A stretch of 64,000 bases of DNA from Myxococcota bacterium (GTDB lineage Bacteria > Myxococcota_A > SURF-8), in NCBI GenBank assembly GCA_963674735.2, contig CAXXQS010000002.1:448001-512000 (forward strand), written 5' to 3'. This document shows positions 1-64,000 of this stretch, piece by piece. The notes beneath the pieces were generated by a model that saw only the letters and a list, made by a program, of their open reading frames with translations, did not search any database and was not told the DNA's origin. Numbering within the stretch: the first letter of the stretch is position 1; every line of letters begins with the position of its first letter. The position numbers were made by a program, and so were the translations under genes.

Positions 1-189
1 CCCCTGGTGGTGGGTTTATCCCAGTGGATCGGCATGACGATGGCCTCCATTTTCGGGGCGGCCGTCCCGATGTTGCTGACCCGCTTCAACATCGACCCCG
101 CCGTGGCCACCGGTCCGATCGTCACCACCACTCTCGATATGCTGGCGATGTGGGTTTTCATGGCTATTGCCTCCATCCTCATTTTCTGA
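1..189 (+). CDS. mgtE: Magnesium transporter MgtE, C-terminal fragment (5' end outside window)
   Basis: ...GAAVPMLLTRFNIDPAVATGPIVTTTLDM matches the MgtE C-terminal DPA-x-x-x-GP-x-x-TT-x-x-D motif; directly upstream of recO. Confidence 0.85.
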   Translation, partial: PLVVGLSQWIGMTMASIFGAAVPMLLTRFNIDPAVATGPIVTTTLDMLAMWVFMAIASILIF

Positions 190-198
190 GGAGCGACC

Positions 199-951
199 GT
201 GCCGAAAGTCGACGATGAAGCGATCGTGCTCAAGCTCACCCCGACCGGCGAAGCCGACTGTGTCGTGCATCTTTTGTGCAAAACTCGCGGTCGGCGCAGC
301 GCTTTTGCCCGCGGCGCACGCAAAAGCCGCAAACGTTTCGTCGGCGCGTTGCAACCCTTCAGTCACATCCGTGCCGGTTTCACCATCCAACGCACCCAGC
401 GCCTCGACCGCCTCGACTACGCCGAAGTGGCGACGCCTTATCTCGAATTACGCGAGGATCTGAGCCGCATCGCCCTGGCTTCGTACTATTGCGAATTGCT
501 GAACGTTTTCCTGGCCGAAGGCGAGCTTTACCCCACCGAATACGCCCTGATGCGCTTTTTCCTCAACCGGTTGCGCCAACATCCGGCTACACTGAAACAC
601 CGCCTCTTTTTTGAATTGCGCCTGCTCGACGCCCTGGGCTTTCTACCCGATGTGCAAAGCTGCGCCGAAGATGGTAGCGCGCTTAGCGGCGCAGCCTGGT
701 TCGATCCGCAGCGGCAGGTGTTTCTCGGCCGCCTAGCCGCCGCCCGACTGGAGCGAGCCGTTCCCGTTTGCCGCCATAGCCGTGAAGCCTTGGCCATGAT
801 CCCCACCATCCCCCTCGACGGCTTGGCTCATCTGCGCGTTACACCCGTTATGGCACACGAGATGCTGACCGTCACCGCGGCGGTCATCCGCGCCCTGTCG
901 CCCCGACCGTTGAAAAGCCTGGCGCTTCTGGATGCGGAGTTGAGAGCATGA
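199..951 (+). CDS. recO: DNA repair protein RecO
   Basis: N-terminal AIVLK..GEAD...[18 protein letters not shown]; [13 protein letters not shown]; RBS GAGGAG before GTG; zinc-finger cysteines partly lost. Confidence 0.9.
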
Positions 952-2750
952 GCCTTACCCGTCGCGTCCTGAGTCTGATCGCACCGCAAAGCGGAATCCT
1001 AGCCGCCGCGCTCGGCTGCATGCTGGTCAACGCGGCCGCCACGGGAGCCTATGCCTACCTGATCGGACCGGTGGTCAAGTTTCTTTTTGCGGGGGGGCTG
1101 AGCTCCGGCGACAGCCTGACACGCGCTTTGCAAGCCTTCGGCGCTCAACCGGTTCTGGACGATCGCGGCTACCTGATGGCGCTGTTGCCGCTCCTGGTTC
1201 TGGCGGCGGGAATGGCCAAGGGTCTCTCTCAGTTCGGACAGTTCTTTCTGATGGGGTTGATCGGCGAACGCGCGGCACTGGTTTTACGCATGCGCCTGCT
1301 CGACAAACTGCACCGCCTGCCGGATGATCGTCTCGAACGCCAGGGCCCCAGCGACTTGCTCACGCGTCTGACCGCCGATATGACTTTGTTGCAGGAGTCG
1401 CTCACCCACGCCCTCGGTTCGTTGATCGCCGATTCCTTGAAAGTGCTGGTGCTCTTGTCGGTCGCGGTGACTCTCGATTGGCGGCTGGCGCTTTTGACCG
1501 CGCTGCTGGTGCCGGTGATGTCCTGGCCGATCGTGACCTTGGGTCGTTGGCTCAAACGCACGGCGCTGGGCCGACAGGAGGCGCTGGCCGATCTGACCGC
1601 CCACATTCAAGAAGACTGCGCCAGTTCGCGCCTGATCCGCGACTACCAGGCCGCCGCCCCGCGCCGCCGCCGGTTCGAACGCAACAGCGGACGCTACTTC
1701 ACCGCCAGCCTGCAATTTTTCCGCGCCCGTGGCTGGTCGTCGCCCATCATGGAAGTCTTGGGAGCCGTGGGTGTGGCCGGAACTTTATGGCTGGCCGGAT
1801 CGCGTATGGCGGCGGGAGATTTGGTGCCCGAGCACTTCATCAGCTTCTTCGCCGCCGTCATGCTGCTTTACGAACCGCTTAAAAATCTCGGCCGCTTGAA
1901 CGGCGTAATTCAGTCTGGACGCGCCGGAGGCGAACGCGTCTTCGCCATGCTCGACTGGGAAGACGAACGCGACCGCGACCGCGGCACCGCAACCCCGACC
2001 GCCCCGCAGATCGCCATTCGTTTCGAAAACGTGGTTTTCGGTTACGGCGAAAAACGTGTCCTCGACGGACTATCGCTCACCTTAACCGCCGGGTCGGTCA
2101 TGGCGCTGGTGGGACCGTCCGGTACGGGAAAAACAACCCTCACCCGGCTTTTACTGCGCCACTACACGCCATCCAAAGGTCGTATCCGGATCGACGATCT
2201 TCCCCTGGAAGCCTGCCGCCTCGATGCCTTGCGCTCCTTGATCGCGGTGGTGGAGCAGCGGCCGCTGTTGTTCGACGACACGCTCGACGCCAACCTGCGC
2301 ATCGCTTGTCCCGAGGCCACCCAGAAAGCCGTCGGCGAAGCCATTCACCGCGCCCGGCTCGACAACGTGGTGGCGCGCCTGCCCAAAGGTCGTGCAACGC
2401 GGCTGGGCATAAACGGCGAGCGCTTGTCCGAAGGCGAACGCCAGCGCGTGGCGATTGCACGCGCCTTTCTCAAAGCGGCCCCCATCGTGGTGCTCGACGA
2501 AATCACCGCCGCGCTCGACGCTGCCAATGAGGCCGCCATCCGCGAGGCCCTGCGGGAATTGTCGGTGGGACGCACGGTGCTGATCATCGCCCATCGGCTG
2601 ACCACCATCCGCCACGCCGACCGCATTGCGGTGATGCAATCCGGGCGCATCAGCGAAACGGGGACACACGACGAACTGATGGCGCAGGATGGCCTCTACC
2701 GTCGTTTCGTGGAATTGCAGAACCCGACGACCAGCGACGAAACCGATTAG
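948..2750 (+). CDS. ABC exporter, fused permease/ATPase (MsbA-like)
   Basis: N-terminal TM domain; Walker A GPSGTGKT; signature variant LSEGERQR; Walker B VVLDE; H-loop IAHRLTT; overlaps recO stop. Confidence 0.85.
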
Positions 2751-4034
2751 CGCGGATTTCCCTGATAGAATCAAATCCGAAAACGGTGGGAAGGAAGAAA
2801 TTAAAAAAACATCTCATAGATTTTTCAGAAACGTAAACAACGTGCTTGGATCTTCGGTTAAAAATATACCTAATAAGGTAATAACAAACAATAAAGTTTT
2901 CCATCTTTCCGCTAGCCATCGTTCTTTTGAAAGGTTGTATAGAAAGGGTAGTATTGTAATTCTCAAAACCAATGCAGAGATTACAAAGACAATTACCAAA
3001 TAAAACGCCAATGAAATGAAAGCAGTTGAAAAACTCAATATTGCTGCCAAAGCAGAGTCAGAGTTTGCAAGCAAGCATGCTTGTGTTGGTTCTATTTTCA
3101 TGTTTATTGCGATAAACGGAGTATACACACAAATTGCAACTACTGTTGCATCTAAAGCTAGATAAAAAAGCATTCTGCTTAAACTTTTTTCTGATCTAAC
3201 TATTTTAGAAATCAATAATCTTGATGCTAGAACCGAAGCAAGATTGGTAAGAAAAACAATAACTATAACATTGTTTATTAGGTTAAATAATTCAACATCG
3301 CTAAGAACAAATCTCACAATCAATATAGGCAACCCAAAAAGTAAAACCGTAAGCTTTATCGCAATTTCTATAATTGGTGATTGACGAACAAAAATGATCT
3401 TTTTCACAGAAAAGAGCGTAAATAGCTTTGAGAATAGTAATAACAGCATAAACCCAAAACTCAAAACGCCAATAGATCTAATATTTTTTTCAGCCGAGTT
3501 TACCGCAGCATAAAGAATTATTGCGAAATAATTATTTGTTTTCTCAACATCAATGGGTGGTAATTGAAAGCTATATTTTCTTACCAATAATGCCGCTATA
3601 TAAATCAAACTCGATCCAATTAGGGCTATAAAAAAGGTGTTTAAAAAAAAATACCCATCAATGCGCTTTCCATAAAGCCTGCTAATCATATACTCAATTG
3701 ATAATGCAGCCTTAGATATTACCCTTTTTAATAATTCAGAAAATGTACTTGGCTTTATTACTATTGGTTTTAACCATAGTTCAAGTCGACGCGACAAATC
3801 ATCAATCCTGTTTGCTGTTATAAAAAAGGCAGACAAAAGACATACTGCTATTATCAGAGCTATATATCGAACTAACAAGTAAACGATCTGCCAAGGAAAT
3901 TCCATCAAACTATCCAAACCACCTCCTTATGAAACAAGGCTGGAAATGACTGTATTTAAACATGTTCCGGATATCCTTTTTCTGGCAAAGAATTATCCAT
4001 GTACAATTAAACTCCCATTCTTCCATCTGACAGT
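2751..4034. other. AT-rich insertion between two convergent GC-rich genes
   Basis: Abrupt switch to A/T-rich sequence after the ABC stop codon and back at about 4035; contains one long ORF. Confidence 0.75.
2814..3917 (-). CDS. Hypothetical multi-pass membrane protein (AT-rich, orphan-like)
   Basis: 367-aa ORF with many hydrophobic segments; AAGGAGGT RBS upstream on the minus strand; no recognisable motif. Confidence 0.7.
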   Translation of the reverse strand: MDSLMEFPWQIVYLLVRYIALIIAVCLLSAFFITANRIDDLSRRLELWLKPIVIKPSTFSELLKRVISKAALSIEYMISRLYGKRIDGYFFLNTFFIALIGSSLIYIAALLVRKYSFQLPPIDVEKTNNYFAIILYAAVNSAEKNIRSIGVLSFGFMLLLLFSKLFTLFSVKKIIFVRQSPIIEIAIKLTVLLFGLPILIVRFVLSDVELFNLINNVIVIVFLTNLASVLASRLLISKIVRSEKSLSRMLFYLALDATVVAICVYTPFIAINMKIEPTQACLLANSDSALAAILSFSTAFISLAFYLVIVFVISALVLRITILPFLYNLSKERWLAERWKTLLFVITLLGIFLTEDPSTLFTFLKNL

Positions 4035-5033
4035 CTAACTTAACCGCTCCAGCGAGTTTTTCAACGCGGCGCGCGCCTCGGCAATCATGCGCGGGATGAG
4101 GTCGTTCACGCTGGGGATATCATCGATGCGCCCCACCGATTGCCCCACCGTCAGCATGGCGTTTTCGGCGTCGCCATTGGCCCACACCTGGCGCGCCCGT
4201 TCACCGGAAATGAGCGGGAACAACGCCGAGAAGTCGCCGCCTTCCTCTTCCACCTGGGCGATCTGGCGCATGATATCGTTTTTCAGGGCACGCACCTGCA
4301 GGCCGAAAGGCGCGAGCAGTTGCTTCAAGCCCAGGCCGGTATCGGCTTCGGAACGATCGAGCAGCATCTGGTAAATATTGGCATGCACGCCGGATTCTTT
4401 CGTGGCCAGAAAACGCGTCGCCATCATCACGCCGTCCGCACCCAGGGCCAAAGCCGCCGCCATGGACTTGCCGTCCACCATGCCGCCGGCGGCCAGAACG
4501 GGAATATCCACCGCCTCCACCACCTTGGGCAACAGTACCAGGGTCGAAACGTTGTCCTTATGTGGAAAACCACCCTCCTCGAAACCGGCGATGGTGACGG
4601 CATCGTAGCCCACCTTCTGGGCATGCGCCGCGTGCTTGACCGTCCCCACCTTGTGCAACACCTTCACACCCGCTTCCTTGGATTTGGGCAAAAGGTCGGG
4701 GCCCAGGAAGGTGTCTACCGGGGCTCCGGCGATCTCGATGGCGGCCACCCGCTTTTCGCAGCAGATCTCGAAGAACTCGCGTAAAAGCTCCACCGGCAGG
4801 CGAATGGACGGCATGGTGGTGATGTTGACGATGAAGGGTTTGGTCGTCAATTCGTAGGTGCGGTCGATGGCGGCGCGGAATTCATCGCCGCTGTTGTAAT
4901 TGCCGCTGGTCAGATTGCCCATGGCTCCGGCGTTGCTGATGGCCGCAGCCAATTCCGGCTTGGCCAACCACAACATGCCGCCGCACTGAATCGGATACTG
5001 AATGTTGAACAGCTCGGTGATGCGCGTTTTCAT
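4035..5033 (-). CDS. Nitronate monooxygenase / FabK-family FMN oxidoreductase
   Basis: MKTRITELFNIQYPIQCGGM, GFEEGG, PVLAAGGMVDG, ALGADGVMMATRF, GQSVGRI; start moved to the ATG at 5033. Confidence 0.85.
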   Translation of the reverse strand: MKTRITELFNIQYPIQCGGMLWLAKPELAAAISNAGAMGNLTSGNYNSGDEFRAAIDRTYELTTKPFIVNITTMPSIRLPVELLREFFEICCEKRVAAIEIAGAPVDTFLGPDLLPKSKEAGVKVLHKVGTVKHAAHAQKVGYDAVTIAGFEEGGFPHKDNVSTLVLLPKVVEAVDIPVLAAGGMVDGKSMAAALALGADGVMMATRFLATKESGVHANIYQMLLDRSEADTGLGLKQLLAPFGLQVRALKNDIMRQIAQVEEEGGDFSALFPLISGERARQVWANGDAENAMLTVGQSVGRIDDIPSVNDLIPRMIAEARAALKNSLERLS

Positions 5034-5315
5034 GGGATGTCCTTTTTGGGAAAGAGTAAAACGACCCAAAGCTTGCGCCACTGTTTTACGACGTGCCGAC
5101 AACGAGTCGATTTCGATTGTGTCACCCATCTTTTGTAGACCAAACAATCCCCCGTGGCAAGTGGATAAATGCCGCGAATCGAGCGGAAATCGGTTGTCTG
5201 TCGCCATCCTCTGAGGTATTCTCGGGCAACGTGAAAGCGTCAAGATCACAGATACAGGCTCCGTTCGAAAACAAGTGCGAAACCGGCGTTTCGCTGCAGA
5301 AAGCGTCCACGATCC

Positions 5316-7328
5316 ATGGTTAACCCGATTTCCATTCTCGCTCGTCCGACTGGTCTGGGGCTGTTGGTGCTTGGGTTTCTGGCAACCGCATTATTCGGCT
5401 GTCAAGACACCCCCACCGACAAACCCCACTACGTCCTGCACCACGAAGCGCGCGCGCCGCTGCTCAAAATCGCCAAAGCGGCCGCCACTTCCCGCTATGC
5501 GGATACCTATGCCATAACGGATATTCACTGGCGCGGAGCGAAAACGCACTTTGTGGTTGAGCGCGACCAACAGCCGATTTTCGAACTGGTCTTGAGTTAC
5601 CCCGAGGAAAGCTGTGCGGGCGAACGCACCGCCCAGTTCTGCCTGACGCTGGAACAAACCGGCACACAAGGCGCTATTCGCTCGGAAATGGACCAGCGCT
5701 ATTACCGCTATCTGATCAAGCAACTACGTCGATTGGATGAATCGGATTCCTTGTGGCGGCGGACGGATGCCGTTTCAGCTCCCGATGACAAGCTCAAGCC
5801 GATCGGTTACCGCGAAGTCCCCTGCCAAACGCTACGCGAGGAAGAAGATCCCGACCGCTACAATGTTTTGAACGTGGGCGTGCCACGCGCGCTCAACATC
5901 GGGTTGGTCGGAGCGATATTCACGCTCTTGCTGATTCTTTTTATTTTGAGTTGGCGACATGCCGAACCGAATAAACTACCCTCGCTGGATCTGATGCGCC
6001 AAGCTTGGGTGAAGGCTCTGTTCAGGCTCCGCATCCATCCTCAGGCGATCCGCTGGCTGATCACGCTCGCGTTGTTGGTGGTGATGCTGGACATGTTGCT
6101 CGGGTCGTTGAGCCACGTACGCAATCTCGGTCACCTGGCCTTCTGGCAGATCTGGTGGCCTTTGCTGCCTTTGCTGCCGCTGCTGCTTGGCCGGATATTC
6201 TGTGCCATCTGCCCGGTATCGGCGCTGGCCGGATTTTTACGACGACACGGGCTCAAACGAGCGGTTCCCCCATGGTTTGCAAAGCTCGGATTGCTTCCGG
6301 CAATGGTGACGCTGCTGATATTCGGCGTGCTTGATCAATTGATCCGAATCGAAGATCGTCCTTGGATATCGGGGCAATTTTTGTTGATCGTCACCTTGAG
6401 CGCCCTGGTGATGCACGCGCTTTATCGTGAACGGGTGTTCTGCCGCCAGATCTGCCCGGTGGGTGCCATTCAAGGCTTGCTCGGACGCCTTTCGGCGGTG
6501 GCCTTCCGCTGGCGAACCGATTACACGGCCACTCCCGCGTGCCGCTTCGGCCTCGTCAAAAAAACCGGGGCAGACGATCCGCATTGCGGATTATGCGGAG
6601 ATTGCTGGCGCGGGAATGAACAAGACGTAACGCTATCGTTGCGACCGCCCGTCGCAGCCGCGCGGCTCACGGGGACGATGGTCGGTGAAGCGGCGCTGAT
6701 GTTTCTGCTTTTAGCCCACGTGTTATTCGAACAGACCCTTGCCAACGATATCGGCGCTTTTTTATTGCTGCTGTACGAGCACGCCTTCATCGTTTTCCAA
6801 CCCAACCCGCCCTTGCCCGCGTGGCTGCCTTATCTGCCGATTCAAGTTTATCTGATGGGACTGCTGCTGAGTTACGTCCTGGTGGTATTCGGCGCACGCC
6901 TGCTGCTCCTGCGGCTGGCGCGCATTGCCGAAGCGCCGCTGTCGCCCGAAACCTCGCGGCGCATGGCGCTGGGACACCTGCCCCTGGTGGCCTTCAGTCT
7001 GCTGGCGCTCATGCTGCCTCAATGGGCCATGCTACCGGACCTGATGGCGCGTCTCGGTACCCTTATTGCCGGAGGCGCCTTCAGCGATATTCCGCTGGTA
7101 CAGGCCAGCGACTTTCCCGTCGCAACCCTGCGCGTCTTACGGGAAATGCTGATTTTGTTCGGGTTGCTGTTCAGCTGGCTGCTGCTCAAACGCAACGCTC
7201 GTTCGGAAAGCCCTTCGTCTCCGGCGCTTGAACGCCGCCTGCGGGCCGAAATCGTTTTCGCCGTTTTGATGACGACCTTGCTGTTGTTTTTATTCGCCCT
7301 TCCGACTACGACAGGGGATGCATGTTGA
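5316..7328 (+). CDS. Membrane 4Fe-4S-binding protein (NapH/YccM-like) with N-terminal lipoprotein-like soluble domain
   Basis: Lipobox-like LFGC; GRIFCAICPV and RVFCRQICPVG motifs; CGLCGDC; many TM helices. Confidence 0.65.
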   Translation: MVNPISILARPTGLGLLVLGFLATALFGCQDTPTDKPHYVLHHEARAPLLKIAKAAATSRYADTYAITDIHWRGAKTHFVVERDQQPIFELVLSYPEESCAGERTAQFCLTLEQTGTQGAIRSEMDQRYYRYLIKQLRRLDESDSLWRRTDAVSAPDDKLKPIGYREVPCQTLREEEDPDRYNVLNVGVPRALNIGLVGAIFTLLLILFILSWRHAEPNKLPSLDLMRQAWVKALFRLRIHPQAIRWLITLALLVVMLDMLLGSLSHVRNLGHLAFWQIWWPLLPLLPLLLGRIFCAICPVSALAGFLRRHGLKRAVPPWFAKLGLLPAMVTLLIFGVLDQLIRIEDRPWISGQFLLIVTLSALVMHALYRERVFCRQICPVGAIQGLLGRLSAVAFRWRTDYTATPACRFGLVKKTGADDPHCGLCGDCWRGNEQDVTLSLRPPVAAARLTGTMVGEAALMFLLLAHVLFEQTLANDIGAFLLLLYEHAFIVFQPNPPLPAWLPYLPIQVYLMGLLLSYVLVVFGARLLLLRLARIAEAPLSPETSRRMALGHLPLVAFSLLALMLPQWAMLPDLMARLGTLIAGGAFSDIPLVQASDFPVATLRVLREMLILFGLLFSWLLLKRNARSESPSSPALERRLRAEIVFAVLMTTLLLFLFALPTTTGDAC

Positions 7329-8512
7329 CACGGAATCGCTCGATCGGTCGCCTCCTTTTACTGCTGCTGTCGATCTGGCTGTGTGCCTGCCAACCGGGAC
7401 CGGAACGTCTGGCAGCCGATGCCGAACGCGCCGCCGAACTGGGCTGGGATCGTCTGGTGGAACGCTTTGCCATCCCAAGCCTCGAAGCTATCGAAAAAGG
7501 CGGCTGGGTCGCTTTGCGCGACAGTCAAAACGATGTCTGCCAGGTTTGCGGGCCAAACATGTATGTCGAAAGCCAGGCCTACGACCTCAACTGGTTTATG
7601 GACGGCCACCTGAATCACTTTCACCGTCCGCAAGACGAAGCGGTAGCGCGACGGATCGTCCAGGTATTGCTGAAAACCCAACATCCGCAAAGCGGAAACT
7701 GGCCATGGAGCGACGATGGCTGCCTGCATGAATACCTGGCGGTGGCACTGCATCGCATGGGGCAACCGGAAGCCGCGCTGAAAGCGGTTGATTGGGCGGC
7801 TGAATGGGGATTGAAAGAGCGTCTTACGCCCGAAGGTCATTTGATGGAAACCGAGGGCATCCACGTGGTCAAATCCTTTGGACTCAAGGATCATCCACCG
7901 CTGCCTTTCGACGGAGGCTATCCCCACGTAACCGGGTTCTTTCAGCACCTGACCGCCGTGGACGAATACCCCATGCTACTGGAAATGCTGGCCATTACCG
8001 GCACCCGCAACCGCCACCCCGAGTTCACCCGACGCCTCGAACTGGGCTGGAAGCACTACCTGGATCATCCGAAAATGGATCGGCGTAACAGCGTCGATTT
8101 CATCCAAAGCGTGGGAATCGCCATCTATCTGCTGGCCATCGCGGAAGGCCGCCTGGAAGCCGATCCGCAGATGACGCCTCAAGCGCAGAAACTGTTGCTG
8201 CATTTGGCGGAACACCAGGTTAGTAAGTTGATCCCCGAAACGCTGATCACCGCCACGTTGCTGGTCGGCGTAGCCGGAACCGAGCTGATCCGTCAACATC
8301 CCGATTTAGCTGACGAACTGGCGCTACACGTGCTCAATGCCCAGGATATCGGGGGCGAATGGCCCATGAACAAGTTTCTTTTCCTAACCCCCGCGACCGA
8401 CACTCTGATCCATGATTTCCGGGTCACCTACCCGGCCGGCGAGGTCGAATGCCTCTCGACCTACTATTCCGCTTTCGGATTACGCTTATATGCCGATAAC
8501 CGCTTGCGCTAA
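7322..8512 (+). CDS. Hypothetical lipoprotein, probable alpha/alpha-barrel (QW-like repeats)
   Basis: Lipobox LCAC; LLKTQHPQSGNW and VLNAQDIGGEW resemble prenyltransferase/squalene-cyclase QW repeats; overlaps upstream gene. Confidence 0.55.
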   Translation: MLTRNRSIGRLLLLLLSIWLCACQPGPERLAADAERAAELGWDRLVERFAIPSLEAIEKGGWVALRDSQNDVCQVCGPNMYVESQAYDLNWFMDGHLNHFHRPQDEAVARRIVQVLLKTQHPQSGNWPWSDDGCLHEYLAVALHRMGQPEAALKAVDWAAEWGLKERLTPEGHLMETEGIHVVKSFGLKDHPPLPFDGGYPHVTGFFQHLTAVDEYPMLLEMLAITGTRNRHPEFTRRLELGWKHYLDHPKMDRRNSVDFIQSVGIAIYLLAIAEGRLEADPQMTPQAQKLLLHLAEHQVSKLIPETLITATLLVGVAGTELIRQHPDLADELALHVLNAQDIGGEWPMNKFLFLTPATDTLIHDFRVTYPAGEVECLSTYYSAFGLRLYADNRLR

Positions 8513-8784
8513 AAAGCCCGGCCAAACTGAAGTTGGTATAATTTGAAAGGCTTGGCTGGGGCTCCGTCAAGTACTACAGATACGGCCAACTTTGACGCCT
8601 CGCGTTATAGCAAGCGAGTCTTCCTGAAATAAATACTTAAATTTACTTGACAATGTCTCTCAAACTTGGCACATAGGGGGCCCGCGGGATAGAACAAATG
8701 TTCAAGATGCGTTATCTAAACGCGTCACCCCTGACAAAAATGTCTTTGTTTTTATCAGGTCTGGACACAATCCGCAGAGGGGGG

Positions 8785-8813
8785 TTGATTTTTCCATTGA
8801 ATAGATGTATAAT
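8785..8813 (+). promoter_or_regulatory. Sigma70-type promoter upstream of the GT2 operon
   Basis: TTGATT (8785-8790), 17-nt spacer, TATAAT (8808-8813); a second TGGTATAAT extended -10 lies at 8534-8542. Confidence 0.55.
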
Positions 8814-9121
8814 GGTCAGAATCGTATCCCCTTGATTTAGCTCGACAAGTTTATACAGGTGCGAAAGAACCGGGATCCGTTCCCGGTGAACGGAATAATT
8901 TGGTATCGTCCTTGCTTTCTTAAAAGAAAACGTCGGATAAAACAACCTATCTGGCAGATGCTCAGTTGTAAAGCATCGTGACATCCCGGCCCATTCACTT
9001 CCTGTAAAGACAGAGGGCGGAGTACATTGGATTCCCGATCGGGAAGTGGCTGGTACATATTGAAAGGGTTGAAAATCGACCCGCCGGATAATAAAAACGA
9101 AAGAAAACGCGAGTTTATAAT

Positions 9122-10459
9122 ATGGATTTCACGGATATCATAACGGTTCTGGCCCACATGGTGGTGTTCATCGTCTTCTGCAACCGCTATATCGTCGGTT
9201 TGTACCTGAAGCGTCTCAAAGGTCATAAGTTCGACGAAACCATCGAAGGCTACGAACCCACCGTCAGCGTCGTCATTCCCATGTTCAACGAGGGCGAAGG
9301 CATCTATCGCACGCTCAAGAGCCTCGTCAACCTGGATTACCCCAAGGACAAACTGGAAATCGTGGTGGTGGACGACTGTTCCACCGACGACAGCTACCAA
9401 TGGGCGCGCCAGGCGGCTCGCGAACACCCGAACGTCAGCGTCATGCGCAACCCCGTCAACATGGGCAAACGCAAGGGCATCAACCGGGCCGTGCGCCGTT
9501 CTAAAAGCGAAATCATCGTCTCGGTCGATTCCGATGTGGTGGTGGACAACCAGGCCATCCGCTCCCTGGTCAAACGCTTCGTGCGCCCCGAAATTGCCGC
9601 CGTCGGCGGGCGCGTGAACGTCATCAACAAAGACGACAACTGGCTGACCCGCATGCAGACGGTGAAATACTACTTCGGCTACGAGTATCTGAAGAACGTT
9701 GAAAACGCTTTCAATACGGTCATGTGCCTGTCGGGCTGCCTGACGGCCTACCGCCGTGAAGTCTTGATGGAGCTCGAACCGATCCTCGAAAACCGCAGCA
9801 TGTTCGGCATTTCCATCAAGTACGGCGAAGATCGCTTCCTGACCCGCCAGATCGTCAAGGCCGGTTACCAAACCACCATGACGCTCGAAGCCAATTCCTA
9901 CACCATGGTGCCCAATAACCTGTCCACCTATTTCTCGCAGCAGTTGCGCTGGCGTCGTTCGAATGCAGTAGACTTCTTCGGTGGCATCTGGCACATCTGG
10001 CGCGTCAATCCCTTTGTCATGGTGCATTATCTCGGCCTGTTCGGCATGATGTTCATGTATCCGATGGTGATCGGACATACCGTGGTAAGCGGAAACTTCC
10101 TGCCCCTGGCGGTGATCCATCTCGGCGTACTGGGTGTCTTTTCCATGGTCTATAAACTGCGAACCTGGGCCTTGCCGTCCGATATGAAGGTTAACCCCAT
10201 GTCGTTTCTGGCCATGACCTTCGTGATGCCGGTCACGTACCTGCTGCTCACGCCCCTGGCCCTGTTCACACTCGATTCGGGTAGCTGGGAAACCCGCGGC
10301 AAACCGACTCCCAAACCGGAAACGGCCAAACCCGACGAGCGTCTGCCCGAACCGACCAATGTGTATCCCCTGCGTCTGGCGCATGCCTCCCATGATCGGG
10401 GAAGCGCCGCCATGAGCGCCCCGACCTGGGGCAAAGTAGCGGAAGGCGGCCGCCGCTGA
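9122..10459 (+). CDS. Processive GT2 glycosyltransferase, NodC/hyaluronan synthase/chitin synthase type
   Basis: VVIPMFNE, VVDDCSTD, GKRKG, VDSD (DxD), CLSGCLTAYRR, GEDRFLT, QQLRWRRS and C-terminal SWETR; N- and C-terminal TM helices. Confidence 0.85.
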   Translation: MDFTDIITVLAHMVVFIVFCNRYIVGLYLKRLKGHKFDETIEGYEPTVSVVIPMFNEGEGIYRTLKSLVNLDYPKDKLEIVVVDDCSTDDSYQWARQAAREHPNVSVMRNPVNMGKRKGINRAVRRSKSEIIVSVDSDVVVDNQAIRSLVKRFVRPEIAAVGGRVNVINKDDNWLTRMQTVKYYFGYEYLKNVENAFNTVMCLSGCLTAYRREVLMELEPILENRSMFGISIKYGEDRFLTRQIVKAGYQTTMTLEANSYTMVPNNLSTYFSQQLRWRRSNAVDFFGGIWHIWRVNPFVMVHYLGLFGMMFMYPMVIGHTVVSGNFLPLAVIHLGVLGVFSMVYKLRTWALPSDMKVNPMSFLAMTFVMPVTYLLLTPLALFTLDSGSWETRGKPTPKPETAKPDERLPEPTNVYPLRLAHASHDRGSAAMSAPTWGKVAEGGRR

Positions 10460-10482
10460 GCGGTTTCGGAGAGGGTTGAGTC

Positions 10483-11589
10483 ATGTTAAAAAAATTCTTC
10501 GGTTTCTCCAATAATCTGTTCGTCAATAGTTACAAGCTGATGGGATTCGTGGTGCTCAGCGCCATTCTCCTCGGTATTGTCAGCTATTTGACCTTGAGCC
10601 TGTTCTACCTGTTCGACCGCGAGTGGATCGCCCCGATCATTTTATCGCCCAGTTCGGAACGGGTGATTCAGATGAACAGCCAGCTTGTGCAGCAGAAGTA
10701 CAATCGCGACAAGCTGAAAGTCGAGCGCATAACGCTCGAAATGCAGCTGAATCTGATCGAACGCACCATCGCGGTCAACAGCGAATTCCAAAACCGCTTC
10801 AAGTCGGCCGTCACCTCGGATTTGCAGGCCAAGCAGAAAGAACTACGCGGCTTGCAAAGTCTGTACGCCGAGTATCGCGCCACTAAAAAGCAGGTGGTCG
10901 AGGCCAACAAGGCCTTCGAGCGGCTCAACGAAACGGATCTGCAAAAAGATCTCGCCGCCGGACTGATCGAGGAAGAGGTTTACGTTCGCAACAAGTATGC
11001 CCTCTCGCAAAACATCAGCCAGCAAATCAGTTACGAGCAAAAACAGCTCGAATTCGAGTCGCGTACCATCGAACTTGGCCGCCGTATCGAAGCGTTAAAA
11101 GCGCTGGACGAAAAACTGGGCCGACAGACACCGGCAAACGGCGATTCATCGAGCTACGAAGTCCTGCTGATGGAACAGGAATATCAGCGGTCGCTTCTGG
11201 AAATGGAAGAACTGACCGCGCAGAAAATCCCCATCGAAAAGCAGATCGCCTTGCTCGATTCCTCTCTGACCGAATACGACAAAATCCTCGGTACGATTAC
11301 CCTGTCGCCTTACTACAAGGCGATGAACGAAAAGATTTCCATCGCCTTCGTGCCTTACTCCAATCTCCAAAACGTCAAGGCCGGCGCACCGATTTACGGC
11401 TGCTCGCTGGAATTGATCTGGTGTCGCGAGGTTGGATCGGTACGGCAGGTGCTCGACGGCGAGGTATCGGCCCGGCATCCGATGTTTTCGAGCGATTTGC
11501 GCGGGGTGATGGTGGAAATCGAACTCAAAGACATGGCGTGGGCCGAAGAAAAAGCACTGCACGTCGATTCCCGGCCCTTGTTGATCTAA
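10483..11589 (+). CDS. Single-TM periplasmic coiled-coil protein (membrane-fusion/adaptor-like)
   Basis: One N-terminal TM helix, long heptad-rich helical region, C-terminal beta-rich domain with CSLELIWC; RBS GGAGAGG. Confidence 0.7.
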   Translation: MLKKFFGFSNNLFVNSYKLMGFVVLSAILLGIVSYLTLSLFYLFDREWIAPIILSPSSERVIQMNSQLVQQKYNRDKLKVERITLEMQLNLIERTIAVNSEFQNRFKSAVTSDLQAKQKELRGLQSLYAEYRATKKQVVEANKAFERLNETDLQKDLAAGLIEEEVYVRNKYALSQNISQQISYEQKQLEFESRTIELGRRIEALKALDEKLGRQTPANGDSSSYEVLLMEQEYQRSLLEMEELTAQKIPIEKQIALLDSSLTEYDKILGTITLSPYYKAMNEKISIAFVPYSNLQNVKAGAPIYGCSLELIWCREVGSVRQVLDGEVSARHPMFSSDLRGVMVEIELKDMAWAEEKALHVDSRPLLI

Positions 11590-11728
11590 AGTCGCTCGGG
11601 TCGTGTCCCGCCCGGAAAGTTTTGGCGAACACTCGCATCACACCGAAAAACCGGATATAATCCGCCGCATCGAAGAATTCGTCGGATCCGCATCGGACCC
11701 GGAGCCCACGCGCAAGGGGAGAGTACGT

Positions 11729-12877
11729 ATGACAATCGCACAGCTACGTTGGATATGCGGCCTGCTGGTCGGCCTCATCATCGGATCGATTCCATTTGCG
11801 GGATGGGCCGAAGATAATTCCGAGAGACCGTTGACCGTCCGCCGCACGCTGTCGGAGCCGCCCGGATATTGCGACTGGGTGATCGGAAGCACCGACTCCG
11901 AACGAGCCAAATTGCTATACCCCGAACTCTATTCCACAGTCGGGCCGGTTTCCAACGGTGACGAAGATTCCGGCGATGAAAACTCGATACTCGACAAGCT
12001 GGCCATGCGCCTGACCATCGGCTTGCAGTACCGTTTTATCAATCTATACAAAGGCGTCATGATGGGTCGCCGGGCCGGGGCCGAATGTCTGCGCTACCGC
12101 GCCCAGGCCGCCTTGCAAGCCGCTTTGGCCACCGGTAACGACTGGGGCCGCCTGGAAGCCCTGGAAGCGCAGGCCCGCGTGCTCGACGACGCCCTGCCCG
12201 AGGCCGCCGCCCAACTCGACCATCTCTACGAGCAACTCGCCAACAATCTGGTAACCGTCGAAGAACTTTATGCCGCCCAGCTCAAGGTGGACACTCTCAA
12301 GCAAATGCGCAGCCGCGTCAGCGCCGACCACGAACGCTTGTCCAATCAGCCCGCTCCACCCAGCGAATCCCTCGAAGCGATCATTCAACGTTACGAGCAG
12401 GCCGACGACGCCGTGGAGGCGCGTTCAGCCGATATCCGCCGTTCCGAAGTCTGGGCGCTGGATATCAAGGGTGGTTACGATCAGACTTTCGGGAACCAAA
12501 AGGAAGTCCCGCTGTTCGCCCAGCTCAAAGTGTCGTTCAATTTCGGCGCTTTCGCCCAGCCCTCCGCCGAGCGTCGTGCGGCTGCGGGCCGGAAACGCTG
12601 GCGCGCGGAAAGCCCGGACGCCATCGGGGTGAAGCTGGCCGAGTTGCGTCACAATCTGGCAACGGCGCTGCATGCCGAACGCCGCCGCCTGGACGACGTG
12701 GGAGCCTTGGCCGACGAGTTGCAACAGCGGCTCAACACCCTGGAACGCATCCAAACCGAAAAAAGCCGTCAACTGCGCGACCTGCTGTGGCTCGATTACG
12801 TGCGCATGGACGCCGAACGCGAATACCTGCGCCTGCACGTCAAGCAGCTCGAAACCGTGGTGGGCGACAACGGTTGA
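11729..12877 (+). CDS. Exported helical protein, possibly TolC/outer-membrane-efflux-like
   Basis: Signal peptide after RBS AAGGGGAGA; two repeats of [beta hairpin + long helices] (MRLTIGLQYRF; WALDIKGGYDQ...FAQLKVSFNF), as in OEP-family proteins. Confidence 0.55.
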   Translation: MTIAQLRWICGLLVGLIIGSIPFAGWAEDNSERPLTVRRTLSEPPGYCDWVIGSTDSERAKLLYPELYSTVGPVSNGDEDSGDENSILDKLAMRLTIGLQYRFINLYKGVMMGRRAGAECLRYRAQAALQAALATGNDWGRLEALEAQARVLDDALPEAAAQLDHLYEQLANNLVTVEELYAAQLKVDTLKQMRSRVSADHERLSNQPAPPSESLEAIIQRYEQADDAVEARSADIRRSEVWALDIKGGYDQTFGNQKEVPLFAQLKVSFNFGAFAQPSAERRAAAGRKRWRAESPDAIGVKLAELRHNLATALHAERRRLDDVGALADELQQRLNTLERIQTEKSRQLRDLLWLDYVRMDAEREYLRLHVKQLETVVGDNG

Positions 12878-12931
12878 TACACCTACCGGAGCGCATCTCC
12901 GACGGGTTCCCTCCTACCGAATAAAGAGAAA

Positions 12932-12990
12932 ATCGCGGATAAGAAGAAGCGTCCCCGCTATCCGATCAACGGCAGCACCTGCGGGACGAT
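12932..12990. repeat. 59-bp direct repeat, copy 1 (displaced 3' end of lipid kinase gene)
   Basis: ATCGCGGATAAGAAGAAGCGTCCCCGCTATCCGATCAACGGCAGCACCTGCGGGACGAT; 57/59 identical to 14934-14992. Confidence 0.95.
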
Positions 12991-12998
12991 AAGAACAC

Positions 12999-13481
12999 TC
13001 ACAATCTTAACGTTTCATCAAGGGCTATTACTACTTCTTTACCAAGCCTGTATGCTTTTATTGCCTCGTCAAATGTGGCCTGGTTAGGTGGATTCCCGGC
13101 ATGAACAAATTCATTTCTCCATGTAATAAGATTCTTGTAATTTTCTTTCACGCTGCCGTCTTGAATGTTTTCTTCCTCTTTCCTATCCACTCTATTTTTG
13201 AAACTATCAACAAACTCGTCGCCAAAGCATTTTATATATTTTTCGATGTCATCTCTTGTAACATGACCATTTATCCTGTCGAAGTGTATGGATGCAAATA
13301 TACCCACCATTGGATGAGTCTCATTAGCAAATCTCTTCAAAAGGTGTTTCACATTTACTTCATATATTGTAACAGCCGAAACAGCGACAAAACCCACATA
13401 CCGAGATGTCACAAAGTCGTCCTCAATACCACTTACGACATGGATCATATGCTGCATAAATGAATCAGAGTCAGCAAACAC
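12999..13481 (-). CDS. HEPN-domain protein (putative RNase)
   Basis: 160 aa, helical, with an Rx4H motif (WRNEFVH) near the C-terminus and an upstream conserved-type E (VTIYE); 6 bp downstream of the DUF262 gene. Confidence 0.75.
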   Translation of the reverse strand: MFADSDSFMQHMIHVVSGIEDDFVTSRYVGFVAVSAVTIYEVNVKHLLKRFANETHPMVGIFASIHFDRINGHVTRDDIEKYIKCFGDEFVDSFKNRVDRKEEENIQDGSVKENYKNLITWRNEFVHAGNPPNQATFDEAIKAYRLGKEVVIALDETLRL

Positions 13482-13487
13482 AGGTCT

Positions 13488-14588
13488 CTACTCCGACATG
13501 CCCAGGAGGATTTTCCTCACCTCTTTAAATCGATTCCTAAGTGTAATGGTATCTTGTGTACCTGAACTGGTGTAATCATTATTGAACGCCTTATCCTGTT
13601 TAAGACTTCTATAATTTTTGGCTAATTCATCAGGCATGCTAGAGATATTTTTATAGATAGTGCAAAATACAGAGTCGAGATAGGCTGTGTTGATGGGACC
13701 CCGAACGTGAAAAGGTTTCTCTCCTAATCGTTCTATGATTTCTTTACATGCTAGAGGGAACTTCCCCCTAAATTCTTGTACGAATTCTGCTTGACCCTTC
13801 CTATTATTTTCCATGGCCTTATTGAGGAATTCTTTCATTGGCTTCTCATACGAACTCTCTCCTTTCTCGAGCAACGCAAAGAGGCGAAGAACCAACTCTA
13901 CATCTTTTTGGTATTTGTCAAGATCCTTTTTACCAATGATTTTACGCCAGTTCTTATCATCATTTAGTTGTCTCAAAACAGAAACAAATTCACCGGTGAA
14001 GACACAGTTGCGGATTTCCTGTGGTTTTAGCGATGTTCCACCCGTATTCAACCTTGCAAAAATGTGATATACACTGGTGTTCTTTTCGGCGGGATTGATC
14101 TGCCGAATGTTGATTGCTCGCAGGACACTGCCCTCAATCTTCCTCCGGTCCGATTCCGAGAATTCCTTGAACGTTTTTTTTGCATATCGAATATTATCGT
14201 TGAGTCCCTTGAGAGAAAATACCTTCCGTTTTCCATGCTCTTCGTTTCCGAAATATCCTTCAAAGAAGGAAAATATGCTCAAAAGCCGTTGCTGGCCATC
14301 GATGACAAGGTATTTGCTATCTTCTTGAAGGTATAGGAATACGGGGGGGACTGGTAACCCCATTAAAAATGAGTCTATAAGCAGCGATGCCTGTTCGATA
14401 CTCCACACAAATTCTCTCTGGAAATCCGGAATGACAATGCTTCCTTTTTTCCATTGTAAGTAGAGACCTTCTAATGTGAAATCAGAAGGATAAGAAGCAA
14501 TATCGTATTCTATGAAAGCTTCATTTTCCTGTTCCTGATTTTCTATTTCCATATCGTCTGAATGGAGGACCGTATTACCATCGATCAT
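13488..14588 (-). CDS. DUF262 (GmrS/ParB-like) domain protein
   Basis: IPDFQREFVW, VIDGQQRL and IFARLNTGG motifs; RBS AAGGAGG; no C-terminal HNH seen. Confidence 0.9.
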   Translation of the reverse strand: MIDGNTVLHSDDMEIENQEQENEAFIEYDIASYPSDFTLEGLYLQWKKGSIVIPDFQREFVWSIEQASLLIDSFLMGLPVPPVFLYLQEDSKYLVIDGQQRLLSIFSFFEGYFGNEEHGKRKVFSLKGLNDNIRYAKKTFKEFSESDRRKIEGSVLRAINIRQINPAEKNTSVYHIFARLNTGGTSLKPQEIRNCVFTGEFVSVLRQLNDDKNWRKIIGKKDLDKYQKDVELVLRLFALLEKGESSYEKPMKEFLNKAMENNRKGQAEFVQEFRGKFPLACKEIIERLGEKPFHVRGPINTAYLDSVFCTIYKNISSMPDELAKNYRSLKQDKAFNNDYTSSGTQDTITLRNRFKEVRKILLGMSE

Positions 14589-14933
14589 CGAATCCTCCTT
14601 GAGGCCACTTGAGAAAATTTGGTTACAGCAAGCTCACACAACATGTCGGTGTATTGATTCATGATATGCCTATTCCCAGTAATGGAATCTATAGTGGCAA
14701 TTCTATCAAGCCAAAATCCATCGTAAAACCAAACAACTGCCTAATATAATTATTGTTCTATTACATCTGGCAAGGTGGGTCAAGTTCAGAATTGTGGTTT
14801 ACCTATAAAAGGTCAATTAAGAAGGGAAGAACACTCTGTTCCTTTGAAACAATCGCCATAATCTCACGAGCGACGTACAGCCGCGTTCTACCCCTGCCCA
14901 AGCGCGTCTCCGACGGATACCCCTCTATTAAAG

Positions 14934-14992
14934 ATCGCGGATAAGAAGAAGCTTCCCCGCTACCCGATCAACGGCAGCACCTGCGGGACGAT
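14934..14992. repeat. 59-bp direct repeat, copy 2 (intact gene end)
   Basis: Encodes IVPQVLPLIG-stop of the lipid kinase plus 26 bp downstream. Confidence 0.95.
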
Positions 14993-15898
14993 GTCGAAGC
15001 GGCAAGGCAGGCGGCCGGGCTGCTCGCCGTCCATGTCGATCAGAATACGCGCCTCCGGATCCTCCGGTTCGGCGATGATCGTGCGGGCGCGATGCAGGGA
15101 AATTTTGGGTTTGGACAGATGTTGGCCGGTGTAGATGCTCGACCCTTGCATGAGCATATCCATGCGACTCATGTCGCCCATGATCACCACGTCGAACAAG
15201 CCGTCGTCCAATTCGGCGTCGGGAGCCATCATCATGCCGCCACCGAAGAAACGTCCGTTGGCCACCGACACGATGCGCACCGGCAGGGTTTCGTCGAAAG
15301 CCTCGTCCAGGCGCAGATGGACGCGCTGGTTGCGATAGGCCAGAAGCGCGCGCAAAGTGCCCATGAGAAAGCTCGCCTTGCCGCCCAAAGCCTTGGTGGT
15401 CGTATTGACCAGATGATCCACCAACCCGCTCATACCGAAGCTGGTGATGTTGATAAACATGGAATGCCGTTCGATGTCCTCGTGATCGATATAGCTGAAA
15501 CGGCCCAGATCGATGCGGCGCGTGTCCATTTTTTTGAAACGTGCGATGGCCTCCTCCAGCTCGGTTCCCCAACCGAAACTTTTCCTAAAATCCCCTCCCG
15601 TACCGCGGCAGATAAAGCCGAAGGCGCAGTCGGGATTGATCAGCTTGTCGCCGTCAAACAGGCCGTTGACCACCTCGTTGTTGGTGCCGTCCCCTCCCAC
15701 GGCGATAACGGCGTCGTAGCCGGTCGCCGCCGCTTCGGCAGCGATGGTAGTGGCTTCGCGTGGCTGAGTGGTGAAACGCCAGTCGAAAGGTCCGATGGCA
15801 TCGCGCAACTGCGCTTCCATTTCCTGCCATACGCGACGCGTGCTGCCATTGGCGGAGTGGGGGTTAACGACAACATACACTTTGCGGTCGATCGCCAT
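14960..15898 (-). CDS. Diacylglycerol kinase-family lipid kinase (YegS/Rv2252/BmrU)
   Basis: VVNPHSANG, GGDGTNNEVVNG, RGTGGDF, ANGRFFGGGM, DGE motifs. Confidence 0.9.
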   Translation of the reverse strand: MAIDRKVYVVVNPHSANGSTRRVWQEMEAQLRDAIGPFDWRFTTQPREATTIAAEAAATGYDAVIAVGGDGTNNEVVNGLFDGDKLINPDCAFGFICRGTGGDFRKSFGWGTELEEAIARFKKMDTRRIDLGRFSYIDHEDIERHSMFINITSFGMSGLVDHLVNTTTKALGGKASFLMGTLRALLAYRNQRVHLRLDEAFDETLPVRIVSVANGRFFGGGMMMAPDAELDDGLFDVVIMGDMSRMDMLMQGSSIYTGQHLSKPKISLHRARTIIAEPEDPEARILIDMDGEQPGRLPCRFDIVPQVLPLIG

Positions 15899-15918
15899 GT
15901 GGGGCTCCTTTTTAAAAG

Positions 15919-17040
15919 CTAGCGGGCGGCGAGGCCGTGGTCGATCAGTTCAGTCAAGGTCCGGACTTCCACGTCGTCCGGCTCGCGCGCGGCAGCCAGG
16001 TGGGCGGCGCTGGGCGAGGATGCGGTTACAAGCAGGTCGGCTCTCACTTCACGTGCCTGACGCAGGCGTTCTTTGGCAATATCCCGAGCGACCTCAGGGT
16101 GGGTGAAAGGGAAACAGCCCGTGCTTCCGGCAGGATAAGCTGAAGATCCGCTCCACACCGGTTCCACCATCGCGTTTTCGAGCAGACGGTCGAGAATCTC
16201 CCGTGGCTGCTTGGTAATCCCGAGAAAACGGCCCAGGTAGCTCGGATCGTGGTAGGTCGCAATCTGGCCGACTCGGCGCGCCAGGCTGCTGTTTCGCAGG
16301 TAGGGGGCCAAAAATTCGACGAGGTGCTGCACGCGTCCCGACAGATCGAAACCGAACTCGGCGAACAACACTTTCAACGTGTAGGCGGCTTCGGCGCTCG
16401 GGGTGACGATCAGCTTGTGGCCCGCCAGGCCTTCGAACAGACGCTTGGCATGGGCAGCGAACTCGTCGATAAAGCCCGCGCGATAGAGCGCCAGACCGGC
16501 GTCGCACTCGCGCCCCCCGTAGATGGCCATAAATTCGATGCGCAGCTTGGCAAAGATCGAAAAGGCGGCACGGATTTCCTGCGGACGTTCGAGAATCGTG
16601 CGCGCGTCGGCGTAAAACACGGCTTGCGCATCCGCTTCGAAATGCCCTTCATCGAGGATATGGCGCAGCGGTCCCGCACAATCGCGACCGTACGGATGAC
16701 CGTAGCGGGCGTAGCTCTCGCGCAAGACGGTGAGCGCGGGCAGCACCACCCCTCGCTGGATGAGCCAGGATCGGACGGCGGTCAGCGCCTCGCCCACCAG
16801 ATTTTCGTGTTTGCAATACGTGGTGCAGAGTTGGCATCCCAGGCAATGATACAACGGCTCGGCCGTATCGGCGTCAAGCGGGATCATCTCCTTGCGCAAC
16901 AGGTTGGCTAAGGTCATTTTGGCCCAAGGATTCACCGACTCGCTGTGTTCGGCATTGGAGACCGGGCACGAAAAAGCGCACAGTTTCGGGCAGTAGGTAC
17001 AGTAATCGAATTCCTGAACGTGATCGTGAATGCTGCGCAT
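15919..17040 (-). CDS. Fe-S oxidoreductase subunit (GlpC/GlcF-like) with degenerate CCG domains
   Basis: CTYCPKLCAFSCP and CLGCQLCTTYC ferredoxin-like motifs; YHDPSYLGR. Confidence 0.75.
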   Translation of the reverse strand: MRSIHDHVQEFDYCTYCPKLCAFSCPVSNAEHSESVNPWAKMTLANLLRKEMIPLDADTAEPLYHCLGCQLCTTYCKHENLVGEALTAVRSWLIQRGVVLPALTVLRESYARYGHPYGRDCAGPLRHILDEGHFEADAQAVFYADARTILERPQEIRAAFSIFAKLRIEFMAIYGGRECDAGLALYRAGFIDEFAAHAKRLFEGLAGHKLIVTPSAEAAYTLKVLFAEFGFDLSGRVQHLVEFLAPYLRNSSLARRVGQIATYHDPSYLGRFLGITKQPREILDRLLENAMVEPVWSGSSAYPAGSTGCFPFTHPEVARDIAKERLRQAREVRADLLVTASSPSAAHLAAAREPDDVEVRTLTELIDHGLAAR

Positions 17041-17045
17041 GAACC

Positions 17046-18071
17046 TTACCCCAATCTCGCGGTCAAGCTGTCACTGAACAAAGACTCCCAGCGTTTGTCG
17101 ATGCGGCCGTTAAGCGGACGCAGTTCGCGAATGACGGCCCGATGCTCCACCAACTGATGCAGCACATCTTCCGTTTCGCGGGCAATCAGCGTACGATCGC
17201 GCTCGCCCTCATACGAAAGCAGGCGCAACGACAACAAGGCCGATTCATGCATCAGACCGGTGAGGGTCGTTTGCAGGGTGTAAATGCCGCCGCTGCGGCG
17301 TTCGAGGCTTTCGAACAGCGGCATGAGTTTCGACCAGGTCGTGGCGGCGTGAAGGATGACTTCGGATGATTCGTTTTCTTTGAGATCCACCCATAACGGC
17401 GGAAATTGCTCGGCATTGAAGTAGTGAGGCGGCAGATCGGCCATCAGCCGCGTCCCGCGCAGGGCGTCCAGTTTGGTGACCATGCGCCCGAAACGGAACT
17501 CGACCTCTTCCTCGCCGCCTTCGTAACCGACAACCAGCAGGCTGCGGCGTTCGCGTTCGCCGAAAAGCGCACGCACCGACTCGGGACCGAACAGGCGAAC
17601 CAGTTGCGGCCGGTTGCGTGCGTGGGTTTCGTCGCGCAGCAGATCGACCGCTTCATCCAGAAAGTCGAGCAGGTAAACGGCCCGGCGTCCGGCTTCGGGC
17701 TGATCGTGCACCCGCAACGTCGCGCCGACGATCCGGGCGTGGCGGTCGTGGTCGCCGCACAACAGGTAACGCAAATCGGGGCCGGCCGCAGAGCGGGGAG
17801 ATAAGAAAGTCTCGGCTTTCTGCCCGTCCGGCAGCTCCACTTGGACTGCCGCCACCAGGTCGTGCACCCCGCCGTATTTCAAGTAGGGGCCCAAGGCGCA
17901 CTCCCCTTTCAGATAATCGGAGAGGGGAGCGGGATCGCCGTCCAAGCCGTCCAGACCCAGAGTCAGCCGATGCGCGGCCAGAGCGGCTTCAATGGCGGCA
18001 GGGGTGTCGGCCGCGTTGACCGTGGCCAGTTTGGAAAAAGCGTCCAACTGCAGGAAGGAGGCATTTTTCAT
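17046..18071 (-). CDS. FAD-linked oxidase subunit (GlcE-like, degenerate)
   Basis: YGGVHDLVAAVQVELPDG, PRSAAGPDLRYLLCG, IVGATLRV; start MKNASF overlaps the upstream stop. Confidence 0.7.
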   Translation of the reverse strand: MKNASFLQLDAFSKLATVNAADTPAAIEAALAAHRLTLGLDGLDGDPAPLSDYLKGECALGPYLKYGGVHDLVAAVQVELPDGQKAETFLSPRSAAGPDLRYLLCGDHDRHARIVGATLRVHDQPEAGRRAVYLLDFLDEAVDLLRDETHARNRPQLVRLFGPESVRALFGERERRSLLVVGYEGGEEEVEFRFGRMVTKLDALRGTRLMADLPPHYFNAEQFPPLWVDLKENESSEVILHAATTWSKLMPLFESLERRSGGIYTLQTTLTGLMHESALLSLRLLSYEGERDRTLIARETEDVLHQLVEHRAVIRELRPLNGRIDKRWESLFSDSLTARLG

Positions 18072-19630
18072 GGTTTCATCCCCAGGTTTCCGGGATTCAT
18101 GATGCCGTTGGGATCGAGCGCCCCTTTGATTTGCCGACACAGCGGCCAAAGCGCCCCGAACTCGCGCGGTAGCATGAATCCCTTGCTGCGACCCACCCCA
18201 TGGTGATGGGTGAGGGTGCCGCGGTTGCGGTGAACGGCTTCGAGCGCCGTCTGCCAGACTTTCAGGTGATTGGCTTCCATGGCCGACGGATTATCGGCCG
18301 AGGCGGTCATACTGAAATAGATGCAACAGCCGTCGGGATAAGCGTGAGAGAAATGCGCCATGATGAAACACTGGTCGGCGACCGCCGCGCGCACGGCGTT
18401 GTATAGCGGGGTGACATCACGCCAGGTGGTGGCCACTTCCATGGTATCCACCCAGGCCCCCGCATCGAAGATTTTCGATTGCTTATAGCTGATGGCGTAG
18501 CGGTGCTCCATCCAGTAACGCGCCGGACCTTCCCCGGCGGATTGGCCGCGTGCGTCGCGGCAGATATCGCGCACCCGTTTGGCCTCGAAGGCGGCCAGGT
18601 CGGGTTCACCTTCGGTTATCACCACCAACAGACATTTGGGCGGCAAAAGACCAGTGGCTTTATTGAGCCAGCCGGGACGTTTGAGCGCCCGGTTGAGCGA
18701 GCTTTTTTTCAACATCTCGGCCAGATCGCCCAGACGCTGGGTCCACAGGCTGGGACGCGCGTCGGCGGCGTCCGGGTTGGAGCCGGGACCGTGGGTGGCG
18801 GCCACCACCGTATCGAACTCGTCGTACAGGCGCAGCACCGAAGGCTCCAGTCCGGCCTGCATGACGCGCCGCATGGCGTTCAGGCCTTCATCCACCCCGC
18901 GAAAATGAAAAGACAGATACTCGCGGTGCGCCGGGACCGGACTGATTTTCATCCAGGCGCGTGTGATAACTCCCAGGGTGCCCTCCGACCCGATGACGAT
19001 CTGGTTCCAGTCGATGCGCGAGGTGCCGATCTGGGCCATCGGCGTCCGATGGATGCTTCCGTCTGGCAACACCACCTCCAGACCGATCACCATATCTTCG
19101 ATCTTGCCGTAACGACTCGACATCTGTCCGGCCGAGCGGGCCGCGAGGTAGCCGCCCAAAGTGGAACAGTAGATGGATGAGGGAAAATGCCCCATGGTGA
19201 AGCCGCGCGGGTTGAGCTGGCGTTCGAGAATTTCGCCGTAGATGCCGGTTTCGATCTCGGCGATCATGGCGTCGCTATCGATGGACACGATGCGGTCCAT
19301 GCGGCGCATGTTGAGGATAACACCGCCCTGTTCGGGCAGGATACCCGCGCAGACGCCGGATCCGCCGCCGTAAGGAATCACCGGAATGCCTTCGCCGTTG
19401 CAATAGGCCAGAAGGCGTGAGACCTCTTCGGTGCAACCGGGACTCACCACCGCATCGGGCGGATGGGGAAAGTGGCCGCGTTTGGTCCACAGGACGGTTT
19501 GCGGCCACATATCGCGCGAGTAAAGCAGGCGGTCGTGAGTGGCGGTCGAGACGTGTTCGTGTCCGACAATGGCCGCCAGGGCGTCGACCCGCTGGTCGGA
19601 CAGTGCGGAGAGCTTGAGCGGTACAGCCAT
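18068..19630 (-). CDS. Alkyl-dihydroxyacetonephosphate synthase-like FAD oxidoreductase
   Basis: PYGGGSGV, GHFPSS, STLGGYLAARSAG, SSRYGKIED, GSEGTLGVIT, DTMEVA, HFSHAY, CIYF, HHHGVG, LDPNGIMNPG. Confidence 0.85.
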   Translation of the reverse strand: MAVPLKLSALSDQRVDALAAIVGHEHVSTATHDRLLYSRDMWPQTVLWTKRGHFPHPPDAVVSPGCTEEVSRLLAYCNGEGIPVIPYGGGSGVCAGILPEQGGVILNMRRMDRIVSIDSDAMIAEIETGIYGEILERQLNPRGFTMGHFPSSIYCSTLGGYLAARSAGQMSSRYGKIEDMVIGLEVVLPDGSIHRTPMAQIGTSRIDWNQIVIGSEGTLGVITRAWMKISPVPAHREYLSFHFRGVDEGLNAMRRVMQAGLEPSVLRLYDEFDTVVAATHGPGSNPDAADARPSLWTQRLGDLAEMLKKSSLNRALKRPGWLNKATGLLPPKCLLVVITEGEPDLAAFEAKRVRDICRDARGQSAGEGPARYWMEHRYAISYKQSKIFDAGAWVDTMEVATTWRDVTPLYNAVRAAVADQCFIMAHFSHAYPDGCCIYFSMTASADNPSAMEANHLKVWQTALEAVHRNRGTLTHHHGVGRSKGFMLPREFGALWPLCRQIKGALDPNGIMNPGNLGMKP

Positions 19631-20190
19631 CAGAGGGTATCCTTTTTCTGGGGGAGTTCGGCCAGGAGTTTTTTAACGGCCACCTCGATACCGGGAATCA
19701 GGTTGTCTTTGTCATCCTTCACGGTGTGGTTGATCCGGGCCACCGCCCGCTTTTCGCCGGTGTCAATCAGGCTGAGGGTCAGCACGTAGCGATCGCCGAC
19801 ATGACCGATGAGACCGTTGAGGAGATAAGGCGATTCGAGCAGTTCGCCGAGTTTCGCGTAGCAGCTTTCGTTATCGCAGACTCCCATCAGCGCCTGTTTT
19901 TCGGTCGTTTTGACCATGGCGGCGATGTCCGAGGCGCACATGACCTCGAAGCGGTTGGCGGCGGAGAGAAAGTTGCAGGCCAGATCGGTGAGCACGGCGG
20001 CGGTATCGGCGGAGACATCCTTGGCGGTAAAGCTGCGCACGGCCAGCCGTTGAAGTTTGGCGGGTTGGGCGGCGGCGGCAGCGGGTGCTTGGGCCAGGGT
20101 GTCGGGCGCCGTTTGCGCTTGGGCGATAGGTACCGCAGGGGTGACGGCCAGCAGAACAATGACGGTCAAAAGTAGGAAAAGGCGTGTCAT
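19630..20190 (-). CDS. Secreted hypothetical protein (TolB-N/FlgO/CsgG-like alpha/beta domain)
   Basis: Signal peptide; CDNESCYAKLGELL..YLLNGLIG..GDRYVLTLSLID pattern. Confidence 0.6.
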   Translation of the reverse strand: MTRLFLLLTVIVLLAVTPAVPIAQAQTAPDTLAQAPAAAAAQPAKLQRLAVRSFTAKDVSADTAAVLTDLACNFLSAANRFEVMCASDIAAMVKTTEKQALMGVCDNESCYAKLGELLESPYLLNGLIGHVGDRYVLTLSLIDTGEKRAVARINHTVKDDKDNLIPGIEVAVKKLLAELPQKKDTL

Positions 20191-20516
20191 ATCCGTTCCT
20201 TTCTAAGTAACCCGTTCACGACGTCGAACGACGCAAAGGCACTGCGAGGAGAAGACCCGTAGGCCGCTTTCCAAAACCCCTCATGACAAGTCGGCCGCCA
20301 TCGGGCTTGGTCCACCCTCGATATGGGTTTTTAATGTGACGCGGGAAGGAGTCGGCAGACGGCCCGAGGAACAATCGGCTGGCATAACGACACAACCCTA
20401 ACAGGTATGACGTGCCATTTTCTGGCAGCGCTCGGATTTTCGCCACACGCTCGCCACCCTGCGCTTTTGCCATCGCTGTTATCCCCATCTCCTCCGTTTA
20501 ACTGTATTTACCAAGA

Positions 20517-21758
20517 TTACTCTAGCGTTTCCAGGCACAGGTCGTCAAGCAGGATTTCGTGCTGCTCCTTGGTCGTCAGGTTACGGACGACCACTTGCCG
20601 CTTCGCCAGTTCGTTTTCACCCAGAATCAACGCCGTCCGCGCACGCCGGGATTCGGCCCGGGCGAAAAGATGCTTCAGGCGTCGACCCGAGAAATCCACC
20701 TCGCCGCAGGCTCCGGCGGCCCTTAACAAAGCGGCTTGTTTGACGGCTTCAGCTTGTGCGGCTTCTCCCATCGGGATGAAATAAAAATCGAGTTGCGGGG
20801 TGGCCACAACCTGGTTTTCCAGAAGTAAAACAAGACGTTCCACCCCTAATGCGAATCCGACCGCCGGGGTGGGCGGGCCGCCCAATTCCTTGATCAGACT
20901 GTCGTAGCGTCCGCCGCCGCCCACAGCGTCCTGGGCTCCCAGCGCGGAGGCTTTGATTTCGAAAGCGGTGCGGTTGTAGTAATCCAGCCCGCGCACGATA
21001 CGGCGATTGACGGTGAACGCCACCCCCAGATCCGTCAAGGTGCTGCACACATCGTCGAAATGACGGCGTGTTTCGTCCCCCAGGTGATCGAGCATCAGCG
21101 GCGCGTCCTGGGCGATGGCGCGACAGGCATCGATTTTACAATCGAGCACGCGCATGGGATTGGTATCGAGGCGGCGCAGACAATCGGCGCAAAGCGCGTC
21201 TTTGTGGACCGTCAGATAATTCACCAGTTTATCGCGGTAGCTGCGGCGTTCGTCAGGATCGCCCAGGGAGTTGAGTTCGAGGCTCAATCCTTCGACTTCC
21301 AAGGCCTCGAAAAAAGCCATGGCCATGGCGATCAACTCGGCATCCTGGCGGGCGTCGGGGACGCCGAAAACTTCCGCACCCAGTTGAAAAAACTGCCGAT
21401 TGCGGCCTTTTTGCGGCCGTTCGTAACGATACATGGGGCCGCCGTAAACCCACTTGGCAACGGGATCAACGTTGGCCACCTTGTTTTCGATGTAGGCGCG
21501 CACCATGGACGCGGTTCCCTCGGGACGCAGGCTCAAGGCGCGGCCGCGTCGATCGGGAAAGGTGTACATCTCTTTTTCGATGATGTCGGTGGCCTCCCCG
21601 ATAGAACGGGCGAACAGCTCGCTGCGTTCCACAATCGGTGTGGCGGCGGTCTCGAAGCCGTATCGTCCGGCCACATCGAAGAAAGTCGCCTCAATGCGCC
21701 GCCAGAGATGGCTTTGGGGCGGAAGAAGATCGTACATGCCCTTGATTCGCTTGATCAT
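20517..21758 (-). CDS. hisS: Histidine--tRNA ligase
   Basis: IKGMYDLLP, KEMYTF, LRPEGTAS, RYERPQKGR, VRGLDYY, GGGRYD, GFALGVERL; start at ATG 21758. Confidence 0.97.
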   Translation of the reverse strand: MIKRIKGMYDLLPPQSHLWRRIEATFFDVAGRYGFETAATPIVERSELFARSIGEATDIIEKEMYTFPDRRGRALSLRPEGTASMVRAYIENKVANVDPVAKWVYGGPMYRYERPQKGRNRQFFQLGAEVFGVPDARQDAELIAMAMAFFEALEVEGLSLELNSLGDPDERRSYRDKLVNYLTVHKDALCADCLRRLDTNPMRVLDCKIDACRAIAQDAPLMLDHLGDETRRHFDDVCSTLTDLGVAFTVNRRIVRGLDYYNRTAFEIKASALGAQDAVGGGGRYDSLIKELGGPPTPAVGFALGVERLVLLLENQVVATPQLDFYFIPMGEAAQAEAVKQAALLRAAGACGEVDFSGRRLKHLFARAESRRARTALILGENELAKRQVVVRNLTTKEQHEILLDDLCLETLE

Positions 21759-21787
21759 GCCTGAATGAACTCCTGCTGTAATCGGGG

Positions 21788-22402
21788 TCAGCGGGCCTGG
21801 ACGGCGCGCCGGATGGCCGCGTGTACCGCCTCGACACTCTGGGTGGCGTCGATCACGACCACGTTCGGCTCCCCGTTGAAGATGGTTTCGTATTGTTCGA
21901 TGACCTTTTCGAGAAAGGCCTGTTTTTCGAAAATGCTGATTTCCGCCCGGTTCTCCAAGCGCGCCAGGGCCACCTCGGCGGGCAGGCGGCAATACAGCAC
22001 GAGGTCGGGACGACGCGCCTTTTTGTTGGCTTCACCGATCCAGGCCACATCGCCGTTAACGCCTTGGTAGGCGCGTGTCGAATAATCGTAACGATCGCAC
22101 ACGACGGTTTTGCCGGCGGCCAGGGCCGGTTCGATGGTGTTGCGCAGATGGTCGAGGCGATCCGCCGAAAACAGCAAGGTCAAGGTATCGGCGTCGACCG
22201 GCTCGAAGCGGTTGTCCGCGCGCGGGGTGACCACGCGTCGGTTGAGCATCTGGCGGATCAGGCTGCCGATGGGTCCGTCGGTGGGTTCGAAGGTCTGGAT
22301 GGCGGGCTGGCCGTCGCGGCTCAGGCTTTCCACCAGCAAACGCGCCTGGGTGGTGGTCCCGGCGCCGTCGATACCCTCGATAACGATGAAACGTGCGTCC
22401 AT
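21788..22402 (-). CDS. tmk: Thymidylate kinase
   Basis: FIVIEGIDGAGTTTQ, EPT, LLFSADR, CDRYDYST.AYQ. Confidence 0.93.
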   Translation of the reverse strand: MDARFIVIEGIDGAGTTTQARLLVESLSRDGQPAIQTFEPTDGPIGSLIRQMLNRRVVTPRADNRFEPVDADTLTLLFSADRLDHLRNTIEPALAAGKTVVCDRYDYSTRAYQGVNGDVAWIGEANKKARRPDLVLYCRLPAEVALARLENRAEISIFEKQAFLEKVIEQYETIFNGEPNVVVIDATQSVEAVHAAIRRAVQAR

Positions 22403-22591
22403 GTCGTCTCCTTGGCGGACCCGTTCCGCTTGAACGTGCTACTTTATGACCGACCGGGCGGTTTGTCAAACCCGGCGTATTGACCCGCGAAAGCGAGGCG
22501 TTTGTCTGCGTCGTCCGCTTGTGAGGCGACCGCAAATGCGCTATATACATAAAGTGAACTCAACCCCGTGCTTTTAGACGTCAGGAGCCCC

Positions 22592-24220
22592 ATGAGCGAC
22601 ATTCCCGACAAGCGGCAGCCCGATCCCGCAGGCTGGACACGGCTGGTTTGCGGTTCCTACGACCCGCAGACCGGTGTGCGCTATACGGCCCTGCAACCGC
22701 TTGTCGAACAGGGCTGCTCCCGACGCACGGCGGGACGGCTGGCCTTGGTCGGACCCGAGCTGCTCAAACACCCCAACCTACCGGAATTGATTGCATCTCT
22801 GGCAGACAAGGGTCACAAAGTTTGGATCGAAAGCACCGCCCTGGCCTTCAGCGATCCGCGTCCGGCGGCCCTGCTCAAACGCGCCGGATTGACCGGCATT
22901 CGCTGGCTTTATCTAGCCGATGACAGCCCGGCGTATCGGGAACTGGGCGTCGTTCCCAGCGATAACCAGCGAGCGCGGATACTGAAAGTCATTCGTACGC
23001 TCAAGCTGAAGCTGCTGCACGTCATCGCCTTGTCGGGCGGTGAAACGGACGCCGCCTTCGCGGAACGCCTGGCCGTCTGCCGGGCGCTGGTGGGCGATTG
23101 CGAAGAACTCGCGCTCTTGGCTCGGGGCGAAGAAGCGTGGACCGCCTGGCTGAGCGCCACACCTCCAAGCGAAGCCGAACAATCCCGCGCCGAAGATCTG
23201 ATCGCGGGTATTCAGCTTGCCCGGCGCGTGCATGACGAAGAACGTCCGGCCTATCTGCCCGGAAGCGCCGAGCTGCGCGCCAGCCTGTTGCTCGGCACCG
23301 CCTGCAACCTGCGCTGCCGTTTCTGCTATATCGACGATTATCACTACCGGCCCACGTTCGACGCGGCCTTGGCCGCCGCCGAACGTCTCATGGCGGCCGG
23401 TTGCACGCGTTTTCATCTCAGTGGCGGCGAGCCGACCCTCTGGCCCGACCTGCCCCGGCTGGTCGAACAGCTACGCCGACGCGGAGCGGAACTGGTGCTG
23501 GAATCCAACGGTCTGTTGCTGGATGACGCCGCGTTGGTCGCCACTCTTCGACGTGCCGGACTGCGGGAAGTCAAGTTGTCGCTGCACAGCTTCGAGGCGG
23601 AGGTATACGCGCGGCTCTGCGGTCGGTCCGACGCCCTGGCGCGCATTCTGGCCGCCGCTGAGCGCTGCATCGAAGCCGATTTCACCCTGCACATTCAACA
23701 TACCCTCTGCGCCGAAACCTACCGGCATTTTGCGGAATTCATCGACTTCTATGCCGCAGGTCTGCACCACGCGGGCCGTAGCTTCCTATCGGTGAGCAAC
23801 CTGTTGCTGCATGCCCCGGTGGTGGAAGCCCCCGACTTGATTCCGCGCTACCGCGATCTGCGGCCGGAGGTCGAACGCGGGCTGCTGCGGGCGGCCGAAT
23901 TAGGCATTTCGCTCGACCACCTGGGCAGTATCGACGGCTTTCCCGATTGCGTTTTCGGGCGGGGCGGCGGACGGCGCGAGCCCACCGATCAACATCGGCT
24001 GGCGGTACGTCCCGACGAAGAAGGCGGCGTAGGGCTGATTATCACCGCACCCGGCGAAGCTCTGGAACGGTTGAGCGAATTCGAGGCGCTGGACCTGAAC
24101 GCCGGGTATCTTCAGCCACCCGCTTGCGCAAGCTGCGCGCGCCGAAAACGTTGTTTGGGAGTGCAGAAAGCCTACCTGGATCTGTATGGCGACGAGGAAT
24201 TTTCACCGCTTGACGAGTGA
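22592..24220 (+). CDS. Radical SAM protein with degenerate N-terminal rSAM copy and C-terminal Cys motif
   Basis: CNLRCRFC, SGGEPTL, ESNG, C-terminal CASCARRKRCLG...YG; RBS AGGAG. Confidence 0.85.
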   Translation: MSDIPDKRQPDPAGWTRLVCGSYDPQTGVRYTALQPLVEQGCSRRTAGRLALVGPELLKHPNLPELIASLADKGHKVWIESTALAFSDPRPAALLKRAGLTGIRWLYLADDSPAYRELGVVPSDNQRARILKVIRTLKLKLLHVIALSGGETDAAFAERLAVCRALVGDCEELALLARGEEAWTAWLSATPPSEAEQSRAEDLIAGIQLARRVHDEERPAYLPGSAELRASLLLGTACNLRCRFCYIDDYHYRPTFDAALAAAERLMAAGCTRFHLSGGEPTLWPDLPRLVEQLRRRGAELVLESNGLLLDDAALVATLRRAGLREVKLSLHSFEAEVYARLCGRSDALARILAAAERCIEADFTLHIQHTLCAETYRHFAEFIDFYAAGLHHAGRSFLSVSNLLLHAPVVEAPDLIPRYRDLRPEVERGLLRAAELGISLDHLGSIDGFPDCVFGRGGGRREPTDQHRLAVRPDEEGGVGLIITAPGEALERLSEFEALDLNAGYLQPPACASCARRKRCLGVQKAYLDLYGDEEFSPLDE

Positions 24221-24243
24221 GCGGAAGCCGTGCAGACGCGCGC

Positions 24244-25446
24244 CTATGGGCGAGAAGCCGCAAAAAGGGGGGCGAGATCGTAGGTAACATACGGGCCGTA
24301 GGCGGCGGGACTGCGCCGGGCCGAAATATGTATCCGGCGTGCGATCGGCTCGATAATCACCGCTTGCAGATTCAATGGATTCCCCGCTACGCTTTTCCAT
24401 AACTCGCTCAGATCGTCCACGCTGAACGACGTCGTGTGCGCGTCGAGTCGTCGGCCCAAGGCCCGATAGCGGACATCCCCGGTGGGTTCGCGCGGTTCGG
24501 CCAGCAGGAAATGCTCGCTGGTCCATAGCAACCCCTGCTCGGACTGGCGGTGGCGAATTAAAAGCGGCGTCAATTCAGCCCCCTCCACACGCCCGGTGGC
24601 GTCGGCTAAGGTAAGGCTCCAGGCTGCCGCGATCATGTGGTCGGACAGAATCTGCCGGGCGGCATCGATATCGGTGGCCGACTCCAAGATACGCCGCGCC
24701 AGAATCGGCCCCGGCATACCACGTGGAAAGCGCCGCGCTCCCTGGGCCACGTTCAGCGCCACGGCCAATCCGGCTTCGTTGACACCGGCGATGACCCCGA
24801 TTTGTCCCGGCCAGGCGAGGGTGGCGTACGCCAGTTTGCCGTTGGGGCGCGCCACGATCAGCAGCGGGACTTGTCCGAGCAGACCGTAGCCCGGCAGATC
24901 GAGCGTCTGAGCCAGAAGCGGAGCCCCGCTACGGCTGCGTGTGCTTTCCACCGCCAGCGACAGGCCGCCTGCGCCATGAACCCCGGCGTCCATTTCGAGA
25001 ACCTGCGCCATCAGGAAGGCATCGGCGGCGGGGATATCGGCGGCAACGGCTAACGCGTTCAATTCGATAAAGGTCGTTTCAGCCAAACGACGCGACCACC
25101 CCAGGGCGCTGTCGCGTGCGGCGGACAGGGACGCGGGATCACGAAACACCTGCGGCAGGTAATGCTGTCGCAAGACGGTGAGGGGACCGCTTAGCAGCTC
25201 GCCGTGAGCCCGGCCCATCTCGGCGGGCAGGCCATCGAGGGTCAGAACGGGCAACGGTCCGTCGAGAGATAAACGTCCGTGCGCCGTTTCCCCGGAAGTA
25301 AATTCAATGGCAGGCGGAGTTCCGGCCCGGCGCAGCGCATGACCGTACACCAGTATCCCGGCCAGCAGCCCCGCCAGCAGCAGCCCCGCCAGAACGGTTC
25401 CAAGTCGCGTCGCCGCTTGGGATGGATTGGAATTCGACCACGTCAT
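24244..25446 (-). CDS. Peptidase C45/AAT-family Ntn-hydrolase homolog, probably inactive
   Basis: EMGRAHGELL, GVNEAGLAV, ILARRILE; expected nucleophile Cys absent (no Cys in the protein). Confidence 0.7.
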   Translation of the reverse strand: MTWSNSNPSQAATRLGTVLAGLLLAGLLAGILVYGHALRRAGTPPAIEFTSGETAHGRLSLDGPLPVLTLDGLPAEMGRAHGELLSGPLTVLRQHYLPQVFRDPASLSAARDSALGWSRRLAETTFIELNALAVAADIPAADAFLMAQVLEMDAGVHGAGGLSLAVESTRSRSGAPLLAQTLDLPGYGLLGQVPLLIVARPNGKLAYATLAWPGQIGVIAGVNEAGLAVALNVAQGARRFPRGMPGPILARRILESATDIDAARQILSDHMIAAAWSLTLADATGRVEGAELTPLLIRHRQSEQGLLWTSEHFLLAEPREPTGDVRYRALGRRLDAHTTSFSVDDLSELWKSVAGNPLNLQAVIIEPIARRIHISARRSPAAYGPYVTYDLAPLFAASRP

Positions 25447-25455
25447 CTTCGCCTC

Positions 25456-26298
25456 TTAGCCTAGCCGGATGTTGTCGATGAGACGCGAACGGGTGAAATG
25501 GACGGCTACCGCCAACACCGCCGGACGGTCGAGGACGGATAGCGGTTGGAGGTCGTCGGCCCCCACGACTTCGACGTAATCGATTCCCTGGTGCGAAATC
25601 GTGGCGAAACGCTCCCGCACGGCCGCAATCAAAACGGCGGACTCGCGCTCACCCGCCTCCACCAGCGCTTTGGCTTGCTGCAAAGATCGATAGATTTCCG
25701 GGGCTTGCGCGCGTTCTCCGACATCGAGGCGTGCGTTACGTGAACTCATGGCCAGCCCGTCATGCTCGCGGACGGTTGGGTAACCCATGATTTCGACAGG
25801 GAAATTCAAATCGCGGGTCATGCGCCGCACCACCGCCAGCTGCTGGAAATCCTTTTCGCCGAACACCGACAGCGTCGGTTGGACGAGGTTGAACAGCTTG
25901 GCTACCACCCGGGAGACACCATCGAAGTGGCCGGGACGCGTGGTGCCGCACAGGTGGTCGGTGAGGCGGTCTACCTCGACGCGCGTGACGTAACCGTCCG
26001 GGTAGATGTCTTCCACCGTCGGCAGAAACACCAGGTCGCAGCCCGCCTCGGCGCATTGGGCCAGGTCACCCGCTTCGTCGCGCGGGTAGCTGTCGAGATC
26101 GCTGGGGTCGTTGAATTGGGCGGGGTTGACGAAAATGCTGGCCACCAGGCGGTCCACCCGGGGACGCGCCGCACGCATGAGATCGGTATGGCCGCGATGC
26201 AAAAAACCCATGGTGGGCACGAAGCCGATACTATGGCCTTGACTGCGTTCGTTCAACGCCCAGCGCTGCATATCTTCCGCGGAATGAATCGTGATCAT
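25456..26298 (-). CDS. panC: Pantoate--beta-alanine ligase
   Basis: FVPTMGFLHRGH, SIFVNPAQF, RPGHFDGV, FGEKDFQQL, GLAMSSRN, RLIDN. Confidence 0.97.
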   Translation of the reverse strand: MITIHSAEDMQRWALNERSQGHSIGFVPTMGFLHRGHTDLMRAARPRVDRLVASIFVNPAQFNDPSDLDSYPRDEAGDLAQCAEAGCDLVFLPTVEDIYPDGYVTRVEVDRLTDHLCGTTRPGHFDGVSRVVAKLFNLVQPTLSVFGEKDFQQLAVVRRMTRDLNFPVEIMGYPTVREHDGLAMSSRNARLDVGERAQAPEIYRSLQQAKALVEAGERESAVLIAAVRERFATISHQGIDYVEVVGADDLQPLSVLDRPAVLAVAVHFTRSRLIDNIRLG

Positions 26299-26336
26299 GA
26301 CGCCGCCTTGTCAGCAGGGGGTCCGGCGCGAGAGGC

Positions 26337-27011
26337 TCAGGTGCTTTTTTTCTTGGGTAAAGGCAGGTTGCCGGACGGATTGAAATGATGGACGCCGCCC
26401 TGGATGGATTGGATTTTCTCGAACAGCTCGACGAAATCGTCGGGATTTTCCACGAAATCGATCTGCTCGGTATTGACCATCAGCATGGGCGTATCGGTGT
26501 AGTTGAAGAAATATTCGTTGTAGGCCGTCACCACCGATTCGAGATAGTCGGGGGTCATGGCCGATTCGTAATCTTTGGCGCGCTTGTTCACGCGCTTGAT
26601 CAGCCGTTCCACCGAGGCGTACATGTACACGACCAAATCAGGTGGAGCCAGGTCTTCAACCACGTGGTCGAAAATCTGTTCGTAAAGGGTCAACTCGGCC
26701 TGCGACAGAGATAACGCCGCGAAGATACGGTCTTTTTCGAAAAGGTAATCGGAAACCAGGGTGTCGTGAAACAGGTCGGCCTGCAATAGATCTTGCTGTT
26801 GCCGCCAGCGCGAGAGCAGGAAGAAAATCTGTGTCTGAAAGGCGTATTGCTTGGGCGCACGATAGTAGTCTTGCAGAAACGGATTTTCGTCGGCGCGTTC
26901 GAGGATCAACTCGGCGTCGAGTTTGGCCGCCAGCATATTGGCCAGGGTGGTTTTACCCACGCCGATGGGGCCCTCCACCACGATATATCGATTGTTTTTG
27001 TTCTTCACCAC
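26337..27011 (-). CDS. Deoxynucleoside kinase family protein
   Basis: IVVEGPIGVGKTT, ENPFL, FQTQIFFLLSR, DYLFEKDRIFA, PDLVVY. Confidence 0.9.
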   Translation of the reverse strand: MVKNKNNRYIVVEGPIGVGKTTLANMLAAKLDAELILERADENPFLQDYYRAPKQYAFQTQIFFLLSRWRQQQDLLQADLFHDTLVSDYLFEKDRIFAALSLSQAELTLYEQIFDHVVEDLAPPDLVVYMYASVERLIKRVNKRAKDYESAMTPDYLESVVTAYNEYFFNYTDTPMLMVNTEQIDFVENPDDFVELFEKIQSIQGGVHHFNPSGNLPLPKKKST

Positions 27012-27144
27012 GGCTTGTCTCGCAGGCTTGAATTTAGGGCATTATACAAGAAACACCCGGCTTGTAAACGTAAAAGGCACGGCGGATGAATTTGCTGGCG
27101 GAGCCGCTTGAAAGAAGCTAGGATAAGCGGAGAAGGAGCTGTCT

Positions 27145-27630
27145 ATGGCTAAGAAAAAAAAACCCAGTCTGGCCAACGCCGATGGGATCAAGATCGTCAC
27201 CAAAAACCGCAAGGCGCGGCATCTGTTCGCCATATCCGAAACCTACGAAGCCGGGATGGCGCTGATGGGAACCGAAGTGAAATCCTTGCGGTCGGGACGG
27301 GCGAGCCTCGGCGACGCCTATGCGCGCATCCTCAACGGGGAAGTCTGGCTGGAAAACTGCCACATCGACGAATACGAGATGGGCAACCGCTTCAACCATA
27401 ACCCGTTGCGCCCGCGTCGTCTGCTCTTGCATCGACGCGAAATCAAAAAGCTGACAGCCAAGGTAGCCGAACGCGGCTATACCCTGGTGGCCCTGGCGAT
27501 CTACTTCAAGCACAACCGCGCCAAGGTGGAGTTGGGCCTGGCCAAGGGCAAGAAATTGTTCGATCGCCGCGAGGATATCAAAAAACGCGACGAGCAGCGC
27601 CAACTCGACCGCTTGCGGCGCGTGCGCTGA
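27145..27630 (+). CDS. smpB: SsrA-binding protein SmpB
   Basis: NRKARH, EAGMALMGTEVKSLR, RRLLLHRREI, LAKGKKLFDRRE. Confidence 0.97.
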   Translation: MAKKKKPSLANADGIKIVTKNRKARHLFAISETYEAGMALMGTEVKSLRSGRASLGDAYARILNGEVWLENCHIDEYEMGNRFNHNPLRPRRLLLHRREIKKLTAKVAERGYTLVALAIYFKHNRAKVELGLAKGKKLFDRREDIKKRDEQRQLDRLRRVR

Positions 27631-27647
27631 CGCCCTACCACCCAACG

Positions 27648-27830
27648 TAGGGCGTTTCAACTCTAAGCTTTTCACCGTTTTCCACCCACTATAATTCGGC
27701 TTACGGGGTGCCATGGGCCAAGCCTTTGGCTTGCCCATGCTGTTTTCACGGGCAAACCTGACGGTTTCGCCCGTGCCACCCATCATCGATCGAAGATGAT
27801 TCGAGACTCAATCAGAATTGAAATGCCCTA
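27648..27830. mobile_element. 183-bp MITE-like element, copy 1
   Basis: Imperfect TIRs TAGGGCGTTTCAA / TTGAAATGCCCTA; flanked by CCACCCAACG direct repeats (27638-27647, 27831-27840); inverted copy at 60070-60252. Confidence 0.85.
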
Positions 27831-28095
27831 CCACCCAACGCGGTTATTCGATACCTCGCTTCTCCTGTAGCTGTCTAGAATGGTATCCAAAAGAGCGGCT
27901 GAACTTCCCCTTGCTGGCTCCGGCTCCCGATTCGCATTGTTAGAACTCGGTTAAGCGGCGTCGATGACGTTGACGAAACCCCGGCTCTTGGGTAGTTTGA
28001 CGCCAATTGACGGGGTATATGGGTAGCTGGCTTGGCCAAACCCCGCTTTTTGACTCGACCCCAACGACGGCAACGGATACGGCAGGAGGTTTTCG

Positions 28096-29208
28096 ATGCG
28101 TAGATCCCGCTTGGTTTTATGGATGATCTTGTGTCTGATGCTCGTCGCACTGGCGGGCTGTGGCGGTGACGAGTCCGTTCCCGACGGCGACACCCCCGAT
28201 GGTGACACCCCCGACGGCGACGACCCCGACGGCGACGACCCCGACGGCGACACCCCCGACGGCGACACCCCCGACGGTGACACTCCCGATGGCGACGAGC
28301 CGGTCGGCGAGGCCTTCCAATTCGTGGTCATCACCGATACCCATGTCCGCCTGCCCGGCAATCCCGACGATGAGCACTACGACAATCAGCAGAACCTCGA
28401 CAACCTCGAAGACGCCGTGGCGATCATCAACACCGATTTCGCCGATGCCGACTTCGTGGCCATCACCGGCGATCTGGCGGGCTGCTTGTACTCCGACGAT
28501 CCCGCCGATTACGGAATAGACGAGCCCAACCCCGCCGAAACCTTTAAAAGCCTGGCCGATCAACTGGACGCGCCTTATTACGCCGTGCTCGGCAACCACG
28601 ACTACCAGCTCGATTACGATACCGACCTCGACGAAGGCGTCACGTCCCCGGATGGCCCGGCCATGGAAGCGGTATGGAAGAAAGTGCTCGGTATCGATCC
28701 TTACTACGCGCTCCTGCACGAAGGCATCAAAATGATCTTCCTCAATGCCAATCGCGGCGACGCCTATCTGGATGTTTGCTCCGGCTGCCAGGCCGAAGCC
28801 GCCTGCACCGGGTCGTTCGACAGCGAGCAGCTCACCTGGTTGGAAACCGAGTTGGATAGCGGCGAACCGGCGATCCTGTTTCTGCATCATCCCCTCTTCA
28901 CCGATTCGGACGAGGCGTTGTTCTGCTTCTTCGATACCTTCCTGGTCGAAGCGGACGATCCCTTCTACGACATTGCCGAGACTTACAAAGAGCAGCTTCT
29001 GGCCGTCTTCACCGGACACGGCCATCTCTTCGAGCGCGATACGCTGTTTGGAACCGTTCCGGTATATGAAACCAGCTCCCTCGGCGATACCAACGGCCAC
29101 CCGGAAAACATCCATGTGGTGGACGTCAACCCGGTCGGTCCCGAATTGACCGTCAGCATCGTGCGCGACGGAGTGGAATACTGGAGCGAGATGATGAGCG
29201 GCGAATAA
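28096..29208 (+). CDS. Metallophosphoesterase lipoprotein with PDGDx repeat linker
   Basis: Lipobox LAGC; DTH, GD, GNHD, HH, GHGH calcineurin-like motifs. Confidence 0.88.
   Translation: MRRSRLVLWMILCLMLVALAGCGGDESVPDGDTPDGDTPDGDDPDGDDPDGDTPDGDTPDGDTPDGDEPVGEAFQFVVITDTHVRLPGNPDDEHYDNQQNLDNLEDAVAIINTDFADADFVAITGDLAGCLYSDDPADYGIDEPNPAETFKSLADQLDAPYYAVLGNHDYQLDYDTDLDEGVTSPDGPAMEAVWKKVLGIDPYYALLHEGIKMIFLNANRGDAYLDVCSGCQAEAACTGSFDSEQLTWLETELDSGEPAILFLHHPLFTDSDEALFCFFDTFLVEADDPFYDIAETYKEQLLAVFTGHGHLFERDTLFGTVPVYETSSLGDTNGHPENIHVVDVNPVGPELTVSIVRDGVEYWSEMMSGE
28180..28299 (+). repeat. 8 x 15-bp coding tandem repeat (PDGDT/PDGDD/PDGDE)
   Basis: CCCGACGGCGACACC-type units in frame. Confidence 0.95.
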
Positions 29209-29230
29209 GCATCGCTCTTAGGTGATATCG

Positions 29231-29257
29231 ACGGCGGGTTTCGACCCGCCGTTTTTT
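29231..29257 (+). terminator. Rho-independent terminator
   Basis: ACGGCGGGT-TTCG-ACCCGCCGT followed by a T run, between convergent genes. Confidence 0.85.
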
Positions 29258-29276
29258 GTGGAGAGAACCCGCGAGA

Positions 29277-30359
29277 TCAGGGTTTCGTCAACTGCTTGAC
29301 CCAGATATTCATGTCCTCGAACTTGCCGAAGATATCGCAGTTGTTCACCAGACGACCGGAAAATTGGTAGCCCAGTTTGAAGAAACTGCGATTCATGCCC
29401 GTGCTGACGGCGCGCGCCAGAGTATAGGCGGTGATGATGCCTTCCTGTCGCAGATCGTCCTCCAACTCCGTGAGCAGATGCTGCATCAATCCTTTGCCCT
29501 GAGCCTCGGGGACGGTGGCGCAGTCGGTCATTTCCGCATTGAGATGCTTGCGGTTGATGTCGGCGCTGGCGGCGGCCAGGGCGCGATCATCGGCCAACGC
29601 CACGCGGTAGATCACGTTGCGCTCCATGGTCGACTGGATGTAATCGGGGTTCGTGAGCGGCGACGGATAGGTTTCGAATACGCTGCGGTATATCGCACAT
29701 AGCTGCGGGATATGTTCCTCCTGCGCCCGCACGATATGGACGTCGGGATCGAGGGTATGCATCGTACCGCGGTCGGATTCGTAAATCATTTCTTCAACCA
29801 GTCGCGCCTCTTCCAGAATCTCGTTGCTTTCCAGGCGTTCCTTGGACGAAAAACGCGAGAGCACGAAGGCGTCGCGGCCACGGAAATAGTAGCGCAGTAT
29901 GCCTTCCATCATGTAGCCGTGGGAAAGAAATCTCTGGAAATCGCTTTCATCGGCTTTGACGAAAATTTTGTCGAAGTCGTTCGATTCGGCCAGATACGCC
30001 ATACGGCGGATCATGGCGGTGTAATCTTCCGCTTCATAATCCAGTATTTTCAGGCGTTTGTTATAGTAATCGAAGAATACGTTCACTTTGTAGCCGTCGT
30101 CTTCGATTTCGAAATCCAGTCCATAAATCGTGCCTACCACGGTTGTCCTCACTCCCTTATCGAGGGTCAACTGCACCAGTCCCATTTTCTTGTCGGTCGG
30201 GTTGAGCCCGCTCCACTCGTCGGTGGGCGCATCCGCCTCATCGGCCACGTCGAGCGCAATCCCCGGCTCGTTCGGCTCTACCACGACAGCGGCGAGCTGA
30301 GCGCCCTTTGGGTCGGGTGTGGTATTTTTATTTTCGGATTGTTTTTTCGGAGCGCTCAT
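29277..30359 (-). CDS. ablB: Beta-lysine N-acetyltransferase (AblB/YodP family)
   Basis: DYYNKRLKI, FDKIFVKA, VFETYPSPL, NAEMTDCAT, AYTLARA.S.GMN..F..LGY...GRLVNNC.I.G.FEDMNIWVK. Confidence 0.85.
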   Translation of the reverse strand: MSAPKKQSENKNTTPDPKGAQLAAVVVEPNEPGIALDVADEADAPTDEWSGLNPTDKKMGLVQLTLDKGVRTTVVGTIYGLDFEIEDDGYKVNVFFDYYNKRLKILDYEAEDYTAMIRRMAYLAESNDFDKIFVKADESDFQRFLSHGYMMEGILRYYFRGRDAFVLSRFSSKERLESNEILEEARLVEEMIYESDRGTMHTLDPDVHIVRAQEEHIPQLCAIYRSVFETYPSPLTNPDYIQSTMERNVIYRVALADDRALAAASADINRKHLNAEMTDCATVPEAQGKGLMQHLLTELEDDLRQEGIITAYTLARAVSTGMNRSFFKLGYQFSGRLVNNCDIFGKFEDMNIWVKQLTKP

Positions 30360-31774
30360 CGCGCACCTCCTTCGGAATAAAGATGGGTCCGTTTGGACGG
30401 ACGGAGAATCGTCAAAACAAGCAACGTAACGGCCGATAGCGGCAGCGCCAGCAGAATCGGATCGTCGAACGGGGACAGATGCGGAAACGCGGTGAGCAGG
30501 AGAATGGCGAATCCGCCCGCCAGCATGCCGCCCACGGCGGCCACCGATGATACGCGTTTCCAAAGCAGCCCCGCCAGCGTCGGCACGAACAGACCCGAAA
30601 CCATGAAGCTGTAGGCCAGCAGGATGCTGTCGAGTACCTTGGGAACCGCCAGGGCGATCAACACCGACAGACAGCCGACTCCCAGAGTGGTCAGGCGGCT
30701 GACGTTGAGCAGGCGGCGGTCTGTGGCATCGGGTTGCAGATACTTATGGTAGAAATCGGTCACCAGGTTGCCCACCGAGGCCAGCAGGCAGCTGTCGGCC
30801 GTGCTCATGATGGCCGAGAAATAGGCGGCGCTGACCAGTCCGATCAGGCCCACCGGCAGCACGTTGCGAATCAAAAGCGGCAGGCCCATCTCCGATTCGG
30901 CCTCGGGAAACATCACCCGCGCGATCATGCCGAGCACCACACCCAAAAAGGCCATCAGCGGCCATTCGAGCAGACCGGCCAGAAACCAGGCGCGCTGGGC
31001 GGTTTTGACGTCGCGGGTGGCGTAAATGCGCTGGTAGAGCGTCATGCCGACAAACCAGATGGGCACGATCGTGAACATCCAGGAGAAGAAGGTACCCAGG
31101 CTGATATTCGTCAGGCTGAAGTGGCTGGCGGGCAGAGCCGCCCTGAGGGCGTCGAGTCCGCCCACTTCCACATAAGCAAAGGGCAGAGCGAAAAACAGCA
31201 AGCCGCCAAGCAGCACCGCCCACTGAATGGAGTCGGTGGCGACGACCGCCTGCAAACCGCCGAAAGACGTGTACAAAATGGCGACACCCGCCATCAGCAA
31301 AACGGCGGCGATCAGGCTGATATCGAAAACGGCGCTGCCCAGTTTGGCTCCGGCCAACACCTGCGAACCCACGAAGCCGGCGTAGCCGATGCCCGATACC
31401 AGGGCCGCGATCAAACGCGCGGTGGAATTGAAACGGCGTTCCAGAAACTCGGGATAGGTGAGCAGGCCGAAACGGTCGCCGATGGTTTTGACGCGCGGAA
31501 TCATGATGACCGCCGCCAGCCAGGCGCCGATAAGGCCCGAGAACAACAGCCACGATCCCGAGAGTCCCATGGCGAAACCCAGGCCGCCCAAACCGATGGA
31601 AAACCCGCCACCCACGTCGGTGGCGACCACCGAGAAGCCGATGTGACCCGCCCCCATATCGCGATTTCCTACAAAGTAGGCTTCCACCCCCGATTGGCGT
31701 TTCAGATAATAAACGCCGATGCCGAGCAGAACGACGAGATAACCGAGCAGAATAGTGAGATCGATCCAATGCAT
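30356..31774 (-). CDS. Sodium:solute symporter family transporter
   Basis: YFVGNR, YTSFGGLQAVVATDSIQ, YQRIYA, SAIMSTADS; about 13 TM helices. Confidence 0.9.
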   Translation of the reverse strand: MHWIDLTILLGYLVVLLGIGVYYLKRQSGVEAYFVGNRDMGAGHIGFSVVATDVGGGFSIGLGGLGFAMGLSGSWLLFSGLIGAWLAAVIMIPRVKTIGDRFGLLTYPEFLERRFNSTARLIAALVSGIGYAGFVGSQVLAGAKLGSAVFDISLIAAVLLMAGVAILYTSFGGLQAVVATDSIQWAVLLGGLLFFALPFAYVEVGGLDALRAALPASHFSLTNISLGTFFSWMFTIVPIWFVGMTLYQRIYATRDVKTAQRAWFLAGLLEWPLMAFLGVVLGMIARVMFPEAESEMGLPLLIRNVLPVGLIGLVSAAYFSAIMSTADSCLLASVGNLVTDFYHKYLQPDATDRRLLNVSRLTTLGVGCLSVLIALAVPKVLDSILLAYSFMVSGLFVPTLAGLLWKRVSSVAAVGGMLAGGFAILLLTAFPHLSPFDDPILLALPLSAVTLLVLTILRPSKRTHLYSEGGAR

Positions 31775-31776
31775 GT

Positions 31777-32226
31777 TCAGGCCTTTTTCAATATCTGGAG
31801 AACGGGCTTCAATTCATCGGCCGGTTCAAGAACCGGCGTCTCGCCTGTCGGTTCGGCCAGAAGCGGCTCGTCGGTTTCACAGGCGGTCTCGCTTTCGAAG
31901 GCCGACCGGTCGGGCTGGCTGAGGTGTTCGAGTTGCTTCTCCACCGACAAGATCAAACGCTCGCGCTGGCGCAGCGGAAGCGAGTCGAGCAGGTGCAGGA
32001 TAAACTTGACACCCGCCAGGTTGATCTTCTCGACCGAGACCAGATAGTGAACGAACGTCAGCACTTCCACATCTTTTTGTGAATATAAACGGCGGTTTCC
32101 GTCGGAGCGCGCCGGACGGATAATGCCCCTCGATTCATAGATGCGAAGCTGTTTCTGAGAAATTCCGATGATATCGGCAACAACACCGATGGGAAACATC
32201 CGGCGCTTTGGATCCGAAATACGCAT
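31777..32226 (-). CDS. MerR-family (HspR-like) transcriptional regulator
   Basis: FPIGVVADIIG...LRIYE.RGII.P.RS.GNRRLYS..D, INLAGVK. Confidence 0.88.
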   Translation of the reverse strand: MRISDPKRRMFPIGVVADIIGISQKQLRIYESRGIIRPARSDGNRRLYSQKDVEVLTFVHYLVSVEKINLAGVKFILHLLDSLPLRQRERLILSVEKQLEHLSQPDRSAFESETACETDEPLLAEPTGETPVLEPADELKPVLQILKKA

Positions 32227-32360
32227 GGAACCGTCCTCGTCTATATCTATCCCACACCTGGGTAGGTAACTTGCATTCCAATCGGGTATATGATATACCT
32301 GAATTGCAAGTAGAAGTCAAGTTCGTGTATGCGGGCTGAAACTCCAAACCGACCGATGGA

Positions 32361-32990
32361 ATGATGTCTTGTAAGATAGTGATCAGCTTGTTGTTATTGC
32401 TTGGTTTTATCCATATTTTCCCCTCGGCTGCCTACCCCTTGGATCTGGCTGAAAGCGACGACGACACAACCGCCGCTCACCCGGCCGAAGCCTGTCAGGC
32501 TCTGTTCATTCCCAGCGGCGAAAACCGCCGCGAAGCGCAAGCCCATCAGAAGAAACTGCTCCGCATCAAGGATACCCGCAAAATCGTCACCCTCATCCAT
32601 CGCTCCAATGCCTGGACGAAACCGCCGGTACATGCCCACACGGAGTCGCTGTCCGTGGTGGATATCGCGACCAACGCCGACGGACGACATGTGGCCTTGA
32701 TCGAAGTGCCGGAAGATCTGGCCGAAAAAGTCGACTGCGAGCCGGGACTGTATCGCATCGACCGCAACGACGAGCTGCTTCCCGGCACGGATGTGCTGGC
32801 GATTAGCGAAGATTTCATCCTGATCGACCATAACGGACAACTCGCCTACCTTACCCCGGGCGGGCCACGGCACGTCACGTTTCGCATGGTATGGCAATCG
32901 CCTTGGAGCGTGAAACGGGAAACCGCGACAAGCCAGTCCTCCAGCCGGAAAAAGAAGCGCCGAGGACGCCGCCGGGGACGCCGTCGCTGA
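32361..32990 (+). CDS. Secreted hypothetical protein with Arg/Lys-rich C-terminal tail
   Basis: Signal peptide; C-terminus SSSRKKKRRGRRRGRRR. Confidence 0.65.
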   Translation: MMSCKIVISLLLLLGFIHIFPSAAYPLDLAESDDDTTAAHPAEACQALFIPSGENRREAQAHQKKLLRIKDTRKIVTLIHRSNAWTKPPVHAHTESLSVVDIATNADGRHVALIEVPEDLAEKVDCEPGLYRIDRNDELLPGTDVLAISEDFILIDHNGQLAYLTPGGPRHVTFRMVWQSPWSVKRETATSQSSSRKKKRRGRRRGRRR

Positions 32991-33218
32991 CTTCGGAATA
33001 TGTCGTCCCGCTTTTCCCATTCTCCCTTTCCTAATCGGCCGCGTTTTCTGTATTGACCTGAGCCACTCTCGTTTGACATCCGTGTTATTTATTGCCACAC
33101 TACCAAGCGGGCCGGGCGTTTTGGCCATCAGTCGAAACCGAGATCAGGAACATGGGGTGCGGGGGTGCGCCACAGGTCGCACGTCGGAACCTTTGGGCCG
33201 CAAACACCGAATGACGGG

Positions 33219-35210
33219 ATGGCACAGGTGGCGACAAGCCGCAGGACAATCAGGCGACGGAAAACCGGAGGATCGCGGCGCATTCTTCCGGCTTGGTGTG
33301 CCCTGCTCGCCGGGCTGTTGCTGCTGCTCAACACCGGTTGCGCCTCGAAAAAAGCGACACCCGACGATGCGTTGCGGCGGCCGCTCATCAAGGAAATCGA
33401 ATTCGAGGGAATGAGCGTCTTCGAAAAAGACGAAATCCTCGCCTATGTCTACATGGACGAAACGTCCTGGCTCCACGGCATCGGCCTGGCCGATCCGCAC
33501 ACCTACTCCAAATCGTTTGCAGTCGAGGACGCGGGCCGCATCGAAAGCCTGTACGCGGCTCATGGCTATTACGATGCGCGTGTAACCGACATCCGCAGCG
33601 AGCCGCTAAACGAGGCGGGGGATAAGGTGCGCGTGATCGTGCAGATCAAGGAAGGCCCGCCTACCCGTTTGCGCACCATCAGCTTCGACTGGAGCGAGCC
33701 CCATCCCGACCGCGTCGCCATCGAAAAGCAGGCCGTCGTCAAGCCGGATGCGGTGTTCAGCATTCCCGATCTCGATGCCGGCACCGACGCGCTGCGTCTG
33801 GAATTGGAGCGGCGCGGACACGCTTTCGCCCAGGTGACGAGCTCGGCCGAAGTGAATCGCGAGGCGCGCTGGAGCGATGTCCGTTTCGCGATTGCGCCGG
33901 GACCGCTGTGCACGATCGGGTCGATCCGATACGAGGGACTCGCGACCGTCCCCGGCCGTCTGCTCGATCCCAATATCGATTTCGCTCCCGGCCAGCGCTA
34001 TTCACCCGAACTACTAGCGCGTATCGAACGCGCGATATACGCCATGGAGGTATTCGATACGGTGGCGGTGCTGCCGGACGAAAATCTGAATGAAAAAGGC
34101 AAACTCGACCTTGTCATACGGGTGAGGGAAGGTCAGCCCCAGCGATTCAAGGTGGGGGTCGGTTTGGGAGTCGAACCCAATCGCTGGGACGGTCACGTCA
34201 GCCTGCAATACACCCATATGAACGTGGCACAGGAACTCATCCGCTTCGACCTGCTCACGCGGGTCGGTTATGCACTGCTCCCCTACCCCTGGGACGTGCA
34301 GGAACACGGACCGATTCTGGAGGTGAATCCCTGGTTTAAAAAGAAGGGGTGGCTCGAACCCAAGCTGGTGTGGTCGTTGCAGCCGAGTTTCAAGCTCGAT
34401 ATCGAACAGGGTTACCAATATTACACGCCCGGCTTCCGGCTGGGCGTCTCGCGTTTTCTGTTCGGCTTCACCTTGGCGGAAGCGGCCTACAACGCCCAGT
34501 TCTTCGATTTCTTCAATCAGTCCGCCGTCTTCGACGCCAATAAATCGGTTTTGGGGCGCGATTACAAAGATCCGTACTTCCTGAGCTTTCTCGAATTTCG
34601 TTACTCCGTGTATTTCACCGATGCCTTCACCGATCCGAAAAACGGCGTGGTGCTCAGCGCCCGCTACGACATCTCGGGCTCGTGGCTGGGCAGCTACTAC
34701 GACTATATGAAGCTGATTCCCGAAATTCGCGCGTATTGGCAAACGTTCTCACACCTGCAAATCGCCGCCCGCCTGCAGACCGGCTGGCTGTTTAAATACG
34801 GCCAAAAACCCGGCACGCCCATCATGCACAAGTACTACCTGGGTGGATCGGACACGGTACGCGGCTGGGGACTCAAGCGCCTGTCACCGCGTATCGAGGA
34901 TTGCGACGCCGACGGCCATTGCCGCAGTATTCCGGTGGGGGGCGAAACCATGGCGTTGGGCAATTTCGAACTACGTTTCAAGGTGATTGAAAGCCTTTAC
35001 ATCGTCCCCTTCGTGGATGCGGGTGACGTACAGGACGGCGAGATGACCTACAAACCGACGCAGTGGAGCTACAGCACCGGTGGCGGCATGCGTTACGCCA
35101 GTCCCATCGGCAAGTTTCGTGTCGATTTCGGTTGGCGCTTGAATCAACCGGCCCGCTTTGCCGGAGAGCAGCGTTGGGCCATTCATCTGAGTTTCGGAGA
35201 AACCTTCTGA
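33219..35210 (+). CDS. tamA: Omp85-family outer membrane protein (TamA/BamA-like)
   Basis: POTRA repeats, YYLGGSDTVRGW, GNFELRF, YASPIGKFRVDFG, C-terminal SFGETF; start uncertain (33165-33219); followed by a tamB-like gene. Confidence 0.8.
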   Translation: MAQVATSRRTIRRRKTGGSRRILPAWCALLAGLLLLLNTGCASKKATPDDALRRPLIKEIEFEGMSVFEKDEILAYVYMDETSWLHGIGLADPHTYSKSFAVEDAGRIESLYAAHGYYDARVTDIRSEPLNEAGDKVRVIVQIKEGPPTRLRTISFDWSEPHPDRVAIEKQAVVKPDAVFSIPDLDAGTDALRLELERRGHAFAQVTSSAEVNREARWSDVRFAIAPGPLCTIGSIRYEGLATVPGRLLDPNIDFAPGQRYSPELLARIERAIYAMEVFDTVAVLPDENLNEKGKLDLVIRVREGQPQRFKVGVGLGVEPNRWDGHVSLQYTHMNVAQELIRFDLLTRVGYALLPYPWDVQEHGPILEVNPWFKKKGWLEPKLVWSLQPSFKLDIEQGYQYYTPGFRLGVSRFLFGFTLAEAAYNAQFFDFFNQSAVFDANKSVLGRDYKDPYFLSFLEFRYSVYFTDAFTDPKNGVVLSARYDISGSWLGSYYDYMKLIPEIRAYWQTFSHLQIAARLQTGWLFKYGQKPGTPIMHKYYLGGSDTVRGWGLKRLSPRIEDCDADGHCRSIPVGGETMALGNFELRFKVIESLYIVPFVDAGDVQDGEMTYKPTQWSYSTGGGMRYASPIGKFRVDFGWRLNQPARFAGEQRWAIHLSFGETF

Positions 35211-38200
35211 TGACGGTCGATCCGCACAAACAAGCGGACACGCCGCCCGAGCCGCGTGACGAACCCGCGCCGCCTTCACCCCGGCATCGCTATTGGGGAC
35301 GCCTGCGCAGCGCCTTCCGCTGGCTGCGCATTTCCGTGTGGCTGCTTGTCTTCGTGCTGCTGACGTCTTGTGTGCTGTTGCTCATGACCGACAGCGGCCT
35401 GCGCCTGATCCTGCGTAAGGGCCTGCCGATCTACAACGACCTGATTCCCGGTGAAATCCATGTGGGAGCGGTGGACGGCAGCCTGTTCTTCGGTTTCGAT
35501 CTGCAAAACGTCACCGTGGCCGACCGACGGGGTCGCCTGCTGGTAGGGGTCCGGCGTCTGCGGCTGAACATCTCGCCGCTTCTGATCATCGATGGTCTGG
35601 TGGACATCCGCCTGTTGTCGCTGGTGGCCCCCGAACTGCATCTGCGCCAAGGCCCGCGAGGCAGCGCGTTTCTCGATCTGGCGCCCGAAAGCGACGGAAC
35701 ACCGCCCGAGCCCTCCCCGCCCGAACCACCCCCCGAACCCGACGCACCCCTGTTTACATTGCCCGTGGCGATACGCATCGAGGAACTGATGGTGGATGGT
35801 TTTCACCTGGTGCTTCATGCGGATGACGACGAGGAAAGCGAAGAAGAGACGGTCTTGGTGGAGCATGCCGGGCTGCGTCTGACCGCGCGCGGACGCGGGG
35901 CTGTCGTCGAAACGATCGTTCGCGATCTCTCCGCTGAAATCCCGGTTACCGGAATCAGTCTGCATCAGCTTGAACTGGAGGCGGCCTGGGAAGGGCGCGC
36001 CGCCTACCTGCGGCAGTTGGACGCGGAAACCTCGCTGGGAAACCTGCACCTGGTCGATACGCGTTTCGATCCCACAATCCTTGGGGGACGCGTCAACCTC
36101 ACCGCCCACAGCGCCGCCGCCGATCTGCATGAACTGACGGGCCGCCGCTTTGCCGGAGAAGCCACGCTTGAACTGCACGCCAAGGGCGACCCCGGCGATC
36201 TGGCGCTGACCTTGAAGGCGGCAGTGGGCGAAGCCCGACTCGATATGCAGGCGAAGGGCGCCTGGGAACCGCAACCCTGGGCCGAGTTGGATTACCGGTT
36301 GGCGGGTATCGATCCCAAGCGTTTCGGGCTTCCCAAGGCCGGACTCCTTGGCGGAGAAGGACACGCAAAACTTAAAGGCGTAACGCTGGAGACGCTCGCG
36401 GCTTCGCTGGCCTTTACCTGTCGTCGCTGTCGCCTCGACCCGGTCGGGGCGCTGGCGCTCTCCGTGAACGCCCGCCTGAAGGCGCGCAACGCGGATGCGG
36501 ATGTAAAACTGCAAACCGCCGGTGTGAACGTGACGGCCACGGGCGCGTTGCGCGAGTTCGAGGAGTTGACGGCGGAGCTGGGGATCGCCATTCCCGATCT
36601 CGGTCCCCTCGCGTCGGTCTTTCTGCCCCAACCCGTCGGCGGACGTCTGCAGGCCGCCGCAACCTGCGCGGGCCGCTGGCCCATGCCGTCCTGCACGCTC
36701 GACGCGCAACTCGGCAACGTAACGATCGAGGATGTTTCGCTGGCCGAGGCGGTTTTAACGGCGCGTTCCCGCCCACGGGCGAAGAGCCTGGAGTTCAACA
36801 GCCGCCTGGATCTGCGCAAGCTCAACGCCGGAGCGATCACCCTTGCCACCGCACGTGTCGACGCGACCGGCACGCCCACCGATATCGGCTTGCAAATCGA
36901 GGCGACGGCGGATGAGCGCAACCAGGGGAGTCTGGCTCTGCGCGTTCGTCCCGGCGCATCCTTGCGCATCGATCTGCGTGAAGGCCGGGGGCTGGTGGGT
37001 GGACACAACCTGCACCTCACCCGACCCGCCGCCGTCGAGATCGTCAAACGGCGCGTGCGGCTGCACGATTTCGAACTGGCCATCAACACGGGACGCCTGA
37101 CGGTCGAGGGGCTGTTCAACCCGGCGGGGACAAACGACCTGAAGCTGTCTGTGACCGGCTTCGAGCTGGCATGGCTCGCAGAATGGCTACCCGATCCCAA
37201 GCTGGCCGGGCGGCTCGACCTCGAAGCCGCGCTCACCGGAAGCGGGCAGGCCCCGAAACTGAGCGCCACCCTTAGCGGAACGGATTGGCGCGTGAACGAA
37301 CACCCGCTGGGCGACCCGATCTTGCAAGCCGGGTTGGACGGAAGGTACGCCGAGGCCGATCTGGCGGTGCACGATACCGTCGGTCCTTGGTTCGAAATGA
37401 ACGCCCGCGTTCCTTTTCAGCTCAATCTGCAAAGCGGAAAGGCCCGTTGGCGAAAACGGCAACCCCACGACCTGACCGCCACTCTCAGCCGCTTCAAATC
37501 GGAACGCTTGGCGGGGCTGGTGGAGCTGCCGCCAGAATTGTCCTTCGCCATCGACGGCGAGGCGCAGGCAAGCGGTCCGGCGGACGCACCCACGGCCACC
37601 GTCGTGCTGACGGGCGATCTGAACTACGACACCTTACCGCCCCAGCCGCTGGAAATCCGTATGGCGGCCGAAGCCAAGCGGCAACAACTGGATGTCGTTT
37701 TGGATGCCGCCGGACCGTTCCCGCTTCGTTTGCAGGCGGAAACGAGGCTCGATCTCGCGCGGCTGACGCAGGGAATCGGCGACCCCGGCCAAGCACCGCT
37801 CGCGCTGGACCTTCAGGCGGACGGCTTCGAGTTGGCCACCCTCAATCCGCTTTTGCCTGCCGCCTTGCAGGAGCTGAAGGGGCGTCTGTTCGCCGACTTC
37901 AATGTGACGGGCACCCTCGCCGCGCCCAAACCGGCCGGTCGCCTGCGCCTCGAAGGGGGGCGGGTCTACCTGTTGAACGTGGCCGATCCCCTGCGCGACA
38001 TCGAATTGTCGTTGGCGCTGGAGGGACGGCGTGTGACGCTCGAACACTTGAATGTAACCAGCGGCCGGGGCACGCTCACCTCACAAGGTACGCTGACGCT
38101 CGGAGCGGCGGGCGAGCTGGACGGCCGCTACGATGCGGAATTGAAAGACTTCCAGCTGCAAGCGCCCGGCCTGCCGCAAACCTTCATCGATACGCGTGTG

Positions 38201-39196
38201 TCGGTGAAAGTCGATGGCGACGACAAGCGCATCAAGGTGGATACGACGCTGGCCGGAACCACCGTGGATGTCTACACCAGCTTCACCAAGGCTCCCAAAC
38301 CCGTACCCAGCCACCCCGCTCTGGTGTTCGTCGATCAGCCGAAGGCCGCAGCCGACGGTCTCAACCTGCCCACCAACCGCGATTTTCTGGCAACGATCCG
38401 CCTGGCCGATCCGGCCATCATCAAAAGCGATTTCATGGATATGAGCTGGGGTGGGGCCGTATCGGCCGCCGTGTCGGATAAGGAAACGGTGCTGACGGGC
38501 GAATTGACGCTCGATCGCGGCGAATTCGAATTTCTCGGTAATCCCTTCAAGGTCGAGTCGGCCGCCGTGACGTTCCCCCCCGGTGCAGACAACGAACCCT
38601 TCCTCAACCTCCAAGCCGTGGCGGCGCTGACGGATGCGGAAGTGAATCTGGTCATGCGTGGTCGGGTTTCGCAGCCGGAAATGAAGCTGACCTCGAATCC
38701 GGCCATGCCGGAATACCAGATCTTCACCTTGCTGGTGACGGGCACCGTCGAGACCAACCAGGAAAGCCAGGATGAGGTGCAGGCCAAGGCGGCCAACCTG
38801 GGCGCGGGTCTGATCGCCTACCAGTATCCCCAGTTGCAGCAGCAGATCAAGCGCCGCACCGGCATCGACCGCGTCTCTCTCAGCTTCGGCGACACCGCCG
38901 AAGAACCCATCGTGACGGTGGGAAAACGCCTCAGCCGTCGCGTCTACATCCAAACCCAGTACCACCACAACTCGCCCGAGGACGTCAACCGCGCCACCGG
39001 CATGATGGAATTCCGGCTCGCCCCCCAGTGGACGCTCGAAACTTTTTACGGAGACCGCAACGTGGGTGGGGTCGATGTCTTCTGGCACCTGCGTTTTCGC
39101 AAACCGAGCCTCGACGGCGCGCCGCCGGATTCCGCCAGCCAAAGCTCGACCGACAACCCGGCGTCACCTACAGCACCTGATTCTGAAACACCGTAA
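35210..39196 (+). CDS. tamB: Translocation and assembly module TamB-like protein
   Basis: N-terminal TM anchor, long beta-repeat body, DUF490-like end (LTSNPAMPE...VTVGKRLSRRVYI); TGATG coupling with tamA. Confidence 0.82.
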   Translation: MTVDPHKQADTPPEPRDEPAPPSPRHRYWGRLRSAFRWLRISVWLLVFVLLTSCVLLLMTDSGLRLILRKGLPIYNDLIPGEIHVGAVDGSLFFGFDLQNVTVADRRGRLLVGVRRLRLNISPLLIIDGLVDIRLLSLVAPELHLRQGPRGSAFLDLAPESDGTPPEPSPPEPPPEPDAPLFTLPVAIRIEELMVDGFHLVLHADDDEESEEETVLVEHAGLRLTARGRGAVVETIVRDLSAEIPVTGISLHQLELEAAWEGRAAYLRQLDAETSLGNLHLVDTRFDPTILGGRVNLTAHSAAADLHELTGRRFAGEATLELHAKGDPGDLALTLKAAVGEARLDMQAKGAWEPQPWAELDYRLAGIDPKRFGLPKAGLLGGEGHAKLKGVTLETLAASLAFTCRRCRLDPVGALALSVNARLKARNADADVKLQTAGVNVTATGALREFEELTAELGIAIPDLGPLASVFLPQPVGGRLQAAATCAGRWPMPSCTLDAQLGNVTIEDVSLAEAVLTARSRPRAKSLEFNSRLDLRKLNAGAITLATARVDATGTPTDIGLQIEATADERNQGSLALRVRPGASLRIDLREGRGLVGGHNLHLTRPAAVEIVKRRVRLHDFELAINTGRLTVEGLFNPAGTNDLKLSVTGFELAWLAEWLPDPKLAGRLDLEAALTGSGQAPKLSATLSGTDWRVNEHPLGDPILQAGLDGRYAEADLAVHDTVGPWFEMNARVPFQLNLQSGKARWRKRQPHDLTATLSRFKSERLAGLVELPPELSFAIDGEAQASGPADAPTATVVLTGDLNYDTLPPQPLEIRMAAEAKRQQLDVVLDAAGPFPLRLQAETRLDLARLTQGIGDPGQAPLALDLQADGFELATLNPLLPAALQELKGRLFADFNVTGTLAAPKPAGRLRLEGGRVYLLNVADPLRDIELSLALEGRRVTLEHLNVTSGRGTLTSQGTLTLGAAGELDGRYDAELKDFQLQAPGLPQTFIDTRVSVKVDGDDKRIKVDTTLAGTTVDVYTSFTKAPKPVPSHPALVFVDQPKAAADGLNLPTNRDFLATIRLADPAIIKSDFMDMSWGGAVSAAVSDKETVLTGELTLDRGEFEFLGNPFKVESAAVTFPPGADNEPFLNLQAVAALTDAEVNLVMRGRVSQPEMKLTSNPAMPEYQIFTLLVTGTVETNQESQDEVQAKAANLGAGLIAYQYPQLQQQIKRRTGIDRVSLSFGDTAEEPIVTVGKRLSRRVYIQTQYHHNSPEDVNRATGMMEFRLAPQWTLETFYGDRNVGGVDVFWHLRFRKPSLDGAPPDSASQSSTDNPASPTAPDSETP

Positions 39197-39668
39197 GGGG
39201 AATGCAACGCCGACCGGTCTGCGGGTCCGGCAGGAACCCTTCCTTGCACACACATATCGCGGCGTCACCGACCTTCGTGCAGCTGCCGTTGTCGGAGCAA
39301 TCGATGCCGGCGCACGGATCGGGACCGTTCTCGGTCGTCGGGGGTGCCGCCGAGCAGGTTGCCTCCCAAGTCAGGCTGCAATCCACGTATTCCGGTAACA
39401 GCGCATTCGGGGTATCCCGGCAGTCGCCGTGTGCCGTGGCGACCACCCGACCGGGAAAGCAGGCCGTCTGCGCGGCGACGGTGGCCCGGTCTTTGGCGGT
39501 GGCGCAACAGGCCGCTTGGGTGGGCGTCACCTCGACATTTGCCTGCCCCCGCTCGATGCGCGTCTCCGCCGCAGCGGGCGGCGAATCGCTTGGCGGGGCG
39601 CTTTCCTCTGCGTCTACGAAGGTGCTCGGAAAAACCGATAACAGCAGGATGAGGACAAAACGTTTCAT
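39168..39668 (-). CDS. Small secreted Cys-rich protein with EGF-like domain
   Basis: Signal peptide; CAGIDCSDNGSC...CVCKEGF...C. Confidence 0.65.
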   Translation of the reverse strand: MKRFVLILLLSVFPSTFVDAEESAPPSDSPPAAAETRIERGQANVEVTPTQAACCATAKDRATVAAQTACFPGRVVATAHGDCRDTPNALLPEYVDCSLTWEATCSAAPPTTENGPDPCAGIDCSDNGSCTKVGDAAICVCKEGFLPDPQTGRRCIPLTVFQNQVL

Positions 39669-42600
39669 GATTTCTCCCGATAGCGCAGAGGGTCGTAGCT
39701 GTCTCCCGGAGACGGTTTAACGGGGTCGTCGGGCTGGCGCTTGTGCGAGAGGCGCAGGGCGAGTTCCCGGGGTTTTTCGTCGGTAACGGAAAGGGTTTCA
39801 CTGGCCTCGAATTCGCCCAGCGTCGCACGCACCCGGTAGTCCCCCATGGGAAGATAGCAATTCACTTTTTCATTGAGGGCGGCGGTTAAAAAGAGGTCGG
39901 GCTTCTCGTCGATGGTAATGCTGGCGACACTGTCCTGAAAGCGGCGGGTGGAACCGAGGGTGACCACCTTGAACTCGACATAGGTCTCGCGTTGTTCGAA
40001 ATCCAGTTCCAGTCGGGTGTTCTGTCCGCTCTCGATGTCGATTTCCCGTTCCGATTCCTCCGTGCCGATCACGTCGCCGGTGGTGGGATGCTTGAGCGTG
40101 CCGGTGATATACAGTTTGTGGCGGCAAGGTTGCAGGCCGTTGAAACGGAAGCTCGGATTGCGCACGAGCACGGTGCGCAACCCGAATAATCGGAACAGGG
40201 CGTTGAAGCGATCCTTCATCGGACCGCTCCAGCGACCGGTAAAAAGGGAATCGTAACGCCAAACGAAACGGCTGTGCAGCGGAACCAGGCGCACGACGAA
40301 ATGACTTTCTTCCACTTTGTTGTAATAACGGATCGTGAGGCTGAGCGATCCGACCTGTTTGGCTTGCAGGCGGCGCTTGACCATCCGGATGACGAGCCCG
40401 AGCACGATCAGGGCCAGTACGCCCAGCACACCCAGGAAAAGCGGATTCATCCTGCGCAGTTGATCGAGGTTGGAGGTCAGCAGACCCTGCCGATGCATGA
40501 ACGCGTCTTTGGCTTTGAGATAACTTACGACATCCAAACGGTAGCGGCGTTCGCCAGTTTCCTCGTCGATGCTTTCCGACACGGAATACAGCAACGCACC
40601 GTCGAGACCGGCCTGCTGAACGGCGTTTCGGAAACGTTGCAGGTTGAAGGCCGTTCCGTTGGGAAATTGCACTGCCGTCGGCGGTTTCTTGAAATCGACC
40701 GCGTCGATGGCGGGAATCGTGTTTTCAGCCGGAAGCGCAGACGGAGCCTCGGCAAAATGACGGGTGACCGGTTCCGGGCCGGACAGGGCCGTCTGTTGAT
40801 TGGCCAATTTGCGCAACGCCTCGTTTAACGGCGATTCGTTACCCACGGCCAAGCGGGAGGGGCTGAAACCCGCCTCCAACATTTTCGGGGCCTCGCTCGT
40901 TTGCGGCAACGACGCCTGATCGAGGATCGTCATGTTTCCGTCTTTGGGCGGCAGCATGTCGCTCAACTCGCGCGGACCGCCCATCAGCGCCAATAGCTCG
41001 GGGAAGGTCTCGCCCGGCTGAAAATCGGTGATGGGACCGACATGCACGGTCCGGCCCGATTCCAGGCGTTGCGTCAACAGGCTCTGTACGATGGCATACA
41101 AACGCACATCGCGGCGGCGCAGGTCGGCCAGGCGCGTGTCTTGGGCGTTGAACAGGTTCGCCGAAATATCCGCCAGTAGCCACTCGGCCAAGACCTGCGG
41201 ATCGCCGGGGCATGCGCGGTCGAGCTTGGCCAACGACTTACGCAAATCCTGAGCGCGTCCGCACTCGCGCTCCATGCGCGCCAGATCGAGCAGCCTGTCC
41301 GTCGAATCCGCTGGGTTCGCTGGAGCCGCCGGAGCCGTTGGGTCCACCGCAGCATCCGGGCGCTCCCCTCCTTTCAAAAACGTGCTCAAACCCGCCTCGT
41401 ATTCCCCTTGACGCACCAACGACCAGGCCAGTCCGCGACGAGCGGCCGGATAATGGATGTCGCTGGCGGGGACACGAGCGAAAACCCGAGCCGCCTCTTT
41501 GTAATCGTTCAGGTAGAACAGAATCTTTCCGGCCATGAGCGCCACACGGGGCGACAAACCCGGATCGATGATGGCTTCGCGACAATAATAACCCGCCTCG
41601 TCGAGGTGACCTTCGAGGGTGGCGATACGCGCGCGCAGGCAGGAGATCCCGAAGCTGTCGCCGCCGACATGCCGGGCGATAACGGCTTTCATCAAGGGAA
41701 GCTGCGCCGGGGTGAGCCGGTCGAGTGCGATCCGGTCGAGCAGTTCGGGGGGACCGCCTGCGAGACGGGCACGCAGCAGGTATCCGGCGGCATTGGGATA
41801 ATCTTCCTGGGCCGTACAAACGCGGGCGGCGGCTTCATAGGCGTCGGAGACCTCAAGCAGGCTGCGCTCGGTCAGATACGCCTCGGCGAGTTGCCGATAA
41901 ACCCAGGGATCGGGGCTTTTTTGCTTGGCCGCTTGTTTGAGCTGCCGAAGGCGCGAGGCGGCGTGCAGCGGGTCGCGGTAGTAGAGCGCCCACAGACGAT
42001 GCGCCAACGCCGGATCGTGACGGGATTTCTCGAAGCGCAGAAGCCAGGGTTTGGCGGCCTTGATTTTTCCTTGCCGGATTTGCAAGGCGATCAAATGCCC
42101 CATCGCCGCCGCGTCCTTGCGCTTTTTTTTCAGCGCGCGCCGGTACAGCTTTTCCGCCTCGTCATCCGCTCCCTGCAAGTCGAGCAGCCGTGCGTCCAGG
42201 TGGGCGGCTCGGACCCGTTTGCCTTTCGTCGCCGTGGCGTCGATGAGCGCCGGAAGACGGTAGCGCGCCCAGCGAGAGAGCGGCACTCCCTGATCGCGCA
42301 GATCGAGCAAGGCATCCAAGGCTGGGATCGTTTTCCCGGCGCGCAACTCGGTAAAAGCACGGCCGAGCCGGGCCACCGAGCGATCGCCGAAATCGCGGTC
42401 GCCGTGAGTCGGCGGCGCAGGCAGTTCGTCCAGAACAAGCAGGTAATGGCTCAACTGCGTCGCCAACGAAGCCAGGCTGGGCGTGTGGGAGACGATGGAC
42501 AGGCGGTTGTCGCCGGTGGCCGCCGCGTACACACGCAGACTGGCACGCCAACCCGACGCCAGCCGTTTAAGGCGCACGAGTGCCAGCGTGCGGGTGTTGA

Positions 42601-43006
42601 CCGCCTCGGCGAGCTGCCGTACCGCATCGGGATCGAGAGCGGGCATGGGACTGGCGAAATCCTGCTTCGCCCAGATATCCTCAACATGGCGAAGGGGTGC
42701 GGTGCTGCGGCGCGGGTCGCGCAGCCATTGCTGATTGAGCAGCACGGCGAGCCCACGGGCATAGTCCGCTTCCGGCGCGGAGGCGTCGACCCACAAAGCC
42801 GCATCGAATACCCGGCGTTTGACCGACTCCGGCCCGGTGTCGCTCGGATCGGTTGAATCCACGGTATCGCGGACGGCGGACACCGGGTTCGACGGCGGTG
42901 ATGCTTCTGCCGTTTCCGCCTGTAACGGCAGAGTCAACGTAAGCCAGATTCCCAGGCAAAAACAACCCAGAATTCCTGCTTTCCAAGATGCACAGCCGCG
43001 TTGCAT
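39665..43006 (-). CDS. Large TPR-containing single-pass membrane protein
   Basis: Signal peptide, TPR-like helical repeats, TM helix (LFLGVLGVLALIVLGLVI), C-terminal beta-rich domains. Confidence 0.7.
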   Translation of the reverse strand: MQRGCASWKAGILGCFCLGIWLTLTLPLQAETAEASPPSNPVSAVRDTVDSTDPSDTGPESVKRRVFDAALWVDASAPEADYARGLAVLLNQQWLRDPRRSTAPLRHVEDIWAKQDFASPMPALDPDAVRQLAEAVNTRTLALVRLKRLASGWRASLRVYAAATGDNRLSIVSHTPSLASLATQLSHYLLVLDELPAPPTHGDRDFGDRSVARLGRAFTELRAGKTIPALDALLDLRDQGVPLSRWARYRLPALIDATATKGKRVRAAHLDARLLDLQGADDEAEKLYRRALKKKRKDAAAMGHLIALQIRQGKIKAAKPWLLRFEKSRHDPALAHRLWALYYRDPLHAASRLRQLKQAAKQKSPDPWVYRQLAEAYLTERSLLEVSDAYEAAARVCTAQEDYPNAAGYLLRARLAGGPPELLDRIALDRLTPAQLPLMKAVIARHVGGDSFGISCLRARIATLEGHLDEAGYYCREAIIDPGLSPRVALMAGKILFYLNDYKEAARVFARVPASDIHYPAARRGLAWSLVRQGEYEAGLSTFLKGGERPDAAVDPTAPAAPANPADSTDRLLDLARMERECGRAQDLRKSLAKLDRACPGDPQVLAEWLLADISANLFNAQDTRLADLRRRDVRLYAIVQSLLTQRLESGRTVHVGPITDFQPGETFPELLALMGGPRELSDMLPPKDGNMTILDQASLPQTSEAPKMLEAGFSPSRLAVGNESPLNEALRKLANQQTALSGPEPVTRHFAEAPSALPAENTIPAIDAVDFKKPPTAVQFPNGTAFNLQRFRNAVQQAGLDGALLYSVSESIDEETGERRYRLDVVSYLKAKDAFMHRQGLLTSNLDQLRRMNPLFLGVLGVLALIVLGLVIRMVKRRLQAKQVGSLSLTIRYYNKVEESHFVVRLVPLHSRFVWRYDSLFTGRWSGPMKDRFNALFRLFGLRTVLVRNPSFRFNGLQPCRHKLYITGTLKHPTTGDVIGTEESEREIDIESGQNTRLELDFEQRETYVEFKVVTLGSTRRFQDSVASITIDEKPDLFLTAALNEKVNCYLPMGDYRVRATLGEFEASETLSVTDEKPRELALRLSHKRQPDDPVKPSPGDSYDPLRYREKS

Positions 43007-43261
43007 AGAAATACCTCGCCCTTTGTCGTAAATGCGTGCCGGTTTCAGTTTTTTATGTAAGTAAGCTCTAGCCGAACACAAAGATAAAGGCAAGCAATTA
43101 GCAGATAATTGCAAAGGTTTTACTGACGAGAAAGTCAGGCGAAATGGAACGATCGCAGGTCGGTTCTCCCCCCTCTGTCTGGTTTACGCCGTCGGCACCT
43201 ATTGACAGCCTACTCCGACCCCGGTAGGCTGGTTCTCTTTCAATGGGTTGGTGGAGTGAGG

Positions 43262-44551
43262 ATGGATCACGTTCTTCTGCCGTATATCGCACCGCTTAAA
43301 CCGGGGCGTCCTTTCGCGCGGCGCTTCGTTCTGGAGGAGATACGCGGGGTTTACTGCGTTGAGCTGCACTTTCGCGACCGGGTGGACGCCCGTCGTTTCG
43401 CGGTCCGTCTGGTGCCCCACGAGTCCGGACAAGGTGCCTTCGCCAGCACGGGCCTAGTCGATCTTTCCTTGAAACTCACCGGGCCGCCTTCGCGCGATAT
43501 CGACCTGCTGGCGCTGTCGGTGGGCAAGCTTCTGAGCCGCAACATGCACGGCCTGACGGCACAAGACGTCCGCGCGCTCTTTTCCGAACCGGCCATTGTG
43601 GATATCAACGGGACGTCGCAGGAACGCCGCATCGACTTTTTCGTGGGCTATCGCTGCCCGGCGCAATGCCGCTTCTGCACCGACCGCAAGGATAACGACG
43701 AACCACCGCATCTGAGTCTGGCGGAGCTGTCGCAGCGTTTCGCGGACGCCGCCGCGCAGGGTTTCACGAGCGCCACCCTGACCGGTCTCGAACCCACCCT
43801 GCGCCCCGATCTGCCCGAACTGATCCGCGCCGCCCGGCATAGCGGTTTCACCGACGTTCAGGTGGTGAGCAACGGCGTGCGCCTGCACGAACCCGCTTAC
43901 ATGGAACGGCTGCTCGAAGCCGGAATGACGGTCTTGATCCTGTCGGTGCACGCCGCCGATGCGCTGACCGAGTCGCAGTTGACGGGCGTCCCCTGGCTGT
44001 TCGAGCGCAAGCTGGCCGCCCTGAAAAACGCCCACACGCTTTTCGGATCGCGGCAAATCCAGGAACGCCGGGGGCTGTTCTTCCGCACCAACAGCGTGTT
44101 GACCGTTCCGGGTCTGGCGGGCCTGCCGCAGTTGGTCGATCTGCTGACCGAGCATGAAAGCTATCTGATTCCGCTGCATTTCCCCTGGATTCAAGGCCGC
44201 GCCGCCGCGCACTTCGCCTCCGTCGTCCCCCGTTACCCGGACGTGAAAGAGGCGCTCGGGCCGCTCGCGCCGCTGCTGCAGGATCCCGAGCATCCCGTCT
44301 CGGTGCTCAATCTGCCGCCTTGCGTGATCGAAGAAACGGACATCCCGGCGTTGCGGGTCAAAACGCAGGTCAGCGCCGAAAGCGATCCCGATGCCCCCGA
44401 GACGGCCGGTTGCGCGCGCGAGCGCAAAATGGATGAGACCTTGGTTTATCCACCGTTGTGCGCCGCCTGTTCCGCACGAACGCGGTGTCCGGGAGTCTCG
44501 TCGTTGTATCTGGAGCATTACGGAACCGCCGGACTCGCGCCGCTGTCTTGA
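43262..44551 (+). CDS. Radical SAM protein with C-terminal Cys motif
   Basis: CPAQCRFC, TGLEPTL, VSNG, NLPPC, CAACSARTRCPG...YG. Confidence 0.85.
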   Translation: MDHVLLPYIAPLKPGRPFARRFVLEEIRGVYCVELHFRDRVDARRFAVRLVPHESGQGAFASTGLVDLSLKLTGPPSRDIDLLALSVGKLLSRNMHGLTAQDVRALFSEPAIVDINGTSQERRIDFFVGYRCPAQCRFCTDRKDNDEPPHLSLAELSQRFADAAAQGFTSATLTGLEPTLRPDLPELIRAARHSGFTDVQVVSNGVRLHEPAYMERLLEAGMTVLILSVHAADALTESQLTGVPWLFERKLAALKNAHTLFGSRQIQERRGLFFRTNSVLTVPGLAGLPQLVDLLTEHESYLIPLHFPWIQGRAAAHFASVVPRYPDVKEALGPLAPLLQDPEHPVSVLNLPPCVIEETDIPALRVKTQVSAESDPDAPETAGCARERKMDETLVYPPLCAACSARTRCPGVSSLYLEHYGTAGLAPLS

Positions 44552-44669
44552 CCCGCGCGACCTCGCTTTTCATCGTAAATTGATGATTTGTTCATCGCCA
44601 TGCAACATGCTATAGAATAATGTAACTGACTTTTCCGTTTGTCGTCGAACCGCCATAGAGGACGTTTTC

Positions 44670-45320
44670 ATGAAGTACCGATTGCGCCTGCCGGACCGCG
44701 AGCAGACCCTGAACGAAGAAATCGCCAACAGCGTCACCCACGGACTCGGCGCGGGTCTGAGCGTGGCCGCCCTATCCATCCTGGTCACCCTCGCCGGACT
44801 GGAAGGCGACCCCTGGCGAATCGTCAGCTTCAGCATTTTCGGCACAGCACTGATTTTGCTGTATCTGGCCTCGACGCTCTATCACGCCTTTCAAAATCCG
44901 CGTGTCAAACGCTTTTTCAACATGATGGATCACTCCATGATCTTCATCCTGATCGCGGGATCGTATACACCCTTCACACTGGTCACCCTGCGCGGCGCAT
45001 GGGGCTGGACGCTCTTCGGCCTGATCTGGGGCTTCGCGCTGGCCGGGGTCACGTTCAAAATCATTTTCAAGCGCCGTTTCATGATGGTTTCCGTGGGTTT
45101 TTACCTGGCCATGGGCTGGCTGGTGGTGATTGCCATGAAACCGCTGATCGACGCCTTGCCGCCTTGGGGGCTGGGCTGGCTGGCCATCGGCGGCGCTTGC
45201 TACACCCTGGGTGTCGTGTTTTATATCTTCGACCGCCTGCCCTACTGGCATACCATCTGGCACCTGTTCGTGCTCGGCGGCAGTTTCAGCCACTTCTTCG
45301 CCGTCTTGTGGTTTGTCTGA
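44670..45320 (+). CDS. Hemolysin III / PAQR (TrhA) family membrane protein
   Basis: EEIANSVTHG, STLYH, DHSMIFILIAGSYTP, HTIWHLFV..GS..HF. Confidence 0.93.
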   Translation: MKYRLRLPDREQTLNEEIANSVTHGLGAGLSVAALSILVTLAGLEGDPWRIVSFSIFGTALILLYLASTLYHAFQNPRVKRFFNMMDHSMIFILIAGSYTPFTLVTLRGAWGWTLFGLIWGFALAGVTFKIIFKRRFMMVSVGFYLAMGWLVVIAMKPLIDALPPWGLGWLAIGGACYTLGVVFYIFDRLPYWHTIWHLFVLGGSFSHFFAVLWFV

Positions 45321-45435
45321 CATTTCCCGCCTTCTCTCGGGCCGTGCATTCCGTTGGTAATTCTTACGGCGGCGGGGTACAATCTTTCGGCCTGATTCAA
45401 ATCGAGGATCGGATGGGGAAAACAGGAGGCAGGAG

Positions 45436-46893
45436 ATGAAATCGTTTGGGCGATGGGTTGTATTGGCCTTGATGATCGGCCTTGGGGTGGCGTGCAACGA
45501 CTCGACGGACAACGCCGCTGAGCCCGACGGCGATAGCGAAACGGATACCCCCGCCGCCGACGGCGACGCGGACAGCGACGCGGAAGCGTCAGCCATCACC
45601 CAGCCGCCGGTGGCCTGTGGCATGGCCGAATACGTCTGGCAGCCGACGGAAAACGTCGGTATCCCCATGGAATGGGAACCGCTCGATCTGTGGACGATGA
45701 ACAAGGACGCCTTCGCCAACATGATGCGGGCGGCGGGATTGGAAAGCCCGATTCCGCTGAAGTACGATTTCGCCACCTATCGCTACCGCTACGTCACGCA
45801 GGATCGCGGGCAGTTGGTGGAAGCCACCGGCACGCTGGCCGTCCCCGTCACGACGGATCTCGAACAGCTGCCGACCGTGCTGAACATTCACGGCACCACC
45901 GGTTGGTCCGATCCCTGCGCGCCCACCGCCAACCTGCTGGATCAGTCGCACGCCTTGGCGGGTTTTCTGGCCGCCATGGGATACATTACGGTATCGCCGG
46001 ACCACATCGGAATGGCCGGTTTCGGCGACGCCTCCACCGTGCCGCACGCCTACATTGCGGGCGAGCCCATCGCGCTGGGTTCCTGGGACGCGCTACGCGC
46101 CGGGTTGCGGCTTCTTTCCGACGACCTGGAGGCGGTGGTGGAACCGGATGGTCGGGTGGTGCTGTTCGGGGCTTCGCAGGGCGGGCACGGGGCGCTTTTC
46201 ACCGAATTGTTCGGCCCGTATTACGCGCCGGAATTCGACGTGCGCGCGGTGGTGGCCGATGTGCCCGTTGCATCGCTACACTACGCCACCCGTTTTTCGG
46301 GGGCCGACGACAGTCTTTCCGTCCCGGGTATCTTGGCGATCACGTTGATGTCTCAGTCTCTGTGGTACGGCCAGGGCGATCTGGCCGACCTGCTGACCGA
46401 CAGCGAGCCTCATTTCTTCGCCCAAGATTTCGCCGACGGCATCTATGCAACCGACGACTGTCCGCTCGGTGATTATCCGCCGGTGGATGCCACAACCTTC
46501 GACAACCTTTTTGCGCCCGACTTTCTGGCCGCGGTTGACGCCGGAAGCGCGCCGGAACCCTGGGCCTGCTTCCTGGACGAAAACAGCCTCGACACCACCC
46601 GGATAGAGCCGCTGCGCCACACACCCACGCTGATGACCTTCGGCGAACTGGACCCGCTGGTCCCGCCTGCGGAGATGGACGGTGTTTTCGATGCCCTGTG
46701 TACGGCGGGCTACCAACTGGAGTATCGGCAATGTAAGGGTGCAGGCCACATGGATGCCGCCCTGTGGTCGATCGCGGAACAATACTCCTGGATCGAGGCA
46801 CGCCTGGCGGGTGACCCCATCGAGGCGGAACGCCTGTGTACGCGGCGGCCCGCCGAGTGTTGCCTGGGCAGCCCCGCTGAAATCTGTGAGTGA
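45436..46893 (+). CDS. Secretory lipase-family alpha/beta hydrolase lipoprotein
   Basis: Lipobox GVAC; HGTTG..CAP, PDHIG, GASQGG nucleophile elbow, G..DPLV, GAGH. Confidence 0.82.
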   Translation: MKSFGRWVVLALMIGLGVACNDSTDNAAEPDGDSETDTPAADGDADSDAEASAITQPPVACGMAEYVWQPTENVGIPMEWEPLDLWTMNKDAFANMMRAAGLESPIPLKYDFATYRYRYVTQDRGQLVEATGTLAVPVTTDLEQLPTVLNIHGTTGWSDPCAPTANLLDQSHALAGFLAAMGYITVSPDHIGMAGFGDASTVPHAYIAGEPIALGSWDALRAGLRLLSDDLEAVVEPDGRVVLFGASQGGHGALFTELFGPYYAPEFDVRAVVADVPVASLHYATRFSGADDSLSVPGILAITLMSQSLWYGQGDLADLLTDSEPHFFAQDFADGIYATDDCPLGDYPPVDATTFDNLFAPDFLAAVDAGSAPEPWACFLDENSLDTTRIEPLRHTPTLMTFGELDPLVPPAEMDGVFDALCTAGYQLEYRQCKGAGHMDAALWSIAEQYSWIEARLAGDPIEAERLCTRRPAECCLGSPAEICE

Positions 46894-46934
46894 AGGTGCG
46901 AACGATTGCGCTGATCATCCGCTAACGAACCCGT

Positions 46935-48233
46935 ATGGGGAAGAAGTCCATGCCTACCGTCACGCCCAAATCTCCCGGACCCGAGCCCGAACGGCCGGGC
47001 CTTTTCAAACAGCTTTTACCCTTTGTTTTTGCGGTGGGCATCTTGGTATGGGTGTTTACCGGGTTGTCGGTCAACGTGGTCGATGAGGCGCTACGCATCG
47101 ACGAGCACGGGGAGGCGCGGCTGGCCAAACACGGAGTCAAGACGCATACGCTGGTACTCAAAAGCACCGACGGAAAACGCCTTTACTGCGGAGTATCGGA
47201 GGGGGCGGAGGCCGCCGAGGCCTGTCCGCAGGGCGTGGATTTCCATGTACGCATGCTCGACGGCGCGGCCGTACTGCTGCGTGCGTTGCCGGATCGGCTT
47301 GCACCGGGAACGGACTTGCGCGCCGATTACGTGCACACCCTGAGTATCGGCGATTTGGTTCGGCAACTGGAATCGGTGGACCTCGGGTGGTTCATTCCAG
47401 TCATGATCGCGCTGATGGTGATCTTCTTTTCAAGCGATGTCTTCGGCTTCGGCGGAGCCTATCGTTTGTTCAACGTTCCCGATATGTCCTGGCGCGAAAT
47501 CCTCGTTTTGCGCGGCGGCCCTTATCTGGTCCAGGTCGGTCTGGCGCCGCTGGCGGAGGTTTTGTTTCCGCTTTATCTGCTGCGGGTCAAACGCGTGCCG
47601 GTGACGCATACGCTGAGTTCCAACCTGTGGACGCTGCTCAACGATGTCGCGGCCATCTTTACGCTGCTCACCCCGGCGGTGTTGTACAATCTGTTCGTAA
47701 ACACCGTGGTGCCGGTGATCGGTTTCGAGTGGCTGATCGGCTGCGCGCTTTTCTGGGCGCTTTACTTCAGCGGCATGTTTTTCTGGCCGAGCGAACGTGG
47801 ACGGCGGCTGTCCAAACGCACGGGCGGACTGATGCGCAGCTTCACAAAAGCTCAGCCCCTGCATTACCTGCGGATTTACGCGGTGCGCATCACGGTCTGG
47901 CTGGCGTTCGTGGCCGCCAATTATGCGGCGCTGCGAGCGGTGGGCATGGACCCGACCCTGCCGGTGGCGCTGATCGGGATCCCCCTGATCGTGATGTCTA
48001 TCTTTCTGCCCATCGGGGTGGGCGGCTACGGCGGCCCGCAACTGATTGCCTGGTTTCTCCTGGTGAAAATCGGCGGAGCGGGCACGGCCGAACAGGCGGT
48101 TTTATACTCACTGCTGTTCTCCACGGCCTTCTTGGCCGGACGCGCCGCCATCGGGCTCGTCTTTTTCCGCACCTTTTACAATCGCTGCCTGCGCCGTCAT
48201 CCCATCGACACCTCGCAACCCGAAGCGGTGTGA
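46935..48233 (+). CDS. Lysylphosphatidylglycerol synthase TM/flippase-like membrane protein with inserted soluble domain
   Basis: Multiple TM helices; LPIGVGGYG motif; about 90-aa soluble insert after TM1. Confidence 0.6.
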   Translation: MGKKSMPTVTPKSPGPEPERPGLFKQLLPFVFAVGILVWVFTGLSVNVVDEALRIDEHGEARLAKHGVKTHTLVLKSTDGKRLYCGVSEGAEAAEACPQGVDFHVRMLDGAAVLLRALPDRLAPGTDLRADYVHTLSIGDLVRQLESVDLGWFIPVMIALMVIFFSSDVFGFGGAYRLFNVPDMSWREILVLRGGPYLVQVGLAPLAEVLFPLYLLRVKRVPVTHTLSSNLWTLLNDVAAIFTLLTPAVLYNLFVNTVVPVIGFEWLIGCALFWALYFSGMFFWPSERGRRLSKRTGGLMRSFTKAQPLHYLRIYAVRITVWLAFVAANYAALRAVGMDPTLPVALIGIPLIVMSIFLPIGVGGYGGPQLIAWFLLVKIGGAGTAEQAVLYSLLFSTAFLAGRAAIGLVFFRTFYNRCLRRHPIDTSQPEAV

Positions 48234-49105
48234 AGCGGGCCTCCAAGGCGCCCGTGGCGTCCTTTCGTCCATTCGCCGTGACGAACGGAAAGCGTCGCAT
48301 CTGCAATTTAACGTGAACACCTCGAAATTTGGCCACATTGCCTGCCTGGGTGGCGATTCGTTCAATACGCCAAATGCGCCGTTTGACGGAGGCATTTTTT
48401 GCTTTTGTTGAAATCATTGGCTTTTTCGTCCGCGCGACGGGGGTCAAAGTAGTATTCCTATCGGTAAACAGAGATTGCCGTAATACGTCACATCAGAGAG
48501 GGACGAACGGGCGGCGGCACGTGCCCCTGACGCCGGGGCTACAGCTGGGAGGTCTGCCGAAACAACTCCCATACCCGTGTTATTTCAAACAGATGGCGCT
48601 ATCGCAGCCCGACTTTCGAAAGCGGGAAAGCCGTCGGAACGGACGGCGGAACCGGTCATAAATTATTTTAACTAGACTATATTAAATATATTATATAAAA
48701 GATATTTTAAAGACAGCCTCTTATCTTGCTGATATCATTGGGGTTTATCATATTTCGCCAAATGGCCTCGACAGGCACCCGCAAACGGCGGGTAAAATCG
48801 CCACTATGTTGTTTAATATCAAGACGTTACAAAGGCAATAGCCCGCGCAACGGCGCGTCACGCCGGAACACGCTTGCGGCCTTTTTTCCCCCACGATCGA
48901 TTTCTAACGATCCTCTAACTTGCACCTGGGTATAAGAGTCTTATCTTGGAGGCGGGGCAGAGCCTGGCGCTCCATAATGTTGACCGGTAACCGCTTTTCT
49001 TGTTATACCGGTTTGGCTTCGTTTTTTGGCTGCAAGCGAAAACGGCGCACCCGGCAGGATTGTCGGGATCATGTAAGCTATCAATCATGAAAGAAGGTCA
49101 TACCG

Positions 49106-50377
49106 ATGCAACGAACGCTCCTTGCGGCGCTTTTAGCGCTGGGAATCATGCTGGGATTGAGTGCGCCCGCCGACGCCGGACTGATCGAACGCCTCAAGCT
49201 GGACGACGTGACCTGGTTGCCCGTCGAGGATGATACACATGCCGCAACTCTCACCCTCGACGAGCGTCTCCAGACACCGCCCGCCACCCCCAAACTGCTC
49301 GACGAACGCTGGGAGCCCATCGTTTTGGTGCGCACGCTTTACGTCACCACCATGCAGGATTCCTACACCGTCACCGACGCCAACGGGCAGACCCTCGCAC
49401 TCGATAGCCGCGCCATGGACCCGGCCAAATTCGGGCATCGCGAAGGCTTCGTGCTCGAAAACGTCGAGCTGGGCATGAAAGGCCGCTTCAACGATCAGGG
49501 CCTTTATTACAAGGTCAAATTCGAGTTGATCCCGCGTGAAAAAGACGGCAACCGCTCCTCCGATTACCTGAAAGACGCCTACTTCGGCTGGAACACCTAC
49601 CGCGTTTTCGACGTGCGCGCCGGGCGCATGAAGATTCCGTTCAGCCAGGCTAACCTGCAGCCGACCGAATACAGCCCGCTGATCTACAAACCGCTGCTCA
49701 ACGTGCTGACCCCGAAACGCCAGCTCGGCCTGATGGTCGGTTTCGCCGATCCCTGGGAAGTCGCCCGGTTGCGCGGCGGCGTGTTCAATTCGGTGTCGCT
49801 GGCCGTCGAGCAGATGAAAGATTCCAAGCAGCTCATGTACGTCGCGCGCCTCGATTTCAGCCTGGGCAACCTGCTCAAAGCCACCAACACGCATTTCATG
49901 GATTTCGAATTCGACCTGGGCGGCAACATCGCCTATACCAAGGAAAACTTCGATCCCACCACCGAGCATCGCTGGACCGGTCTCGACGCAAGTATCCACC
50001 TGTGGATTTTCACCCTCAAGGGCGAGCTGATGTTCAAGGACTTTTACTCGGGTGACGTGGATGAAAACGGCGTCCAGCCTGCGCGGCGCGGTATCGGCTG
50101 GCACGCCGACCTGATCGTGCACGCCTGGCCGGAAGTCATCGACGTCACCGGCCGCATCGAACAGATGGACGGCGAAGACGATTTCGTTCGCGGCGAGTCG
50201 GCCACACTTTCCATCGATGAAATTTCCAAGCAAAAACAACGCTGGATCACGGGCGGACTGACCTTCCACATCTCCGAAATGGCGCGCATCGATTTCAACT
50301 ACATCCATCGCGAAGAATTGGAAGGTTACAAGTTTGCAAACGATGCATTTTTGGGAATGTTCCAGTTTAATCTATGA
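49106..50377 (+). CDS. Outer membrane porin (OprO/OprP-like)
   Basis: Signal peptide; LKDAYF, RAGRMKIPFS; amphipathic beta strands; C-terminal FQFNL. Confidence 0.7.
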   Translation: MQRTLLAALLALGIMLGLSAPADAGLIERLKLDDVTWLPVEDDTHAATLTLDERLQTPPATPKLLDERWEPIVLVRTLYVTTMQDSYTVTDANGQTLALDSRAMDPAKFGHREGFVLENVELGMKGRFNDQGLYYKVKFELIPREKDGNRSSDYLKDAYFGWNTYRVFDVRAGRMKIPFSQANLQPTEYSPLIYKPLLNVLTPKRQLGLMVGFADPWEVARLRGGVFNSVSLAVEQMKDSKQLMYVARLDFSLGNLLKATNTHFMDFEFDLGGNIAYTKENFDPTTEHRWTGLDASIHLWIFTLKGELMFKDFYSGDVDENGVQPARRGIGWHADLIVHAWPEVIDVTGRIEQMDGEDDFVRGESATLSIDEISKQKQRWITGGLTFHISEMARIDFNYIHREELEGYKFANDAFLGMFQFNL

Positions 50378-50476
50378 TCCAGATCATAGAAGCGAACACG
50401 TTACTATTGAAAAATGATGAATCGAACCGTAGTTCCGTACCTCACAAAGGTGGAAGTAGCCGAAAAGAGGAGTAAT

Positions 50477-51892
50477 ATGAAGAAGATAACCAAACAATGG
50501 ATGCCGATCTATAGCCTCGTGGCGCTGTTGGGGCTGCTGGTCGGCGGCTGTGCTTTTTCCGATATGACCGCCGATTCGGAGTTGGACGGCGACAGCGACA
50601 CCGCGGGTCCGAGCACGGACGGCGACCTCGATTTCGAAGTGGAAGTCAGTGAGATTATTGAAGTCACACCTCCTCAGCAGTGGCTGATGGACGAGAACCA
50701 CACGCCCGAATACGTGCATATGACCTGGCAGCACGAGCCTTCCACCACCATTACCCTGCAATGGCAAACCGATGTCAACGATATCGAAACCTATACCCCG
50801 AAGGTTTGGTTCGTTCCGGCCGACGAAGTCGAGGGAAGCGGTGGAGACGTAAAAATGCCCTACGCCGATCAATTCGTGGCCGAGGGGGCGGGTTTCAACT
50901 ACGAAGCGTTTTTCAACAGCGAAAAACAAATATTCGCCCAGTGGGAAGTCGAGCTTCTGGGCCTCGAACCGAACACGCTCTACTACTACCGCGTGGGCAC
51001 CTGGAACGGCTTCGATAAAGACAGCGGTTCGTTCGACCGTCCCAACCTGGGACCGGCGCACACCTTCAAAACCGCCCCCGAAAAGGGATCGCGTGAGCCC
51101 TTCAGCGTCATGCTGGCGGGTGATTCGCGCGGCGGCTACGACGGCATCTCGGCCAATATCGAGCGTCTCAAAGCTTATGATGCCGATTTCTGGCTGTTCA
51201 ACGGCGACATGACCGACGCGGGCGGACAAGGGGAGTGGTTCACCTGGTACACCGCCATGTCGCCGATTTTGCTCGACACCGTGCTGATGCCGGTGCAGGG
51301 CAACCACGAAATCGTGGCCGAGCTCTATTATTGGCAGTTCGCCTTGCCGCAGGAACCGGAACTGCCCGAGGATCGCAAAGAACACGCCTGGTCGGTGGAT
51401 TACGGCAACATCCACTTCATCGGTCTCAACTCCAATACCACGAGCCTAGTGGAAGAGCAGACGGACTGGCTCGAAGCCGATCTCAAAGCCGCCAGCCAGG
51501 ATGAGAAGATCGACTGGATCGTCGCCATGTTCCATCATCCGGCTTATTCGGCCTGCAAACACGGCAGCACCGAGCGTGTCCTGGCCAACTGGACGCCGCT
51601 GTTTGAAAAATACAACGTCGTTCTGGCCTTCTCGGGACATGACCACAATTACGAGCGCACCCATCCCATTCGCGGCGACCAGGTCGTGGATGCGAGCCAG
51701 GGCATCACCTACGTCACCGCCGGTGGGTTCTACTCGGACGGCTACTCCAACGGCCAGGACTGGTGGACGGTCAAGAGCTTCCATGGCGACATAGGCAACA
51801 TGGTGCATCTGGAAGCCAATGGTCTGGAGTTGAACGCCACCGCTTACGACGGCGACGGCAACGTACTCGACACCTTCAGCCTGAGCAAGTAA
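50477..51892 (+). CDS. Purple acid phosphatase-family lipoprotein (FN3 + metallophosphoesterase)
   Basis: Lipobox VGGC; LEPNTLYYYRVG; GDSR, GD, GNHE, HHP, GHDHNYER. Confidence 0.88.
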   Translation: MKKITKQWMPIYSLVALLGLLVGGCAFSDMTADSELDGDSDTAGPSTDGDLDFEVEVSEIIEVTPPQQWLMDENHTPEYVHMTWQHEPSTTITLQWQTDVNDIETYTPKVWFVPADEVEGSGGDVKMPYADQFVAEGAGFNYEAFFNSEKQIFAQWEVELLGLEPNTLYYYRVGTWNGFDKDSGSFDRPNLGPAHTFKTAPEKGSREPFSVMLAGDSRGGYDGISANIERLKAYDADFWLFNGDMTDAGGQGEWFTWYTAMSPILLDTVLMPVQGNHEIVAELYYWQFALPQEPELPEDRKEHAWSVDYGNIHFIGLNSNTTSLVEEQTDWLEADLKAASQDEKIDWIVAMFHHPAYSACKHGSTERVLANWTPLFEKYNVVLAFSGHDHNYERTHPIRGDQVVDASQGITYVTAGGFYSDGYSNGQDWWTVKSFHGDIGNMVHLEANGLELNATAYDGDGNVLDTFSLSK

Positions 51893-51919
51893 GCCGATTA
51901 TTCTTTCGCGAGCGTATCG

Positions 51920-51943
51920 CCCCGGCTTCGGCCGGGGTTTTTT
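51920..51943 (+). terminator. Rho-independent terminator
   Basis: CCCCGGC-TTCG-GCCGGGG followed by TTTTTT. Confidence 0.88.
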
Positions 51944-51973
51944 ATTTGGGTGATCGCCCTTTTGAGTTTGGAT

Positions 51974-51995
51974 CCCATCGGAGATGCGCTCCAAC
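51974..51995 (+). repeat. Dispersed short repeat CCCATCGGAGATGCGCTCCAAC
   Basis: Related copies at 52330-52344, 57871-57892 and inverted at 12888-12906 and 14900-14916. Confidence 0.75.
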
Positions 51996-52135
51996 TTGGG
52001 GAGACCTGAACCAACCTAGAGGGCGACTTTTCCGTTAGAGCAGGGCTCCCGTCCTGCTCTGTTTGTTTGTCTTCAAACAAGGCTTCGCCTTGTTTCCGGC
52101 GGGGCTGGTTGCGGTGAAAAAGAGTAAGACAAATC

Positions 52136-52168
52136 TGCGGAGCATGACAGAGCCATGCTCCTGCTCAA
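52136..52168 (+). repeat. 33-bp hairpin-containing direct repeat, copy 1
   Basis: TGCGGAGCATGACAGAGCCATGCTCCTGCTCAA, identical to 53324-53356. Confidence 0.92.
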
Positions 52169-52248
52169 AGGGATTTGGGATGACTCCACAAGTATAACCG
52201 ATTGGATGGACGCCCTTTCTTATTACCCGAGTCGGCTACGTAAGGTGC

Positions 52249-52305
52249 CGTATCGAGGGACCCTTCGATACGATTCCGCTTCGCAAAATCATTCAAGGTG
52301 AGCGG
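52249..52305. repeat. REP-like palindromic element
   Basis: CGTATCGAGGG-A-CCCTTCGATACG palindrome followed by ..TCAAGGTGAGCGG. Confidence 0.5.
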
Positions 52306-52444
52306 CATTTGGCGCAATCATAATCAGGAGGAGATGCGCTCCAATTTGTGGTTTGAAAGAAATAGGATACACTACACGTCATGGAATGGATGAACCCCGC
52401 AGCCCGACACGGCCGCGACCCGCAGACCGATTCGAGAGACACCC

Positions 52445-53227
52445 ATGAACGCGTTAACCTACAAACCCTGCCCGCCCCACGACCCGATGTTGCAACGTTT
52501 CCTCGCCCGCGACCCGCTTCGCCATCTCTATCTGTTGGGTGACACACAGCCCCCTTTCAGCCGCTACAGCCGCTTCTGGTTGGCCACCGACGGTGACGAC
52601 GCACGGGCTTGTGTTCTGTGTTTTCAAGACGGAGCGCGAGCGGCGTTGTTGGCGGCAGGCGATCCGCAAGCCACCACGGAGCTGTTCGCCCGCATCGAAA
52701 CGCCCCGGCAAGTGGTCTACCTGCTTGAAGAAACACACCTGGACACGCTCTTGCCAAGCTTCAACGTCGAGCGCGCCATGCCATTCAAACGTATGGGATA
52801 CGACGGGTCATCTCCCCGCCACGCCTCTGGAATTTCCTGGCGGCGTCTCACCCACGCGGATGTGGACCTCGCCGAGAAGCTGGCCCGCGATGTATCCGAG
52901 GTCGCGTTTACGCGGCGACAATTTCTGAACAACCCCTTTGTGGGCGCCTTCGACGAACAAAACCGGGTGATCGCCATGGCGGGGACGCACGTCTGTTCGC
53001 AACGGCTGGGGATTGCCGCCATCGGCAGTGTCGGCGTCCATCCACACCATCGACGGCAAGGGCTCGGACAAACGGTGATGCAGGCCATTGTTTCCGAATT
53101 GCATCCGCGCTTTGCCGTAATCGGCCTCAATGTCGCCGCCGACAACCGGGCGGCGCGCCGCCTGTACCGACGCCTCGGCTTTCACGACGCCTTTTCGTTT
53201 CTGGTCGGAACGGCCACGCAACGCTAG
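52445..53227 (+). CDS. GNAT-family acetyltransferase (FR47-like)
   Basis: IGSVGVHPHHRRQGLG, LNVAADNRAARRLYRRLGF. Confidence 0.88.
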   Translation: MNALTYKPCPPHDPMLQRFLARDPLRHLYLLGDTQPPFSRYSRFWLATDGDDARACVLCFQDGARAALLAAGDPQATTELFARIETPRQVVYLLEETHLDTLLPSFNVERAMPFKRMGYDGSSPRHASGISWRRLTHADVDLAEKLARDVSEVAFTRRQFLNNPFVGAFDEQNRVIAMAGTHVCSQRLGIAAIGSVGVHPHHRRQGLGQTVMQAIVSELHPRFAVIGLNVAADNRAARRLYRRLGFHDAFSFLVGTATQR

Positions 53228-53323
53228 GCAATACCGATACTTGCGTTGCGTTGATGACCGTTTCCCTGCGGCAATGGGTGCTGGAGCCCGTCACAGACGC
53301 GCTCCAGCATGGGGGGACAAACA

Positions 53324-53356
53324 TGCGGAGCATGACAGAGCCATGCTCCTGCTCAA
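53324..53356 (+). repeat. 33-bp direct repeat, copy 2
   Basis: Identical to 52136-52168. Confidence 0.92.
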
Positions 53357-53429
53357 GTTTGCCAAACGGCTATTCGGGATGAGCGGGTTATGTTTCGTTT
53401 AATTAGGAGAGGTTACGCTATGCCCCAAG

Positions 53430-53454
53430 CGATGGGCAACAAGTTGCCCATCCT
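53430..53454 (-). repeat. GTAG-type REP palindrome interrupted by IS110
   Basis: Joining the flanks gives CGATGGGCAACAAGTTGCCCATCCTAC (reverse complement GTAGGATGGGCAAC...TTGCCCATCG). Confidence 0.75.
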
Positions 53455-53468
53455 TGTATTATCCCTTT

Positions 53469-53675
53469 CAAGCGACTGTCATCGTTTGTGATGATAAGAT
53501 GAAACGACCTCCCGTAGCAAGCGGGAGGCCGTGGTGGGCGGCGAGATCGTCCCATCCTGGGGCCTGATGAGCCCGTTTTGTAGCCGGATCCGCCGTCCGT
53601 TTCGTCCGGGAAAACCCGAACAGTCGCAGGGGCCATTGTAATCGAAATGAGCCCGTATTGGCAAGGAAGGGTGCG
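53469..53675 (+). ncRNA. Predicted IS110 bridge RNA
   Basis: 5' hairpin plus two internal loops: target guides CCCATCCT (53551-58) and GTAG (53580-83); donor guides ACAGTCGC (53620-27) and CAAG (53662-65); ends approximate. Confidence 0.8.
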
Positions 53676-53677
53676 CC

Positions 53678-54613
53678 ATGAAGAAATGGATCGGGATCGA
53701 CGTCAGCAAAGCCGTTTTCGATGTCGCCGTCGACGGCGAAAGCACGTGCGTCCGCTACGCTTACACCAAAGCCGGCATGACACGCTTCGTCCGTTCGTTG
53801 AAGCGGATCGAGGTGGAGGGCGTCGTGATGGAAGCCACCGGCGGCTACGAACGGGAGCTGTGCAAACGTCTTCAGAAAGCGGGTTGGCCGGTGGCGGTGG
53901 TCAATCCCCGGCGCATCCGGGATTATGCCCGCGCCGTCGGCGTGATGGCGAAAACGGATCGACTCGATGCGGGCATCATCGCACGCTACGCAGCCGCCAT
54001 GCGTCCCGCACCGAACGAAACGCTCGGCGAAACCGCCCTCCTGTTAAAAGCCCTGTCTTCACGGAGGCGGCAGCTGGTCGCCATGCGCACGATGGAGAAA
54101 AACCGCACCGAACACGTGGGCGATCGGACGATCGGACAAAGCCTGCACCGCATTCTGGAGGTGATCGAACGGGAAATCGAGCGGCTGGATCGGGCCATCG
54201 CGGCGGCCATTGCATCGGATCGGGAGCGCAGCGACCGGGCCGCGCGGCTCCAAACGATGCCGGGCGTCGGCGCGTGCACGGCGAATCTTCTGGTGACGGA
54301 TCTGCCGGAGCTGGGGATCTACAACCGGCGGCAGATCGCGGCGTTGATCGGCGTGGCGCCCATGAATCGGGACAGCGGAACGTTTCGGGGTAAACGCATG
54401 ACCGGCGGCGGTCGTCATCGCCTGCGCACGGCGCTCTACATGCCGACGCTGGTGGCGATTCAACACAACCCGGTGATTCGCGGACACTACCAGCGGCTGG
54501 TCGGACGCGGCAAACCGAAGATGACGGCGGTGGTGGCCTGCATGCGAAAATTGGTCCTCATTCTCAACACGATGATGCGGAAAAACGAAGCCTGGAACCC
54601 GAATTTCGCTTGA
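53678..54613 (+). CDS. IS110 recombinase/transposase
   Basis: DEDD RuvC-like residues (GIDVSK, MEATG, KTDRLDA); PGVG; catalytic-Ser motif RDSG; ORF intact. Confidence 0.97.
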   Translation: MKKWIGIDVSKAVFDVAVDGESTCVRYAYTKAGMTRFVRSLKRIEVEGVVMEATGGYERELCKRLQKAGWPVAVVNPRRIRDYARAVGVMAKTDRLDAGIIARYAAAMRPAPNETLGETALLLKALSSRRRQLVAMRTMEKNRTEHVGDRTIGQSLHRILEVIEREIERLDRAIAAAIASDRERSDRAARLQTMPGVGACTANLLVTDLPELGIYNRRQIAALIGVAPMNRDSGTFRGKRMTGGGRHRLRTALYMPTLVAIQHNPVIRGHYQRLVGRGKPKMTAVVACMRKLVLILNTMMRKNEAWNPNFA

Positions 54614-54658
54614 CACCGATAACAGTCGCTACTTTTCTACCTTCTAGGGGTTTTGAAT

Positions 54659-54756
54659 GGGTGGCATAGTTTCACAAACGACGTTCGAGAGGCTGTGTCT
54701 TCTTTATTTCGCACAGCTTCCCACGATCCGTCGGATCGCGTGAAACTATGGCACCC
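54659..54756. repeat. REPIN-like inverted pair
   Basis: GGGTGGCATAGTTTCAC ... GTGAAACTATGGCACCC (16/17 complementary); same GGGTG(G/C)CA head as the REPs inside the MITE. Confidence 0.7.
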
Positions 54757-54834
54757 CCTTGATTCGCTAACCTTTTCCTTGATCAAGCAAGATTGTATCC
54801 GGCTCGATCTCGACCACCCCGTCTTCGCTTCGCG

Positions 54835-54887
54835 TGTGCAAGCGGTACATAGGTTACATTTCAGACCGGGGACATGGGCAACACCTT
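54835..54887 (-). mobile_element. IS481-family right-end remnant
   Basis: Minus strand AAGGTGTTGCCCATGTCCCCGGTCTGAAATGTAACCTATGTACCGCTTGCACA: KVLPMSPV-stop, doubled TGTxxCCxATGT motif, terminal ACA. Confidence 0.65.
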
Positions 54888-54933
54888 GCCCCTCCACCTT
54901 TTTCTGGCCAAGCATTGTCGCGACCTGCGGCTG

Positions 54934-55833
54934 CTACACCTCGACACCGAAGCGTTCGGCCAGGGTCAGAGCGGCCTGCATGCCGTCGCCCATGGCAATG
55001 GAGCCTTGACGATAGCGTCCCCGGCATTGGTCGCCGACCACGAAGAGGTTGGGACAGACGGTTTCCCCGCCGAAACCGTCACGCGCAAGTGGCACGCGGC
55101 CGTTATCGTCTACGACAACCGGCGGCTGGGGCACGCGCCCGATGTGAGGCACGATGAAACGATACGGGCCGGGATCGGGCAGGTCGTCGCGCCACACCCC
55201 GGCCTCGTCCACGCGCCAGACAGGGCGGCGGGAGATATGCTCGGCGATGTCCAGCCCACGCACGCGTTCCACGATGCGCGGCAAGGCGCGCAAGCGCTCA
55301 CGGCGACGCGCCAACGTAACCGACGCGCCCGCCAGACGCCAACGGGCCGCCTGATCGTAGGCCACATCCCCGGCACCGACCACCAGCACCTTGCCCGTCG
55401 GATCGGGCGGCAACTCGGGATCGGTCCACAGATAGGGCCGGACTGCCTCGGGGACATCCAGCTCTTTGGCTTGCAGCCCGCAGGCCAACACCACCGCCTC
55501 GGCATCGAAACGGCCCGGCTCACCGTGCAGGGCGAAGGGCTCCCCCGCCGCGCCCGCCACGATGCGATGGACCCGCACGCGCACCGGCACCAGGTTGAAG
55601 TCGCCCAGGTGCGCGGCCAACCGTTCGGCGATCACGCGCCCGGCCGTCCCGTTGGGAAAAGCGGGCCAGTTTTCGACCCGCCAGGCCATGCGGATGATAC
55701 CGCCCGGTTCGCCGGGCTCCAAAAGCAGCACCTGAATCCCCATGCGCACCAGTTGGACGGCGCAGGTGATGCCCGCCGGGCCCGCCCCCACGACCGCCAC
55801 TTGTGAAACAGGTTGACTCGCGCCGTGGGTCAT
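54934..55833 (-). CDS. FAD/NAD(P)-dependent oxidoreductase (thioredoxin reductase-like, no CxxC)
   Basis: VVGAGPAG, VENWPAFP, VVGAGDVA, LFVVGD; start MTHGAS overlaps the upstream stop. Confidence 0.8.
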   Translation of the reverse strand: MTHGASQPVSQVAVVGAGPAGITCAVQLVRMGIQVLLLEPGEPGGIIRMAWRVENWPAFPNGTAGRVIAERLAAHLGDFNLVPVRVRVHRIVAGAAGEPFALHGEPGRFDAEAVVLACGLQAKELDVPEAVRPYLWTDPELPPDPTGKVLVVGAGDVAYDQAARWRLAGASVTLARRRERLRALPRIVERVRGLDIAEHISRRPVWRVDEAGVWRDDLPDPGPYRFIVPHIGRVPQPPVVVDDNGRVPLARDGFGGETVCPNLFVVGDQCRGRYRQGSIAMGDGMQAALTLAERFGVEV

Positions 55834-56519
55834 GGCCAAAGCTCCTCCAGGGTTGTCGCGCCACCCACCCCATCGGCCATGGCGGCCAGCAATCGCACAT
55901 GCTGGGTTTCGGTCCAGGCGGCGCAGGCATCCGCCAGCACGACCGGGAAAAATCCCAGACACAAGGCGTGGCGCGCGGTGGTTTCCACGCATAGATGGCT
56001 GGTCACCCCGGCCAGCAGCAGCACGCGCACGGCGCGTTCGCGCAGCCACTCGCACAAATCCGTCCCCTCAAAGGCGGAGTAGGTGTCTTTGGTAAAAACG
56101 GGCGCAGCGAGTGGAGTCAACACGGATTCGAGCGCGGGATGCAGAGCGGCCAGAGGGTCGCTTTCCAAAAGACGCTTGTGCCAGATCGACAGAAAAGGAA
56201 AGGGATCGCTATCGGCGCGGTGGGCGTGTCGGGTGGCGGCGACGGAAATACCCGCCCGTGCGGCACGATGAACCGCCTCGCCCAGTCGCGGCGTCACGGC
56301 TTGCGCCACAGGTAGCGCCGCAGGCGAAAGCGGATCGAGAAAAAAGCGTTGAGCATCGATCACCAGCAAAGCCTGCGGTCCCTCCGGGATGGCGGGAAAC
56401 GCACGACCGCTCGCTCGACACACGGCCTCTAATTGGGTGTGGGCGACGGCGCTGATGTCGCGGTCCTTGAGATAGTCTTCGCGTTTGGGCGACATGGGCA
56501 TACCTGCTCGATTCGACAT
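55830..56519 (-). CDS. Isochorismatase-family cysteine hydrolase
   Basis: ALLVIDAQ, KDTYSAFEGTDL, GVTSHLCVETTAR; start uncertain (56495-56519). Confidence 0.88.
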   Translation of the reverse strand: MSNRAGMPMSPKREDYLKDRDISAVAHTQLEAVCRASGRAFPAIPEGPQALLVIDAQRFFLDPLSPAALPVAQAVTPRLGEAVHRAARAGISVAATRHAHRADSDPFPFLSIWHKRLLESDPLAALHPALESVLTPLAAPVFTKDTYSAFEGTDLCEWLRERAVRVLLLAGVTSHLCVETTARHALCLGFFPVVLADACAAWTETQHVRLLAAMADGVGGATTLEELWP

Positions 56520-56663
56520 GCCCCACTTTAGCACGAACCGTCGCCGGTGCAAGCCACAATCAGCTTTCGCCGCCACCACACGCTGCATCCGTTCCGGCTC
56601 GACAGCTTGGGCCGGGTATGCTAGCATTCGCTTGTTTGGATCACGGCTGCGGAGGGAAACGAC

Positions 56664-57851
56664 ATGCACCGGAAGCTTTGGATTCTCGGCGTTCTGCTGG
56701 CGTTGGTTGTGTGTGCGGCTTGTGCCGAGGGCGGGTTCAGGCGAGCCCAGGACCTCGTCAGCATCCACTGGAGCGGCGGCGATTTCGAAAAGGCCCAGAC
56801 CATGCTGCGCCTCGACGACCTGCGCGAATTTCAGAAAGCCGAAGTGCATTTTCTCACCCTGCGCATCAAGAATCGCGACGACGTTCAGATTGCCGGATGG
56901 CTCAACCAGCTTTACATCGCCTGGGCCGAGCAACTGCAAAGCGAAATCGATCTGTTGCGCTGGAAACTGGCGGCCAGCTATGCCGCCGACAACCAATCCG
57001 ACCTGCGGGCCGTCTTCAACCTGCTGGACTACCGCCAAGCCCAGTGGTGGGACGCCCTCAACAGCGCGCGCATGCTGGGCAACGTACTGGTAACCTACGA
57101 CGACGACAGCTACATCGGCCACCGCAGCATGGCCGACTACTACCGCGTCCTGGGCGACCGCGAAAAGATGGAAAACGAACTGAAGGCGGTGGAGGCGCTC
57201 AACCCCGACTCCAACGGCCTGCGCTTCATTCGCGGCGCGGCGCTGGCACAATTCGAGAAAAACTACAGCGAGGCCATCCGCTATTACGACGACGCCCTGG
57301 ACCACGACCCGATGTTCGTGAAAGCCCTGTACTTCAAGGGGCTGGCCTTGCACGAGCTACAGCGTAGCGACGAGGCGGTGGCCGTGATGACGCAGGTGCT
57401 CGAAAAATCGCCCAAACACCCCGGAGCCCGGCTGTATCTGTCCACCGAACGTTACGTACAGGATCTGGCGCAGGAGGCCCGTCAACGTTTGGCCGATACG
57501 CGCGTGGCGTCCCGCAGGATCAAAGACGACCCGGCGCGCGCCATGCTGATCGAGTGGTCGGCCAAGTGCGTCGCAGACCGCGCCGATCTGCATTTTCGGG
57601 TGGCGGGCCCGGCCGACGACGACGCGGAAGTGCGGCTGTCGGCGGTTTTGACCGACAAACTGGGGGCGATTCTGGCGACGCAGGAGAAGCAACTCGACCT
57701 GCCCGCCTCGGCTTTCTACAGCGGCCAACTGGACTTCGACCCCACCCCCGGCAGCGAAGCTCGGGAGGTTTTGTTGCATCTGCAGGTCAAACGACCGGAC
57801 GAACAGGTGTATACCACCGTCGATATCCAGCACGCCCCGCTCGAACCGTAA
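56664..57851 (+). CDS. TPR-containing lipoprotein
   Basis: Lipobox CAAC; TPRs (YSEAIRYYDDAL..DP, ALYFKGLAL). Confidence 0.75.
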   Translation: MHRKLWILGVLLALVVCAACAEGGFRRAQDLVSIHWSGGDFEKAQTMLRLDDLREFQKAEVHFLTLRIKNRDDVQIAGWLNQLYIAWAEQLQSEIDLLRWKLAASYAADNQSDLRAVFNLLDYRQAQWWDALNSARMLGNVLVTYDDDSYIGHRSMADYYRVLGDREKMENELKAVEALNPDSNGLRFIRGAALAQFEKNYSEAIRYYDDALDHDPMFVKALYFKGLALHELQRSDEAVAVMTQVLEKSPKHPGARLYLSTERYVQDLAQEARQRLADTRVASRRIKDDPARAMLIEWSAKCVADRADLHFRVAGPADDDAEVRLSAVLTDKLGAILATQEKQLDLPASAFYSGQLDFDPTPGSEAREVLLHLQVKRPDEQVYTTVDIQHAPLEP

Positions 57852-58002
57852 ATCGGTCGCGGCCATGGAGCCCATCGGAGATGCGCTTCAACCTAGGGTC
57901 TGCGTAACGACGCCGCACATGGCCATTATGATCAGTTCGATAAGACACAGGTAGAATCTGTCCTTAGAGATGTTCGAGCTTTTATTAACCGCTACCCAGC
58001 CT

Positions 58003-58102
58003 GACCCCCTCCCTCCCGCGGAGGACTCCCCCTTGTAAAGGGGGAGATTAATCCCCTCCTTTACAAGGAGGGGTGGATTCGCGAAGCGAAGACGGGGTGG
58101 TC
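58003..58102. repeat. REP-like double-hairpin element
   Basis: CTCCCCCTT-GTA-AAGGGGGAG and CCCCTCCTT-TAC-AAGGAGGGG hairpins; 58080-58102 is the exact reverse complement of 54812-54834. Confidence 0.7.
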
Positions 58103-58111
58103 ACTCCCGCG

Positions 58112-59923
58112 TCAGAAGCAGCGGCCGGTGCCGGGATCGGGGCGCGTGCCCGCCTGGCAGGTGCAGGCGAAACGACCCTCGGCGGCGTTCCACTGCCAGT
58201 CGCCCTTGGGCTGACACAGATCGGGCAGGCAGTAGCTGCCGTCGAAGCCCTCGATGCAGTTCAAACCCTGAATGCAGTCCCCGGTCTCCGGGCAACGCTG
58301 CAAACAGGCCCAGCCTGCATCCCCCAGGGGCACACAGGATTCATAGGGCAGGCATTCCTCGTCGCCGCCGCAGGGATAGAGGCATTGGCCGGTTCCGGCC
58401 AGTTCGCCGTCCAGTTCGATCCCGTAGCAGGACACATCCGGCGGGCAGGTTTCGTCGCGCCCGCAGGAAAGTTGGCGATTGCGATGGCAAATGCCGCCAC
58501 CGCAAGCCTGTTCGGCCATGCAGTCTTCGGGTTCGCTGCATGCGCCGAGTTGCTCGCAGCGATTGGTGAAGGGATCGTGCGCATAGCCGTCGTCGCAGGC
58601 GCAGTCCCACAGGCCGTTGGGCAATTCCTCCCAGTGGCCGTTGGTTTTGCAGGCATCCGGCACGCAAGCCGTGACACCTAAAATTTCGCGGCAGGACTGC
58701 CCGTCCGGGCACCCCTCGTCGTGGCGGCACAGGGCGCGGCAGATCCCGCCGTCGGGGCGGTTGGGCACGCACAGCTCGGAAGGACGGCAGTCGGCGCTGG
58801 CGCTGCAATCGGACGAACACACGCCGTCACCCAGCAAATCGTTGCCGTCCTTTTCGCCCAGACATTCGCTTTCGTCCTCGCATTGCAGGTTCGAGCGGCA
58901 GGTCACCGCACGCGGCGTGTGACAGGCACCGTCGCGCCCGCAAACCTGATTGGCGTAGCAAGCGGCGGAGGTCTCGCAGGCCACCGACTCGTCCGGCTCG
59001 GGACAGGTGCCCATCAGGACGTCGTCGAGATAGCCATCGCGCCCGATAAAGGCATAGGCCAGCGGGCGCTCGCTGTCGATGGTGTCGGTGAAGGAACAGC
59101 GGGTGACGTTGTCCACATCCACGCGCCATTGGGCATTGGTCAGACGGTACAGGATCACCCGGTGCCAGCCCTCGTCGAGGCCATCGATGCTGCAATGGGC
59201 CATTCCGGCCTGCTCCAGCACGTCGATACGCTGACCGGTCGGCATCGGTTGGGCGTCGCCCTCCTCGTCGAGGTCGCCATCGGTCGACGCGGCAGGGGCA
59301 TCGGTGGCGGGAAGGTGGAACAGGCGGATTTCCGGCACCCAGTTTCCGGTGGGATTGTCGTCGTCGTTCAGCCAGAACAGGTTCTCGGTTCCCTCGGCTC
59401 CCAGCTTGGTGCGGAAGTGGAAGGCGTTGGCCTGCGCGGGCAGCGGCGTATAAAGCCGGGCGGTGGGCAACTGGGAACCGGTGTCGTCCGAACAGCCCGA
59501 CAAGACCCGTCCGCCGACCTCCGCATCCTCGATCACCACCGGACGCACGGCGGATTCCGGCTGATCGTCGGGTACGTTCAGTACGCGGTGATCCTTTTGC
59601 CAAACCGGATTCGTGGTGGTTTCACCATCCTCGAAACTTTCGAGGAACAAAAGCGCGCCCCCGGCACAGAAGGCCGGATCCTGCCAGCGATCGAGGGTGT
59701 CGTCCTCCCAGGGGATGCGCTCCACCTCGGGCGCTTCGACTTCCGTCACCTCCTCTTCGGCCGCCTCCGCGTCCCGATCTTCGTCGCCGGAAAGCTCGCC
59801 TTCGCCGTCCAGGTCGCCATCGACGGCGTCGCCGCCACCGCTGCTGCAAGCCGCAAGCATCCAAACGCCGAACGCCAGTATCGCCACCGTCAAGAACAGC
59901 CCTTTTCGTGTCAACGCTACCAT
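58112..59923 (-). CDS. Cys-rich lipoprotein with laminin-G/lectin-like domain and disulfide repeats
   Basis: Lipobox LAAC; acidic DGD linker; ESFEDG..WHRV..VD pattern; duplicated Cys-rich C-terminal blocks. Confidence 0.7.
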   Translation of the reverse strand: MVALTRKGLFLTVAILAFGVWMLAACSSGGGDAVDGDLDGEGELSGDEDRDAEAAEEEVTEVEAPEVERIPWEDDTLDRWQDPAFCAGGALLFLESFEDGETTTNPVWQKDHRVLNVPDDQPESAVRPVVIEDAEVGGRVLSGCSDDTGSQLPTARLYTPLPAQANAFHFRTKLGAEGTENLFWLNDDDNPTGNWVPEIRLFHLPATDAPAASTDGDLDEEGDAQPMPTGQRIDVLEQAGMAHCSIDGLDEGWHRVILYRLTNAQWRVDVDNVTRCSFTDTIDSERPLAYAFIGRDGYLDDVLMGTCPEPDESVACETSAACYANQVCGRDGACHTPRAVTCRSNLQCEDESECLGEKDGNDLLGDGVCSSDCSASADCRPSELCVPNRPDGGICRALCRHDEGCPDGQSCREILGVTACVPDACKTNGHWEELPNGLWDCACDDGYAHDPFTNRCEQLGACSEPEDCMAEQACGGGICHRNRQLSCGRDETCPPDVSCYGIELDGELAGTGQCLYPCGGDEECLPYESCVPLGDAGWACLQRCPETGDCIQGLNCIEGFDGSYCLPDLCQPKGDWQWNAAEGRFACTCQAGTRPDPGTGRCF

Positions 59924-60069
59924 GGGGAACCTCCCGCCATTCACCGATTCGTCTGCCGCGTCGCTTCCTGCAGAAAACGCGAAACGGCATCCGGTTCTTT
60001 TTGCATACGTGCCTAGACTCGCAAGTGTATCACATGCGGCAGGCGGCGGAAAGGATTGGCTAAACCGGC

Positions 60070-60252
60070 TAGAGCTTTTCAATTCTGATTGAGTCTCGAA
60101 TCATCTTCGATCGATGATGGGTGGCACGGGCTAAACCGTCAGGTTTGCCCGTGAAAACAGCATGGGCAAGCCGAAAGCTTGGCCCATGGCACCCCGTAAA
60201 CCGAATGATAGTGGGTGGAAAACGGTGAAAAGCTTCGAAGTGAATCGCCCTA
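60070..60252. mobile_element. 183-bp MITE-like element, copy 2 (inverted)
   Basis: Same length as 27648-27830, about 11 substitutions by my count; TA at both ends. Confidence 0.85.
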
Positions 60253-60264
60253 AACAGCACCGGG

Positions 60265-61368
60265 TCAGTTCATCCAGGTTTTCGGGTCGCCCTTGTCGCG
60301 CGGACCACCGCCCGGAAACAGATCCCGTGGGGCCGGAGGAGGGGGCGGCGGATCGTCCAGCGACTTGATCACCGCATCCATCCGTTGCTCCTGCGCCTCC
60401 CAAACCGCCATGCGACGCCGCTTCTCGCGCCGCCGTTTGAGATAGCCCAGAATAAACAGCACCGAGGCCACGCTCCACACGGTGGCGCCGGAGGTAATCA
60501 GCGGAATCCAGTTGTAGGCCAGCTTCATGCCCGCCAGCCAACGCGTTTCCAACTCGGGTAAGGTCAAGGCGTAAACGCGCTGCAGCGCTTCGGCGAAGGG
60601 TTCGCCCGCGCCCAGCCGCTTGATCAAGGCGTGAAAGGGATCGAGCCCGTATTCCCCGATCAGGAAATTGATGACTTCGAAGCTTTCGTCGTAGGCGATG
60701 GGAACATGGGCCGGATCGGCAGGCCAGCGCCGGGTGAGCTCGGCCAAGGGAATCCAGCGTCCCGACAGCATGGCTTTCGACAAGCGCAGCACGCGCTCCA
60801 GATCGAATTCGCGCGCCTGCCACTGGGCCAGCCCTTCCACGAACCAGCGCGGCATCTCGGCCCCCGCATCGGTGGCCTGGCGCAAGATAATGTGCGACAT
60901 TTCATGCACGAAGGTCTGTTCCAAGGCGATCGGTTGACCGCGCGAGCCCGCCTGACGCAAAATAATGGTATTCAAATCGCCGTAGGCCACGCCCGCCACC
61001 CAACTCGGCAAACGCCGTCCGCCCGGCTGCAGGGCCTGAAAGTCGTCCGCCGCCGCCAGATAGACGCGCGTCGTTTCGCGCGGGTCCACCCCGATGGTCG
61101 CCACCAGCTCCGCCCGCACGCGCGCCGCCATATTCACCAGATCCATGGCGCGTGCACGGCCGCGTTCGGGAAAGACGAACAGAAACGAACCGGATGAAAG
61201 CTCACTATAACCGGCAGGAACGCGAATCGTCCGATCACGGCCCGTCACGGTGGGCGGCCGGTATTCGCGCGGGGCGGCTTCCAGATTCGCGCAAGTCGAC
61301 CAACCGACGATCAGAAACAGCACGATCCATAGCGGGATAATCAAAGAGGGACGGATACCGGAAATCAA
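60265..61368 (-). CDS. Peptidase MA-like zinc metallopeptidase, membrane-anchored
   Basis: FVHEMSH, PRWFVEGLA, AY; signal peptide and C-terminal TM helix; probable TTG start overlapping the yggU stop. Confidence 0.8.
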   Translation of the reverse strand: MISGIRPSLIIPLWIVLFLIVGWSTCANLEAAPREYRPPTVTGRDRTIRVPAGYSELSSGSFLFVFPERGRARAMDLVNMAARVRAELVATIGVDPRETTRVYLAAADDFQALQPGGRRLPSWVAGVAYGDLNTIILRQAGSRGQPIALEQTFVHEMSHIILRQATDAGAEMPRWFVEGLAQWQAREFDLERVLRLSKAMLSGRWIPLAELTRRWPADPAHVPIAYDESFEVINFLIGEYGLDPFHALIKRLGAGEPFAEALQRVYALTLPELETRWLAGMKLAYNWIPLITSGATVWSVASVLFILGYLKRRREKRRRMAVWEAQEQRMDAVIKSLDDPPPPPPAPRDLFPGGGPRDKGDPKTWMN

Positions 61369-61667
61369 ACGCCCAGATGTTCGCGCAACGCGGCGACCTC
61401 GATTCCGGTGACCTGCACGGTTTTGCTGCGACCGGTCGCACCGCTCGAAATCGTAATCTGGTTTTTGGGAAGACGGAGTCGTTTGGCCAGAAACGCAATG
61501 AGAGCCTGATTCGCCGCCCCATCCACCGGGGGAGCTTTGAGCCGCAGCTTCAGGCGGCCGTCGTGTTCGCCGACGATCTCCGTTCGGGAGGCACGCGGCT
61601 GGACCCGGATCAAGAGGCGTACGCCATCGGCGGTGGGAATCAACCAAGCGGGCATGGCGGGGTTCAA
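61365..61667 (-). CDS. yggU: DUF167 family protein YggU
   Basis: IRVQPRASR, LKAPPVDGAAN..LI.FLA, GATGRSK. Confidence 0.9.
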   Translation of the reverse strand: MNPAMPAWLIPTADGVRLLIRVQPRASRTEIVGEHDGRLKLRLKAPPVDGAANQALIAFLAKRLRLPKNQITISSGATGRSKTVQVTGIEVAALREHLGV

Positions 61668-62383
61668 ACCTCATCCACGGCCGTTTCCGGCGACGCATCC
61701 TCGTCCCCGTCACGCCGCTCGATGTCGGCCTCCTCATCGGACGCCTCCTTTCGAGGCACAGCGTCGTCGGATTCATCGGGTTTATCGGGCTCATCGGATT
61801 TATCGGGCTCATCGAACGCGGCGGGCGTCTGCGGGTCGTCTGCAGCGGGATCCTTTCGGGGCGACTCGACCCAGGGCTGCCGTTTCGCCTCCTGGCGCTC
61901 CAGTTCCCGCCGGTCCGCCTCACGCCGGTCCGCCTCGTACTCCTGCAGGGCGTCCAGCATCTTCAGATGCACCTCGATGGCATGGCGCAAGGTGGTTTCG
62001 AACTGGACCTTCTGCCGCTTGAGGTCGTGGATCTCCGAAACCAGCATTTCGCGCCGCCGCACCGCATCCTGGATCAGGCGTTCACCTTCCATCTCGGCGT
62101 TGGAAATCACCATGCGCGCCTCGCGCTCGGCGATCCCTTTGACGTCGTCGGCCATCCGTTGGGCCGTCAACAGCGTTTCTTTCAGGGTCTGCTCGCGCTC
62201 GCGGTACTCCACGATCTGATCTTCCAGCCCCTTGAGACGGTCTTTCTGCTCGTTGGTTTCGCGCGTCAGTTCCTCGAGTTCCTCCGAGACAAATTGCAGG
62301 AATTCCTCGACTTCTTCCACATCGAAACCGCGAAAACCGGTGCGAAATTTCTTCTGCTTGATTTCAAGCGGCGTAAGCTTCAT
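61664..62383 (-). CDS. divIVA: DivIVA domain protein
   Basis: MKLTPLEIKQKKFRTGFRGFDVEEVEEFL, coiled coil, acidic tail with an 18-bp repeat (61773-61814). Confidence 0.9.
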   Translation of the reverse strand: MKLTPLEIKQKKFRTGFRGFDVEEVEEFLQFVSEELEELTRETNEQKDRLKGLEDQIVEYREREQTLKETLLTAQRMADDVKGIAEREARMVISNAEMEGERLIQDAVRRREMLVSEIHDLKRQKVQFETTLRHAIEVHLKMLDALQEYEADRREADRRELERQEAKRQPWVESPRKDPAADDPQTPAAFDEPDKSDEPDKPDESDDAVPRKEASDEEADIERRDGDEDASPETAVDEV

Positions 62384-62393
62384 CGAAGCCTCC

Positions 62394-62705
62394 CTAGTGC
62401 ATCTTCAGGTAAAGCGACAGGTCGTACAGATTTTGCACCACCGCCTGCTGCAAAAGAAAAACAACGGCCAGAATCACGAGCGGCGTGAGATCCAGCCCCC
62501 CCATGTTGGACAACATCGGCAGCCAGCGGCGCACACGGCGAAAGGCCGGTTCGGTCGCACGGACCAGAAAACGCACGATGGGATTGTAGGGATCGGCGTT
62601 GACCCACGAGATAATGACGCGCCCGATGATAATGAACATGTAAATCTGCAGAAACATTTCCATAATCAGGGCCACACCCTTGATTATATTGGCCACGACA
62701 AACAT
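62394..62705 (-). CDS. yggT: YggT family membrane protein
   Basis: ISWVNADPYNPIVRFL..ATEP, GGLDLTP. Confidence 0.92.
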   Translation of the reverse strand: MFVVANIIKGVALIMEMFLQIYMFIIIGRVIISWVNADPYNPIVRFLVRATEPAFRRVRRWLPMLSNMGGLDLTPLVILAVVFLLQQAVVQNLYDLSLYLKMH

Positions 62706-62719
62706 GTCTCGTCCTTTCG

Positions 62720-63421
62720 CTAGGTATTGCGGGGACCGAACAGGTCGGTACCCACCCGCACGATAGTCGCCCCTTCTTCGATGGCGACTTCCATATCCTT
62801 CGACATGCCCATGGACAGCTCTGCAAGCGCCATCCCCGTTTCGTCACGCAGCCGGCGCGCCAGTTCCGCCAGGCGGCGATGATAGGGCCTTAGCGCCTCG
62901 GGATCGCTGAGAAAGGGCGGAATCGACATCAATCCACGCAATTCGATATGCGGAGCGTCGAGCGCCCGCCGAACCAATTCCCGGACGTCCCGTTCGGCCA
63001 CCCCGCCCTTGCTGCTTTCCTCTCCGACGTTCACTTCCAGCAGGCAGCCGACCCGGCAATCCGCCGCCGCCGCCCGTTTCTCGATTTCGTCGAGCAGTTT
63101 GGCACGGTCCACCGAATGAATCAAGTGCGTCCGCCCCACAATCTGCCGAATTTTGTTCGATTGCAAACGACCGATGAAATGCCAGCGGATCGGCTGGAGC
63201 AGCTGCGCCTGCTTGGCCAGCAGTTCCTGCACGTAATTTTCACCGATATCCAGCAAACCGGCCTCGGCCGCCCGGGCCACGAGTTCCCCCGGCTTGGTTT
63301 TGGCGACGCCCAGAAGCTGCACGTCTTGCGGCGCCCGCCCGGCTCGTTCGCAGGCCCGCTGCATTCGCGCCCGGATGCGGGCCAGATTCCCGGAAACATC
63401 CACCGCCGCTGGAACCGTCAT
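62720..63421 (-). CDS. yggS: PLP homeostasis protein YggS
   Basis: VAKTKP, GENYVQE, WHFIGRLQSNK, HSVDR, GLMSIPP, LSMGMSKD, VRVGTDLFG. Confidence 0.95.
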   Translation of the reverse strand: MTVPAAVDVSGNLARIRARMQRACERAGRAPQDVQLLGVAKTKPGELVARAAEAGLLDIGENYVQELLAKQAQLLQPIRWHFIGRLQSNKIRQIVGRTHLIHSVDRAKLLDEIEKRAAAADCRVGCLLEVNVGEESSKGGVAERDVRELVRRALDAPHIELRGLMSIPPFLSDPEALRPYHRRLAELARRLRDETGMALAELSMGMSKDMEVAIEEGATIVRVGTDLFGPRNT

Positions 63422-63999
63422 GAGCGTGCCTCCTGCGAGGAGGCCAGAAGCGCCAGCGTCTCGGTCATGGGAAGGCCGATCACATTGGTGTAGGAACCCT
63501 GAATCCGATGCACCATGCCGCCGGCCTGGCCCTGGATCGCATAGGCTCCGGCCTTGTCGTAAGGTTCGGGCGTATCGAGGTAGCGCTCCAGTTCTTCGGC
63601 TCCGATCCGGCGAAACGAGACCGAGGTCCGCACCCGTTCGAGGTGCTCGCGACCGTCTGCCGTCAACACACACACACCGGTCAACACCTCGTGCGTCTCA
63701 CCCGACAGGCGCATCAGCATGGCGCGGGCATGGGCCCGATCCGTGGGTTTACCCAGCACATCGCCATCGAGGACCACCACTGTATCGGCCGTGAGGATGG
63801 TTCGGAGTTCCCCGTTCAAGTCCCGTCGCGCGGCCGCGGCCTTTTCACGCGCCATGCGCAGCACGAAATCTTCCGGAATTTCGCCGTTGTTCCGGGTTTC
63901 ATCGATGTCCACCGGACGACAATCGAACAAAATTTGAGCAGCCGCGAGCAACCGCTTTCGTCTGGGAGAGGCCGAAGCCAGGATAATGGGGGGGATACA
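63418..63999 (-). CDS. maf: Maf-family nucleoside triphosphate pyrophosphatase (5' end at window edge)
   Basis: IILASASPRR, ADTVV, LGKP, DKAGAYAIQG, GSYTNVIGLP. Confidence 0.92.
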   Translation of the reverse strand, partial: CIPPIILASASPRRKRLLAAAQILFDCRPVDIDETRNNGEIPEDFVLRMAREKAAAARRDLNGELRTILTADTVVVLDGDVLGKPTDRAHARAMLMRLSGETHEVLTGVCVLTADGREHLERVRTSVSFRRIGAEELERYLDTPEPYDKAGAYAIQGQAGGMVHRIQGSYTNVIGLPMTETLALLASSQEARS

Positions 64000-64000
64000 T

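Follow-up and report, generated by a model that had tools for sequence, protein, structure and literature searches.

A conserved three-gene cassette in a Myxococcota bacterium encodes a NodC/hyaluronan-synthase-type GT2, an adaptor-like protein and a TolC-like protein: a candidate module for glycan synthesis and export

Here we characterized a three-gene cassette in a 64,000-nucleotide stretch of DNA from a Myxococcota bacterium (hereafter, the window). The cassette spans positions 9122-12877 and encodes a GT2 glycosyltransferase and two proteins designated P2 and P3. All three genes were found as co-oriented open reading frames on the + strand, where an earlier note made from the sequence alone had placed them (Table 1). 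Purine-rich stretches resembling ribosome sites lie 7-8 nt upstream of the ATGs at 10483 and 11729, and the latter start gives P3 a hydrophobic, signal-like N-terminus; an alternative GTG at 11603 would yield a product of 424 aa (11603-12877). Upstream of the GT2 gene is an AT-richer leader, and the GC content of positions 8500-8999 is 0.45 compared with about 0.57 in the flanks. The leader contains a sigma-70-like site that is not significant alone, as five such sites were seen vs. 4.0 expected from shuffles. No Rfam family was matched across the whole window. The host is a diderm, as indicated by the TamA/TamB and porin genes present in the window. The earlier note had remarked that the operon lacks TPR/porin and modifying-enzyme genes. 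Indeed, neither these nor c-di-GMP receptor genes occur in the cassette or within about 7 kb, and the sole TPR protein in the window is encoded at 39668-43114 on the opposite strand.

Table 1. Features of the cassette and its leader, in window positions.
Feature	Position	Strand	Details or basis
Leader 5' of GT2 gene	8513..9121	+	609 bp, AT-richer
Sigma-70-like site TTGATT-17-TATAAT	8785-8813	+	Promoter-like match in leader
GT2 synthase	9122..10459	+	445 aa, ATG start
QQLRW motif of GT2, aa 273-277	9938..9952	+	Alignment of 72 rows
W-E-T-R, window form of the WGTR gating-loop motif, aa 389-392	10286..10297	+	Alignment of 72 rows
P2	10483..11589	+	368 aa, ATG start
P2 membrane anchor, aa 17-44	10531..10614	+	Hydropathy segment 12-45; AlphaFold2 model helix 2-44
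P2 hairpin-tip motif D-L-A-A-G-L-I, aa 156-162	10948..10968	+	Conservation among 35 sequences
P3	11729..12877	+	382 aa from ATG at 11729
P3 signal-peptide-like segment, aa 1-27 (ends ...FAGWA)	11729..11809	+	Hydropathy; cleavage site inferred from sequence

Judged by its motifs and closest matches, the first gene product is a GT2 of the NodC/hyaluronan-synthase/chitin-synthase type, in agreement with the initial assignment. It matched the Pfam models Glycos_transf_2 (8.3e-35) and Chitin_synth_2 (1e-20), and Pfam detected no PilZ domain in it. The closest solved structure is hyaluronan synthase 1 (8smm, 8.4e-24), with CvHAS also among the best. NodC (TIGR04242) is the top NCBIfam model at 181 bits, which is below the curated cut-off of 550, and the protein was therefore rejected as a NodC equivalog; its identity to Sinorhizobium meliloti NodC (SmNodC) is 29% over 369 residues. 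NodC and class I hyaluronan synthases share catalytic motifs and overall size with the GT2. The motifs D, DxD, (E/D)D(R) and Q(Q/R)xRW that typify chitin synthases, NodC and hyaluronan synthases, the last of them defined as Q(Q/R)XRW in PMC4132801 and as QxxRW in PMC11750622, are all present. When 71 relatives were aligned with the window sequence (72 rows), DD (84-85), DSD (136-138), GEDR (235-238) and QQLRW were each kept in 69-72 rows; the C-terminal tail is non-conserved. Hydropathy revealed four hydrophobic segments, one N-terminal (about 1-29) and three C-terminal (about 299-317, 321-346, and 361-384). Neither nodAB/IJ nor hasBC genes accompany the GT2 gene within the window.

The same alignment bears on whether the enzyme could make and translocate a long chain. 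Members of the family carry DWGTR, a hyaluronan-synthase gating motif, at the site where SmNodC has SDWLSR. WGTR is described as the gating loop of hyaluronan synthases, with the G455A variant of the Chlorella virus enzyme CvHAS reported as inactive (PMC11750622). Across the 72 rows, the loop positions hold W in 71, G in 63 or E in 8, T in 68, and R in 71, and all eight rows with E, including the window's S-W-E-T-R-G, come from the window's clade. In light of the inactive CvHAS variant, WETR counts against the synthase/adaptor/channel reading developed below. The residues that act as a product-length ruler in SmNodC are given as L19 and R349 (PMC4132801). At the position aligned with L19, the family has I, V or L, while the position aligned with R349, which falls in a gapped and uncertain membrane stretch, holds K in 54 rows, R in 13, and W in 2 (window included). 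Possession of K or R there in 67/72 rows counts against the synthase/adaptor/channel reading as well. So do the NodC-like size and four hydrophobic segments of the GT2, since NodC is described as having no translocation channel and releasing short oligosaccharides (PMC4132801). It is conceivable, then, that the GT2 produces short cytoplasmic (chito)oligosaccharides, and that P2 and P3 join an inner-membrane transporter encoded elsewhere to form an efflux pump for an oligosaccharide signal. The rank of NodC among NCBIfam models, the NodC-like size and hydrophobic segments, and the residues at the ruler position would suit such a pump, as would an ABC exporter gene at 948-2747 in the window. However, that gene is 6.4 kb from the cassette, beyond opposite-strand genes, and the cassette is not flanked by any conserved transporter family; its most widespread neighbor among 80 loci is a histidine kinase (16/80). 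Given in addition a NodC score below the cut-off, the hyaluronan-synthase form of the gating motif in place of SDWLSR, and translocating hyaluronan synthases as the closest solved relatives, we consider a signal-exporting pump unlikely.

P2 was originally described as a single-TM protein with a long coiled coil and a beta-rich C-terminus, and both hydropathy, which shows a single hydrophobic segment, and the AlphaFold2 model (pLDDT 82) bear this out. In the model, a short cytoplasmic N-terminus and the membrane helix lead into a conserved strand (49-54), followed by helices 59-146, 164-213, and 225-273, and a beta-rich C-terminal domain (285-361) with invariant cysteines at 307 and 314. Helix 59-146 packs against the other two to form a hairpin of ~88 residues, about 130 A long; as modeled, P2 therefore follows the adaptor plan of an N-terminal membrane anchor and then a long antiparallel alpha-hairpin. 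The DLAAGLI motif falls between helices 59-146 and 164-213, at the tip of the hairpin. Conservation among 35 sequences reaches at least 90% at L157, A159, G160, L161, and I162, and the tip is the only conservation peak of the coiled coil (0.94 at position 159, 7-residue window). Pfam and NCBIfam returned no family for P2, HlyD-type Pfam models were matched by 0/35 members at E<=1, and the nearest Atlas clusters are unnamed. Nevertheless, a resemblance to adaptors, which the note had proposed, emerged from structure comparison, where EmrA (4tko) is the top PDB match of the model at 1.3e-6, with MacA (3fpp) and EmrAB-TolC chains lower. EmrA is the adaptor for a pump whose transporter, like the GT2, has no periplasmic domain. 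TM-scores to adaptors are low (0.15-0.28), and adaptors make up only three of the nine matches at E<=1e-3, the other six comprising Tc toxin and Smc coiled coils and one integrative model. On account of these scores and the mostly non-adaptor matches, designation of P2 as adaptor (MFP)-like is moderately supported, not proven. In canonical adaptors, the lipoyl and beta-barrel domains are split, with chain stretches before and after the hairpin contributing to them. The P2 model instead has one strand ahead of the hairpin, and the beta-rich residues that come after it number about 80. This beta part is smaller and differently arranged than those of EmrA and MacA, and the single strand, unlike a split lipoyl domain, counts against the adaptor reading. 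With such weak structural matches and an atypical beta domain, P2 might alternatively be a periplasmic scaffold or a chain-length/assembly factor, comparable to a co-polymerase or the periplasmic part of Alg44, with the chain reaching P3 without tip-to-tip docking. There is a parallel for this in Alg44, whose periplasmic domain is described as similar to MexA/HlyD, yet alginate leaves via a porin (PMC8892547; AlgE, PMC13438883). A conserved tip on a 130-A hairpin and the strict pairing of P2 with a TolC-like protein (79/79 loci with sequence on the downstream side) fit docking better, and a scaffold role appears quite improbable to us.

P3 is most likely a small TolC-like outer-membrane channel protein, as predicted from its AlphaFold2 model (pLDDT 77.2). 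The model is compact, with four strands, helices of about 100 A, and a TolC-like helix order. Beta hairpins at 66-73/93-102 and 242-253/262-270 each lead into long helices, in keeping with the protomer fold of an outer membrane factor, in which a unit consisting of a beta hairpin and long antiparallel helices occurs twice. A signal peptide and two hairpin-plus-helix repeats had been anticipated, and both are seen in the N-terminal segment and the model, but no sequence similarity was detected between the two halves (hhalign E 0.17). Foldseek comparison of the model with the PDB likewise agreed with the OEP fold expected for P3: at E<=1e-3, all 39 matches are TolC/outer-membrane-factor chains, including SilC, TolC, VceC, OprM, CusC, MtrE, and CmeC, and among named Atlas clusters, the closest are families of the outer-membrane efflux/OEP/TolC kind (score 0.95-0.96). 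Pfam and NCBIfam have no family for P3. OEP (PF02321) was not matched by the window's P3 at E<=1, was matched by one of seven members at E 0.4, and was matched by 0/25 further members at E<=0.1. This absence of an OEP sequence match, together with TM-scores to TolC-family chains of 0.29-0.43, counts against a TolC-type channel. Mature P3 is also shorter, at about 340 residues vs. 411-493 in the matched chains. The signal peptide and amphipathic strands, three of four of which show alternating hydrophobic residues, suggest an outer-membrane location, and the invariant cysteine pairs of P2 and P3 (C48 and C120 in the latter) fit an extracytoplasmic one.

When a P2 profile was scanned against one genome per species, 197 relatives were found and 80 loci were kept. 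GT2, P2, and P3 are co-oriented and in the same order at 74/80 loci and the GT2 gene is divergent in two more; the remaining four comprise three loci cut by contig ends and one with a GT2 remnant alone. Put differently, where the sequence preceding P2 is available (77 loci), all three genes are adjacent in 76, and every one of the 79 loci with sequence on the downstream side has P3. In the Acidobacteriota loci, the product of the third gene proved to be a remote homologue of P3 (hhalign probability 98.7%, E 2.9e-16, 320 columns). The three-gene grouping is thus a conserved unit and not a chance arrangement, and both the gene order and its association with this GT2 clade hold well beyond the window. 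Many soil bacteria retain the trio as a unit, and among soil Acidobacteriota it is common. Within clade B, GT2, P2, and P3 have correlated distance matrices (r 0.89-0.96, reached by 0/500 permutations), which shows joint inheritance, not binding. Fused GT2-P2 forms were not found, and this is weak evidence against a joint machine. The cassette has no conserved neighbors, with no other gene family in more than 16/80 loci, and a PilZ protein lies nearby in only 8/80. Gene clusters more widespread than this were attributed to artefactual overlapping frames within GT2, P2, and P3. Protein and drug export are the best-known roles of TolC-like channels and adaptors, at least as described in PMC8277102, and P2 and P3 could export another cargo, for example a protein or a small molecule. 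The GT2 would then only modify this cargo or the cell surface, and the genes would be linked for regulatory and not mechanical reasons. However, no cargo gene and no ABC, RND or MFS partner is conserved across the 80 loci, while a single machine is suggested by the gene order, the tight spacing, and the co-divergence of GT2, P2, and P3. We regard export of a different cargo as very unlikely.

The reading that we favor, with confidence a little above even, is that GT2, P2, and P3 are a self-contained, envelope-spanning synthase/adaptor/channel module for glycan synthesis and export; the likely role of the trio is to produce a sugar polymer and deliver it to the cell exterior. The MFP/TolC-type conduit suggested in the note is supported, and neither the fold comparisons nor the co-occurrence search contradicted it. 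How the proteins oligomerize and contact one another, the length and chemistry of the polymer, and its export are inferred as follows. At the inner membrane, the GT2 would use UDP-sugars to polymerize a GlcNAc-containing chain, which would pass through the enzyme's own membrane part as it grows. P2, anchored beside it by one helix, would oligomerize and span the periplasm with its helical hairpin of about 130 A. P3 would form a trimer composed of a 12-stranded barrel and a helical tunnel about 100 A in length, with the periplasmic end of the tunnel serving as the docking site for the DLAAGLI tip of P2. With neither an ATPase nor a proton-driven pump in the module, export would be powered by glycosyl transfer alone. 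In essence, the synthase would replace the pump, as in the proposed XcsAB-TolC and BgsAB-TolC systems.

An XcsA-XcsB-TolC model was reportedly put forward by Maeda et al. in 2018. As described in PMC12430437 and PMC8892547, it was proposed for cyanobacterial cellulose secretion and consists of a GT2, an HlyD-like protein, and TolC. These accounts portray a system that combines an inner-membrane GT2 with an HlyD-like adaptor of one membrane pass and a TolC-like channel, involves no pump ATPase, and uses these parts in place of the BcsB/BcsC route, much as predicted for the cassette. Xcs also includes the endoglucanase XcsC and has its TolC encoded elsewhere, whereas the cassette has a NodC/HAS-type synthase without PilZ, partners invisible to Pfam, and an in-operon channel. 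Similarly, BgsA-BgsB-TolC of S. meliloti is reported to make a mixed-linkage beta-glucan, with the GT2 and an HlyD-type partner in one operon, as in the cassette, and a TolC-type outer channel proposed (PMC13438883). A tolC mutant of that species made no mixed-linkage glucan polymer, and indirect effects were not excluded by the authors as TolC is a housekeeping protein (PMC13438883). Moreover, the glucan synthase of that system is described as c-di-GMP-activated, while the cassette has no recognizable c-di-GMP receptor and encodes its own small TolC-like protein. With EmrAB-TolC, MacAB-TolC, and type I secretion, the cassette shares, according to the models, the membrane-anchored long-hairpin adaptor plan (P2) and the TolC fold (P3), but its inner-membrane partner is a glycosyltransferase in place of an MFS, ABC or RND transporter. 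Alg8-Alg44-AlgK-AlgE, Bcs, Pga, and Pel also couple a processive membrane GT2 to export, yet are described as using TPR scaffolds, 16-18-stranded porins (PMC13438883), modifying enzymes, and c-di-GMP receptors, none of which is encoded in or beside the cassette. A tripartite GT2/HlyD/TolC architecture is therefore not unprecedented, being already in print for BcsA-type glucan synthases (PMC12430437, PMC8892547, PMC13438883), and the novelty claimed in the note is narrowed to the NodC/HAS-type synthase, the two unannotated partner families, and the dedicated in-operon channel, which look undescribed. It is possible, though we hold it as doubtful, that the cassette represents a distinct and widespread class of trans-envelope glycan machine, in which a NodC/HAS-type GT2 would serve as the "pump" for a chitin- or hyaluronan-like chain and a highly diverged adaptor and TolC-like channel would be dedicated to it. 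If so, diderms would possess a self-sufficient three-gene route of polysaccharide secretion that is independent of the TPR/porin, OPX, and ABC pathways.

Some loci carry additional genes. A fourth, LamG-like element lies 3' of P3 in seven of the eight closest loci, i.e., the window's own clade, and is absent from the window, so the window's copy may be incomplete; the note's description of the system as minimal calls for caution. A UDP-sugar dehydrogenase gene is found inside the Paraburkholderia variant of the cassette, and among the 80 loci, one (L007) has such a gene beside the GT2 and another (L018) has a weaker candidate within 6 kb.

The cassette at 9122-12877 consists of three co-oriented genes, as the earlier note had described and as ORF calls on the plus strand confirmed. 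A gene for a NodC/HAS-type glycosyltransferase (GT2) is followed by genes for an adaptor-like protein (P2) and a TolC-like protein (P3). The intergenic gaps are 23 nt between GT2 and P2 and 139 nt between P2 and P3, the latter shrinking to 13 nt if a GTG start is used for P3. Purine-rich stretches resembling ribosome-binding sites lie ahead of the ATG codons at 10483 and 11729. By hydropathy, P3 read from 11729 begins with a hydrophobic, signal-like segment, and this ATG was therefore adopted as its start. Upstream of the GT2 gene lies a 609-bp leader of lower G+C content. Rfam gave no match anywhere in the window, including the leader, and promoter and terminator scans did not exceed shuffled expectation, the leader's single promoter-like site being no more than shuffled sequences give.

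Features of the cassette, its surroundings and its variants (window positions, unless a fetched genome locus, L, is named)
Feature	Position	Strand	Basis
670-aa polytopic membrane protein, NapH-like 4Fe-4S motifs	5316-7328	+	Fer4_5 2.2e-10
396-aa protein, no family match, overlaps the 670-aa gene	7322-8512	+	ORF and family searches
GT2 gene	9122-10459	+	ORF call, 445 aa
P2 gene	10483-11589	+	ORF call, 368 aa
P3 gene	11603/11729-12877	+	ORF call, 424 or 382 aa by start
HEPN protein	12999-13481	-	Pfam RiboL-PSP-HEPN 3.2e-13
DUF262/GmrSD_N protein	13488-14588	-	4.2e-30; PADLOC NsnA 3e-67, PD-T4-2_A 3e-51
TamA-like Omp85/POTRA protein, then TamB-like protein of 1377 aa	33165-39193	+	
IS110-family transposase	53678-54610	+	DEDD_Tnp_IS110 3e-22, Transposase_20 8.3e-19
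Beta-rich domain	L001 3769-4509; L002 7091-8917 (C-terminal part); L003 2343-4040 (C-terminal part); L004, L005, L006, L008		
Paraburkholderia cassette	L081 795-6206		tblastn of plasmid records

The three genes are conserved together as a self-contained unit. A P2 profile recovered 789 representatives (50% identity clusters) at E<=1e-3, 413 of them at E<=1e-30, and a scan of one genome per species found 197 stretches encoding a relative. Locus comparisons were made on the best 80 of these 197 genome matches, which by record title comprise 70 Acidobacteriota, two loci labelled Verrucomicrobiia and eight Myxococcota or 'proteobacteria' MAGs. A search for the same three-gene order in other genomes had been proposed as a check, and HMM searches found co-oriented GT2-P2-P3 genes in 74 of the 80 loci. 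The exceptions are two loci with a divergent GT2 gene (Kofleriaceae), two cut just before P2, one cut just after P2 and one with the last 77 GT2 residues only. The acidobacterial third protein is too distant from P3 for BLAST to align; against the P3 profile it reached a probability of 98.7% (E 2.9e-16, 320 columns). When all neighbouring ORFs were clustered, with clusters inside the trio genes in other frames set aside as artefacts, no further family occurred in more than 16 of the 80 loci. The commonest neighbours were a histidine kinase (16/80), a sigma-54 activator (12/80), a PilZ protein and an ABC ATPase (8/80 each). GT2, P2 and P3 distance matrices correlate within the acidobacterial clade (r 0.89-0.96, reached by 0/500 permutations), and P3 diverges fastest. 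This correlation shows that the trio is inherited together; it is no sign of contact.

In the GT2 tree, the window's clade of eight loci stands apart from the acidobacterial clade, and NodC of S. meliloti occupies a very long branch. Two loci labelled Verrucomicrobiia (L011 and L053) fall within the acidobacterial clade beside Acidobacteriota rows, a placement that could reflect either a binning error or gene transfer. In a subset of acidobacterial loci, a PilZ protein, a sigma-54 activator and a histidine kinase are encoded within 6 kb of the cassette (L042 2970-3716, L040 3447-4574, L076 10472-12178 and similar loci). These are possible regulators of the cassette, and the PilZ protein suggests a link to c-di-GMP.

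The GT2 matched Pfam Glycos_transf_2 (8.3e-35) and Chitin_synth_2 (1e-20), and its best NCBIfam model was NodC (181 bits vs. a cut-off of 550). Its nearest solved structures are hyaluronan synthases (8smm, 8.4e-24; the Chlorella-virus enzyme, ~5e-17), with cellulose and chitin synthase structures scoring far more weakly. Hydropathy indicates four hydrophobic segments, one near the N-terminus and three towards the C-terminus. DD, DSD, GEDR, QQLRW and W(G/E)TR are near-invariant in an alignment of 71 relatives and the window protein, and match the motifs given in two previous reports (PMC4132801, PMC11750622). Three cautions apply to the synthase. First, the last of these motifs (window 10286-10297) reads WETR in the window's clade and WGTR in 63 of 72 relatives and in hyaluronan synthases; a glycine-to-alanine change at this site abolishes activity of the Chlorella-virus enzyme (PMC11750622). 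Second, NodC, similar in size to the GT2, is described in PMC4132801 as having no translocation channel and making oligomers. Third, at the position of the NodC ruler arginine, 67 of 72 rows have K or R and the window has W, in a gapped part of the alignment.

Neither Pfam nor NCBIfam matched P3, and the OEP model found one of seven relatives at E 0.4 and none of 25 further relatives at E<=0.1. Sequence profile searches of the PDB with P2 and P3 returned coiled-coil noise only (best E-values 0.0041 and 0.11). An AlphaFold2 model of P3 (7-row alignment, pLDDT 77.2) consists of a helix (47-63), a hairpin (66-73/93-102), helices 103-171 and 177-238, a second hairpin (242-253/262-270) and helices 278-341 and 344-378. 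The two hairpin-plus-helix repeats that the earlier note had read from the sequence are present in the model; the two halves show no significant internal sequence repeat (hhalign E 0.17). Foldseek of the model against the PDB, another of the proposed checks, gave 39 hits within E<=1e-3, every one a TolC-type outer-membrane factor, including SilC (5e-10), TolC, VceC, OprM, OprN, CusC, MtrE and CmeC, with modest TM-scores to the matched chains (0.29-0.43). Language-model Atlas neighbours were 'outer membrane efflux', TP096X and TolC clusters (0.95-0.96). Three of the four model strands show hydrophobic/polar alternation, the long helices (~64-69 residues) would each span about 100 A, and C48 and C120 are invariant. 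At ~340 residues, mature P3 falls short of the matched chains (411-493 residues). Judged by its predicted fold, P3 is a cryptic TolC-like protein, missed as an OEP member by sequence and recognized as one by structure.

P2 is adaptor-like less securely than P3 is TolC-like. Pfam and NCBIfam yielded no meaningful family for the window protein and 35 members, and HlyD-type Pfam models matched none of 35 relatives; none of the closest Atlas clusters of P2 bears a name. In the P2 model, built from a 35-row alignment with a pLDDT of 82, the membrane helix spans residues 2-44 and is followed by a conserved strand (49-54). A helix of 88 residues (59-146) then leads into a turn, from which two helices (164-213 and 225-273) run back, and residues 285-361 are rich in beta structure. 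The adaptor fold anticipated for P2 was partly borne out by Foldseek: EmrA was the top match (4tko, 1.3e-6), MacA (3fpp) and one MacAB-TolC chain also fell within E<=1e-3, and EmrAB-TolC chains lay just below, but TM-scores were low (0.15-0.28) and the other six matches at E<=1e-3 were Tc-toxin and Smc coiled coils and one integrative model. Conservation of P2 has peaks in the strand that follows the membrane anchor and in the C-terminal domain (SPYY, AFVPYxN, YxCxL), and, within the coiled coil, at a single site, D-L-A-A-G-L-I (156-162), located at the hairpin turn. EmrA, with its unusually long hairpin, works with a transporter that lacks a periplasmic domain; a glycosyltransferase partner would pose the same bridging problem. 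Complex prediction for GT2 and P2 scored 0.03 (mark 0.32), which counts neither for nor against contact. No Pfam domain occurred in the extensions of 15 long P2 relatives, and no fusion was found among proteins of 659-2000 residues, which is weak evidence.

Gene anatomy, motifs, synteny and model folds are the observations from which a mechanism can be proposed; its conjectural parts are export itself, the stoichiometry and contacts of the proteins, and the length and sugar composition of the chain. The GT2 would polymerize a GlcNAc-containing chain and translocate it; P2 oligomers anchored beside the GT2 would surround the chain like a sleeve in the periplasm, with their conserved tips docked on a P3 trimer, and the polymer would be pushed out by chain growth. 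The host is diderm, as marked by TamA/TamB and a porin encoded in the window. Consistent with the earlier note, genes for the porin route or modifying enzymes are absent from the operon: no TPR/porin pair, deacetylase, glycoside hydrolase or c-di-GMP receptor is encoded within ~7 kb of the cassette. The note's proposal of polymer export via an adaptor/TolC conduit emerges as the leading hypothesis, supported by synteny and model folds, and on balance we lean slightly towards a direct synthase-adaptor-channel conduit.

The novelty claimed for this architecture holds in part. Searches of the full-text literature on NodC or chitin/hyaluronan synthases combined with HlyD, TolC or membrane fusion, as well as on Acidobacteria, turned up no description of the cassette (subscription-only papers lie outside this scope), but its plan matches those already proposed for cyanobacterial cellulose (XcsAB-TolC; PMC12430437, PMC8892547) and mixed-linkage glucan (BgsAB-TolC; PMC13438883). 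Unlike the cassette, those systems are described there as having BcsA-type synthases under c-di-GMP control, recognizable HlyD proteins and a housekeeping TolC encoded elsewhere. The cyanobacterial model, whose components do not share an operon, 'lacks experimental validation' (PMC12430437), and in S. meliloti the housekeeping TolC may have an indirect role (PMC13438883). In a 2016 survey (PMC5122149), some bacterial chitin synthase genes of eukaryotic origin had porin or efflux genes next to them; these synthases belong to a different family from the cassette GT2. The cassette is a further form of a known, still unproven type of system, and its interest lies mainly in being a compact, dedicated and testable set. 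The cassette offers a cleaner test of whether polysaccharides from membrane synthases travel through TolC-type tunnels, because it has a small, dedicated channel and adaptor whose genes lie with that of the synthase, because no other gene is conserved alongside, and because a cultured carrier exists. In addition, two sizeable unannotated protein families (P2 and P3) gain a model-based structural assignment, and the cassette suggests that Acidobacteriota make a so far unstudied surface polymer.

The cultured carrier is Paraburkholderia sp. PGU19, whose plasmid p2 (NZ_AP023182.1) encodes, in order, P2, P3, a UDP-glucose/GDP-mannose-type dehydrogenase and GT2. This arrangement recalls has operons, which pair a synthase with a dehydrogenase. 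The UDP-sugar dehydrogenase was considered as a pointer to a hyaluronan-like product, but one lies within 6 kb of the cassette in only two of the 80 loci and none in the window. A weak GH16-like ORF (9e-5) overlaps the region ahead of GT2 in the plasmid locus. Another variant is a beta-rich domain of ~175 residues directly after P3 in seven of the eight loci of the window's clade, as a separate gene in four and fused to P3 in at least two. No trace of it was found in the window, in the 72 acidobacterial loci or in the Paraburkholderia locus. Its match to Pfam Laminin_G_2 is marginal (22.2 bits vs. a cut-off of 22.9); conserved motifs are GLKLRA.D.CN..YVMWR and RSDN, and the L001 copy carries a lipobox-like LSSC.

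Within the window, the co-oriented 670-aa and 396-aa genes upstream of the cassette are not kept beside it in other loci. The defence-type HEPN and DUF262/GmrSD_N pair directly 3' of P3 has a G+C content of 0.39-0.44, and since this is below that of the flanks (~0.6), the pair looks like an inserted island.

Follow-up and report, generated by a model that had tools for sequence, protein, structure and literature searches.

The window analysed here, a 64,000-nt stretch of a Myxococcota genome, contains an IS110-type recombinase gene lying between two CT dinucleotides. The question raised by this locus is whether the gene belongs to a complete mobile element whose bridge RNA guides, read from its own sequence, agree with the sites at which it is found, and whether the element departs from the known IS621. 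We consider it very likely (probability about 0.9) that window positions 53455-54630 are an intact, recently mobile IS110-group insertion sequence with an IS621-like build.

Anatomy of the element and its bridge RNA

The element spans 1,176 bp and is bounded on each side by a CT core. Its parts, and the target that it abuts, are as follows.

53431-53452, plus strand: REP-like target palindrome (arms GATGGGCAAC and GTTGCCCATC, AA loop); its 3' arm is the left target
53453-53454, plus strand: CT core, left copy, read from the sequence and the same in all copies
53455-53677, plus strand: left non-coding end, 223 nt, encoding the bridge RNA (alignment with 29 relatives)
53457-53462, plus strand: -10 hexamer TATTAT of the putative split promoter; TATNNT is retained at the same position in relatives
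53678-54613, plus strand: recombinase gene, 311 aa (Pfam, PDB matches, invariant catalytic columns)
54610-54615, plus strand: -35 hexamer TTGACA of the putative split promoter; CTTGA(C/T) stands at the equivalent place in the right ends of most relatives
54614-54628, plus strand: right non-coding end, 15 nt, whose last letters are the left donor arm ACAGTCG (54622-54628)
54629-54630, plus strand: CT core, right copy, followed by the right target AC (54631-54632)

The left target CCCATC occupies 53447-53452 in the 3' arm of the palindrome, and the perfect 10-bp hairpin of the palindrome terminates at the core. The initial annotation had described a CT core at both ends and a donor ACAGTCG-CT-TGTAT. 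Both were confirmed: the core is present on each side, and the donor is made up of the finish of the right end and the start of the left end (TGTAT, 53455-53459). The neighbouring genes are convergent, with a GNAT acetyltransferase at 52445-53227 on the plus strand and a pyridine nucleotide-disulphide oxidoreductase at 54934-56055 on the minus strand. The GNAT gene is bracketed by two direct copies of a second hairpin repeat, GGAGCATGACAGAGCCATGCTCC (window 53327-53349 and about 52139), 1,188 nt apart; this repeat has nine exact copies in the genome.

The two promoter hexamers lie at opposite ends of the element. TTGACA overlaps the TGA stop codon (54611-54613), and joining of the ends would place 17 nt between TTGACA and TATTAT, 15 nt from the right side (54616-54630) and 2 nt from the left (53455-53456). 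A circle-junction promoter with these hexamers and this spacing had been claimed; the sequence agreed on both counts, and the hexamers recur in relatives. The putative junction promoter fits the sigma-70 pattern. At the integrated element, the target hairpin together with the T-rich element start (53431-53462), where TGGGCA of the left hairpin arm lies 18 nt before TATTAT, could affect read-through expression.

The open reading frame at 53678-54613 encodes a complete recombinase of 311 aa, as had been proposed. Pfam PF01548 (DEDD_Tnp_IS110, RuvC-like) was detected at residues 5-146 (E 3e-22, 79.5 bits against a cut-off of 29), and PF02371 (Transposase_20, the Tnp domain with the conserved serine) at residues 189-272 (E 8.3e-19). 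The best solved-structure matches in a phmmer search were the transposases of ISCro4 (E 3.2e-37) and IS621 (E 1.3e-34), both over residues 4-300. Residues D8, E52, D94, D97 and S233 aligned opposite D11, E60, D102, D105 and S241 of IS621, and S233-G234 aligned with S241-G242; the IS621 residue numbers equal the chain numbering minus 2 in the alignment, and the residue names are from the available text of Hiraizumi 2024. All five catalytic residues, as well as the S-G pair, were invariant across 24 relatives. The nearest other protein in a large protein collection was 64% identical. These results indicate that the DEDD and Ser residues are intact, in agreement with the earlier reading.

The left end carries three bridge RNA structures.

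53508-53528, plus strand: 5' stem-loop of the bridge RNA (MFE fold); by eye, a stem-loop of variable sequence is present here in most of 30 aligned sequences
53536-53598, plus strand: target-binding loop (helices 1 and 2, 8 pairs with compensatory change; guides match the flanks)
53615-53671, plus strand: donor-binding loop (helices 3 and 4; guides match the element's own ends)

By analogy with the IS621 bridge RNA, which starts at the equivalent element position 17, the RNA is predicted to begin at about 53469. The target loop consists of a basal stem (53536-53548 with 53587-53598) and a distal hairpin (53560-53574). Its left guide is TCCCATCCT (53550-53558), which contains CCCATCCT at 53551-53558, and its right guide is GTAG (53580-53583). 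The donor loop has a basal stem of CCC (53615-53617) with GGG (53669-53671) and a distal hairpin at 53630-53654; its left guide is ACAGTCGC (53620-53627) and its right guide is CAAG (53662-53665). A GGGGCC...GAGCCCGT(T/A)TTG hairpin lies inside both loops, at 53559-53580 and 53629-53660. The annotation of both loops therefore held as it had been given, since CCCATCCT and GTAG match the target CCCATC-CT-AC with flanks alike in all eight genomic copies, ACAGTCGC and CAAG match the element's own ends, and the hairpin is common to both loops.

We then compared 30 left ends by alignment. The donor guide ACAGTCG was invariant, as was most of CAAGG; the eighth letter of the left guide and the third letter of the right guide were kept in at least 90% of the sequences, and TGTAT at the element start was kept in most. 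The donor guides and element ends appear to be invariant among the aligned relatives, apart from letters kept in most sequences only. The 7 nt preceding CT in the first loop were variable. RNAalifold recovered the basal and distal helices of both loops, and 97.4% of the cells in 22 named pairs were paired, compared with 32-55% when the partners were slid by 1-3 columns. Ten pairs showed changes on both sides (compensatory), a number reached in 0 of 500 shuffles. The slid controls are the fairer ones, because related sequences can beat such shuffles without any structure. The conservation of the RNA structure, like the anatomy above, is a direct observation, and the relatives reveal which RNA positions are free to vary.

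An Rfam scan of the left end found no family at threshold. The only left-end match was below threshold, to sX15, an sRNA of Xanthomonadaceae, on the minus strand at window 53532-53664. It scored 23.5 bits, and a further sX15 match (L019 1042-1188, minus strand) scored 30.2 bits, against a gathering score of 55. The aligned blocks of sX15 cover the reverse complements of conserved bridge RNA motifs, and sX15 may be an antisense image of an IS110 bridge RNA. Among the papers listed by one literature search, none connected sX15 with IS110 bridge RNAs. In a Desulfobacteraceae MAG, two inverted copies of the Acido-Lenti-1 RNA motif (L027 481-525, minus, and 639-683, plus; 38.3 and 38.2 against a gathering score of 37) were observed 300-500 nt upstream of a related element.

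By analogy with IS621, the recombinase, consisting of a RuvC-like DEDD domain, a coiled coil and a Tnp domain with the catalytic serine, would act together with a left-end bridge RNA of about 200 nt. The first RNA loop would pair with the genomic target, its 5' side CCCATC-CT with the bottom strand and its 3' GTAG with the top-strand CT-AC. The second loop would pair likewise with the joined element ends through 5' ACAGTCG-C and 3' CAAG. Recombination at the CT core would place the element beside the 3' arm of the REP-like hairpin, and the circle would join the right-end -35 and the left-end -10 into a near-consensus sigma-70 promoter driving both the RNA and the gene. In this scheme, the strand pairing, the chemistry, the promoter function and the circle are carried over from the IS621 work.

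Insertion sites and mobility

The host genome comprises 5.26 Mb in three contigs. It contains eight copies of the element, each 100% identical over 1,178 nt, and the only PF01548 genes of the genome are those in these copies. All eight have the same 22-nt palindrome upstream, then the CT core and, on the far side, AC, in one orientation. The base after AC is T in seven copies and G in one, and most of the outer flanks are unrelated. By a genome-wide count, the palindrome is a member of a REP-like family. The initial annotation had proposed checking that other genomic copies sit in CCCATCCTAC, and this was found for all eight. This 10-mer has 17 further copies without an insertion, so that 8 of 25 sites are occupied. 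Sixteen of the empty sites lie in the repeat according to a context filter, and the seventeenth was assigned by eye to a degenerate copy. The insertion strand is always the one that reads hairpin and then CT-AC; on the opposite strand, different bases come after that arm. At 7 nt before the core, the guide has a U, compared with a G in all eight occupied flanks. This site specificity is likewise a direct observation.

Target depletion outside the repeats was also considered and was dropped. Among 200 10-mers of the same composition, the median count was 5 and 28% occurred twice or less; 10-mers of this kind are rare enough in general for a lack of target copies elsewhere than in the repeat to be unremarkable. 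A third repeat, containing GTCTCCGACGGGCTC, has 18 copies genome-wide and lies 20-60 nt to the right of three of the eight insertions (L004, L006 and L007).

A scan of species genomes yielded 79 related loci of 40-62% identity in MAGs titled Myxococcota, Zixibacteria, Desulfobacterales, Planctomycetota and others. Within the family and the order of the host, genomes contain elements of 54-62% identity. Guides were extracted by pattern from 43 of 80 insertions in the genome set and from 25 of 80 loci in the metagenome set, the rest being truncated or too divergent for the anchors. The left guide equalled the element's own left flank at all six core-adjacent positions in 35 of the 43 insertions, and at fewer positions in the other eight. 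For 27 distinct elements, the mean match to the own flank was 5.33, compared with 3.35 under the null, and 0 of 10,000 permutations reached it. When each distinct guide was represented by a single element (n = 14), the values were 5.21 and 2.86, again reached by 0 of 10,000 permutations. In the metagenome set, 14 of 18 distinct elements matched at 6/6 positions, and the mean was also reached by 0 of 10,000 permutations.

In 36 of 42 insertions, the dinucleotide following the core was as predicted by the right guide; these included four guides for sequences other than AC (GAC, TTA, GAG and CGG). The exceptions include three Desulfobacterales elements with the right guide GCAG at CTAC sites. The third base after the core matched the guide in only 18 of 42 insertions. 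Mismatches prevail at position 7 before the core and at position 3 after it, so that the effective target here is 6 + 2 + 2 nt. These results demonstrate that guide and flank covary among the relatives. The annotation had also credited the element with its own specificity. This was borne out in comparison with IS621 and did not hold within the clade, in which the target guide CCCATC was also read in 3 of the 27 distinct elements of the genome set and in 7 of the 18 of the metagenome set.

Of 46 distinct left flanks in the clade, 26 contained a perfect hairpin of 7-10 bp whose end lay 0-3 nt from the core, and several of the other flanks appeared by eye to be imperfect hairpins. To judge from these flanks, the target hairpins fit both the targeting of REP elements by IS621 and the rule reported for ISPpu10, in which a stem-loop is combined with base pairing, and are already known.

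Next, we looked for traces of activity in the host. The assembly contained no junction of right end to left end (RE-LE). Assembled contigs from the three listed sequencing runs of one study, none of them recorded as RNA, also contained no RE-to-LE joint, although such contigs drop rare forms. The only joint reported in the run contigs goes back from 53356 to 53300 and is explained by the two copies of the GGAGCATGACAGAGCCATGCTCC repeat lying 1,188 nt apart. In two runs, the word depth of a contig with the palindrome and element was 78.7 and 90.7, compared with 9.9 and 12.3 for the unique flank; depth is not copy number, and the ratio is in line with eight copies. In run X3, from a second sample, the element-to-flank depth ratio over window 53431-54633 was about 1.4-1.9 instead of 7-8. 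Depth is again not copy number, and the lower ratio might mean that the population in this sample has fewer copies.

The identity of the eight copies argues for recent copying. Copy-out, or excision of a single strand, with the donor copy staying where it was, is described in the available text of two preprints; by analogy, either would fit the retention of all copies. The same eight copies could instead be the frozen remains of an earlier burst, the element being intact in sequence and now silent or immobile in this host. In accord with this, the integrated copies are without the -35 box, having TGGGCA at that place with an 18-nt spacer and a weak 9/12 match, and the REP hairpin with the T-rich left end scores as terminator-like. 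According to the available text of the IS621 work, excision is prevented when a terminator lies upstream of the left end. However, the same work reports that IS621 was excised at a low level from integrated copies via read-through transcription. Moreover, there are no differences among the eight copies over 1,178 nt, which points to very recent copying, and all reading frames in them are open. We regard a silenced element as distinctly unlikely.

Spread or homogenisation of the copies by recombination or gene conversion between REP-flanked segments, in place of RNA-guided insertion, is more improbable still, to the point that we give it hardly any weight. Some copies do share longer flanks: the 60 nt upstream are common to L004 and L005, and the 54 nt downstream to L006 and L007. 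However, the CT cores mark the exact limits of the identity, and most of the flanks are unrelated. In addition, guide and flank change together in relatives belonging to other phyla, a pattern not expected from gene conversion. We therefore retain the reading of an intact and recently mobile insertion sequence.

An inverted copy of the donor near the predicted RNA start

One feature of the left end lies outside the IS621 plan.

53469-53479, plus strand: CAAGCGACTGT, an inverted copy of the 11 nt across the circle junction (11/11 match; 0 of 1000 shuffles as good)

The last 8 nt of this segment are complementary to the left donor guide. In the MFE fold of the whole left-end transcript, the left donor guide pairs with the RNA's own 5' end in a helix formed by these nucleotides (z = -3.4). 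Such pairing, if real, would be in competition with binding of the donor. In the two closest relatives, 10 of the 11 nt of the inverted copy are retained at the same offset; in most others they are not. Pairing of the leader with the donor guide at 8/8 positions, G-U allowed, was found in 5 of 30 elements of the genome set and in 0 of 25 of the metagenome set. Leader-donor guide pairing as a general feature was accordingly rejected, being confined to a few lineages, and there is weak support for the inverted copy as a lineage-restricted trait. In many relatives without the full inverted donor copy, an (A/G)GCGA motif is retained; by eye, it is found 14-20 nt from the start of the left end, close to where the RNA is expected to begin, in L101, L104, L105, L106, L108, L023, L028 and L029.

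We considered whether the inverted copy is a functional layer beyond IS621, as an RNA mask, a DNA operator or a fold of single-stranded donor DNA, and we find this doubtful. As RNA, the leader would mask the left donor guide, and the RNA would switch between a closed and an open form. This reading is slightly favoured, because three of the five elements with 8/8 pairing (L018, L054 and L025, with one, one and three G-U pairs) reach it only through G-U. As DNA, the copy may be a donor-like operator at the transcription start, to which the complex of recombinase and RNA binds and so shuts its own promoter. In a single-stranded circle, the inverted copy may fold back and rebuild a double-stranded donor site; the junction as single-stranded DNA folds at -15.2 kcal/mol, compared with -5.2 +/- 2.1 kcal/mol for shuffles. 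A word search of the main text of Durrant 2024 found no mention of masking, occlusion, sequestration or intramolecular pairing; other literature may describe such a leader feature.

Comparison with known systems

Work is under way to turn bridge recombinases into programmable tools that insert, excise or invert DNA, with natural orthologues as its raw material. The present element is compact (1,176 bp, a protein of 311 aa and a right end of 15 nt). The eight occupied and 17 empty sites provide a record of natural specificity in one genome, and together with the compact size and the set of relatives this makes it a well-documented candidate orthologue. A near-match search of a plasmid collection found no match to the element.

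Within the IS110 family as described in the available text of Durrant 2024, the layout is that of the IS110 group: the left end is long (223 nt) and the right end short (15 nt), long terminal inverted repeats are absent, and the 2-nt core CT is present on both sides in all eight copies. The IS1111 group, according to the same text, has a DEDD recombinase and sub-terminal inverted repeats of 7-17 bp. The present element resembles it in having a DEDD recombinase and a 9-11-bp inverted repeat between the right terminus and 53469-53479. However, this repeat includes the core itself and is not symmetrical around the junction. The IS1111 arrangement of a guide RNA in a long right end and a short left end was not found, the RNA features being in the left end here.

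The closest likeness in architecture is to IS621 of E. coli (PDB 8WT6 and others). According to the available text of Durrant 2024, IS621 produces a 177-nt RNA from its left end, its promoter is rebuilt across the core, its target is ATCAGGCCTAC in REP elements, and the two sides of each loop pair with the bottom and top strands. Its chemistry and catalytic residues (D11, E60, D102, D105 and S241) are given in the available text of Hiraizumi 2024. The IS621 element is printed in the supplement of Durrant 2024, along with its bridge RNA and a guide template. The README of that supplement, like PMC13396178, also contains the IS621 donor string given in the initial annotation. Both elements have the two Pfam domains, the five catalytic residues and the CT core. 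By eye, the first 14 nt from the core are identical, and the bridge RNAs are collinear, with the 5' stem-loop, target loop and donor loop in the same order. They also share the GTAG right target guide for a CT-AC target, a nearly identical right donor guide region, a 17-nt spacing between -35 and -10 hexamers contributed by opposite ends, ATA and TAT triplets on either side of the donor, and insertion into REP elements. The IS621 architecture that had been assigned to the element was thus upheld by the Pfam domains, PDB matches, end lengths, CT core, putative split sigma-70-like promoter and collinear bridge RNA.

The two elements differ in several respects. The IS621 protein is distant, at the phmmer E value given above, and its solved chain has 328 residues compared with 311 aa here. 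The left target is CCCATC here and ATCAGGCCTAC in natural IS621. The left donor arm and its guide read ACAGTCG here and ACAGTAT in IS621, so that two positions have changed together in arm and guide. The right end has 15 nt here and about 105 nt in IS621, and the inverted donor copy at the RNA start is absent from the printed IS621 left end.

ISCro4 (PDB 9T56), the best solved-structure match, also has its catalytic residues aligned with those of the present protein; it is distantly related and is likened by protein alone. ISPpu10 of Pseudomonas putida is likened by its description. All of its insertions lie in one intergenic repeat with a stem-loop 5' extension (bioRxiv 10.64898/2026.03.19.712850, available text), and the left target here is, similarly, the 3' arm of a 10-bp hairpin.

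The motif with the clade's donor guide ACAGTCGC occurs at least 372 times in the covariation input of Durrant 2024, and the subgroup with this guide is therefore already known. A 20-mer specific to the element was not found in the portion of the Durrant 2024 supplement that was searched. The element leaves knowledge of the mechanism unchanged and would not surprise a specialist. Both the element class and the donor-guide subgroup were known before, and we conclude that the element is a new example of the mechanism described in 2024, not a new mechanism.
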